DNA from: the human T2T-CHM13v2.0 reference genome, Homo sapiens
Strand: one strand, 5' to 3'
Length of the DNA: 64,000 bases
Assembly (NCBI RefSeq): GCF_009914755.1
Contig: NC_060937.1
Below, piece after piece: positions 1 through 64,000 of this stretch. The translations under genes were made by a program, and so were the position numbers. Every line of letters begins with the position of its first letter. Position 1 is the first letter of the stretch. The notes under the pieces were generated by a model that was not told the DNA's origin, did no database searches, and saw only the letters and a program-made list of their open reading frames with translations.

Positions 1-4610
<4,610 letters not shown>

Positions 4611-5433
4611 GAAAATATAGTATTTATGTATATCTTAACTCATAGCCTAGGAATCTTGATAGACAGTGTATAAATAATATTAAGCAATAAATACTTGGAG
4701 CTCCAGGTACACAGAAGTGATGAATAAAATGAAGATTTTAGAAAGACTTGATCAGAGATCAGCCTATAAGATAGGTAATCTTTAAATTGCAGAATACAGG
4801 GGACCTTTTTCTGATTTATTAGTTATAAACTCTATTATTCTAATGATATTACAATGGCTATTACAAAAATGACAGTCATAGTTCTAACACTGTTTTCCTC
4901 TTTTCCCCTCTCAGGAGAATTCAGGAGAAAAAGATAAACACTGGACTCCACAGGACTCTATCTATCTATCTATCTACTTATTTACCTACATATCCATCTG
5001 TCTATACCTATGCCTATATTAAAATCTGTATCTATCCTCTAAATTTAAAATACTTTAATTAAATCATTGCATGAATTTAATTTATTCCACAGGAATCTTT
5101 AGGATTGATCTATGCTATCAATTTCACTCAGACATTGAATTTCAGAATTTTTTTAAAATTACTTTTTTAAATTATTTTACATGTCTGTCTGTCTGTCTTT
5201 TATTTTGTATGGGTAACTTGACAGAATAAGTCTTATTTAATAAATTAAAAATATAAAAAATCAAAATATTATTACATTATTATTTACTTTTTTTTTGGCA
5301 ACAGCATGTATGTTAGAAAAAATATGACTATTGAGTCGAGGAATCTGAGATTAAATCCAAAGTTTTCCTTGTAAAATGATGTGAAATAGGGAAATTTAGT
5401 TGACTACTTTTTTCATCACTTTTTGTACAATTA

Positions 5434-5469
5434 AAATGACATAAACAGTATAAATGACATAAACAGTAT
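5434..5469. repeat. Perfect 18-bp tandem duplication (aaatgacataaacagtat x2) within a decayed MIR-like region
   Basis: Read directly: 5434-5451 and 5452-5469. Confidence 0.85.
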
Positions 5470-6682
5470 TTGTGTTATAGGGTAGTTGTGAGAATTTAAT
5501 CAGTTAACCAATAGTAGAATGAACAAATGACCATTTTTTTTCCTCTACTGTCCTACTATCTGATCATTCTTACTTTGGAAACATATATAGACATCAGTGT
5601 TCTTGGAAAGCAAGGCTTGTATTTCACTATTGATGACAATAAGTTGAGCTACTTCTCCTTCCTCACCTTGAAAACGTAAGGCCAATAGTGTGCTTCCAAC
5701 AAGAGACTTTAAATCTGGAGTGACCAAAGCAAAGAAGGAAAGAAAGATTTTGTTTTGTATTTGTTTTGCATTGTCAAAGGTTGAAGCAACATTAAGTAAG
5801 TTTGGAGGAGAATGTAACTTAGAGCTACCTAATACGTCTAGAGTAGGTAGAGGCAGAGACGCCAGCTGAAGCATCCAGCGTCTTTCCATAGAAACATCTT
5901 TGTCCTCACCAGGCGTTCACCGAGATGTAATTGTGGTCTCTATTTAACTATCAAGCTTCTCTTGGTGTTAGCCACTTCTGACACATTTGGTCAATTTTCT
6001 AAGCTAACCATTATGTTTCCAAAAGATTCCTCTTATTTATGGATCACTTAGTTTATTCTTGTTGTACCCATATAAAAGCAACCTCTTATAGTGACATTGT
6101 CAGGAATTGCATGAATAACAACCTTCAAATATCTACTAATAATAAGAACACTGGCAAAAAAATATTAAACTCTGGAAACTAAAAATAAGGCTGGGAACAA
6201 TATAGGAAGCATGTATTCAAGAAAAACAATGAAATCTAGAGAACAGTGAGGTTTAAATATGCTTATTTTTATCTCCTTCTCTGTAATGTTGTGGTTGCCA
6301 CCAATCCACTACAAAATATTCCACAAAACTGAATATGAGAAAACATTTCCCAATTCATCCATGGTGCCAATATTACCTTGATACCTAAACCAGACAGAGA
6401 CATGATAACTAACTCTAGACCAGTATCTCTTGTGAATATAGATGTGAAATCTTCCACAAAATACTAACAAACAAATAAAAAAATACAGCAAAATATAAAA
6501 AGAGTTCTACACTGTGACTAAGTATAATGTATTTGAAAAAGACAATGTGTATTAACATCTGAAAATTTTAATTTAATATACTCTACTAATTAATTGAAAA
6601 AAGACAAAAATCACATGCATATTTCAATAGATACAGGAAAATCCAATACCCTTTTCATGATAAAAACATTCATTGAACTAGG

Positions 6683-6821
6683 GGCCAGGCAAGGTGGCTC
6701 ACGCTTGTAATCCCAGCACTTTGGGAGGCCGAGGCAGGTGGATCACCTGAGGTCAGGAGTTCAAGACCAGCCTGGTCAACATGGGGAAATCCCATTTCTA
6801 AAAGCAAAAACAACAACAAAT
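6683..6821 (+). mobile_element. Alu left monomer only (AluS-type) with its own 20-bp TSD
   Basis: ggccaggcaaggtggctcacgc...gatcacctgaggtcaggagttc...A-rich end. TSD aaaacattcattgaactagg at 6663-6682 and 6822-6841. Confidence 0.85.
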
Positions 6822-7896
6822 AAAACATTCATTGAACTAGGAATATAAGGGACCTTTCTCAGCCTGATAAAAACATCTATTTTTAAAAAAGGAGAAACAT
6901 ATTTAATAGTGAAAGTCACTTGTATAGTGAATGCTGGAGGGTCAAGCCATTGCTGTGGGGGAAACACACACACACACACATAAAAAAGAAAAAATAATAA
7001 TAAATACAAAGAAATATATTAATCTATTAAATATGTTCAGCCAGATTTCAGGATACAAGTTAAATATACAAATACAAACTGTATTTCTATACGCTAGCAA
7101 TAAAAAATCTGAAAATGAGATGAAGAAAACAATCACATTGATAATAATATCAAAAATAAATTATTTAGGAATAAATTTAGCAAAATAGGTACAAGACTAG
7201 GGACCTAACTCAACAGAATGACATCTCATATACAAGATTGGAAGATTTATTTTTTTTTACGTGGCAATACTCACAAATTGATCTGGAGATTCAATGCAAT
7301 CAATATTTAAATCCCAGGTACCCTTTTGTAGAAATTGATAAACTGATCTTTTTTAAAAAAATATGGAAATACAAGGGACCCAGAATATCCAAAAATTCTT
7401 AAAATAAAAACTAAAGACAGTGTGATCACACTACATGATTTTAAAAACTACTACAAAGCTTCAGTAAACAAGAAAATGTGGGAATGGCATAAAGATATAC
7501 ACATAGACTAATGTAATAGAATTGAAAAATACAAAAATAAACCCTCACAGTTATGGCCAATTGATTTTTGACAAGGGTGCCAAGAATTCAGTGGGAAAGA
7601 AAGGTCTTTTCAACAAAAGAAGCAAGGACAGCATGCAAAAGAATGAAGTAGAACTGCTATCTCATGACAAATACAAAATTAACTCAAAGCACGGATCATA
7701 TTTCTTAATTTAAGACCTTAAATGTTTGAAATCTAAAACTTTAAAAAGACAACACAGGCATAAATCTTCATGAACATAGATTAGAAAATAATTTTTTGGA
7801 TTTATCAATAAAACCACAAGCTAAATAAATAAATAAATAGAATTTCATGAAGTTAATAACTTCTGTGCTTCCAAAGGCACGATTAAGAAAATTGCA

Positions 7897-8044
7897 GAGT
7901 GTCAGGAGAAATAGCGAATGCATGCTGGGCTTAATACCTAGGCGATGGGTTGATAGGCACAGCAAATCACCATGGCACATGTTTACCTATGTAACAAACC
8001 TGCACATCCTACACATGTACTCCAGAACTTAAAACTAAAAAAAA
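7897..8044 (+). mobile_element. Short 5'-truncated older L1PA 3' end (L1PA11-13-like) nested in the L1M
   Basis: gcatgctgggcttaatacctagg...gtaacaaacctgcacatcc...ccagaacttaaaa plus A tail. Confidence 0.8.
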
Positions 8045-10334
8045 TTCATAGAATGGGAGAAAATATTTACAAATCTTAGTCTGATAGAGGCCTTCTAACC
8101 AGAGTATCAAAACGTAAAAGGAACACTTATAACTCAACAATAAAAAGAAAAATAACCCCAAGACAAGAATAGGAAAATATTTCCATAGAGCTTTCTCCAA
8201 AGAAGGTATACAAAAAAGATTCTCAAAAATAATTAGAAATGAGAAACTAGGAAATGCTTATAAACCCACAATGAGATACTACTTCAAATATACTGGGATT
8301 ATTTAAATAAAATCACAATTTTAGGCAAAAATGTGAAGAAACTGATACCCTTATACATTGCTGGTGTGAACAGAAAATGGTGCAGCCACTTTGGAAAACA
8401 GTTTTGCAGTTTCTCCAAAAGTGAAACCAAGAATTAACCACAGGACTCAATAATCCCACACCTACATATATACCAAAAACAATTGAAAACATATGTTCAA
8501 ACAAAAAGGCATATATAGTAGTTTAAGTCATAACAGCCAAACTATAGAAACAAATGTCCTTCTATTGATGACGTATTAACAAATGTGGTAAAGCTTAATA
8601 ATGGAATATTGTTCATCCATAAACGGAATGAAATATCGATATACACTACCTGAAATTGACTTTAAAACATTGTGCTACATGAAAGAAGCCATAAACAAAA
8701 GGCCAGAAATTGTATAATTATTTTTACATGAAATATTCAGAATGAGCAAATCCACAGAGATAAAAAGCAGATTAATTGCTGCTAAGGAAAGACTGGGTTA
8801 TTAAGACTGACAATGTATTGGGTATAGGATTTCTTTTCAGGATGACAAAAATGTTTTGGAATTTGCTAGTGGTGATGTCTGCTCATCTCAATATATTCAA
8901 ACACACTGATTTCTGTACTTTAAAATTTAATTAACTTTATGATATGTGAATTATATCTGAATTGAAACCAAACTAAAAGCAGAAACAACCCCTGCCATAT
9001 ATTTAATATATAAGATGTTGCATAGCATATAAAAAATCCATAATAAATAATCACTGTTATGCTTTACCAATTTCTCCTAAAACACTTAACTGAAATAGTG
9101 CATTGTAGTAATGTCTTATTCAATTTTATATGACATAAAATATTATGAAAAAAGATAATATATAGAATTATATGCTTAAAGACTTAAGTGATAAAATAAA
9201 AATTTGTAGCATACTGAGAAAAGTGTGGTCTTAATTTGTTTAATTCCCTGGGCAGATCTTTGCTCCCTTGATGTCACAGAATTTAAATGAATATAATTTT
9301 TATATGTAACTTTATCCAGCAGAATGATCATTTTTCGATAGCTGTGAAACATTTTAAACCACGCAGTTTTAGCAACTACAGAACTCATGTGACTTTCTCA
9401 TAAAATCATGTTAAGTTTTTTTTTTTACATAAATCAAAGGGAAAAAAGCTAGATAAGTCAAAACACATTTTGAGGTTTCATTTTTTTCAATTTTTAAAAT
9501 TTTACTTTAGACTCTAGCTTCTTTTCACTTGAATGTATAATATGTTATTATATATTCAATTTTATAAAACCTCTGCATACCACACATAGATACAAATTAA
9601 TGGTGTGGCAAATAAAATGATACATTTTAGTTTCTGAAGGAGTAGAAAACTAGCACAAACTGTTGGTTTCACACTTAAACCCAATCCTGCCGATTATACT
9701 GAAGAGAGAGTAATCATATATATTTGAGAGCCTAACATCATTTGTGACGTTCTGAGTGAGATAAAAATTTAGAGCACTGCCTTGAGAAAATATCTGGGAG
9801 GAAAACTTGATATGTTCTTTTTTTACTACCCCATATTGTTCCCTTAGGAAGAGTTACTGCATGTTTCCTATCCCTCAGTGATGATACATCAGTGTCAGTG
9901 CAGAACTTGCCAGAATTGGATTGTTAACATCACAATGCCATCAGAGCCCAGCTTGAATGAGGAATTTTGAATAGCAGAAGCAAACAGACTTGCTGGTCAT
10001 GAATATTACCTTCTCATTTAAGCTACCAGCTCTAAGGTTAAGGCATCCACAGATAAGAAAGAAAATCTTAAGAGGATTTATGTGCAAATGGAAGTAAATA
10101 GATGCAACCCCTGAGGTCTACATACTAGAGATAACAGCAAATAGGTTGAGCGAAGTCAGCTTACAGGCTTAGGGCTTCATGCCCAGCTGTAATTCCCCCA
10201 GCTACTCCTGATTGTTTTGATAAGACACAAAAACGTATCATATGCCTTAGCCCTTCATACAATTACCCAAAGTATCTGATACTGGCCACATGAGTACTCA
10301 GATAAAAGAATTATGTATTTCAGAGGCTGCAACT

Positions 10335-10560
10335 ACCATTAACCAGCATTAGAAGAGAAAGAGAAAGAAACAGAGCATCTTAATGGTGGGAGAGAGGAAT
10401 TAGAAAGAAGAGCAGGAAAGAAACAGTAGAAAAAAAAAGAGGAGAAAAAGGATGAACAACAGAGAAAGAGGAGAGAGAGATTAAAAAAAAAAGAGCTGGG
10501 GGAAGGAGAGAGAAGGAAGATGAATCTACAATAAAAAAGAGTTAAAGAAGCAGATAGGAA
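10335..10560 (+). repeat. GA-rich low-complexity purine tract
   Basis: Strong A/G bias on the + strand (agaagagaaagagaaagaaa...). Confidence 0.7.
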
Positions 10561-12176
10561 TTTGAAATAGGAACAGTACGTAGCCTAACAGAGATAAGGG
10601 AGAGTATGAAAACCACTAAGAAGAAGAAAGCAATTATAATGAATTACCAAGTAGGGATAGCAAGAATGTAAAAAACAAATTTAATTGACATTAAGATATC
10701 AATACATGAAATATATACCATGATGCACACAGATTAAGAACAATACAGAAGGCTGAATATTAAAGTTACCTCTCAGGAAAGGATACAGACAAAAATATAA
10801 AATAAAACTTAATAATATGATAGATTAAGGAATATCAACATCTATGCAATGGAAGTCCCTGGAAGATGGAAGGAGGTAAATCAAAGGCTGAAACTTTACA
10901 TTGGAAGAGCAGCAATCTTAGGCCGAGGATGTTTATTGTATTTGAGTACGATACATAATGCCGAATTTCCTATGATTCAACTGATCATAAAGGAATAAGA
11001 CTGATTATAAAGGAAGCACTCTGCCTCATCGGAGAACACAGATATCTTGTGCCCCCATCAACCTGGCTTTAACTGACTGAACCTTTTATTGGCGTGTAAA
11101 TCAAAGGCAGTCTTCTACAAGGGCATTGTCAGTCATCTTTCCTTCTCTCTCTCTTTCCTTTTCTCTCTCTTCCCCCATCAATCTGTGTATATTTAATTTC
11201 TTTAAATTTTACTTTGGATTGATGGTGGAGTAGACATGAATGCAAAATACAGTGCTGGGAACATGAACATTGAACAAGTATTAATTTTGCTTACCTGTGA
11301 ATGTCTAAATCTGTGGATTTGCAATTAAACTCTGTTATCTGTCTAACATGTATGTTCTAAATATAGGAAAGGAAGCACTTAGTCAATTTGCTGGCATATT
11401 TCAGATCTTTAAAAGAAAGTAATTTGTACTTCTCCTTACAATCCTCATAAGACAAAGTGTAAATTCAAGAACTGTTAGTCTTTATTAAATTGTTCTTTAT
11501 AATAGGTATATAGGACTTTACAATTTACAAAGTGATTTCATAGTCATTTTAATTATTATATTTTTGTCTACTTAAAAACCCTGAATTGGTGGCAAATCAC
11601 AAAACCAAGGCTCAGTTTAAATGCTGGCCCCAAATCATGCAAATAGAAAGTGATAAATTCAAGATGCACATCGAGATCCGAATCCAGGTATAGTTCTCTC
11701 TAGTTCCTGGTTACCCCATAGCAGGGAACAGATAAACCCTGTCATAATGACTTATGGTGCCAGCGAATGTGTTGCTCTTTCTCTAAACGTTTATTGTCCT
11801 CTTCCCCACAGATTTTTCAAGGTGGAATCAATTAGGTTCAAAGACATAGATGTGCTTAATCAATAATGTGAGAGAAACTACCTTAAGTTTCACTCAACCC
11901 ACATTAACTATTTTTCCCTCTGGGTTGCACTACTTCGGCCTTTCCATGTTACTTCATTTTTCCATATTCAACTGTACATATCGTATGATCTTTGAGGACA
12001 GCTTGAGGTCTACTTTGTGGATGGCTTGGAGTCTACTCTTTTAGAGAACTTTAATATGTATCTCAACGGTTTAAAATTAAGACTAGTAAACACAGGAAGA
12101 TGTCAAGAAATTTAAATACAAAATATGCTTCAAATAAGCCCATAATTTACTTAAAGATAATGATAATTGATGACAT

Positions 12177-12574
12177 TGTCATAGTTTGGATGTTTGTCCC
12201 CCCAAAACTCATGTTGAAATTTGATCTCCAGTGTCAGAGGTGGGGCCTACTGGGAGATGTTTGGATCATGGGAGCGGATCCCTCATGAATGGCTTGGTGC
12301 TGTCCTCATGGTAATGAGGTCTTGTTCTATTAGTTCCCTCAAGAGCTGGTTGTTAAAAAGAGCCTGACACCTGCTCCTGTCTCTCTTGCTTCCTGTGTAA
12401 CCATGTGATCTCTGAATGCATGGCCTCCCTTTGCCTTCTGTCATGAGTGGAAACTTGGAAACTTTCACTAAAGGCCTAATATTCCAGCTAGAAGAATAGT
12501 GAGCCAAGAAATTTTTCTATGTTAATTACCCAGGTTCAGGTATTCCTTTATCGCAACACAAATTTACTAAGACA
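12177..12574 (+). mobile_element. MaLR solo LTR (MSTB-like)
   Basis: TG...CA termini (tgtcatagtttggatgtttgtcccc ... ctaagaca) with perfect 5-bp TSD gacat (12172-12176, 12575-12579). Lies ~80 bp from the KLHL1 splice donor. Confidence 0.88.
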
Positions 12575-12656
12575 GACATCAATAATATATTTTATCATAT
12601 AGTTACATTATCAATAACATGTTTCTAAAAGTAATATCAGTAAAGTAAGATCTTAC

Positions 12657-12881
12657 CTAGACCATGTCTGTGTGTTGACATTGGTGGTAAGACAGTCCAT
12701 GTCTTGGTTTTGGGATTGTAACATTCAACAGTGTTCAATGTCTTTAAGCCATCTCGACCTCCAATTACAAAGAGTTTGTCATCAATAACAGCCACACCAA
12801 ACTGCAGCCTTCTGCCATTCATCATCCCTGCCTGGATCCACAGATTTGTTCTCAGATCATATTTCTCTATAGTTGTAGCTC
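12657..12881 (-). CDS. KLHL1: Kelch-like protein 1 internal coding exon (Kelch repeats 1-2; probably exon 7), 225 nt, phase 1 to 1
   Basis: Translation (G)[75 protein letters not shown] with Kelch GG...Y...W motif. Acceptor ttttatcag|GAGCT (AG at 12883-12882), donor CTAG|gtaaga (GT at 12656-12655). Joins the upstream exon in frame (G|GA = Gly). Confidence 0.94.
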
Positions 12882-13453
12882 CTGATAAAACATAAAATCA
12901 AAAAGTCACCAATTGCTATAAATTCAACAAACAGCCTGCCAAAGCAGGGTACAAATTAGGATGTGAAAACACTCTTGTCATATTCATTTTTTTTAAAAGA
13001 AAAAGTGGCAGAAAAACAAAAGGAGTAGTAATTCAACTACTTTATTTTCTCTTCTTGGCAGACATGATTGATCAAAATAGACACAAATGTTCACCTTGTT
13101 CGAATTACATAATGGTCTCATGCTAAACTATTGATTCTATAGAAACATTGGTGAGCATGACCCAGTTCTGTCAGTGGATTTTACAAATTCCCTCTATCAC
13201 TTTTGTCATTTAAAAATGTAGCATAATACCAGCTTGAAAAATATTTATGAAAGCCCTTTTAAATAATTAAGCTATGCATGTTATTTGGATAATTTCTGAA
13301 AGTTAATTCAATAAAATATTACCATGTTTTTCTTTAAATTTGTCATACGCCTTAAATAACTGAAGGTTTTAAAAGTCAATTGTAAGATATATAAGCAAAT
13401 ATTTGCTATGCTTTTTAAACCAGCTTTTAAAAAATAATCTGGGGAAGAGCTTA

Positions 13454-13762
<309 letters not shown>

Positions 13763-14707
13763 AATCTGGGGAATAGTTTAATAGAATTTTATAAAATGAT
13801 CTTCTATCCTGAACAATCATGTTAGAATCTCTAAATAATATAGCTTATATTTCTTAAAAGCTTTTTACATATAAGTTTGAGAAATGCAATAACTCTGACT
13901 AATAAAATAGAAATTGAAAGAAGCAGCTAAATTACTGGTGAGATTTGTTTTAATGGGTTTAATTACCCAATTCTCATTAAAAATGCCTGTGTAGAACAAG
14001 CTCCCAAATGTTTATATAATATAATATAAGCTAACAGACACTGATCTTGATGTAGTGTTTGACTTCATGTTCAGACTCACCTTCACCAATGTTATACCTT
14101 CAATCATGAAACATTTCTACAAAGCAAATTAACATTCTTGTGTACTTTCACTTAAGCACTGATGATCTATTTTACCTGTAATAAAAGTTTGCAAATCTAG
14201 GGAATATATTCCTCTGGGGACTCATTTACTCTTTAGAACCCAACTAGTAATGAACTAAATGAACATAAACACTTTCATAACAGAAGTTTTGCTAATTAAA
14301 GTAAAAACGATACAATTTATGCTCAATTTTTACTTAAAGGTAATAGCAATAATTAGATATGTCAAATCTGCTTTCTGATATTGCTAAAATTATAGGTTCA
14401 TTCCAATATATAACTAATTTTGAACTATTAGGAAATTATTGTTATTGTTAGGATAAAAATAAATTGCAATGTTCACAAAAGTTATTCAATACTGTTTATT
14501 AACATGTATAATATTTTAAACAAATGTATTTTATATTTTAATATATTTATTATATTGGATATTGAATGTTTTATTCATTTGACTTCAAATCAAAATTCTA
14601 AAGCAAACTACATAGTTGAATAACTTCAAAGTCATCTGGATTCTCAAAGCTTGATAACTTTTATATTACATGAATGCATAACTAAAAATTAAGAGTTATA
14701 CACAGAT

Positions 14708-15029
<322 letters not shown>

Positions 15030-15504
15030 TTACACAGATATCTGTCTCTTGTGACTATATTTGACCGATGATGGCAGAAGAAAGTAATCTAATCCTAATT
15101 AACACAATCTCATTAGGCTCATATTTTCTGGTATGAGTGGACAAGGAAGAAAGTACTTGAACAACTGTACTTCCCACAGACTCCAAAGCCTTGCTAAAAA
15201 TCTTTGCAGGGAATTTGAGGTCCAGTTACCCTCCTCAGAGGAAATAGTTAGGAATGAGTGAAATTAAGACTTCCGAGCAAGCAAAGGAGTTGCAATTCAA
15301 AAAGGAAAAGTCAGGAATTGATTTGGATTTCAAAGTCTCATTCAAATGAGCTAGATAAGTCTTAAATCTCAATACATGACAGGATTTTTAACCTTTACAG
15401 TTTTTCCTGTAACTTCAGTCTTCAAAAGTGACCTACTCACTTATCCTAATAGCTACAGCAGAAATAGGAGCTCATTTCCATCTTCATTTTTCAAATTAGA
15501 ATTT

Positions 15505-16319
15505 ATATTAATTTACTATGGCTACTGTTAAGAATATTTCCAATTTAGTGACAAATAACACCGATTTGTTATCTTACAGTTCAGGAGGTCAGAAATCTGA
15601 AATGGTTATTTCTGCACTAAAATCAAAATGCTGCCATGGCTCTGTTCCTTTCTGGAGGCTGCAGGAGAAAATCAGTTCTCTTGCCTTTTCTATCTTCTAG
15701 AACAAGGGTCCCCACCTTCCAGGACGTGGACCAGTAATGGTCCGTGGTCTGTTAGGAACCAGGACGCACAGCAGGAGGTGAGCGGCACCCCGAGCTCCAC
15801 CTTCTGTCAGACCAGCCGTGGCATTAAATTCTCATAGGAGCGCAAACCCTATTGTGAACTGTGCATGGGAGGGATCTAGGTTGATCATACCATATGAGAA
15901 TCTAATGCCTGATAACCTGAGGTGGAACAATTTCACCCTGAAACCAACCCCCACTCTCCGACCCCTGTCCATGGAAAAATGTTCTTCCACCAAACTAGTC
16001 CCTGGTGCCCAAAAAGTTGGGGACTGCTATTCTAGAGGCCACCACATTCCTTGTTACTCCATCTTCTATCCCCAAAGTCAGCAACATTGCATTTCTCTGA
16101 CATTGACCCTTGTGATTACAATGGGCTCATACCAGTTTAATCAGACATAATGTAGAATAATCTGTTTATGTTAAATTCAGCTGCTTAACAACTTTAATTC
16201 CTTCACAAGCTTTATCCCACTCTTTCTGTGTAACATAACATATTCACAGGTTCCACGGTTTAGGATATGGACATTTTTCTGGGCGGGGTGGGGGGAGGTG
16301 CATTATTCAGCTTACCTCA
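15505..16319 (-). mobile_element. MaLR MLT1-type LTR interrupted by MER1B
   Basis: MLT1 motifs (atcttacagttc.ggaggtcagaa.tc; atattcacaggttcca...ggacatttt...attcagcttacc) on both sides of the nested MER1B. Confidence 0.72.
15703..16029 (+). mobile_element. MER1B (hAT-Charlie non-autonomous DNA transposon)
   Basis: Terminal inverted repeats caagggtcccca... / ...gttggggactgcta. 8-bp TSD ttctagaa/ttctagag (15695-15702, 16030-16037), typical of Charlie elements. Confidence 0.85.
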
Positions 16320-16929
16320 GAAACCAAGGCCTATTTATACTCCAGTCTTCAATCTTGCTCAGTTATATAAAGTTAAGCAATACAAAATGAAAAAGGATAT
16401 TTTATGTTTGTAGAGCTTACTCATACTAGCCAATACAATTGATTTTCTTATTCAAATGTCAGCAGGTATTGTAAACGTTTTGTCTTCTTTTTAAGAATAA
16501 TAAAATTAAGGTATGCTTTCTTTTTATGAAAATTATTAATAATAATATCCTTCATGGAATTTCCTCACCAATGTACTTTATTAGCTTTCTATCTAAGCCA
16601 CCTCATTCTATAATTATTATTAATTTATCAATTTGTGAGTTCTGTTGTTTTCTTTTGTTTCTAAGACTGTATGTATTTCCCTGGGTATTTTCTGAGTCAG
16701 AAGAAAAGGACAAAGTCAGTCGTGAGTAATTTTAGCCTTTGTTGTCCCTTAGAGAAAAACCAATATTTATCATAATATAGATTACAAACAGAATACAAGT
16801 TAGAGTGGACTGCTGCAGTGCTATGTAATAAACTTGGAAGGGATTCAAAATGAAAGTTTACTTTAAGACATAATTATTTTAGGGTTACTCTGTTAATGAA
16901 GCCATCACTGGTATCTCAAATACCTACAA

Positions 16930-17066
16930 GGTGAAGGCGAATTACTCTGTGCGTAGAATATACATTATTCGGGTGATGACTACCTAAAGCCCTCGATGGA
17001 CCACAATGTAATCCATGCATGTAACAAAATTGCACATATATACCCCATACATTTATTTAAAATATA
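16930..17066 (+). mobile_element. L1PB-like 3' end fragment
   Basis: gggtgatgactacctaaagccc...gcatgtaacaaaattgcacat...ccccata motif. Confidence 0.6.
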
Positions 17067-17781
17067 ATGAAATGTGGGACTGCAGGCATGACAGAGTCCT
17101 GACCACTTTTGTTAACTGAAGAATGCCCACTCTACTGAAAAATAACAATCACTACTTTGTTGTTGCCATTGGAAATTCTGGCTGAGTATTGCCAGGCATT
17201 TTGACTGATTAAGAGGAGGCAGAAATCTAGATTTTTAAAATGTGCAATCTCCAAACAATAAACATATAATAATTTAAATAATGTTTAAGTACATAAAAAC
17301 AAGCACATGGCCACATCTGCCATAGAGAACTATTATTAGGAGTGGTTATATCCACATTGTTTTTTCTCTTAAACTCAAGACTGCTGCCATTACAAACATG
17401 TCAAGGTTGCATTAGCTTTAGTAGGCAATTATGTTGTCATTGTGTGAGCTTTTGTACAGTAATAATATTATTTTATAAAAGGTATACTATAATTTAATAA
17501 AATCTAAAAGAATCGTAAAGTATCTTAACCTGATGTAGTTACATAATTCAAAGGTGAATCTCATTCATCATATATAGAAAATCTGAAATACTAGATAGAA
17601 ATTTTTCTGACTATTTGATATAAGACAACATAGGATATATTTATGTCCAATTTTATAAACTTGATAATTTATTATAGACTATATGTTAGTTAAGAGATAG
17701 GTGTGTAGCATTTGTAGTAATATCAAATTTTGATACTGAGTTATTAGAAATAATTCCTACAATGCCCATTGATTATTTTCT

Positions 17782-18302
17782 TTTTATTATTTTTTAATTT
17801 TACTTTAAGTTCTGGGATACACGAAAGAACATGCAGGTTTATTACATAGGTATACATGCGCCATGGTGGTTTGCTGCACTTATCAACCCGTCATCTAGGT
17901 TTTAAGCCCCACATGCATTAAGTATTTGTCCCCTTGCCCCCCTACCCCCTGACAGGCCCTGGTGTCTGATGTTCCCCTCCCTGCGTCCATGTGTTCTCAC
18001 TGTTCAACTCCCACTTATGAGTGAGAACATGCAGTGTTTGATTTCCTGTTCCTGTGTTAGTTTGCTGAGAATGATGGTTTCCAGCTTCATCCATGTCCCT
18101 GCAAAGGACATAAATTCATTCTTTTTTATGGCTGCATAGTATTCCATGGTGTATATGTGCCCCATTTTCTTTATCCAGTCTATCATTGGTAAGTATTTGG
18201 GTTGGTTCCAAGTCTTTGCTATTGTAAATGGCGCTGCAATAAACATACGTATCCATGTGTCTTTACAGTGAAATGATTTATAATCTTTTGAGTATATACC
18301 CA
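17782..18302 (-). mobile_element. 5'-truncated L1 3' end (L1PA8-like), 3' part of a chimeric insertion
   Basis: Reverse-complement L1 3'UTR and ORF2 C-terminus (ORF 18004-18303: ...WIKKMGHIYTMEYYAAIKKNE...). T-rich tail abuts the left TSD copy. Confidence 0.9.
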
Positions 18303-18817
18303 AGAACTCCCACTATTGAGTGAGATTCTCAAAGTATGGGGGATAAGGGAGGAGACCATCCCTCATATTGTCTTATGCCCAATTTCTGCCTCCGTAGAAA
18401 AAAGAAGTAAAAACTAAAAGGCAGAAATGCAATCCACAAGCAGACAGCCTGGCGCCACACCCTGGGCCTGGTAGTTAAAGATCGACCCCTGACCTAATCA
18501 GTTATGTTATCTATAGAATACAGACATTGTACAGAAAAGCACTGTGAAAATCCCTGTTCTGTTTTGTTCCAATCTAATTACCGGTGCATGCAGCCCCCAG
18601 TCCCGTACCCCCTGCTTGCTCAATCGATCACGACCCTCTCACGTGCACCCCCATAGAGTTGTGAGCCCTTAAAAAGGACAGGAATTGCTCACTCAGGGAG
18701 CTCGGCTCTTGAGACAGGAGTCTTGCCGATGCTCCCGGCTGAATAAACCGCTTCCTTCTTTAACTCGGTGTCTGAGGTGTTTTGTCTGTGGCTTGTCCTG
18801 CTACATTTCTGGGTTCC
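18303..18817 (+). mobile_element. HERV-E/Harlequin fragment: internal 3' end and PPT (18303-18343), complete LTR2 (18344-18805), start of leader/PBS-Glu (18806-18817)
   Basis: LTR begins taagggaggagacca.ccctcatattgtcttatgcccaatttctgcc and ends gtcctgctaca (462 bp, internal AATAAA). It is preceded by agaactcccact..gagtgagattctcaaag..ggggga and followed by tttct(g)ggttcc, matching recalled HERV-E internal 3' and 5' termini. Confidence 0.82.
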
Positions 18818-18858
18818 TACAATGTCCATTGATTATTTTCTATAAAAAGTATTTATAA

Positions 18859-18958
18859 GGCTGGTCTGAGTGCCATTGCATTTACAACTAATCGATCATA
18901 ACCAATTACAGATTTCTTTGTTCATTCTCCATTCCCACTGCTTCTCTCGACTAGCCTT
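18859..18958 (+). pseudogene. Y3 RNA (RNY3) retro-pseudogene
   Basis: ggctggtctgagtgc...tttacaactaatcgatcataaccaattacagatttctttgttc...gactagcctt, about 13 mismatches in 100 nt against recalled hY3. Flanked by degenerate TSD aagtatt(t/c)ata. Confidence 0.9.
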
Positions 18959-19381
18959 AAACAGAAGTATTCATATAACCAAGAGAATTCATGATATATA
19001 TATTATTAAGAGCTACTTGACACTTTAGGGATATTTTAATTGAAATATTATTCTTAAATAAATATTGAGTAAAGGTGTTTTGTGTAGGGAGTTTTAAATA
19101 AGATATTAATAAATAATATTGTGAATATTTCCTTTGCTCTAAGAGCTTTACCTACATTACTACATTTCATTTTATAAAAGCCTGATGAAATACATATTAT
19201 TATTGTGTCAATTTTACATAATAAAAAACAAATTACAGAAAACTTTAATTACTTGCACAGCATCTCTCAGTTAACACCTGGTACATCCACAATATTAACC
19301 CGGCTCTAGAGCCCACTCTGAGAAACACTTCTTTTTATGACTTCATCCCAGATGTAAAAAGAGTTAATTGCAATTAATATA

Positions 19382-19985
19382 TGCAATGGGTAGAATTTAA
19401 AAAATTTCCCTTCCTGAGATTACATGACCTATTTTCCAGAACCTGTGTATATGTTGAAATATCAGTCCATGAACGGCTACGCTATATAGCATTGTTGACT
19501 TTAAAATAGGAATAATATCTCGCTGGCCTTGATGACGTGATCCCCTGAAAGTGAGAGATTTTCTTCAGGCTAGTGGTAGATGGGGAAGGAGAGCTTTCTC
19601 CAGTTAGTGGTAGAAGGGAAAATCAGAGAGTTTGAAGCATGAGCAGGACTTGACTTACTGTTCCTGGCTTGAAGATGGGTCATATAAGAAGGAATGCAAG
19701 TGGTCTCTAGAAGCTGAGAGTGATTCTGACCTGACAACCAGCAAGAAAACAGTACCTCAGTTCTACAACCACAAGGAATACATTTTGTCAACAATCAAAA
19801 TAAATTTGGAAAAGTTCCAGATAAGAATATAGCCTAGCTAACACCTTGATTTCAGCCTTGTGTGATCTTGAGCAGAGAATTCAGACATGCCACCCCAGGC
19901 TTTGAACCTACAGAACTCTGAGGTAATAGATGGCAGTTGTTTTAAGCCACTTTTTCTGTGGTAATTTGTTACAGCAGCAGTACAG
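19382..19985 (+). mobile_element. MaLR MLT1D/E-type LTR
   Basis: Motifs gtctctagaagctgagag, cagcaagaaaacagtacctcagttctacaaccacaagga, caccttgatttcagcc, gttttaagccact...gtggtaatttgttacagcagca. Confidence 0.8.
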
Positions 19986-22900
19986 TATAGTTCTTTCAAA
20001 TGTGCATTTTTACAATTTATAAAGTATTGGTTTTTCAAGTTCAATAATTTAACCAGAAGATATTATATATAATACAAATACAAAACTACTTTCCTCATGA
20101 CAAAACGAACGGTAGACTCCTTTCTCAAAATATAAAACTGAGAAAAAATGGTCAGGATGTTATCCAAAGTGCAGTTCTAGGTCTCTCAGGAGATATTCAC
20201 TTATGTAGACAAATATATTTTTTTTTGTTGGGGGGGAAATAGTAATTAATGTTTGTACACTCTAGTTTGGCAATACAGACAGCAGAATTTGTTCCTACAT
20301 CTATAATTCAAGCAAATAGCAACCTCACTTATCTTGCATACAGCACAGAATTCAGTGATAAAAAGTTTTCTCAACTGACAAAAGAGATGTCACAAAAAAG
20401 CTCCTAAAAAGAAAATAAAGCTCTCTTATTCAACTCACCAGAGAGATCTTTACCTGTTCTCACAATGACTTTTTACTGCAATTTTAATGCAATATTAATA
20501 ACTGGACTTCCAAGCCATTTTACAAACTCACAAAGTAGAATGATTTAGGATAATTTAAAGCAGCAATGGGTGGCAGTGAGAAAATAACCAGGAAAAAAGA
20601 ATGCATCGACTTAAATAGAACAATCACTTATGGTTATTAAACAACAGCAACAAACGATAAAATCCATATTATATAATACCTAAAGGACAGCTTGGCCTAA
20701 CACTTTGGTGACCTTGATGCCATCAAATCATTAGGAAAAAGTTGTTATGTTTGATGTATTGTCTTCTAAAAAGCAGGAAATAGTGAGACGCATTTTGGAA
20801 TAGTTTAAAATCAAAAAATTTTTTATGATCCATAACACATAAGACTTCAAGCTTTAAAAAACATCATTATAAAGAATTACTTATTTTTTCAATGTTTTAT
20901 AGTATAAGCATTTCATTGACTTTCATGTATTCATATTTTTATGAAAAATAAAGTTTTAGTATAACATTTTTATACTTATATAAAAGGTATCATTGCAGGA
21001 GAAATATTTTTCCAGCACAAATAAAAGTCTTTATTTTTTTAAGTAATTTGTTATATAAAAGTGGCTTTGAAAACATTTCTAAATCATTATAATAATTCCA
21101 AATGTGCCAAATAAGCAACCAAAATATTCCATATCAATCCCTGATAAAATATTAATAGAGTGATATGTAGCTATGTATAGACATATACATTTAAGTTTAC
21201 CATTAAACTTAATGCTAGATGTTGAAGTAGATCTATAAATTTTGAAAATCCAGCATTTTGCTTGCTATTAAACTAATCTCATTGAAATGAGGAAGTACAA
21301 AAAGAAGTCTACTTCTTGGCTCATAACCAAGGAAACAAAGAATATAGAACACATTTCTATTGTATGTATTACATGTAATAGTTCACCTTAATAACTAAAA
21401 ATTTTTACCTTTAAAATCTTAGAAAAAATAAAACACTTCTGGAAGTAGGTAAATCAGAAAAGCAGAATACAAGTCAATAAAATATTTAAATAAAAATTAA
21501 AACCATTTAGATAGTGGAAAGAAGATAATAACCTATTTAAGGTAGCACCATTAAGAGCAAACAATCTAAAAATAAAATTAGCAAGGTCAGTACCAGCTCT
21601 AGATGAAAAAAAACAAAAACAAAAACAAAACAACACTACAATTCTGTTGAGAGATATTTGTTGAATGAATGGAAGAAAAGAAAAAACAAAACTACACTGA
21701 TTCTGAATGATATTACTTATTTCATAATTTATTATATAACATTTAATATATTAATAATGATATTTGTACAAGGAATTTATAAAATTATACTGGCATTTCT
21801 TTGGAAACTTAACTGTACAATACTAGGAAGTAAATTATTTAAAACCAGACAATTTCTAATAGGCTGCTCAAGGGGAAAAAACCCTATCAGATATTAAAAA
21901 GTATATAACTATAGCGTTTTCTTTAAACAAAATTACTGATGAAGAATAGCTACATTAATGAATCTGAAAGAAAGCCAGAAATAACCCTAATACATATGAG
22001 TATTTTTAATGTAATAAGAGTGGTTATACGCATCAATGGAAAACATCTTATTATATAAAAATCTAAGATAATTTGTTATTCTTTTGAGAAAAATAAGTAA
22101 ATCTTGATTCCTGTCTTACTCCTTATACCAGAATGAATTTCAGATGAATTGATTACTCAAGCACAGTTCACATGGCCACAACTTGATAAATGTTTGCTTC
22201 TGTTCTCTGGGTCCACATATATTAACCAAGACATAGTTTAAGTTACCTTCCAGGATAATAGTCACAGTCTAATAAAACCTTAAGAGAACTACAGATCAAG
22301 ATGGCTGACTAGACTCAAGTAGCATGTACCTCCTCCACAGAGACAAACCAGAGTAATAAGTACATACTCACACTGTACAGGTCATCTAGGAGAGAACACT
22401 TGGATTCATCAGAGAAGAGATGGGAAGTGCCAGAAGTAAGTAAAGATAGTGTTCCAGGCAGCTTACCCAGCTGGGAACAGACTGACAGCTGGAAACCAAC
22501 TGAGACCCTGGACGTGGGGAAACAATAAGATAGAAACCCACAGAGCTCAGAAATCGCTTTAACAATCTGGGCCATGGGAGAAACCCTTGACCAACCACTA
22601 GGGCCTCATGTCTGATACATGGAGCTGCCTAAAGATTCTCAGAAATGTTGCTCCAGAAAGGCAACCCACACAGAAACTCAGAGGCATTTGAGCCTGGAGT
22701 AACCTCAGTGGGAAGCCATTTTGAGAGTGCAGATACTGGGGACCTACAGGAATGGCTATAGCCACTTGCAATGATCCAAGGAGGAACAGGGGAGAATAAG
22801 CACACCCACGCAACCTCTGGTAGGGTACTTGCCACTCTGCTACAAGTTGCTGATCAGATTAAGACACAAGTGGACCATACACTCCACAGCTTCTTGTTCA

Positions 22901-25900
22901 CACTACATGCCTTGGTGGTGCTCTGACCCTGTCTAGTTCCAGGCCCAAGATGTCATTTTTGGGAGTTTAATACTGGGCCGAGCTTTGCCTTTGGCCTGAG
23001 TTCAGGCTGACATGAGTGCAACTGTCACCTGATCAAGGACTGACAGAGAAACCATGTCATCCCATGCATATCTAGGACAATACTCACTGCTCTGCAAGGA
23101 GCTGATGTGAGATCCAGTTGTAATTGGACTGCACTCCCCATGGCTTCTTGTTGACACTGCTTGGTTGGATGGTGCCCTACCCTCTCCAGGCTCAAGATAC
23201 TATTTTGAGAGTTTAATGCTGGACCAAGCCCACCCTTGGCCTGAGCTTGGGATGATATGGCAGCAGCTGCTGCCTAGCCAAGAAGGGACAGGGAAATAAG
23301 GCCATCCTAGGTATGTCTAGCACAATACCCACTGCTCTGCCGGGAGGGTACTTTTCTCCCTTCTCTGTTGCTTCTGCTCCCACTGCTACCTATTGCCTCT
23401 TACTCTTCAGGACCACCTACTAGACTGCTGTTGTTAGACTGAGACATGAGCAAACCACACTCCCCATGTAGTTCACCTGAGAGGGGCCCCACTCTCTCCA
23501 ATTATAATCCCACACCCGGCACCATTCTGAGTGTTTAGAGATGTTGTTTGGTGACTGGTGGCAATGGCAGGCATTTTATTCTCAAGACTAAAGAGACTGG
23601 AGAGCTTGCTCTGGAATGGGGAGAAGGACTTCCAGAGCTCCAATGAGTGGTGTGTGTGGAGAGTGCCCAGCAGCTGGCACTGGAATTAGACTCTCTCCCA
23701 TTACAGGACTGGAGTGCGAGGAGTGTTGCTGAAGCTGAGGTTTCTTGCAGATGGCAAGACTGCAGCCAGGGTAGCTTTGGAAACTGAAACCTGTCTGTGT
23801 GGGTCATTGCTGGGTGCCCCAGGCTGCTCTTTTGGTCACTTGGGGGACAGTGCTCCTTAGCTCTGAAGAATAAGAAGGAGGCAGATGTCACTCTCCTGGA
23901 GATCTAAACCTTTGTGTGGATTGTCCCTAAGGGAGGATAGAGTGCAGCCACTCAAAGTCCACCATAGGTTAATGAAAATGCAAGTATAACACCAGCTGCT
24001 GAAGGCAACACCACTGAAGCCCAGGAATGGATATGGAAAGCGGGTCACCTCTTTCCCCCCACACCCCACCTCACTAAACTGCTGCAGACTCAGCAGTGGC
24101 TCTTCCCACTGGGCCCAGGAAGTGTGGGTTGAAAGAGACTGTTTCTTGGGCTTCTTTAGCAGCTCTGCCATGACTACAGGCAAACATACCCTGAGGGAGG
24201 GTGCTTTTCTTCCTTCTCTGTTGCTTCTGTTCCCACCACTACCTACTGTCTCTTACTCTTAAGGACCACCTAGTAGACTGCAGCCTGAATTACATCACCA
24301 GACAAAATTACATTACTACAACCAACAACATCTTAGAAAGCCACTACACAAACCTTTCTGCAACTAAGGAACCCCTACAGAGGCCTGGCACTCTGAAAGC
24401 ACCCAGAAATGAAGTCAATAAATGAAACACCATATACGCCACAGTCATATCCCCAAGGTAAAAAAAAACAGAATAAAAAATCAAGAAGTCACATCCAAAT
24501 GATAGCAAATTAAAAAAGAAATACGAAGTGTCAGCTCTCAGAAGAGAAACAACCAGCACAAAAACTCCAGCAATACAAAAAGCCAGTGTTTTGTCACCTC
24601 CAGAGGATTTCAGTAGCTTCCAAGCAATGGATCCTAACCAGAATGAAATGTCTGTAATGACAGATATAGAATTAAGAATATGGATAGCAAAAAAACTCAA
24701 TAAGATCTGAGAGAAAGTTGAAATTCAACACAAAGAAGCTAGAAAATAATTCAAAATTTAAAAGATGACATAGTTGTATTGGAAAGAACCAGATTTTCTG
24801 CAATTAAAAAGTTTACTACAAAAATTTCAAAATACAATTGGAAGCCTTAACAGCAGACTAGACCAAGCAGAAAAAAGAATTTCAGAGATCAAAGACTAAT
24901 CCTTTAAATCTACCTAGTCAGAAAAAAATAAAGTAAAAAGAATTTCAAAACATGACCAAATCCTTCAAGAAATATGGGATCATGTAAAACAACAAAATCT
25001 ATGATATTAGCATACCTGAGAGAGAAGAGGAAGCAAGCAACTTGGAAGACATATTTGAGGATATAACTCGGAAATATTTCCGCAATCTTCCTGAAGAGGT
25101 AGACATGTAAATGCAAGAAATCCAGAGAACTCCTGCGAGATACTAAGACTATAAGTCCCAAGGCACACAGTCATCAGACTATGCAAGGTCAATGCAAAAG
25201 AAAAAAATATTGAAGGCAACTAAGAAAAAGGGTCATATTACCTACAAAGGGAAACCTGGCAGACTAACAACATATTTCTCAGCAGGAATCTTACAAGCCA
25301 AAAGATATTGAGGGCCCATTTTTAGCATTCTTAAAGCAAAGAAATGCCAGCCAAGAATTTCATATTCTCCCAAACAAAGCTTCATAAATAAAGGAGAGAT
25401 AAAGTCTTCCCCAGTCAAGCAATCAATAAGAGAATTAATCAGCACCAGATCGGCTCTATGAGAGATGCTTAAGGGAATTTTAGACATGGAAATGAAAGGA
25501 TTATACTTGCTATCACAAAAGCACACAGCCCATAGACCCTATAAAGCAACTACACAACTGAGACTACAAAGCAACTAGCTAACAACATGACAGGGATAAA
25601 ATCTCAAATATCAATATCAACATTGAATATAAACAGTCTAAACACTCGATTTAAAAGACATAAAGAGGTAAATTGGATTAAAAAAACAAATAACAAGACC
25701 CATTCTTCCACTGTCTTCCAGAGACCCATCTGATGTGTAATGAGAGCCATAGGTTCAAAGTAAAGAGATAAAGAAAGGTGTACTATGCAAATGGAAAAAA
25801 AAAAAGCAGGATCACTATTCGTTTATCAGATAAAATAGAGTTTAACAACAGAAAACAGGAAAATGAAGGGCATTAGATAATGATAAAGGGTTCAATTTAA

Positions 25901-27660
25901 GGAGAAGACTCAACTATTATAAATATATACGCCCCCAACATTAAAGTATCCAGATTTATAAAACAATTCTAGACCTAAGAAAAGACTTTGACAGCCACAA
26001 AGTAATAGTGGCAGACTGCAACACCTTACTGACAGCATTAGACAGATTGTTGAGGCAGAAAACTAACGAAGAAATTCTGGACTTAAATTCAGCACTTGAA
26101 CAATTGGACTTAATAAACATTTACAGAATACTCTACCCAACAGCCACAGAATATATATTCCTCTTGTCTTCATATGAAACATATGCTAAAATTTACACAT
26201 GCTTAGCCATAAAGCAAGTATTGATAAATTAAAAACAAATTTTAATTATATGAAGCATCTCCTTGGATCACAGTGGAATAAAAACAGACATAAACACTGG
26301 GAAAGTTCTCAAACCATACGAATACATGTATATTAAACAACTTGCCCCTGAATGACTTTTGGTTAAAAAACAAAATTAGGGTAGAAATTAATTTTTTAAA
26401 AAACAAATGAAAATAGAGACAACATTCCACAACCTCTGAGGTGCGGCAAAAGCAAGGTTAACAACAAAGTTTATAGTGCTGAACATCTACATCGAGAAGA
26501 TAAAAATATCTCAAATTAGCAACCTAACCGAACATCCAAAGGAACTAGAAAAACAAGAACAAACTAAACAAAGCTAGCAGATTAAAATAAATAAAATCAG
26601 AAAACAACTAAATGAAATTGAACTGTACAAAGAATCAATGAAACTAAAAGTTGGTTAACAAAAAAAAAGAGAGAAGATCCAATCAAACACAGTCAGAAAT
26701 GACAAAGTTGACATCACAGCCAATTCCATATGAATACAAAGGCTCCTCAGAGAGTGCTATGAACACCTCTATGCACACAAACAAGAAAATCTGTAAGAAA
26801 CAGATAAATTCATGGAAACACTACCTCCCAAGACTGAGCTAGGAAGAAACATTAATCCAGAACAGACTAATAAGTAAGGAAACTGAATCAGCATTAAGAA
26901 ACCTATCAAATAAAAAAAGCCCTATACCAGATGGATTCACAGCAGAATTCTATCAGACATACAAAGAAGAGCTTGTACCAATCTTACTGAAACAATTCCA
27001 AAAAATCAAGGAGGGGGGCCTCCTCCCTAACTCATTTTGGGAAACCCATGTCATCCTGATAGCAAAATCTGGTAAAGACACAACAGTAACAACAACGAAA
27101 CTACAGGCTAATACACCTGATGAGCATAGAAACAAAAATCCTCAACAAAATGCTAGCAAATCTGAATCCAGCACCAGACCCAAAAGTTAATTCATCACAA
27201 TTAAGTAGGTTTTATTGCTGGGATACAAGGATAATTTAACACATGCTTATCAATAAATGTGATTCACCACATAAACAGAATTAAAACCAATAACCATATG
27301 GTCAACGTAATAGATAAAAAAAAAAAGCATTAGATAAAATTCAACATCCCTTCCTGATAACAATCCTAAACAAACTACACATTGAAGGAATATATCTCAA
27401 AATAATAAGAGCCATCTGAGACAAACACACAGTCAACACCATACTGAATATGCAGAAGCTTAAAGCATTCTTCCTAAAACCTGGAACAAGACAAGGATGT
27501 TCACTATAAATCCTCTATTCAACACAATACTGGAAGTCCTGGCTAGAGCAGTTAGGCAAGTTACAGAAATAAAAGACATCCAAGTAGGAAAAAAAAGTCA
27601 TGTTATCTCTCTTCACTGATTATATGATTCTATGCTTAGAAAACCACAAAGATTCTATCA

Positions 27661-29443
<1,783 letters not shown>

Positions 29444-30652
29444 AAGACCCTAGACTTGATAAACAACTGTGGCAAAATTTCAGGATGCAGAATCAATGTA
29501 CAAGAATAAGTGGCATTTCTATATACAAATAATGTTCAAGGTGAGAACCGAATCAAGAATCCCATCTCATTTACAATATCCACAAAAAAATAAAATACCT
29601 GGGAATAAATATAACCAAGGAGATGAAAGATATCTACAAGAACTACAAAGCACTGCTGAAAGAAATCATGGATGACACAAACAAATGTAAAAACATTCCA
29701 TGCTCATGGACTGGAAGAATCAATATCATTAAAATGTCCATACTGCTCAAAGCAATCTACAGATTTAACTCTATTCCTATCAAATTTCCAATGTTGTTTT
29801 TCACAGACTTAGAAGAACTTTTCTAAAATTCATATGGAACCAAAAAAGAGTCCTAGAATCCAAAGAAATCCTAAGCAAAAAGAATAAAGTTGGAGGCATC
29901 ACATTACCTGACTTCAAATTATACTATAAGGCTACAGTAACCAAAACAGCATGGCACTAGTAAAATATAAACACACAGACAAATGGAAAAGAATAGAGAC
30001 CCCTGAAATAAAACCACACATCTACAGCCAGCTGATCTTTGACAATGACAACTAAAAAAACAATAGGGAAAGAATACCCTAATCAATAAATGGTTTCGGG
30101 AACACAGGCTTACCATATGCAGAAAAATGAAACTGCACTCCTACCTCTCCACACATACAAAAATTAACTCAAGATGGACTAAAAACTTAAATGTAAGACC
30201 TCAAACCATAAAAATCATAGAATACCTATAAAACACTTTTCTAGACATTTGCCAATAATTGGCAAATAATGTATTACTATGTCCTGAAAAGCAAATGAAG
30301 CCAAAACAAAAATTGACTATTGAGAGGTAATTAAACTGAAGAGCTTTGGCAAAGCAAAAGAAACTATCAACAGAATAAACAGACAACCTACAAAATGGAG
30401 AAAATATTTGCAAACTATGCCTCTGACAAAAGGCTAACATCCAGAATCTTTAAGACACTTAAAAAAAATCAACAAGTAAAGTTAAAAAGTGGGCAAAGGA
30501 CATGAACAGATACATCTCAATAGAAACATACATGTGACCAAGAAACATAAAAAATACTCAACATCACTAATCATCAGAGAGATGCAAATCAAAATCACAA
30601 TGAGATACCTCCTCACACCAGTCAGAATGGCTATTATTAAAAAGTCAAAAAA

Positions 30653-31048
<396 letters not shown>

Positions 31049-32177
31049 TTACAGAAAGCAGTTATTAGATTTCTCAAAGAACTAAAAACAGAATTAGTAT
31101 TTAACCAAGCAATCTCATTACTGGGTATATACCCAAAGGAAAAGAAATCATTCTACTAAAATGACACCTGCACTCATATGTTTACTGCAGCACTATTCGC
31201 AATAGCAAAGACATGGAATCAACCCAGTTGCCGACCAATGGTTGATTGAATAAAGAAAATGTGGTACATATACACCATGGACTACTATGCAGCCATAATA
31301 AAGAATGAAATCACGTCCTTTGCAGCAACATTGATGCAGCTGTAGGCCATTATCCTAAGCAAATTATCACAGAAACAGAAAACCAAATACCACATGTTCT
31401 CGCTTATATGTGGGAGGTAAACACTGGGTACAAAAGGATAGAAAAATGGAAACAAGTAACACTGGGGATTCCAAAACTGGGGAGGGAGGAAAGTGGGAAA
31501 GTGTTGAAAAACTATCATCCATCAGGTACTATGTTTACTCTTTGGGCAATGGGATCATTAGAAGCCCAAACCTCAGCATCACGCAATATACCCATGCAAC
31601 AAACATGCACATGTACCCGTGGAATCTAAAATTTTTTTAAAAAGCCGTAAATGAACTGGAATATTAAAAAGTAGGTGATTAACTTTTACTTCTAGGTGGC
31701 CCAAGATGAAAGATTTGTGAGGGAAAGCCACAAAACCCAGAAGTTATAAAGTACATTTTAATAAATATATAACCTCCAACCATCTAAATATAAAATATAT
31801 CTACATCAAAAATATACAAATAGAGAAATAAAAAACTGAAAGATAAAGAAATTAACTATACCTTTTAAGAAATATGAAAAGGCTATATTTTGTTGGTATA
31901 TAAAACATATTAATCAAGAGGAAAAATAGAAACCTCAAAATAAAAAAAATGCTAATTACATAAGCAGGCAATTAATGTGAATGCAATAGGTAAATATCAG
32001 AAAATTTACTTAGGCTTTCCTAATAATTAAATAATTTTATATATTTTCAGTAGATTAGAAGATACATAATTTTGATGTTCACATCTAAATCAGCTGGTTG
32101 ACATTAAATCAATGCAACATTTTAGGACAGCTGTGTGTGAATGCAATTAATATATAGTAAATTTAGAGAATGGAAAA

Positions 32178-32479
32178 TTTTTTTTCTTTTTTTTTTTTTT
32201 TGGAGACAGTCTCCCTCTGTCACCCAGGCTGGAGTGCAGTAGCACAATCTCGGCTCACTGAAACCTCTGCCTCCCAGGCTCAAGTGATTCTTCTGCCTCA
32301 GCTTCCTGAGTAGCTGAGATTACAGGCATGTGCCGCCACGCCTGGCTAATTTTTTTTTTTCCTTTAGTAGAGACGGGGTTTCACCATGTTGGCCAGGCTG
32401 GTCTTGAACTCCTGCCCTGAAAATGATCCACCCGCCTAGGCCTCCTAAAGTGCTGGGATTACAGGCACCGTGCCTGGCC
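32178..32479 (-). mobile_element. AluS-family element
   Basis: Poly-T followed by reverse-complement Alu body ending cctggcc. Confidence 0.88.
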
Positions 32480-32721
32480 TGGAAGTTGAATTTTTTATAT
32501 GTAACTACCTATTTTAAATGTTCTACCATAAATATTTCTTAGCGCTATAATTAAAGTTGTAGTTCATTATTTTTAAAAGCAGCTTTTGTTGCTGGTAATG
32601 ATGACACAACAAAGAGACTTTTAAAAAGGTAAGCCAAAACTTAAACTTATTATTTCTACCATTATTAGTTAGCTACCTTTTTATGGCAAAGAGCTCATAT
32701 TTAAAACAACTTTACAACAAA

Positions 32722-32926
<205 letters not shown>

Positions 32927-34116
32927 CTTTACAACAAATGAACACTCAAACATTATTGTGAGACTATTTTACGTTTTCATCTTAAAATGCTTACTGAACA
33001 TAAACTCATGCTACTTGACATTTTCAAATAAAATATTTATTTTTATAACTAACATCATTCGCCAAAAATAAGCAAGCCCTTGTTATTTATGTTATTAAAA
33101 TGCCCTATGCCCCAGAAAAGGTCTTCCATATAATATGTGAATTTTTCTAGCTTTCGTTGAAAATGTAGACACTGGAATGAAAGAAAAAGATGGCAATCAT
33201 GACAATTAGGTTCTAGTATTCCTGATTGTATGGCAAAAAAAGAAGTCATAAAATGTCTTTGCAGACATGTAGTAAAAGAATATGAGGTTCCAGTGATCTC
33301 CACCTAAACTATAAGCCTGTAAAAAATACATGTTTTCCTTTTTCATAAATGAGCACCCAACCTCACTAAGATACTCTAATTGAAGGCTTTCTGTGATTCA
33401 TTGAGATTTACTCATTTTAAAATGCAAGATTACATTAGTGCCACATTAGGTGACTTCTATTTATCTCTAAATCTTTTACTTATTCTCTGCAAGTCTGTAT
33501 CATAGAAGTAATTTAATTTTGCCCTAGGGAGACTATTTCTCTTTTCCAGAGAATAGCCACACACTGGAGAATTAAGATCAGGTATTCATGAAATATATGC
33601 TAAACACACTCAGACTTATTACCCCATGGATCTACTAAAGGAGATTTAGTGTGGAGGAAAGATATGTTTATTATCATTTGCTGTACATTCACAGGGAGAT
33701 TGATCAAAAAGAATGTACTGAGTACTCAAGAATTTATAATTATGGTAGGCCTTTTATCATAGCACATGAATTTTTTATTCAGTCTGCATTCATACAGTCT
33801 TCATTCCTAGAAAGACCTACAGAATGTACAATGATGAGGTTCAAAACCCTCTATTAAGAGGCAAAATATAGCTATTAGTCTGAATTTGGAAATATTTGAC
33901 CCTTAAGTTTTACTCTGAACCACCCTCAGAAGAGGCCCCAGAAATATTTACAGCTGAATTAGTCACTAAGATTTGTCTCTTTCTAGTGAAGATAAGGCTG
34001 TAAAAGAAAACTTCGCTTTTCATCTGACAGCCTTATTTTATTCTTGGATTAAGAACATGGCTTCTGGGGAGCTAGAAGTCCCTTGTCCAAACACTCACAG
34101 GGGATGACATAAATAA

Positions 34117-34440
<324 letters not shown>

Positions 34441-36113
34441 AGGCATCTTTTTTTAATTCTAAAGATGGATGCAAATGCAGATATCCTGTCTTAACTTAGT
34501 TCTTCCCTTGGGATGCTTGGGGAAGTATGGTTCTCCTCTACAATATCCCTTAGCAAGACAGTAAGTGGTTATTTCAGAAGAAAATTCTTTGTGTGTGAAA
34601 TGGAACTGAGCTTTGGCTGACATGATTTTATTCATAGTTTTGAGTTGTTTCTATAGCTGTGTGCAAACTGATGACCTTGAACAAGTAATCTCCAGTGATA
34701 TACTTCAAGCTCAAAGAAAGTGTTGAAGTGGAACCAAAGTGACTGAATGTAGTCACTGAGGCAAACATCAAGTAGGGCAGTACTCAAAGGGGCAAATATG
34801 AAAAAATAACCCTTCTTTTATTATATTGCTTTTCTTCAGAAAAAGTCATACAGTATTTTAATGTTATTTCTCCAACCTAATTGCAAACGGTCAGGTTTCT
34901 CTGACAGAGAATTGTAAGTGTATCATTTTCTTTCTCAAAGCCATAGGATGATTACTATTAATTAAATGCTGCAAAAATTATCCAGTTACAGAATTGCTGC
35001 ATAAAAGGCTGTTCTTTAAAAGATCCTGATAGTGTAGCTTGTCCAGTTCAAGCCAAGAGGTAAAAATAAGGTCAAGATATCTCATTTTCCATTTTTGCCT
35101 TGCAACAATACAGATAATAATGCAAAGAATGATGAGATGAATTCAGGATAAATGATCTGGCCAAGTCCTTTGAATACAAAGAGACAAATATCAGGGGTTT
35201 AATCCTTAAAGTTATGTAATTTACTAATTTAAATTATATGAAAATTAGAGGCATGCATGAAACATTAAAAGACTGTAATACACTCTCCATAATAAAATGA
35301 TTCAATAGAAAATCTCTGGGAAATTAAGCTTTTATTTTATACTTAAGAATTAAAGCTTCTCACTTGCTTATATTTTTCTTCATCACCTTCCCACCACATT
35401 CTTATTATTAGGCACACTGAGAACATTTGCTTTGAGTTCACATGAAAGATTTAGTGCTATCTGAACAGACACCTGCCTGTTAATCAAAATCAGTAATTGA
35501 CCTATGGCTGTAAGTAGTCATTCAACAAGGAGGTAATGCAAAAAAAAAAAAATGTAGAAATAAAAGAGGCTTTTAATTCTCCTTCACTTGTCCACTCAGT
35601 TAATCAGTACCTGAAGGACCGATCACTGCTACTGTGGCCCTAACATGCCATCAGCATGCTTAGGATTTCCTTACCTAGGCTCTGCTTTTTGTTCACAGCT
35701 ATCATGTATAAGGTGATAAACAGAGCAACGTGATAATAAAATTTTATTATTATTTTCTCTGTTTTGGCTCCAAAGATCAGTTTGAGAGTCTCAGCTTTTT
35801 AATTGGTTTACTCTTGCTTTAGAATGAAATAATCTGTTATAAATGCCTTTGTCAAAGTCAGAGGGCTCTCTGCTTGCCAGCTGTCAATCAGTATGCAGGA
35901 AAGTTCACTTGGCATTGTTTTCCCGTGTCAAGAAGAGAGCAGTCCCTCTAAGAATCTTGATTCTCCTTTAGCCAAATCAAAAGAGGGCTGCTCCTTCATG
36001 GGCTTGTATCTATTAAGTAGGATCTTGCAGGGCCCATCAGCCCCATACCCTGCCTAGATTCTAGTTCTATTTCTCTATATCAAACTGTGTAATTTTATAT
36101 TGTCTCCTCAAAC

Positions 36114-36520
36114 ACAGATAGTCCTCACTTTGTTCTGATATACGTGAATTTCAGTCACTTATGGTTTAGTTAAGTAACACCAGTCCCCCATAACAGGGTT
36201 CACATATCGGTTATCATAACGTATTCACTGTGAGTAATTACATTAAGCAGAAATTTTACTACTAACTCTTCAGTCCACAAGTCATTACTTAACAGATGCA
36301 CATCACCGTAAATAACTCATCGTGTCAATTCTATCAAAGTCTGGAGGTGATCATTATCAAGTTCATGCACAGGCTTTTGTGTTTACTCTCTGTCTCCTAG
36401 TGATAAGCTTGCTATCATTTTACAAAAAAATAAAAAGGATAATTGAAAAAGGGAATTGGCCAACAGAGGCATAAGCGTAATATAAAAAGGGAAAGTGATA
36501 ATACTAGAAGTGAAATTTGA
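36114..36520 (+). mobile_element. Tigger-family DNA transposon relic (Tigger8-like)
   Basis: cagatagtcctcactttg...gaatttcagt...ggtttagttaagtaacaccagtcccc...tcttcagtccacaa resembles the recalled Tigger8 5' end. Confidence 0.6.
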
Positions 36521-36939
36521 ATAGCATCACAGACTTTCATACCAAGTTAGTTGAGAATTGCCTCTGGAGATTCAACCTCATCCTTTACTCCCACTACAGG
36601 GATGCCTGTTCAAGGGACATTCAGGCCGAATTTGCTCTGCATACATCAAAGAATGCTGTTAGGTAGAAAAGCAGGTAGAACAGGAGGTTGCCCGTGCTGT
36701 GACATTGCAAACTTGCACAGAAACTGCCCACTCCAGCTGCTGATAAATTAGATTTGGGTCAAACAAATGTGACGTTTGGCACTAGACATTTCCAAGAAAA
36801 ATACAGTAGAGGTTTATTTTCTTCTATAATAACAGTCCTAAAACTCTGTTTTCTTGGAAAGGGCAATAGTAAAAGTCGTAAGCTCTGTGGATCACCTTGT
36901 GTGTTTCTTTCTTGCAACCACGTGACCACTGTAGAGTGA

Positions 36940-37137
36940 AAGCAGCCACAGACAACAGGTAAACAAATAGGTGAAACCCAATGAAAGTTTATGAACATTA
37001 AAATTTGAATTTTAAAAAAATAAAAATTTCATTATGAATTTTTTTTCCAATCATTATAATGTACGAACTGTTCTTAGTACATAAACCATACAAAACAAAT
37101 GGCAGGCTAGATATGGTCATAGTTTGACAAACCCTGC
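36940..37137 (+). mobile_element. MER58B-like hAT fragment
   Basis: gccacagacaa...aaatttgaatttt...ggcaggctagat.tgg.catagtttg.caaaccctg. Confidence 0.55.
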
Positions 37138-37218
37138 TTTTAAAATATCCATAAATCATAAATTATTACGAGAAAATAAAGATTTAAAAGCTTAACAAAT
37201 GTTCATTCATCGTAATAA

Positions 37219-37540
<322 letters not shown>

Positions 37541-37839
37541 TGATAATAATTTAAAGAGCTCTTCATTTTTAGAAAGAAATTAATTACATTTTCAGATAGC
37601 AACTTGTATATCTGATTTAACTTATCAAAGTGGCCTTCCGCTGTACATAAAATATCAACACTGTCCCCTCATTTTGTACTCTCCATTCCCCCGTTTTTAC
37701 TTTATACTTCTTCATAAATAATCATCACATAAACTATTTTCGACTAACTTTTTTGCTTATGGCCCCATTAATAGAACTTAAGCTAAACCATGGCAGGGAT
37801 TTTTATAGTTTTGTTCACTAGCACTAAAAACAGTGACTA

Positions 37840-38272
<433 letters not shown>

Positions 38273-40299
38273 TTATATTTCAAAATTAATAATTTCCAAT
38301 TATTGAAACAAACATTTTTAAAAGGTCATGTTTTTGATTTGGGAGAAAATACCAGCAGCATTATCAGAAAGTGACATTGTCTATTAAATACATGAGCACC
38401 TAAACAAATAATTGTATGATACGATTATAATTAGTCAGACTTCCAAATACATGAAGTCATTACTTATTTCTACCCACGCATCAGAGTTGGGCATTGCAAT
38501 GGTCTCCAGTAGAGATTCTTGAGTCACTTAAAAGGTATAGCTCCAATTGAGACACTTACAAAAATATTACAAGTTATGTGCAACAAAAATACCTCAAATT
38601 ACAACCTTATAACAATAGGCCAAGTATCTATTAAGAATAGTATAATATTTGTGAAAAAATGATGTGTATAATTGCTATAAAATATACTCAATTATATTAA
38701 CCTTATAATATAGAATAACTGGTTTAATATAATTATCTGATAAAGATTAAATTGATATTGATATTAAAATTTTAATGCACATAAAATTTAGAAAACAATG
38801 GCTAATAAATATAGTGGGTTTAAAATATACATGTGCAATTCAGTTTTTTCAAAAATATAACTTTATGTTTTTATAACAACTTATTTTGCTCATAAACTTT
38901 CTTTCAGGATAAACTGTTAAGACGTCAAAAGTTCGCTATCAAGAGCTTGCATTTTAACTGTATTTGCTCTGTGAAGACATAGAAGCCTCACCTCCGATGG
39001 ATAGAGGTTTAAGTGTGAAAGAATTGCCACAGATGAATAACATATGTCATAATATTTCAAAGTAAGGCTGCATCCATCATTTATTGAATCAGCATTTGGT
39101 TAAGTTGTTAACTTACAACAACTTAACATGCAACCCTGTGCTCTTGCATCAGCATGTACCTCAAAATGTCTCAGAGAAATAGGAAATGTTATTACTCTCA
39201 TTTTGCATATGAGAAACACCAACATTTAAAATACTTAATTACCCTACTAAAGTTTATAAGTGTTATGCAACTTTTTCAATTTTATTAAAATAAGTGAATA
39301 TCATGCACCCAAAGGTATTTGGGGTTGTTGGTGAGGCGTTAGGCTCTAAAGTCTATATATAAGCCAAAAATTAAAAAATCATTAAAATTATTTATTTTAA
39401 AAATTATTTACATTTCTAATAAATTCATATTAGAAATTGGACTAGATGTATATACACACACATATAGCACCATCTATTAAAACATTAAATCTAGTGTGGA
39501 AATTTATATCTATTTTTAGCTCAGTGTTTTGTTTATGATACAAAATAAAATACTTTGTTTTCTTTTGTATAAGTCACTTTTATACAAAATACAAAATAAG
39601 TAATTAACTGTAGGACTCTATTCCCCACACTACATGGATACTGGGACTTTCTAAAACATTAGCATTTCCACTTCTCTTACCTCTTGCTTGCTTACTCCAG
39701 AGAAACTGAGCTTGGTATCTCTGTAATCATTGAAATTTTTTCTCTCTCTCTCTCTTATGGTTGGATTCCTTGAGTAATGTGTATAGTTGATATGACTCCA
39801 GTGTAATAGAGTAAATTAAATGTTCTTATCCATTTGGGTATTTATTCATAAATTTTGCTCTCAGTATTAAGTCACCTTTTGGTGTGTATATCATTATGTG
39901 TGTGTGTATATATATGTATATGTGCATATATATATGTATATAATAGTCTACGAGAGTATGTTTGTATTTCTGACCACATTAAGTGCTGCATGTTCATAGA
40001 AGCATCCTTTAAAAGTCAGACATCAAGACTACTTGAGTGTGAAACAGTGCTAACATAAAATTTTTCAAAAGCTTCCACATTAAATAAAAATACATCCTAT
40101 AATTCTGGTATAGCAAAGAATGTTTCTATGTATAAAATTTCCCGAAAGTCCAGGTTGTTACACAACATATGAAATGTTATTAGTAGAAAAGACCATAAAA
40201 AAGCAAATAGATTTATTAATAAATAGCCATAATGAAAATAACACTATGTTGTAATTCACTCAGTGACATATTGACACAGTTCCCAAAAAGTAAGATGAT

Positions 40300-41090
40300 A
40301 TTTTCTCTGATGTTTTTCATGAATATGTTTTTTACAAGGTGAATGACTTATAATATCAACATATATGTGCAGTGACCACAAAAATACTTCTACATGACTG
40401 TTTACATCAGCTTTATTCATAATAGCTAAAAGTGAAAATATTTCAGGTTTTCATCAATAGGAGAATGGATAAACAGATTACTATTAATTAATTAAAAAGA
40501 AGATAGGGATATGCACAACATAAATGAATTCCAAAAATAATATGCTAATTGAAAAAATCTTAGATAAAAGACTACAAAATGTGTGATTTCCATTTATGTG
40601 AAGTCTACAAATAGGCAAAACTAACGTAGGTTGAAAAAATATTCAAAGGAATAGTTGTCTTTGGAGATGTGGAAGGTGAAATTGACTGGGAAGGAATATG
40701 AGTGTGCTTTCTGGGGTAGTGGCAATGCTCTATCATGTTTAGTGTTTGGGTTACATACCTGTATGCATTGTGAAAACTCACTTAAAGGACCACTTAAGAT
40801 TTGCACATCTCAATGAATGTAAATTTTGCCTAAAATATCTAAAAAAAATTTGAAATCTAATGATAATATGTATCCAAATGTGTTTAGGATCAAGTTCATT
40901 CATGTTTTCAATTTTGAAATGCATTAAAAAATTGATGAGTGATAGAAAAATGATAGATGGATACGTATGTGATAAAGCCATGTTGCATACTAGTAACGAT
41001 ATCACTTAGATGAGAATATGGATGTTAACTGTATGATTGTTTCTCACTTTTTAATGTTTAAAAATTCTATAATAATATGTTGATAAAATA
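40300..41090 (+). mobile_element. Old L1M (L1MC/ME-like) 3' region
   Basis: cagctttattcataatagc, tgatttccatttatgtgaagtc..aataggcaaaactaa, ttctggggtagtggcaatgctcta. Boundaries approximate. Confidence 0.6.
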
Positions 41091-41959
41091 AACATGACTA
41101 AAAACAGCTTTTTTCTACATAATTGAATTGGTCAGGCTACTGAGAAGCCAGGGATGGGAGGATTTTAAAGCAGGGTGAGATAAGCAGGGGATAAAAGAAG
41201 AAAGACATCAAGCATAAAGCAATGTATGTGTATGAGTAGTACTGTTAGTGGAAGGGAGCTTCGGATCTGGGGTGGTGAGTGGTAAAATATGATAAAGTTT
41301 AGAAGTATACTGGCAAGAAATTTTTGATGGAAAGAAAATAGGAAAAACCTGCCAGTTAAATTAGGTGATGAAGAATAGTTTTGTCATGGGCAAAGAATAT
41401 TAGTCCTTACCTGGGGAATGGGGATCTAATGAAGGTTTTTATTGTATTTTATTTATATTTATATTTTGTATTTTAATGATCATGCTAAAAGTCATGATAA
41501 ATTAATTTTATAGTAGATAGAGAGCTGGGTGGATGGGACTGGAGAGAGACTGGAGATAGGGAGATCACTGTCTAACGTATTTCTGTGTTGTAAGAACAAG
41601 TAAATCCATTTAAGAAGCACATGTTTTATCCCAGGACTACAGGGCTGAGGTGATAAAGTTTCAACTAAGGTAGTAGAAATGCTGATGTAAATCAGACAGC
41701 CCTTGATAACTGATGAGCTACAGAGGGCAGAGCAAATCTGATAACTGAAGTCTGAAGCCAAGTTAGATAGAAATATTGCTGATAGGGTATATCCCAGATA
41801 GTATATTAATAGTTCTCTGACAGTAGGAAACATAATGACCTTGTATTGAATTATAGAACTTTTATTTGACGTTTATACAACATATTATGGCCTAGAAATA
41901 CTTACTTACAGAAAAAAAAGATTTATTTATTTTGTGTCTAAAAGTTGCTTTTGTTAAGT

Positions 41960-42690
<731 letters not shown>

Positions 42691-43373
42691 TGTTTTTTTC
42701 ATTAAATAATGTGTTCTTTTAAGAGAATATATGGCTGTGAAATTTAAATTTTATAAACGAGTGTTTAGGATACTTATAGTAAGATTTTTATTTTAATAAG
42801 AATATATTAATTGAGACCTTTATAAACTTGTATTCATTTTCTGGACATCCATTTTCTAGACAAATGAATTTTGTCTAGAAAAATTTTCTGGACATTCATA
42901 TGTACATTTTTGGACATTTAAAGATACTAATTTCATGGTTCTTCATGCTTATAATTAGAATAAAATTTTGAAATGTGGGCTGAATTTTAATGTAATATGT
43001 TACGTTAGATTTTGAAAACATGTTATTAAAAGGTAAATCTCAATGGAAATTAATAAAACAGAGTTTGAAAATAAGGTAAAATTATAATATATTTATAATT
43101 TTGGTATATAAAATTAATTTATAAAACATGAAATGGAAATATAATAGAGCATATTTAATTTTGTCAATTATATAATTTCTTATATTTCAAATATGTTTTC
43201 TAAAATCATAAGATAAGGTTTATTTAGCTGGCCTGAGATTTTTTCCTTCACACACTGCACTTGAGAACTGATTCTAATCTTCAGTAAAATTCTAAATAAA
43301 AATAATATAATAAGAATTAATGTATGTCAAGTATTTAGCAGGCCTTTTAAAAAAGTCATTCTTAGTGAGTGTC

Positions 43374-43672
43374 AGGGCATGGTGGCTCACGCCTGTAATC
43401 CCAGCCCTTTGGGAAGCCAAGGCGGGTGGATCATGAGGTCAGGAGATAGAGACCATCCTGGCCAACATGGTGAAACCCCGTCTCTACAGAAAATACGAAA
43501 ATTAGCTGGGTGTGGTGGTGCATGGCTGTAATCCCAGCTACTCGGGAGGCTGAGGTAGGGGAATCTCGTGAACCCCAGGAGTCAGAGGTTTCAGTGAGCC
43601 AAGATCGTGCCACTGCACTCCAGCCTGGCGACAGAGCGAGACCCTGTCTCAAAAAAAAAAAAAAAAAAAAAA
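43374..43672 (+). mobile_element. AluSc-like element
   Basis: Full dimer with poly-A. TSD aaagt(c/t)attcttag on both sides. Confidence 0.88.
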
Positions 43673-43933
43673 AGTTATTCTTAGCACATCTCATCATTAA
43701 CAGGTTAAATGTGAGCAAAAGAGCAGAAGAAATAATACAAATTTTGGAATTACACACAATCCTGATTAAAACTCTACTTACTAAATGGTAGAAACTAAAA
43801 AAGTTTCTTAATCTTTTCAAATTCAAAATGAGCTTGGAAAATACTCTCAAGATAAGTTTGTTGTTGGAAGTAAATAAAATTTTGTATATGGTGGTGTTTG
43901 GAAGAAGGTATTTGTAATATATGTCATTGATGT

Positions 43934-46900
43934 GAAAATGGCAGATAGGATACAGGACTAACTTGCAGCTCCCACTTGGATGGACAGAACAGCATGAGGA
44001 GACTCACATAATGAATTTTTGCTTGAAGAACTAATGCAGGAACATAGCAGGAAAACCAAAGGAATTCACAGACCCTTTGAAAGAAGTGGCTTGCCACAGC
44101 ACACTCCATGAACAGCTAGAAAACTGTGAGTGCCCAAAATGTGAGAGGGGAAATCAGCCTCCAAGTACATATGCTCACCTCACTGAGGGAACCTGAAAAT
44201 CCAGATCACAAAGGAAGTATTTAACCTTATCTAGAGCTGAAACAAATGTAGAGAGCCAAGTGAAATATAAAAATAGAAGAGGAAGTAGGATGAGCCCTGT
44301 AGGCACTCTCAGTACCCAGAGAAACCATTTCTAACTTTATCTCACAGGGGTTCTTGGGGAGGGAAGCCAGTGGAATTGGGAAAGGACCACAGGGAGAAGG
44401 AAACCTCCAGTTGAACTTTCTAATAATTTTGACTGAACACCAGTATTCCTGGGTACAATCCAGGGCGGAGTGCAAATGGGAAGTACAGGCCATAGGAACA
44501 CAGAGGCTAAAGCAAGTGGGGAGGGGTGAGGCCTAAAAACCTTGCTTACTTTCTCAGCAGGGAGGTTTGCAGCCTGGGGCAAGATCTCAGCCCTGCTTAT
44601 CAGCTGCCTGGATATAAACTCCAGGCTGATGCTGGGACAAGGTGGGAATAAGGCTGGCCTTGCTGGCTGTGTAGGACCTGGGTGAGGCCTGTCATTGCCA
44701 GCTTTCCACCACTTCCCTGGCAACCTGTATGACGCAGCAGAAGCAGCCATAATCCCCCTGGGAAAGTAACTCCATTGGCCAGAGAACCACACCTCCATCC
44801 CCCACAGTGGCCACAGCAAGCCCTGCCCAAGGAGAGTCTGAGCTCAGATATGCCTAACCCTGCACCCACCAAGCCTTTCTCTACCTGCTTTGGTAGTCAA
44901 AATGAAAGACGTAATCTCTTAGGAGCTCTAAGGCCTTGCCCATTGCCTGAGAAACCCAAAGTATACTTATCCAAGAAATCTTAGGGCAAGCTTATATCAG
45001 CTGATGCTCTCTTGAAAGTTCCACCTCCTGGCTGGAGGCCAAGAAACTGCTAGCACAACCAGCATTAGAGGAAACCAGCACACTAAACACAACTACAACC
45101 AAGGACCCTCACACAATTCACTTCACTCCCCTACTACCTCCGCTGTTGTGTATGGCTGAGAGACCTGAAGACAGATCACATTACAGGATCCACAGACACT
45201 CCCCAGTACCACCCCAGAGTACAGTAGCTCTGCTGGGTGGCTAGACCCAGAAGAGCAAAAACAATCACTGCAGTCCAGCTCTCAGGAAGCTCCATCCAAA
45301 GGGGAAAGAGGAGAGCACCACATCAAGGAATCACTGTGCAGGACAAAATAATCTGAACGCAGCCCTTAAGCCCCAGATCTTTCCTCTGACATAGTCTATC
45401 CAAATAAGAAGGAACCAGAAAAACAATTTTAGTAATATGACAAAGCAAGGAGCTATAACACCATCAGAAGATCACACTAGCTCACCAACAATGGATCCAA
45501 ACCAAGAAGAAATCTCTGAATTTCCAGAAAAAGAATTCAGAAGGTTGGTTATTAAGCTACTCAACAAGGCGCCAGAGAAAGGTGAAAAACAAGGTAAAAA
45601 AATTAAAGAGCTGTGAGGCAAAGCATCAGATAACCTATAAAGAAAAACCTATCAAATTAACATCAGATGTCTCAACAGAAACCCTACAAGCTAGAAACTA
45701 TTGGGGTCTTATCTTTAGCCTCCTTAAACAAAACAATTATCGACCAAGAATTTTGTATCCAGTGAAACTAAGCTTCATAAATGAAGAAAAGATATAATAA
45801 TATTTAGACAAAGAAATGCTGAGAGAATTTGGCACTGCCAAGCCAGCACTACAAGAACTGCTAAAAGGAGTTCTAAATCTTGAAACAAAACCTCAAAATA
45901 CACCAAAATAGAACCTCCTTAAAGCATAAATTTCACCAGGCTTATAAAACAATAATACAGTGGGAAAAAAAAAGAAGGTATTCAGGCAAAAACTACCATG
46001 ATAAAAAGAATAGTACCTCACATCTCAATATTAACATTGAATGTAAATGGCCTAAATGCCCCACATAAAAAATACGGAATGGATAATAATTCACCAACCA
46101 AGTATCTGCTATCTTCAAGAGACTCACTTAATACATAAAGACTCACATAAATTTAAGGTAAATGAGTGGAAAAAGATATTCCATGCAAATGGACACCAAA
46201 AGTGAACAGGAGTAGCTATTCTTATATCAGACAAACAGACTTTAAAGCAATGACAGTTTAAAAAGGTAAAGAGGGACATTAAGTAATGATAAAAGGACTT
46301 GTCCACCAGGAAAATATCACAATCTTAAATATACATGCACTTAACACTGGAGGTCCCAAATTTATAAAACAATTACTACTAGACCTAAGAAATGATATAG
46401 ATGGCAACACAATAATAGTAGGGAACTTTAATACTCCACTGACAGCACTAGACCGTCATCAAGACAGAAAGTCAACAAAGAAACAATGGACTTAAACTAT
46501 ACCCTGGAACAAATGGACTTAACAGATATTTAGAGAACATTCTACCCAACAGCTGCAGAATATACATTCTATTCATCAGCACATGGAACATTCTCCAAGA
46601 TAGACTGTATGACAACCCACAAAACAAGTCTTATCAAATTTAAGAAAACTGAAATTATATCAAGTACTCTCTCAGACCACAGTGGAATAAAATTGGAAAT
46701 CAACTCCAAAACAAACCCTCAAAATCATGCACATAGATGGAAGTTAAGTAATCTGATCCTGAATGATTGTTGGGTCAACAGTGAAGTCAAGATAGAAATT
46801 TTAAAAATTATATAAACTGAATGATAATAGTGAAACAACTTATTAAAACTTTTGGGATACAGCAAAATCAATGATAAAAGGAAAGTTCATAGTACTAAAT

Positions 46901-49766
46901 GCCTACATCAAAAAGTCTAAAGAGCACAAACAGACAATCAAAGATCACACTTCAAGGAGCTAGAGAAACAAGAACAAATCAAACCCAAACCCAGTAGAAG
47001 AAAAAAAAAATAACAAAGATCAGAGCAGAACTAAATAAAATTGAGAAAGAAAATACAATAGATAAGTAAAACAAAAAGCTGGTTCTTTGAAAAGATAAAC
47101 ATAACTCATAGACCATTAGTGAGATTAACCAAGAAAAGAAGAGAGAAGATCAAAATAGGCTCAATTAGAAATGAAACAGGAGATATTACAACTGATAACA
47201 CAGAAATAGAAAAGATCAGACAGGACTACTATGATCACCTTTACATGCACAAGCTAGAAAAGCTAGCAGATTTGGATAAATTCCTGGAAATATACCACTG
47301 TCCTATATTAAACCAGGAAGAAATAGAAACTCTGAACAGACCAATAACACGGAGCAAGATTGAAATGGTAATTAAAAAAAGTGTCAAGAAAACAGAAGTC
47401 CACGACCCAGTGGATTCACAGCTGAATTATATCAGATATTCAAGGAAGAATTGGTACCAATTCTATTGAAACTATTCCAAAAGATAGAGAAGGAGAGAAT
47501 CCTCTGTAAATCATTCTATGAAACTGCTATCACCCTAATACCAAAACCAGGAAAGGACATAATAAAAAAGAAAACTACAGACAAATGTCCCTAATACACA
47601 TATATGCAAAAATCCTCCGCAAAATACTAGCTAAATAAATCCAACACCATATCAAAAAGATAGTCCACGATGATCAAGTTGATTTCACACCAGGGATGCA
47701 TGGATGTTTTCAAATATGCAAGTCAATAGATGTGCTACACAACATAAACAGAATTAAAAACAAAAATCACATCATCATCCCAAGAGATGCAGAAAAAGCA
47801 TTTAACAAAATCCAACATCCCTTTATGATTAAAACCCTCAGCAAAACTGGCATAGAGGGGACATACTTTAAGATAATAAAAGCCATCTATGGCAGACCCA
47901 CAGTCAACATTATACTGGATGAGGAAAAGTTGAAAGCATTCCCCCTGAGAAGTGGAACAAGGCAAGGATGCCCATTTTTACCACTTGGATTCAACATAAT
48001 ACTGGACATCCTAGCCAGAACAATCGGACAAAAGAAAGAAATAAAGGGCACCAAAATTGGTAAAAAGGAAGTCAAACTGTCGCTGTTCACTGATGATATG
48101 ATTGTATACCTAGAATACTCTATAAACTCACGCAAAAAGCTCCTAGATCTGATAAAAGAATTCAGTAAAGTTTCAGGATACAAAATCAATGTACACAAAT
48201 CAGTAGCACCATTATACACCAACAGCGACCAAGCTGAGAATTAAATCAAGAAATCAACTCTTTTTAAAATAGCTGCCAAAAAATAATATAATATATTCAG
48301 GAATATACCTAAGCAAGGAGGTGAAAGACTCTGCATGGAAAACTACAAAACACTGCTGAAAGAAATCATTGATGACAGAAACAAATGGAAACACATCCCA
48401 TGTTCATGGATGGGTAGAATCATTGGGAAAATAATCATACTGCCAAAAGCAATCTAAAAATTCAATGCAATTCCCATCAAAATATTTTCATTCTTCATAG
48501 AACTTAAAAAAAATTCTAAACCTCACGTGGAATCAAAAAAGAGCCTGCCTAGCCAAAGCAAGACTAAACAACAACAACAACAACAACAACAAATCTAAAG
48601 GCATCACGTCACCCAACTTCAAACTGTACAATAAGACTATAGCCACCAAAACAGCATGGTACTGGTATAAAAATAGGCACACAGACAAATAGAACAGAAT
48701 AGAAAACCCAGCAAGAGAGCCAAATAGTTACAGCCAACTGATCTTTGACAAAGGAAACAAAAACATAGAGTGGGGAAAGGACAACCTATTCAACAAATTT
48801 TGTTGGGATAATTGGCAAGCCACATGGCAAAAAACTGGATCCTCATCTCTCACTTTATACAAAAATCAACTCAATATGAATCAAAGACTTAAATCTAAGA
48901 CGTAAAGTCACTAAAAATGTAGAAGATAGACTCAGAATAATTCTTCTGAACATTGTCTTAGGCAAAGACTTTATGACCCAGAGCTCCAAAGCAAATGCAA
49001 CAACAACAACAAAGATAAATAGATAGGCCTTAATTAAACTCAATAAGTTTCTGCACACCAAAGGAAATAATCAGCAGAATAAACAGACAACCCACAGAGT
49101 GGGAGAAAATCTTCACAAACTATGCATCTGATAAAGGACAAATGTCCAGAATCTACAAAGAACTCAAACATATCAGCAAGAAACAATAAATAATCCCATC
49201 AAAAAGTGGGCTAAGGACATGAATGGACAATTTTCAAAAGAACATAAATAAATAGCCAACAAACATATGAAAAAATGCTCAACATCACTAATGATCAGGG
49301 AAATGCAAATCAAAACCACAATGAATACCAGTTTACTCCTCCAAGAATGGCTATTGTCAAAAAATAAAAAAAAATAGATGTCGACAAGGATGTGGTGAAA
49401 AAGGGAACACTTTTACACTGCTGGTGGGAATGTAAACTAGTATGACCACTATATAAAAAACAGTATGGAGATTCCTTAAAAAATAAAACTAGATCCACCA
49501 CTGTATCCAGCAATCCCAATACTGGATATCTACCTAGATTCAAAGAAGTCATTATATGAAAAAGACATTTGCACATATGTGTGTTTATAGCAACATAATT
49601 TGCAATTGCAAAAATATGGAACCAGCCCAAATGCCCATCAATCAATGAGTGGATAAAGAAATAATGGTATATATATATATATATACATACATACATACAT
49701 ATATACTTGTTGTGTTCTATATATATATATACACACACACACATGTATACATATATATATACACAC

Positions 49767-49797
<31 letters not shown>

Positions 49798-50169
49798 TAT
49801 GCCATGGAATACTACTCAACCACAAAAAGGAACTAAATAATGGCATTTGCAGCAACCTGGATGGAGTTAAAGACCATTACTCCCAGTGAAGTAACCCAGC
49901 AATGGAAAACCTAAAATCGTATGTTCTCATTTATAAGTGTGAGCTAAGCTATGAGGACACAAAGTCATAAGAACAATACAATGGACTTTGGGGACTTGAG
50001 GGGAGGGATGAAAGAGTGGAGGTTGAGGGACAAAAGACTACACATTGGGTATGGTGTACACTGCTCAGGTGATGGGTGCACCAAAATCTCAGAAATCACC
50101 ACTAAAGAACTTATCTATGTAAACCAAACACACCTGTTTCCCACAAACCTATTGAAATTAAATAAATAA
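43934..50169 (+). mobile_element. L1PB1-like element with 5'UTR, internally deleted ORF1, decayed ORF2 and 3'UTR
   Basis: 5' gaaaatggcagatagg...ctaacttgcagctcccac. ORF1 jumps near 45595. RT motif LFTDD in ORF 47696-48244. L1PB 3'UTR (gggtgcaccaaaatctcagaaatcaccactaaagaactt). TSD tatgtcattgatgt at 43920-43933 and 50237-50250. Confidence 0.88.
49668..49800. repeat. (TA)n/(CA)n compound microsatellite inside the L1PB
   Basis: Read directly. Confidence 0.9.
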
Positions 50170-51079
50170 GTACATAAATTGGGGGGAGAAAAAATGAAAT
50201 TACAATTAGTTAAATATATATATATATGTATGTATTTATGTCATTGATGTATTATCTATTACTTAAAAAAAATCAGTTACTGAGGAAAAGTATCCTAGAT
50301 CCATAAAATTGTTTTCTGCTTGAAGGGTCCTATGGGAAGAGTTGTGTCGGTAACAGCAGTCTTCTAATTACACTTGGCTTTTCACATCTTCAAAATATTA
50401 CAAAGGTGAATTTCACATTCACACAAAGTTTACATTGATAAATAGCATATTATACTTCAAAGTGAATTTATAATTCATAAATATATGTGAGACTTGTCCA
50501 CTTTGGATATCCATTTAGATCAGTTAAATTACTTGCAATTTAAATTTAGTAGATGTTTACTGAAATTCTGCAATTGATAACAAATGTTATCACAATTAAT
50601 AGTAAGTGTTTCTAAAATTAGAAAGTTTCTGTTGCCAAGTTGTCTATCATTTGAAGAAGAGAATGTATAACAGAAGAACAAATGAGTATTCAGTAATTCA
50701 TACTTGTAGTTTTGAATATTTGCTAATAATCCCTCAGTTCTAAGGCATGTATCAATTCCTGTTTAGGTCCAGATTTTGAATTACACTCACTATTAGAAGT
50801 GTGGGATTTGGTCAAATTGTTAATGAATGGTCATTTACATTGTAATTAGAGATGTTCTAATTTAATACATGATATTTAAAATTTAAGGTGGGATTATTTG
50901 CATTTTAGAGATGTAGAAGTTATAACTGAAAATAGTATATTAAATTTGTGAATACTCCAAAATTAATTAACTAAGAAAATGTCAATGAGTCTACCTTACA
51001 AATATCCAAAATGTTTGAAAAATTTCAGAGTGTTAATGGTTTAGTTATAGACAAAATACCTACATTTCAAAAATTATAG

Positions 51080-53350
51080 GACATAAATCAAGTGAAATAA
51101 TCTATGGAGAAAACTGTAGAATAAAAGAGAAAAAGGACACTTCTGACTGTTGGAGAATAGAAGACTCAGGCTGAAATGCCCTCTAATTCTAATACCAGCC
51201 CACCTGGGCAAATTACAAAAAAAATTATTTGCATTGCTCGTCTTACATGAAAATAAGAGAAATTTTCAAGGGCATAGTCAAATAGCTGAAGGAACAGTGA
51301 GGTGAAACCAGAGAGAGAGCTAAAGGAATACAAAAGCCAGCATCTCTTGTGGACAGAGGTTTCCAACAATAAGATCTGGAGCATCTGCCTTGGGCCAAAC
51401 ACAAGGCGGGAGAACAAGGAACCAGAGATGCTGCATTAAGCCTGAATGGTTAAAGGGGGCTGACATGGCTCTAAGTTACTGAGGCCTTTGGTTCTGGGTT
51501 GAAGCAGATTCAGGCTCATTAGAGGAAGGCATCTGCAAAATGTAGGCCCCTAAGAAGTCCCTGAGAGTAAAGAAAATTAATTATGACTTTAAAATAATAT
51601 TACCTGACACAGAAGGAATCAAACTTCTGTTGTCAGAAACAACAAACAACAGATTTAGAACCCAACCTTTTAGATGTTGAAATTATTAGCCCCAGGATAT
51701 AAAATAAAATGTGTAATTGTTAAGAAATAATGGACAGAATGAAAAAAAATAAGTGAAGAACATTAAAATTCATAAATAAATATATAAATCTGAAAAAATT
51801 CAAGAAGTTTCAGAAATAGACAACCTCAAAATTACAAATACACAGGGGCTTCTTTTAAACATGATGGATTAGTTTGTATCAGACAAACTGTTCCCACATG
51901 AGTAACTATAAAGCTTCAGTTCATAGTACAAAATTTAGCTGTTTTAAGACATTAGAGACTAAAAAATACAGCTAACACTTAAAAGCCTGAAGTCCCAGAA
52001 AGAGGGGACGTGAATGGAAATGAGCCTGACATTCTTTGCCATTTTTGCCTTTAGAAATGATTGATTCATAAGCAGCTCTAGGCTTAGAGACCTTGCAATG
52101 CATGTGGGCTGAGGCCTCTGGGCAGTCTGATGGGGCTGAAAAGACACAAATTGCAGCTCAGGGCAATCAAGGCAGTCAGGACCTTAGACTCCTGTCCCTC
52201 AGAAAAGAGAATGGCAGGGCAACACTGCTTGTCTTCTCTGGGCGTTTGCTGATTTCGAAGATGTACACAGCAAGAGGCAGAAATCCAGGCAGAAAATGGA
52301 AGCTAAGATGTTAACTTAGCTTATAAATAGTTGTAAGGCATAGATTTATCTCAGAACTAGGCAAAGCTAGTTCTGAGTTAAAAATGAAACAGCATTCAGG
52401 GCTCACCAAGAATGAGTGGCCCTGGTATAAACATTGAAAGCCAAACAAGAGTAAGGCAGTCCTCACAAACGCTAACTCTTTGTCTCAAATCATCCAATTC
52501 TTGTTTGGAAGAAGGCAATTTTCTGTTACTCTAAGTGTTTGCCTAAAATAAAGTAAATTATGTCTTACAAAACTTAATGTTATCCAGAGCATCTATGTAT
52601 TTTCTTATGCAATATCCATCATTCCTTCAAACATTGCCAGGTGTGTTATGCTACCTACTAGATATTTACAGCAGACTTCTGAAGTATTAACGTAATTTCA
52701 TTTAAAATAAAGAAAATGACAGGATTGTACCATAGGCTGTTACTACTGACCAAACAATGCTCAAGAAACTGCAAAAAAAATGCAATAATTAGAAGAGAGG
52801 TATTAATATATCAGTATTCATTATTATATATGTGATTAAATACATAAAAAATTAAATACAAAAATTTCAATTTCACTACTAAGAAGGGAAATATAAATGT
52901 AATGATGAACACTTGGGGATTGACTATACGACTCTTTATATTTTGTTATGTTAAAACTTACTCATATAAAAAGGTTTTTTAAGACAAAATTTTTTTGACA
53001 AGACAGTAAGACTGGCACTCTGTATAACTTGGTAATATTATAAATTCTTATATATTTTTGAAAAAGAAATTAGCTTATACCTCACAACGGCTTTTCTTTC
53101 CCACCCACTAATTTTTCATCTAGGTGTATATTTAAGGAAATACTCAGAGATTAGGATAAACTTTTATGTATGTGGGTGCTAATGGTGGCATTATTTATAA
53201 AAAAATTATTGAATCCCAGCAAAGTGTTTAATAATAGGGTTAAGCTCAAGTAAACTGTGACATTTCTGTGTGAATAATAATTAGTAAGCAATTTGAAATG
53301 TCTTTCAAAAATTTAATAACATAATTTCACACACACAATGTAAGTAATGA
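51080..53350 (+). mobile_element. Highly decayed L1M-like fragments (5'/ORF1 region and 3' remnants)
   Basis: Patchy resemblance only (gatgttgaaattattag; tcatctaggtgtatatttaaggaaata...gcattatttata). Boundaries uncertain. Confidence 0.35.
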
Positions 53351-53459
53351 TTACAAGCAACAAAAGTAACAACTTCAAGAATGTTAGTAAATCTAAATAT
53401 ACCTATACTTAGGTACCTAGCTATATAATGTCCGAGAGAGGAAATTGAATACAATCATA

Positions 53460-53574
53460 AATAGGTATATTTGTATATAAATATGTATAGATATATAGTT
53501 ATACTATATATATACACATACATCTCTCTCTCTATATATATGTGTGTGTATATATATATATGTGTATATATATA

Positions 53575-53606
<32 letters not shown>

Positions 53607-53620
53607 CACATATATATATA
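53460..53620. repeat. (TA)n/(TG)n compound microsatellite
   Basis: Read directly. Confidence 0.9.
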
Positions 53621-54893
53621 GATCTCATATTTTTTGAAGTAAACATCAAAATCACCATCCAGATTCTGTCTTCTGGGAAAGAGACTACCCCAGATGGAAG
53701 ACATTTTATTGTGTTTTAAAGAAGTTTCTAAGGCTTTCCTTCTTCAATAATAGTATATTCTAAGCTTTAGTACCTTCTCCCAGGACCAATATTGTCTTTT
53801 ATGAGTGCCTATATTCATCCATGTGATGACAAACATTTTGCCCTTTTATTCTCTTGATTTGCTATGTACTTATAAAATAAATCTTATTTCTTTAGGCTTC
53901 TGCATTTTCATATTTACAGGAATTGCTCTTTTCCAAAAATAAACTATGAAAACCATGTAACAGCCATAGGATATCCTTTTGACAGACAACAAATGAGAAT
54001 GTGTCATTCTCTATTGATTACATCAGTTTTTTTCCCTGCAGCTACAATTTTGAAATCTCAGTTCACAGTGATTGAAATAAGTTTTTTTTTTGTTCTGATT
54101 TATCTTAATAACAATTTTAAAAAAGATGTTGGATATTTGGTCATATTCTATTGTTGCCAATTCCAGCTTTTTAAATAAATACTTGAAATATTTTATGGTT
54201 AATTATATCATTTATTAGAAACAAACATGAAAATTACACTTTTTGCATATTATTTTTCTTGTGTACTTATTCAGGAAAATTAAGACAGACATAAGAAAAT
54301 CTGAAGAGGACAAATTTTTGGAGATTTTTCCAATAACTCTAAAAACGTAAGAATAAAATCTTCAAATGCATATGTTTAGTTTTTAAACAAATAATTTATT
54401 TTCTTTTGAAGGACTAAATTAGTAAACACAATTAAACTTATAAATTATAACTTTCACCATTCTTATACTTCTTTATAATTGTCTATTTATTTATCTGGCT
54501 TCTACATGATATTCTCAACTTCTCAAAGACAGAGATTCTTTTCATAATTGAGATCCCAGCAAGAATTTGCCTTGCATTTCACATTTCTTGGCATTGAAAT
54601 AGCATTCTCAATATATCCAACAAATTGTTTGGCTTGTGTTAAGTGATTCAAATCTCTTTTTTATTTTATATGAACTCTTGTACATAAGCACAAGAAATGA
54701 ATAAGGAACTTAAAGATGAATAAGAAGCAGACAGCAGCTACAATTAAGGAGATATTTAATTTCTCCCTTAATCTTAAATTACAATAATTAAAGCTGAGTT
54801 TATGTCATTTTTTGTAGTATCACCATTACAATATAAAAGCTGCAACACGGTATAACACAGGATGTATAGTTATATAAATCCAGAATTAAATAC

Positions 54894-55080
54894 CTTTGTT
54901 GTTATCCATTCCTCCTACAGCATACAAAGTTCCGACTGTAGATTTTCTGGGTTTAGTTCTCGGACTTTGCATTAAAGTTCTTCTTTCTGGCAATAGATGG
55001 TATTTCATTGCTTCTAGAATCAGCTTTTGACATTCCAGATCATTCTTAAATAATGCATGATTTTCTAGGTCAGCCAATAT
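54894..55080 (-). CDS. KLHL1: Kelch-like protein 1 internal coding exon (end of BACK region/linker into Kelch repeat 1; probably exon 6), 187 nt, phase 0 to 1
   Basis: Minus-strand translation [63 protein letters not shown]. Acceptor AG at 55082-55081 (ttcacag|ATATTG), donor GT at 54893-54892 (AACAAAG|gtattt). Recognised as KLHL1 within the KLHL1/4/5 group; exon number is from memory. Confidence 0.93.
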
Positions 55081-56136
55081 CTGTGAATAATACACAATAG
55101 CTGTTAATAATGTTTTCAAAGAGATGAACATTATGTCATTCCTTAAAACTAGAAGTTTAATGTCTGTGATATTATCCTTATATTGAGCAGGATGCAGGGT
55201 GTAGTAAGAATTCATTACAGTAACAAATAAAAATGTATAAAATGAATGGCTTTCAACAGAGACAGAATGGATATTATTTTTGATTCAATATTATTTATCA
55301 TTTTACCACACAGAGTAAAAAAAACACTTATAGTGATCAGCTTTTCTATTCATTTTCTTTTTATGAAAGCTGTCTGAAAATCAAGTATAGTTACTTGTGT
55401 TGGCCATAAACATGTCAGGTGAAAGACATTTAATTTATTGAAAATAGACTTCAACAAATTAAGCCATTACAAGCTTACTGTAAGTGTTCATATATTTAAT
55501 TTAAAATGTTTCAAGTATAGTTTAAATCTCTTTTAAATTCAAAATAACTCAATAAAGATGAAAAAATTTCTTCATAACATCTCTTTAATTATATAAGGAA
55601 TTTAAAAGTTGTGTATTAGGCAAAGTAATAGTTTCCAATAGTGAAAATTTTATACCAAAATTCAGCACCCAATAGACCAATAGAGTGAGACCAGTAGTTT
55701 TAAAGTATATTGTGTCTATTTTTTGCTATAATAGGTTATTGTCTCTGCAAATTATTTTGTGTACATTTATTTGCACACATCCAAAGTATCTTTTATTTTC
55801 CTCTTTCTCTTTCGCTCTTTAGATTATTTTTCTCCTTGATTCTTTTAGTGTCTTCTTTTTTAATGGATCCTGTTTCACTTTGAGTGACAATAAAATGTGT
55901 CCCATAGATTTAGAAAATAAATAAGTAGAAAATTTAGCATTTACTCACTGAACTTTTCTTGTACATTGATAAAAAAATTGTACCACATCTGTACACAAAT
56001 GTTCATTGAATGAATAAAAATGGCAGCATGTGACTAATTAAATTTAACACTATAATTATGACTTTAATTAAAATGTGTAAGCCTACCTAATATATAAAAC
56101 TATAAGAGGTGCCATAAAGAGTATAGAAACACATAA

Positions 56137-56441
<305 letters not shown>

Positions 56442-56603
56442 CAGAACAGTTTTAATCTGAATAAGAAACATAATATTAGTTACTAGATGCTTTGGAATTA
56501 CATAAGTGAAGATGATTAATTACATTCTTGGCTCAGTTTCCTTTTGTTGTATACTAATACCTTAGCTGCCTTTCTACGCACTTTTATTTTGAACATTAAC
56601 TTT

Positions 56604-56610
56604 ATATATA

Positions 56611-56646
<36 letters not shown>

Positions 56647-56656
56647 TGTATGTATA
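56604..56656. repeat. (TA)n(TGTA)n microsatellite
   Basis: Read directly. Confidence 0.9.
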
Positions 56657-57097
56657 GAAGATCTCCAATGGAAAGTTTTGAAAGGACTACTATTTTTAGT
56701 AAATTTTTTTTTTTTTATTCACCAAAGGGACTATTTCTAACAAGGGCCCAGTGGTGTTCATAAACTTTATAATTATGTTTCTATCTATCTACAATGACTC
56801 TTGATCATCTGTGTGTCAAATATATAGTTTCTTGTATCTGAGTCTTTTCATTGCCACAGAAGGAAAATAATTAACCTCTACAGTACTAAATTTATGTATA
56901 TGTAAAGCTGGCTCTCATGAATTCTCATTTTTCTTCTCTCCTTTTCACTCCTTTTGGGAAAATTTGGGATTAGTTGATCATAAAGATACTATTCTTTCAT
57001 TTGGAACACACGTTAGGAATAGCTTAACTAGATAAATAGTTAAAGCATTACAAATAAAAAATAAAAATCTTTAAACTTTTTCCCCTTCAATATCACA

Positions 57098-59210
57098 TCT
57101 CATATTCAACATAGTATTGGAAGTCTTAGTCAGAACAATCAGGAAAGAGAAAGAAATAAAAGGCCTCCAAATTGGTAAAGAAGAAGTCAAGTTTCTCCTG
57201 TTTACTGATTATATAGTCTTATATCTAGAAAAACCAAAAGACTCAACAAAAAAAACAGTAGGTTTGATAAATAAAGTTGCAGGACATGAAATCAATATAC
57301 AAAAGTCAGCAGTGTTTCTTGTTTCTATATGCTAATAACAATCTAGTTGAGAAAAAAAAACAAGTAGTCCATTTTATTTACAGTGACTAAAAAGAAAACT
57401 AGGAATAAATGTAACTAAGGAAGTGAAAGATCTCTACAGGGAAAATTACAAAACACTAATGAAAGAAATTGAAGATAACACAAACAAATAAAAAAAATCC
57501 CATGCTCACAGATCAGAAGAATTAATATCATTAAAATGACCGCATTGCTCAAATCATTCTATAGGCTAAACACAATCTCTTTCAAATTACCAAAGTCATT
57601 TTTTCACAGAATTGGATAAACAATTCTAAAATATATATAAAACATCAAACCAAAAAAGAGCCCAAATGTCAAAGCAATCCTGATCAAAAAGAACAAAACT
57701 GGAGGTATCACATTACCTGACTTAACCCAAGCAGCACGGTATTTCTCTAAAGATAGATATATAGGCCAATGGAACAGAATAGAGAGGCCAGAAATAAAGC
57801 CACGTATTTACTGCTAACTGATCTTTAAGAAAGTCAACAAGAACTTACACTTGGGAAAGGACACCCTCTTCAATAAATGGTGCTGGGAAAATTGGATAGC
57901 CACATGCAGAAGAATGAAACTAGACTCCTATCTGTCACCATATACAAAAATCAACCCAAAATGAATTAAATACACAAATGTAAGTTGCAAAACTATTAAT
58001 ATAAAAACACTAGAAGAAAACCTAGAGAAAGTTCTCATAAAGAGTGGTCTAAGCAAAGGATTTATGACTAAGACATCAAAAGCACAGGCAACAACAATAA
58101 AAAGACAAATGGGACTATATCAAATTAAAAAGCTTCTGCACAACAAAGGAAAAAAATCAACAAAGTGAAAAGAAAATCTGCTTAATGGGAGAAATATTAG
58201 CAAATTATTTATGCAAGAGAGGACAAATACGCAGAATGTACAGGAAACAAAAAACAACTCAACAAGAAAAAACTAATCCCATTAAAAAGTGGGCGAAGGA
58301 CATGACTAGGTATTTCTCTAAAGAAAACATACAAATGGCCCAACAGGTATATGCTAAAATGCTCAACATCATTAATCATCAGAGAAATATAAATCAAAAC
58401 CATAATGAAATACTATCTTATCCCAGTCAGAATGACTATTTAAGAAGACAAAAAATAACATGATGGTGTGAATGAGGAGAAAATGAAACTTACATAGTGT
58501 TTGTTGGAAGGTAAACTAGTAAAGCCACTATGGAAAACAATGTGGAGATTTCTCAAAAAACTAAAAGTAGAATTACCATTTGATCCAGCAATTCTACTAC
58601 TGGATATCTACCCAAAGGAAAAGAAATCAGTATATCAAAGGATACTTGCATTCACATGTTTATTGCAGCACTATTTATAATAGCAAAGATATGGAATCAA
58701 CCTACGTGCCCATCAATGGGTTAATGAATAAAGAAAATGTGGTATATATACACAATAGAATGCTACTTGGCCATAAGAAAGAATAAAATCATGCCATTTA
58801 TAGCAACATGTATGGAACTGGAGGTCATTATCTTAAGTGAAATAAGCCAGGCACTAAAAGACAAATATCACATGTTCTCACTTTTATGTGGGAGTTAAGA
58901 AAATTCATTATATGGAGGTAGAGAGTTGAAAGACAGATAACAGAGACTGTAAAGGGTGAGTGGGAGATATGGAGAACAAGGAAGCAAACTGAGTTAAAGG
59001 GTAAAACTCTCAGTAAGATAGAAGGATTAAATTCAATGTATGATAGCAGAGTAGGGTGACTATACCTAACAAAAATGTATTGTTCTCAGGTGACAGACAC
59101 GCCAAATACCCTGCCTTGATCACAACACACTATATGCACGTAACAAAATTTCTCATGTACTTCATAAATTTGTACAAATAAGCAAAAGACAAAAAAATAG
59201 AAAAAAAATT
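57098..59210 (+). mobile_element. 5'-truncated L1MA (L1MA4-like)
   Basis: Decayed RT peptide (EIKGLQIGKEEVKFLLFTD) and 3'UTR aattcaatg..tgatagcagagtagggtgactata...ataaatttgtacaaataa. Confidence 0.82.
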
Positions 59211-59729
59211 AGAAATGTACTCCTTTTTCATGTTTCTTCTTGCAAAATTGTAACAGAATAAAAAAGTGAATCCAAGAGTTTGGAAACAGCTTAGGTTTTA
59301 GAAAAGTAGACTCATGACATAGATTCAAATATCTTTAAATTTTGGCATATGAATGCAGAGAATAATTTATATTAAAACGAGTTTCTATGCTATCCCTAGT
59401 ATTTTGATGGCTCTTTTAACTAATTAGGGTGGATTAATTTTAGCTTACAAGTAACCCTATGCCTTCTTGACTTCAGTACCATGTAAAAATAATTTTAGCA
59501 TAGTATTTTTACATAAATAGGACTTGGGTTTAATTTCTCATATTTTACACTTAAAAATTATATGTTAGTGGTACAGTAAGTTATAAGTAATTTTAAAAAT
59601 GATTTAGGATGGCCAAAGTACAAGATTGATTAAATGAAATTTCAATAAGTGGTATCTTCTACTGAGGTTTAATCTTGTGAATTCTTGTACAGCTACAAAT
59701 CAGAAAAGGCTTCCTGTGTTAGCTTAGAC

Positions 59730-59841
59730 TTTTTTTTTATACTTTAAGTTCTAGGGTACATGTGCACAATGTGGAGGTTTGTTACATATGTACACATGTG
59801 CCATGTTGGTGTGCTGCACCCATTAACTCGTCATTTACATT
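59730..59841 (-). mobile_element. Very short L1PA (PA4-6-like) 3' end
   Basis: Poly-T, then atactttaagttctagggtacatgtgcac...cattaactcgtcatttacatt. Confidence 0.88.
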
Positions 59842-60429
59842 TACTTGGACAACTTTAAGGCAATAGACTAATGTTATTGATTAATTAATGATAATTTGTG
59901 AATAACTTTTCAATTTCTAAGAAAATGTTACAAACAAATACATGCAAAGATAGATAAGGATTATATCAAATTTTATAAATAATGGATAATTATAAAAGAA
60001 AAAATAAATTCTATAAAAATAAAGTATTGAAAGATCATCAACTCTATGTGCCTAGGTTTATAATATTTTAAAGTAATAAATTTAAAGAAATACAATGTTC
60101 AATGCCCATAGATGTACACATAAAAATATATTATGAATTATTTATTTCAATATATGACATGGCAAATAAAAATAAATAAGAATAAAATAAAATGAAAATA
60201 AAATGTGTCTTGTATTTAATAAAATGACCAAGGTATGCTGTATTCAAATACTATTTTCCTTTTTATGAATAAAATATTGTGTAAAATGTAACTTTGGCCT
60301 ACTCCTACTCATTTTGACAAACTAAATTACTTATAACCACTGTAACCTATTGTTGTATATTTTTAAATTATTACTTGTAACAGTTTCTTGCTTATAAACA
60401 CCATAGCTTGTGTTTGCATTTCGTCTCTG

Positions 60430-60553
60430 ACAACACTAATGACTTCATCTAAACCTCATTACCTTTAAAGGCCCTACCTCCTAATAGCATTACTGTGGGG
60501 GTTAGGCCAACCACATGTGAGTTTGGGTAGGACAGAAATATCAGCCCATAACA
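60430..60553 (-). mobile_element. MaLR (MLT1A/MST) LTR terminal fragment
   Basis: ctaatgacttcatctaaacc..attacc..aaaggcccta...gggggttagg...cagcccataaca. Confidence 0.6.
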
Positions 60554-63500
60554 GATCCTACTAGGTACAATTTGATCATAATTTTATTATGAGTACTACC
60601 CAGCTTCCTATTGCCAGTTTGTTATAAAATGTTCATTTTCTGAGTAATTTGATTCAAGCAATAAGGTTTTTCTTCTGGGTTATTTATTTATTTATTTATT
60701 TATTAAGACAACAAACATCACAGTATATAAGAACCAGAAATCTAAATCCCTTCACTTCATATGTACAAAAGAAATTTCTGTTTTCTTAGCACACATCTTG
60801 GAACTGGTACAGGACATGCTTCTTTGTTCCTATGTCAATTTATGGTGAAAACTAAAAAAAAATAAGTATTCGATCCAGGAAATATTTGCTCCCGCAGGAT
60901 GAGACATCTGTGAACCCACAAAAATAGCTAGCAAGACTAGAACTTGCCCTTCAACACTTGCTTCAAGAGCCTAACCTTGCTGTGCACACTAATCCTAAGC
61001 TATTATGATATAAACTGTACATAAGCCCCACCATTTTACCACAGTGCAAAGGCTGCTTTAAAATAACCCAGGCCAAGCTCTGGAATCATAAATATCTTCT
61101 TGTGACTTTTTTCTATAGAGGATACACCAAGGCTTTGTATAGGTAGTGTTCTTTCATAGTGGAATAGGTATAATAAAGTCTGCTTATTACAAAACATATT
61201 TTGTTGTCTTATAGGAATTCAACACTGAACACATTTCACCAATAATAGTTACAAATACATTGCAAATTCAATGAATGTACTTCTCAGAGAAGAAAATCAA
61301 ATAGAATGAAAACTTACCCACTTTGTCATTCTGCTGTACATTTTAGTGTTACAAAAATATGTTTCAACTATTTATATTATGTAAAAAATTTAGCAGAAAT
61401 AAAAGTTAGCTAGTTTTTGGTATTGTTTACTCTGTGAGCAATTTCAACTTAAATATGAAACCATATTATATAGTTGAAATTGCAAGTATCTATTATTTTA
61501 TTTCATGTGTATTGTTTCTATATACCTGACAAAATTTCAAGTACATTTTATAAACACACAAAAAATGAGATACTGTATTTCTATAACTTATACTAGCACT
61601 TGCTCTTTGGAAAATGATGATAAAATTTAATACTAACATGAATATTTCTATGAAGGTAATGAACAAAATATCTTGAAATCATGTGGAGCATCAAGGTAAA
61701 ACATAATTAAGTGGAGTTACAATGGAATACTCTGTTTCTGTTTTAAATTCTCATTTCTAATATTACTGCTTCAAGATCCTATGGGCTCAGAGATGTCGAT
61801 TTTTGAAAAAAAATAGATCTTAAAAAGTCAATATTTGAGGTTTGCCTTGTTAAATGTAGTAAACTATAATATAATAGTTTACTATAATACATACAGGAAA
61901 ATGTCTCTTTGCAAGAAAAATAAAATCATTAATAAGTTGCTTTATAACCTAATTAGGTAACCTGGAGATAATAATATACTTCTATCATACAAGACAACAA
62001 ACTAAATAACAAGTTTTTAAAATCCTGTTCTATGCTATCCAAACGAATTAAACATTTCCAGTGTTCTGGTTTATGTATATACAAATTTTAGGATAAAAGA
62101 TACAGAGCGTAAGACTTTTCCACAGGCAATATGTTCTTTCGTTAACAACTCTGTCAGCTAGGTGGTCACTTTGCAGATATGCCCTATCTCCTTATAACCT
62201 TGTCAGTTTTCTTTGTGATTAAATAATAACTGATGCGTTATAGGGTAACCCAGTAGCTTCAGAATCAAACATGACCAGGAAATATATAGGATAACCTCAC
62301 ACAATTTTCAGAATTTACCAATATGAAAAATCGGAATAATTTAGCCATTTATAGCTAGAACTTTTGACAATGAATTTGTTAGAGCATTCCAGCTGCCAGA
62401 AATGTCATGAACTTTTAATTAGAATAAGTATTTTCCCTACAGTTACCTGTTTGAAAGCATTATTTTCTTTTCACATACTCTTCTAAAGTTCTATTGGCTT
62501 TATTAACAAGTTCATTTTGGTTAGAAAAAAATATATATATGAATAAATACATTTGTTAAAATATTATTCATTGTAAATAACCATTAAATTTGTTACGATA
62601 ATACACCAAAATTTACTTGTTGATGGTTTCATACATTGAACCACATGATCAAAATAGTCACATGTTTAGCAACATTAAAGCATTGCTGAGTGTTTTAATC
62701 CTGTGTGCACACTCTTCAAATTGCAGCTTTCTAAGAGTATTATATGATTTTATTTGAAATGTTTGTAATAATACATAAATTATGCTAAAGGTATTTCAAA
62801 TAATCTTCTGAAAGTATTGCTTTATAAAAATAGGATGCATCATTCAAGTATCTAGATTTTGCAGTGTTTTTGCAATCTCTCAAACAAAAAATAGAATCAA
62901 TTTTCATGTCTTTTTAAAAAATTGTCTTCTTTCTATAAAAATTATCTAATGTGTCAAGAAAAATACCCTCTTGTCTAGAATCCTTGTCATGATTCTCTGC
63001 ACTATATTGCCTGTATAGATGCTGCTTGACATTGTAAATAACTTTTACAATACTATCATAAGTAAACAAAACAAGATACATGAATTTATTCTTGCTGGAT
63101 GACCCACTTTTATTACATAAATGACATACACTCTAATTTTATAGTAAAAGTCAGAAAACATTTACATTATAAAAACTTGTATTACAGACAACCTTATAAA
63201 ATATCATTTAAGAAATATAAATTATAGCAACACCCTACTATACAGTTCACGTCCAGAAATAAGAAAAGACCTACATCATAAGCTATTCCTTAAGTTAGAG
63301 TAATACTGCATTAGCAAAAAAAAAGAAAATAAATAAACATAATTTAAAGGCAGGAAAATAGGAGGTGTACCAAGAGCAGCAGTCACATCTATACCTGTCA
63401 TCTGGTCATGGAGTCCACTGCAAAATGGAAGGCAATATTGAATAAATACTTAAAGAAAAATAAGTTTAAACATATTATAGACCAAAGAAAAAGTACTAAC

Positions 63501-64000
63501 TCTTCTAAAATTATATCCTTGGGCTATATTATGAAAACATATATAGTTATGAAAACACTCTCACATTCATGATAAAGTGACAAAATTTCATGTACTTCAT
63601 CTTATTTCATAATATCTCAAAATTTTGTTTTCCTACTGGATCTTGTGCTAAAAATAAACTCAGAATTTGAATCTATAAAACAAAATTGATTCCTATTAGA
63701 AGTGACAGTCCTTAGAGAATAAATGACAGTTTCATATCTTGCCTTTCAAGTTTTGTGCATGACAAAATGAAAGCCATGAATAATAAAATATTATCTCATA
63801 AGCTGCAGAAAAATTTTTATTTCAATGTCTTATAAATATATCTAATACAAATAAAATAATTTCAGGTATTTGCATTAAAGCAGTCTAAGACATTCCACAG
63901 GGAAACAATGATCACATTCAGTGCTAAATGAACCCTGAGCCTATTTAAGGTGCTGGTGAAAGGAAAGAGTTCAGTCATCACAGAACTTTCCAGGAACACA

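What the first reader, a model, noticed from the sequence alone, without database searches (positions are those of the whole stretch)
17754..18841. L1/HERV-E chimera: an L1 insertion that appears to have captured a retroviral reverse-transcription intermediate (PPT-LTR-PBS)
Seen: a 28-bp direct repeat ttcctacaatg(c/t)ccattgattattttct (17754-17781, 18814-18841; one mismatch) encloses, as one unit, a minus-strand L1 tail and 3' end (17782-18302) fused to a plus-strand HERV-E/Harlequin piece. That piece runs ~40 nt of internal 3' end with polypurine tract, a whole LTR2 (18344-18805), then tttct-(g)ggttcc. Known: a solo LTR has a short TSD and no internal flanks. A provirus has the PPT only before the 3' LTR and the PBS (TGGTTCCCTGACCGGGAA, tRNA-Glu) only after the 5' LTR. 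PPT-LTR-PBS on one molecule occurs in tRNA-primed minus-strand cDNA after strand transfer, in 1-LTR circles, or in tandem proviruses. Inference: during target-primed reverse transcription, L1 cDNA grew rightwards on the + strand, then jumped onto or was joined to HERV-E minus-strand cDNA and copied into the tRNA primer. The junction resolved through a 4-nt ttcc microhomology shared by the PBS and the target. Alternatively, the target's GGAA-3' end primed at the PBS as a tRNA mimic. Either way it would be a fossil of cross-talk between non-LTR and retroviral replication machineries.
Basis: partly seen in the sequence, partly recalled or inferred. Interest (0 to 1): 0.8.

Follow-up and report, generated by a model that had tools for sequence, protein, structure and literature searches.

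The report
L1 insertion fused to permuted HERV-E LTR
One ancient L1 jumping-gene insertion carried in a piece of the retrovirus HERV-E whose parts lie in an order seen only while a retrovirus copies itself, so it looks like a rare fossil of the two copying systems meeting.

Summary
A 27/28 direct repeat (17754-17781 / 18814-18841) encloses a minus-strand L1 3' end with its A tail (17782-18302). Joined to it is a plus-strand HERV-E piece: 41 nt of internal 3' end with PPT (18303-18343), a whole LTR2 (18344-18805), the spacer TTTCT, and the start of the tRNA-Glu PBS. The last four PBS bases (TTCC) are shared with the repeat.

Genome copies fix these borders. 3'-LTR copies align from 18303 to 18805; 5'-LTR copies align from 18344 to 18817.

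No other place in this assembly holds the L1/HERV joint. I found no HERV-E LTR2 flanked by both internal ends, and no second LTR2 with a cut PBS.

Best reading (0.6): one L1 target-primed event in which the HERV-E half is a minus-strand cDNA that began in the PBS and passed an R-to-R strand transfer. I cannot tell the primer. The nicked target's GGAA-3' end (twin priming, about 0.33) and tRNA-Glu with the retroviral enzyme (about 0.27) are close.

Rivals are RNA from a tandem provirus or 1-LTR circle, captured circle DNA, and two separate events.

It is a new variant of known L1 chimeras. It is a single fossil, and primate orthologues could not be checked here.

The parts
17754..17781 (.). Left copy of the 28-nt target-site duplication
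   Evidence: family D1 (27/28 with 18814-18841). It ends in ...ATTATTTTCT and is directly followed by the L1 tail.
17782..17797 (-). L1 A-rich tail, read as a T-rich run on the + strand
   Evidence: TTTTATTATTTTTTAA, followed by the reverse complement of an L1 3' terminus.
17798..18302 (-). 5'-truncated L1 3' end (end of ORF2 plus 3' UTR)
   Evidence: 80-82% to the two longest L1 copies in the window; 86-89% to the 39 non-self genome matches. L1 copies continue ...TATATACCCA-GTAATGG, whereas the window reads ...TATATACCCA-AGAACTCCC, so L1 ends at 18302.
18303..18343 (+). HERV-E internal 3' end (41 nt) with the polypurine tract just before U3
   Evidence: the 39 other matches start at query 23/24, which is 18302/18303; all 14 3'-LTR-type loci shown carry this same stretch before the LTR and continue upstream with HERV-E sequence that the window lacks.
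18344..18805 (+). Complete HERV-E LTR2 (462 nt). Approximate parts, inferred from motifs only: U3 to about 18698, R about 18699-18762, U5 about 18763-18805.
   Evidence: colinear alignment to 5', 3' and solo copies, best 93-94%. TATA-like TTAAAAAGG at 18669 and AATAAA at 18742. The U3/R/U5 borders are inferred, not measured.
18806..18810 (+). TTTCT, the spacer that lies between U5 and the PBS in proviruses
   Evidence: present after the 5' LTR of proviruses. It is absent after the 3' and solo LTRs (L002, L008, L010, L029, L033).
18811..18817 (+). Start of the tRNA-Glu PBS: GGGTTCC against TGGTTCC in proviruses. 18814-18817 (TTCC) is shared with the repeat.
   Evidence: In one search, 34 of 39 non-self matches run to query 86-89, which is 18815-18818. 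None of the 100 listed junctions has G at the first PBS base.
18814..18841 (.). Right copy of the target-site duplication. The L1 first nick lies after it (TTTTCT/ATAAAAAG on the + strand).
18305..18325 (+). 21-nt stretch of the HERV-E flank that is 19/21 identical to L1 stretch 18006-18026. The HERV-E piece starts 2 nt to its left. Its role is unexplained.
   Evidence: D2; conserved in HERV-E copies; predicted pairing of HERV sense RNA with L1 sense RNA is -33 kcal/mol, rank 16 of 491 windows. The 15 stronger windows all lie in one C-rich LTR tract.

Best explanation
About 20-35 million years ago, one L1 endonuclease / target-primed reverse-transcription event inserted a 1,032-bp two-part unit.

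Steps:
1. The + strand was nicked at TTTTCT/AT. Its 3' end primed on the L1 A tail and made 520 nt of L1 first-strand cDNA (17782-18302).
2. The other half (18303-18813) is a HERV-E minus-strand cDNA. It began in the primer-binding site and ran through TTTCT, U5 and R.
3. It then moved by R homology to the 3' end of HERV-E RNA and went on through U3, the PPT and 41 nt of internal sequence. This order, PPT side - LTR - PBS side, is the order on retroviral minus-strand DNA after the first strand transfer. No integrated provirus has it.
4. The two cDNAs were joined head to head without overlap at 18302/18303, each then serving as template for the other strand.
5. On the right, the HERV-E half is tied to the target through TTCC/GGAA.

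I cannot tell who primed and copied.
- (i) About 0.33. The 3' overhang of the second nick (...GTAGGAA-3') annealed to UUCC in the PBS of ordinary HERV-E RNA, and L1 ORF2p did the copying. This is twin priming plus one homology-guided template switch.
- (ii) About 0.27. tRNA-Glu and the retroviral enzyme made the cDNA, and the L1 cDNA jumped onto its 3' end and copied it into the first 7 nt of the tRNA.

Shown: the anatomy, the borders and the uniqueness of the arrangement. Inferred: every enzymatic step.
For: Single event:
- A 27/28 repeat encloses both parts.
- Neither part has a repeat of its own.
- The tail abuts the left repeat, and the nick site is L1-like.

Permuted topology with authentic termini:
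- 3'-LTR copies align 18303-18805, and 5'-LTR copies align 18344-18817.
- The window matches TTTCT plus the PBS at 11 of 12 bases in register.

Not an ordinary genomic arrangement:
- 19 of 20 3'-LTR-type matches stop at the LTR end. The one that runs on (L046) has a genomic flank, not a PBS.
- Gapped patterns for internal end + LTR + TTTCT-PBS gave 0 hits twice. The same engine gave 45 hits for LTR start + TTTCT-PBS.

No donor: only the window matches across the L1/HERV joint (40 of 102 candidates scored).

Ages are compatible:
- The star-branch divergence is 4.4% for the LTR and 6.4% for L1.
- LTR2 proviruses are dated at 23-32 My in the table of PMC4379568 (passages seen).

Precedent:
- PMC13174262 attributes L1 chimeras with antisense partners to twin priming (passages, section 10 and Table S3 read).
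- L055 has the same architecture with an ERV partner: repeat, T tail, L1 minus strand, ERV plus strand, repeat.
Against: - No step of the mechanism is observed. This is a single locus.
- Priming inside the 18-nt PBS by a 4-nt match is a coincidence under variant (i).
- Access of L1 complexes to an unfinished retroviral cDNA is unproven under variant (ii).
- An R-to-R transfer by L1 ORF2p has not been described, to my knowledge.
- The first PBS base is G, not T (18811).
- The L1 part has more private differences than the LTR part: 29 of about 490 sites against 12 of 462. The star branches are 6.4% and 4.4%, a difference of about 1.4 standard errors by my arithmetic. Under one event they should be alike, unless the 20 L1 comparators are of a neighbouring subfamily or the L1 source was old.
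- No G-to-A excess that would mark editing of retroviral minus-strand DNA: 2 G>A and 3 C>T among the 12 sites.
- The gapped searches need exact motifs, so their sensitivity is perhaps a third. A tandem provirus that existed then may since have been lost.
Confidence: 0.6

Rival explanations
1. Twin priming on a sense RNA that already carried internal end - LTR - leader. Such an RNA would be a read-through transcript of two proviruses in tandem sharing a middle LTR, or of a 1-LTR circle (from infection, or excised when a solo LTR formed). No strand transfer is needed.
For: It has the same architecture as known twin-priming chimeras (PMC13174262) and as L055. It needs only RNA and L1 machinery. 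I recall that tandem proviruses are known for other HERV groups; I did not check this here.
Against: No HERV-E LTR2 with both internal flanks was found (0 hits, against 45 for the control). None of the 20 3'-LTR-type matches is followed by a real PBS. Such RNAs would be a small fraction of HERV-E RNA, and the priming site would still fall within 12 nt of the LTR end by chance.
Confidence: 0.08
2. A double-stranded DNA fragment of unintegrated HERV-E DNA (a 1-LTR circle, or a partly double-stranded replication intermediate) was ligated between the stalled L1 cDNA and the other end of the break by end joining.
For: The left joint is blunt and the right joint has 4 nt of microhomology, as in end joining. 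The PBS is the natural 3' overhang of plus-strand strong-stop DNA (established retrovirology, recalled). I also recall that cDNA of the yeast element Ty1 is captured at breaks.
Against: For a circle, both breaks would have to fall within 41 and 12 nt of the LTR edges. By my estimate that happens below 1% of the time for a random 515-nt piece of an element of about 8.8 kb. There is no precedent at L1 sites in the four literature searches made.
Confidence: 0.07
3. Two separate events. An L1 insertion came first with its 28-nt repeat. Later a HERV-E fragment was placed exactly between the L1 5' end and the right repeat copy.
For: The L1 part looks more diverged than the LTR part.
Against: The HERV-E piece has no repeat of its own. 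It ends in register with the PBS exactly where the repeat starts, with a 4-nt overlap. It would have had to land at one precise position. Neither a solo LTR nor a provirus has this topology.
Confidence: 0.04
4. An ordinary copy (transduction, duplication or gene conversion) of a pre-existing L1/HERV-E arrangement elsewhere in the genome.
For: None found.
Against: Only the window matches across the joint. Only the window matches the whole HERV-E piece with a real PBS start.
Confidence: 0.01

Closest known systems
L1 chimeric insertions with an antisense partner, read as twin priming (tRNA halves, 5S rRNA, antisense mRNA; Law & Burns 2026, PMC13174262; the twin-priming model of Ostertag & Kazazian 2001 is recalled)
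   Same: One repeat encloses a 5'-truncated L1 with its A tail and a second sequence in the opposite orientation. There is microhomology at the target side.
   Different: The partner here is a retroviral LTR with both internal flanks, which no single ordinary RNA carries. The locus is not in their tables: no 'LTR2' row other than chr2:205.35 Mb, 0 hits for 'HERVE', 'KLHL1', and chr13:69 or 70 Mb. Supplements mmc1, mmc6 and mmc7 (PDF) could not be read.
Same-orientation L1 chimeras by template switching or RNA ligation (U6/L1 and others; Buzdin and co-workers recalled; PMC6789731 seen in the search listing only)
   Same: If the second template was the HERV-E minus-strand cDNA with its tRNA, the structure is of this type: L1 cDNA continues onto a second template and copies it towards its 5' end.
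   Different: The second template would be a DNA/RNA molecule made by another reverse transcriptase, not a cellular RNA. Relative to HERV-E RNA the orientation is antisense.
Retroviral minus-strand DNA after first strand transfer, plus-strand strong-stop DNA, and 1-LTR circles (textbook retrovirology, recalled)
   Same: The order is PPT side, then U3-R-U5, then spacer, then PBS.
   Different: Those are free replication forms. Here the order is fixed in a chromosome inside an L1-type repeat, with no integrase-type 4-bp duplication and no complete ends.
HERV-W processed pseudogenes made by L1 (PMC5016936 and PMC5537654, search listing and abstract start only)
   Same: L1 machinery acts on HERV nucleic acid.
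   Different: As I recall, those copies are colinear with the RNA (R-U5 ... U3-R plus A tail), carry no L1 part and have no permuted LTR.
L055 (T2T C2:205836420-205836502; hg38 chr2:205354230-205354474 in Law & Burns Table S3)
   Same: Repeat, T tail, L1 minus strand, HERV-E-like U5 plus strand, TTTCT, PBS, repeat.
   Different: It holds only 66 nt of U5/R and a whole tRNA-Glu copy. That copy shares one extra base and the next 4 nt with an ERV family that has the tRNA built in, whereas real tRNA-Glu genes align only to query 7-77. It therefore needs no strand transfer.

Membership tests
L1 target-primed insertion | Target-site duplication of L1 size enclosing the insert | tested here: met
   28 nt, 27/28 identical. 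This is long but, as I recall, within the known range.
L1 target-primed insertion | A tail next to one repeat copy, and a T-rich/A-rich nick site | tested here: met
   The tail is 17782-17797. The site is TTTTCT/ATAAAAAG, a variant of TTTT/AA (the consensus is recalled).
L1 target-primed insertion | L1 3' end present, 5' truncated | tested here: met
Classical twin-priming 5' inversion | The inverted segment comes from the same L1 RNA | tested here: not met
   The inverted segment is HERV-E.
Classical twin-priming 5' inversion | Microhomology at the priming site on the target side | tested here: met
   TTCC is shared by the PBS and the repeat.
Solo HERV-E LTR | LTR with no internal flanks and a short integrase-type duplication | tested here: not met
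   41 nt and 12 nt of internal sequence flank the LTR. There is no 4-bp repeat at the LTR edges.
HERV-E provirus or proviral remnant | Order LTR - PBS ... PPT - LTR | tested here: not met
   The order here is PPT - LTR - PBS.
L1-made HERV processed pseudogene | Starts at R, ends R plus A tail, colinear with the RNA | tested here: not met
   A whole LTR sits in the middle and the HERV part has no A tail.
Captured tRNA-primed minus-strand cDNA | tRNA sequence beyond the 18-nt PBS joined to U5 | tested here: inconclusive
   Only 3-7 nt of the PBS are present, so a PBS in RNA and a tRNA primer cannot be told apart.
Tandem provirus / 1-LTR circle product | Existence of a source with internal end - LTR - PBS | tested here: not met
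   0 hits against 45 for the control. These are exact-motif searches of limited sensitivity on one present-day genome.

The most novel reading that the evidence does not exclude
L1 ORF2p, in the middle of an insertion, jumped from its own RNA onto the 3' end of an unfinished HERV-E minus-strand cDNA. That cDNA had been made by the retroviral enzyme from a tRNA-Glu primer. ORF2p copied it back into the tRNA. This would be a chromosomal fossil of a retroviral replication intermediate caught about 500 nt after first strand transfer, and direct evidence that the two machineries met in a primate germ line.
Probability: 0.27. Interest if true: 0.75.

Novelty: new variant of a known kind. Interest (0 to 1): 0.55.

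Why it matters
If the reading holds, L1 insertion complexes can take in retroviral sequence in the replication-form order. They would do so either by copying a retroviral cDNA or by performing a retrovirus-like strand transfer themselves.

Three things would follow:
- It would be an integrase-independent route by which complete LTRs, which carry promoters and enhancers, reach new places.
- It would be a source of LTR copies that annotation would misread as proviral remnants or solo LTRs.
- It would be a testable hint that ORF2p can make homology-guided jumps between the ends of an RNA.

As it stands this is one locus in a KLHL1 intron with no sign of function.

Tried and rejected
1. Donor locus. 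An 81-nt query across the joint matched only the window over its full length.

2. Tandem or both-flank copies. The one full-length match (L046) is a 3' LTR with a chance PBS-like flank. Two gapped patterns gave 0 hits.

3. Other LTR2 copies with a cut PBS.
- A first pattern was far too loose: 21,612 hits against 6,730 for the reversed control.
- A tighter pattern gave 13 hits. The window is the only real LTR2 followed by TTTCT and then non-PBS sequence.
- Eight candidates taken had at most 16-20 nt of LTR likeness.

4. L055 as proof of a tRNA-primed cDNA. Rejected, because it shares an extra base and the flanking AAGT with the tRNA-bearing ERV family, while real tRNA-Glu genes align only to 7-77 of 83.

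5. Editing signature in the LTR part: none.

6. RNA-RNA tether at the 21-nt block.
- A whole-length duplex fold was uninformative: 2 of 30 shuffles reached the observed energy.
- In a window scan the block ranks 16 of 491, behind the C-rich LTR tract paired with the L1 G-rich tract.

8. Four literature searches and one on HERV-E listed no report of an L1 chimera with an LTR in this order. This is a statement about those searches of the held library only.
Full report
**What is in the sequence**

The longest repeat in 17400-19200 is a 28-nt direct repeat, 17754-17781 and 18814-18841, with one mismatch.

Directly after the left copy comes a T-rich run (17782-17797) and then the reverse complement of an L1 3' end up to 18302. 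This stretch aligns at 80-82% to the two longest other L1 copies in the window. It aligns at 86-89% to the 39 non-self genome matches that were scored, out of 10,780 candidates.

L1 copies in the window continue ...TATATACCCA-GTAATGG. The finding reads ...TATATACCCA-AGAACTCCC. L1 therefore ends at 18302.

**The HERV-E borders**

An 81-nt query across 18280-18360 matched only the window over its full length. The other 39 scored matches (40 of 102 candidates scored) began at query 23/24, which is 18302/18303.

A 101-nt query over the LTR end matched 39 other places (40 of 985 candidates scored). 34 of them run to query 86-89, which is 18815-18818. Five stop at 75-81, near the LTR end.

A BLAST of 17700-18900 against the 37 non-self loci fetched gave two clean classes:
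- All nine 3'-LTR-type loci align from 18302/18303 to 18805-18808.
- Of the 28 non-self loci, 27 align up to 18815-18818, and 20 of the 28 start at 18339-18345. L033 stops at 18805.

The piece is therefore:
- 41 nt of internal 3' end (18303-18343)
- a whole LTR2 (18344-18805)
- 12 nt of what follows a 5' LTR (18806-18817)

In all 14 3'-LTR-type loci shown the same 41 nt precede the LTR, and HERV-E sequence continues upstream. The window lacks that upstream sequence.

After 5' LTRs, proviruses read TTTCT and then the tRNA-Glu PBS. This holds for 14 of 19 non-self hits. The junction string has 30 exact and 205 near-exact copies. The window reads TTTCTGGGTTCC, 11 of 12 in register, and its last four bases are the first four of the repeat.

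The left joint (18302/18303) has no overlap: L1 would continue with G, and HERV-E is preceded by G.

**Is the arrangement ordinary?**

- In one search (40 of 1,315 candidates scored), 20 non-self matches start at query 1 and so are 3'-LTR type. 19 of them end at 503-506, the LTR end.
- The one that runs to 515 (L046) is a 3' LTR followed by a genomic flank with a chance PBS-like 14-mer.
- Two gapped patterns asking for the internal-end motif, an LTR-sized gap and TTTCT-PBS gave no hit.
- The same engine gave 45 hits (26 forward, 19 reverse) for LTR start, gap, TTTCT-PBS.
- A pattern for LTR2 end + TTTCT followed by something other than the PBS gave 13 hits. Only the window is a true LTR2 with TTTCT and a cut PBS.
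- Eight further candidates had no LTR likeness beyond 16-20 nt.

These pattern searches need exact or near-exact motifs and cover one present-day genome. They lower the case for a tandem-provirus source but do not remove it.

**One event or two**

Neither part has its own flanking repeat. The repeat begins exactly where the PBS match ends. The nick site after the right copy, TTTTCT/ATAAAAAG, is L1-like.

Divergence was compared without building any HERV-E consensus, from pairwise distances under a star tree:

| Part | Window copy | Comparators | Median | Range |
|---|---|---|---|---|
| LTR | 4.4% | 37 copies | 5.3% | 2.4-8.4% |
| L1 | 6.4% | 20 copies | 4.4% | 2.9-6.4% |

The difference is about 1.4 standard errors by my arithmetic.

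A cruder count gives 12 of 462 sites for the LTR and 29 of about 490 for L1. It counts sites where at least 80% of the other copies share a base that the window lacks. A separate majority-based count gave 32 of 490 for L1. This does count against a single event. However, the 20 L1 comparators were drawn from only 40 scored candidates of 10,780, so they may belong to a neighbouring subfamily.

The repeat copies differ at 1 of 28 positions.

LTR2 proviruses are dated at 23-32 My from LTR divergence in the table of PMC4379568 (passages seen). The event therefore falls in the time when HERV-E was active.

I put a single event at about 0.9.

**Mechanism**

On the + strand, the L1 cDNA grew rightwards from the left repeat copy.

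The HERV-E half, read on the minus strand from the right repeat copy, runs in this order: PBS start, TTTCT, U5, R, U3, PPT, then 41 nt of internal sequence. This is the order of retroviral minus-strand DNA after the first strand transfer (textbook knowledge, recalled). A provirus cannot give it, nor can a solo LTR or any single ordinary HERV-E transcript.

Two routes give such a cDNA.

*Route (i), target priming.* The second nick leaves a minus-strand 3' overhang ending GGAA. This overhang pairs with UUCC in the PBS of HERV-E RNA. ORF2p copies to the RNA's 5' end. After removal of the RNA, the R complement anneals to R at the 3' end of a HERV-E RNA and is extended.
- All steps but the R transfer are those of twin priming. 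PMC13174262 proposes twin priming for antisense partners in L1 chimeras (passages, section 10 and Table S3 part 2 read).
- Homology-guided switching between L1 RNAs has been reported (recalled, not checked here).

*Route (ii), capture.* A tRNA-Glu-primed cDNA made by the retroviral enzyme was used as second template by the L1 cDNA. The L1 cDNA copied it into the first 7 nt of the tRNA and then attached to the target by TTCC.
- This explains without coincidence why the piece ends at the PBS.
- It needs an unfinished retroviral cDNA at an L1 insertion site, for which I found no precedent.

My rough weighing is 0.33 for (i) and 0.27 for (ii), 0.6 together. It balances the abundance of ordinary HERV-E RNA against the chance of priming in the PBS.

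**The nearest analogue**

Table S3 of PMC13174262 lists tRNA-Glu 1-75, LTR2C 439-501 and an L1PA5 at hg38 chr2:205.35 Mb. I found this locus as L055 with a pattern for TTTCT-PBS not followed by the proviral leader (21 hits against 2 for the control).

Its build matches the window: repeat, T tail, L1 minus strand, 66 nt of U5/R plus strand, TTTCT, then the reverse complement of a whole tRNA-Glu with CCA, then the repeat.

It is not a tRNA-primed cDNA. At least six loci (L053, L056, L057, L060, L062, L066) form a HERV-E-like family in which the same tRNA copy sits between TTTCT and gag-side sequence. L055 shares with them one extra base near the tRNA 5' end and the next four bases. Real tRNA-Glu genes align only to 7-77 of the 83-nt query.

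L055 is therefore best read as twin priming on RNA of that family. That supports route (i) in kind, but it needed no strand transfer.

**Left open**

- A 21-nt stretch of the HERV-E flank (18305-18325) is 19/21 identical to L1 18006-18026. It is conserved in both families, and the HERV-E piece starts 2 nt from it, yet the joint is not at this block.
  - As RNA-RNA pairing it scores -33 kcal/mol, rank 16 of 491 windows.
  - The stronger windows all lie in the C-rich LTR tract, which pairs with the L1 G-rich tract.
  - It may have tethered the HERV-E template. I could not test that.
- The first PBS base is G where all 100 listed proviruses have T or, in two cases, C.

**Comparison and verdict**

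This is an L1 chimeric insertion of the antisense-partner kind, with a partner and a topology not listed in the catalogue I could read. PDF supplements mmc1, mmc6 and mmc7 were not readable.

It is not a solo LTR, a proviral remnant or an L1-made HERV pseudogene.

The claim of a captured retroviral intermediate is one of two near-equal readings.

I rate it as a new variant of a known kind, with interest 0.55. It is a well-defined and unusual fossil, but it is a single case and the decisive comparison with other primates remains to be done.

Noticed in passing
L053 (C2:159.34M), L056 (C8:7.83M), L057 (C13:40.68M), L060 (C3:128.42M), L062 (C8:12.98M), L066 (C2:96.06M). Rows only: C8:6823217 and C6:126968922.: A HERV-E-like ERV family. 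The LTR ends in ...CCTGCTCCA, and its R-U5 is about 76% identical to LTR2. It is followed by TTTCT and then the reverse complement of a whole mature tRNA-Glu including CCA, with one extra base. After that comes sequence that lies about 700 nt downstream of the PBS in ordinary HERV-E. It looks like a lineage founded by a plus-strand strong-stop DNA that read through the whole tRNA primer and lost the leader. I do not know whether repeat libraries already describe this.
   Followed up: partly
L055 (C2:205836420-205836502): An L1PA5 3' end in the opposite orientation to 66 nt of U5/R, TTTCT and the family's tRNA copy. It lies inside a 12-14-nt repeat within an Alu, at a TTTTTT/AAAAA site. It is listed as a tRNA/L1 chimera in Law & Burns Table S3, but it is better read as an ERV-RNA/L1 chimera.
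   Followed up: yes
L059 (C2:11584662-11584733): An insert of about 90 nt: 20 nt of U5, CTTCT and 66 nt of the tRNA-Glu copy. It lies inside an 18-19-nt repeat with 2 mismatches. It has no L1 part and no A tail, and an A run follows the right repeat copy. It may be a tailless L1-type insertion of ERV-family RNA or cDNA.
   Followed up: partly
L054 (C3:106879179-106879242): About 62 nt of U5, TTTCT and 56 nt of the tRNA copy, followed by GTATAATAATAAT and an A run. This resembles the last few bases of an L1 3' end plus its tail, in the same orientation as the ERV part. The evidence is weak.
   Followed up: no
window 18859-18960 and flanks 18844-18858 / 18959-18980: RNY3P10 is confirmed as a full Y RNA copy (Rfam Y_RNA, 58.4 bits). 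It has its own repeat-like flanks: AAGTATTTATA on the left and AAGTATTCATA on the right. It sits 17 nt right of the finding's repeat. The inferred first nicks of the two insertions lie within about 3 nt of each other on opposite strands of TTTTCTATAAAAAG, so the site was used twice by L1 endonuclease.
   Followed up: partly
L046 (C2:13555836-13556353, minus strand): The 3' LTR of a provirus is followed by GTAG, a 14-nt stretch that matches the TTTCT-PBS start at 11 of 14 bases, and GTAG again. This may be chance or a scar of an aberrant DNA end. The 5' flank was not checked.
   Followed up: no
C11:103576087 and C23:61834761 (rows): Proviral 5' junctions with altered PBS starts. One has the first 8 nt of the PBS duplicated. 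In the other, TTTCT is repeated in place of the first 7 nt of the PBS.
   Followed up: no
window 18590-18624 with 17904-17960: The C-rich tract of the LTR and the G-rich tract of the L1 3' UTR give the strongest predicted pairing between HERV-E sense RNA and L1 sense RNA (-37 kcal/mol).
   Followed up: no
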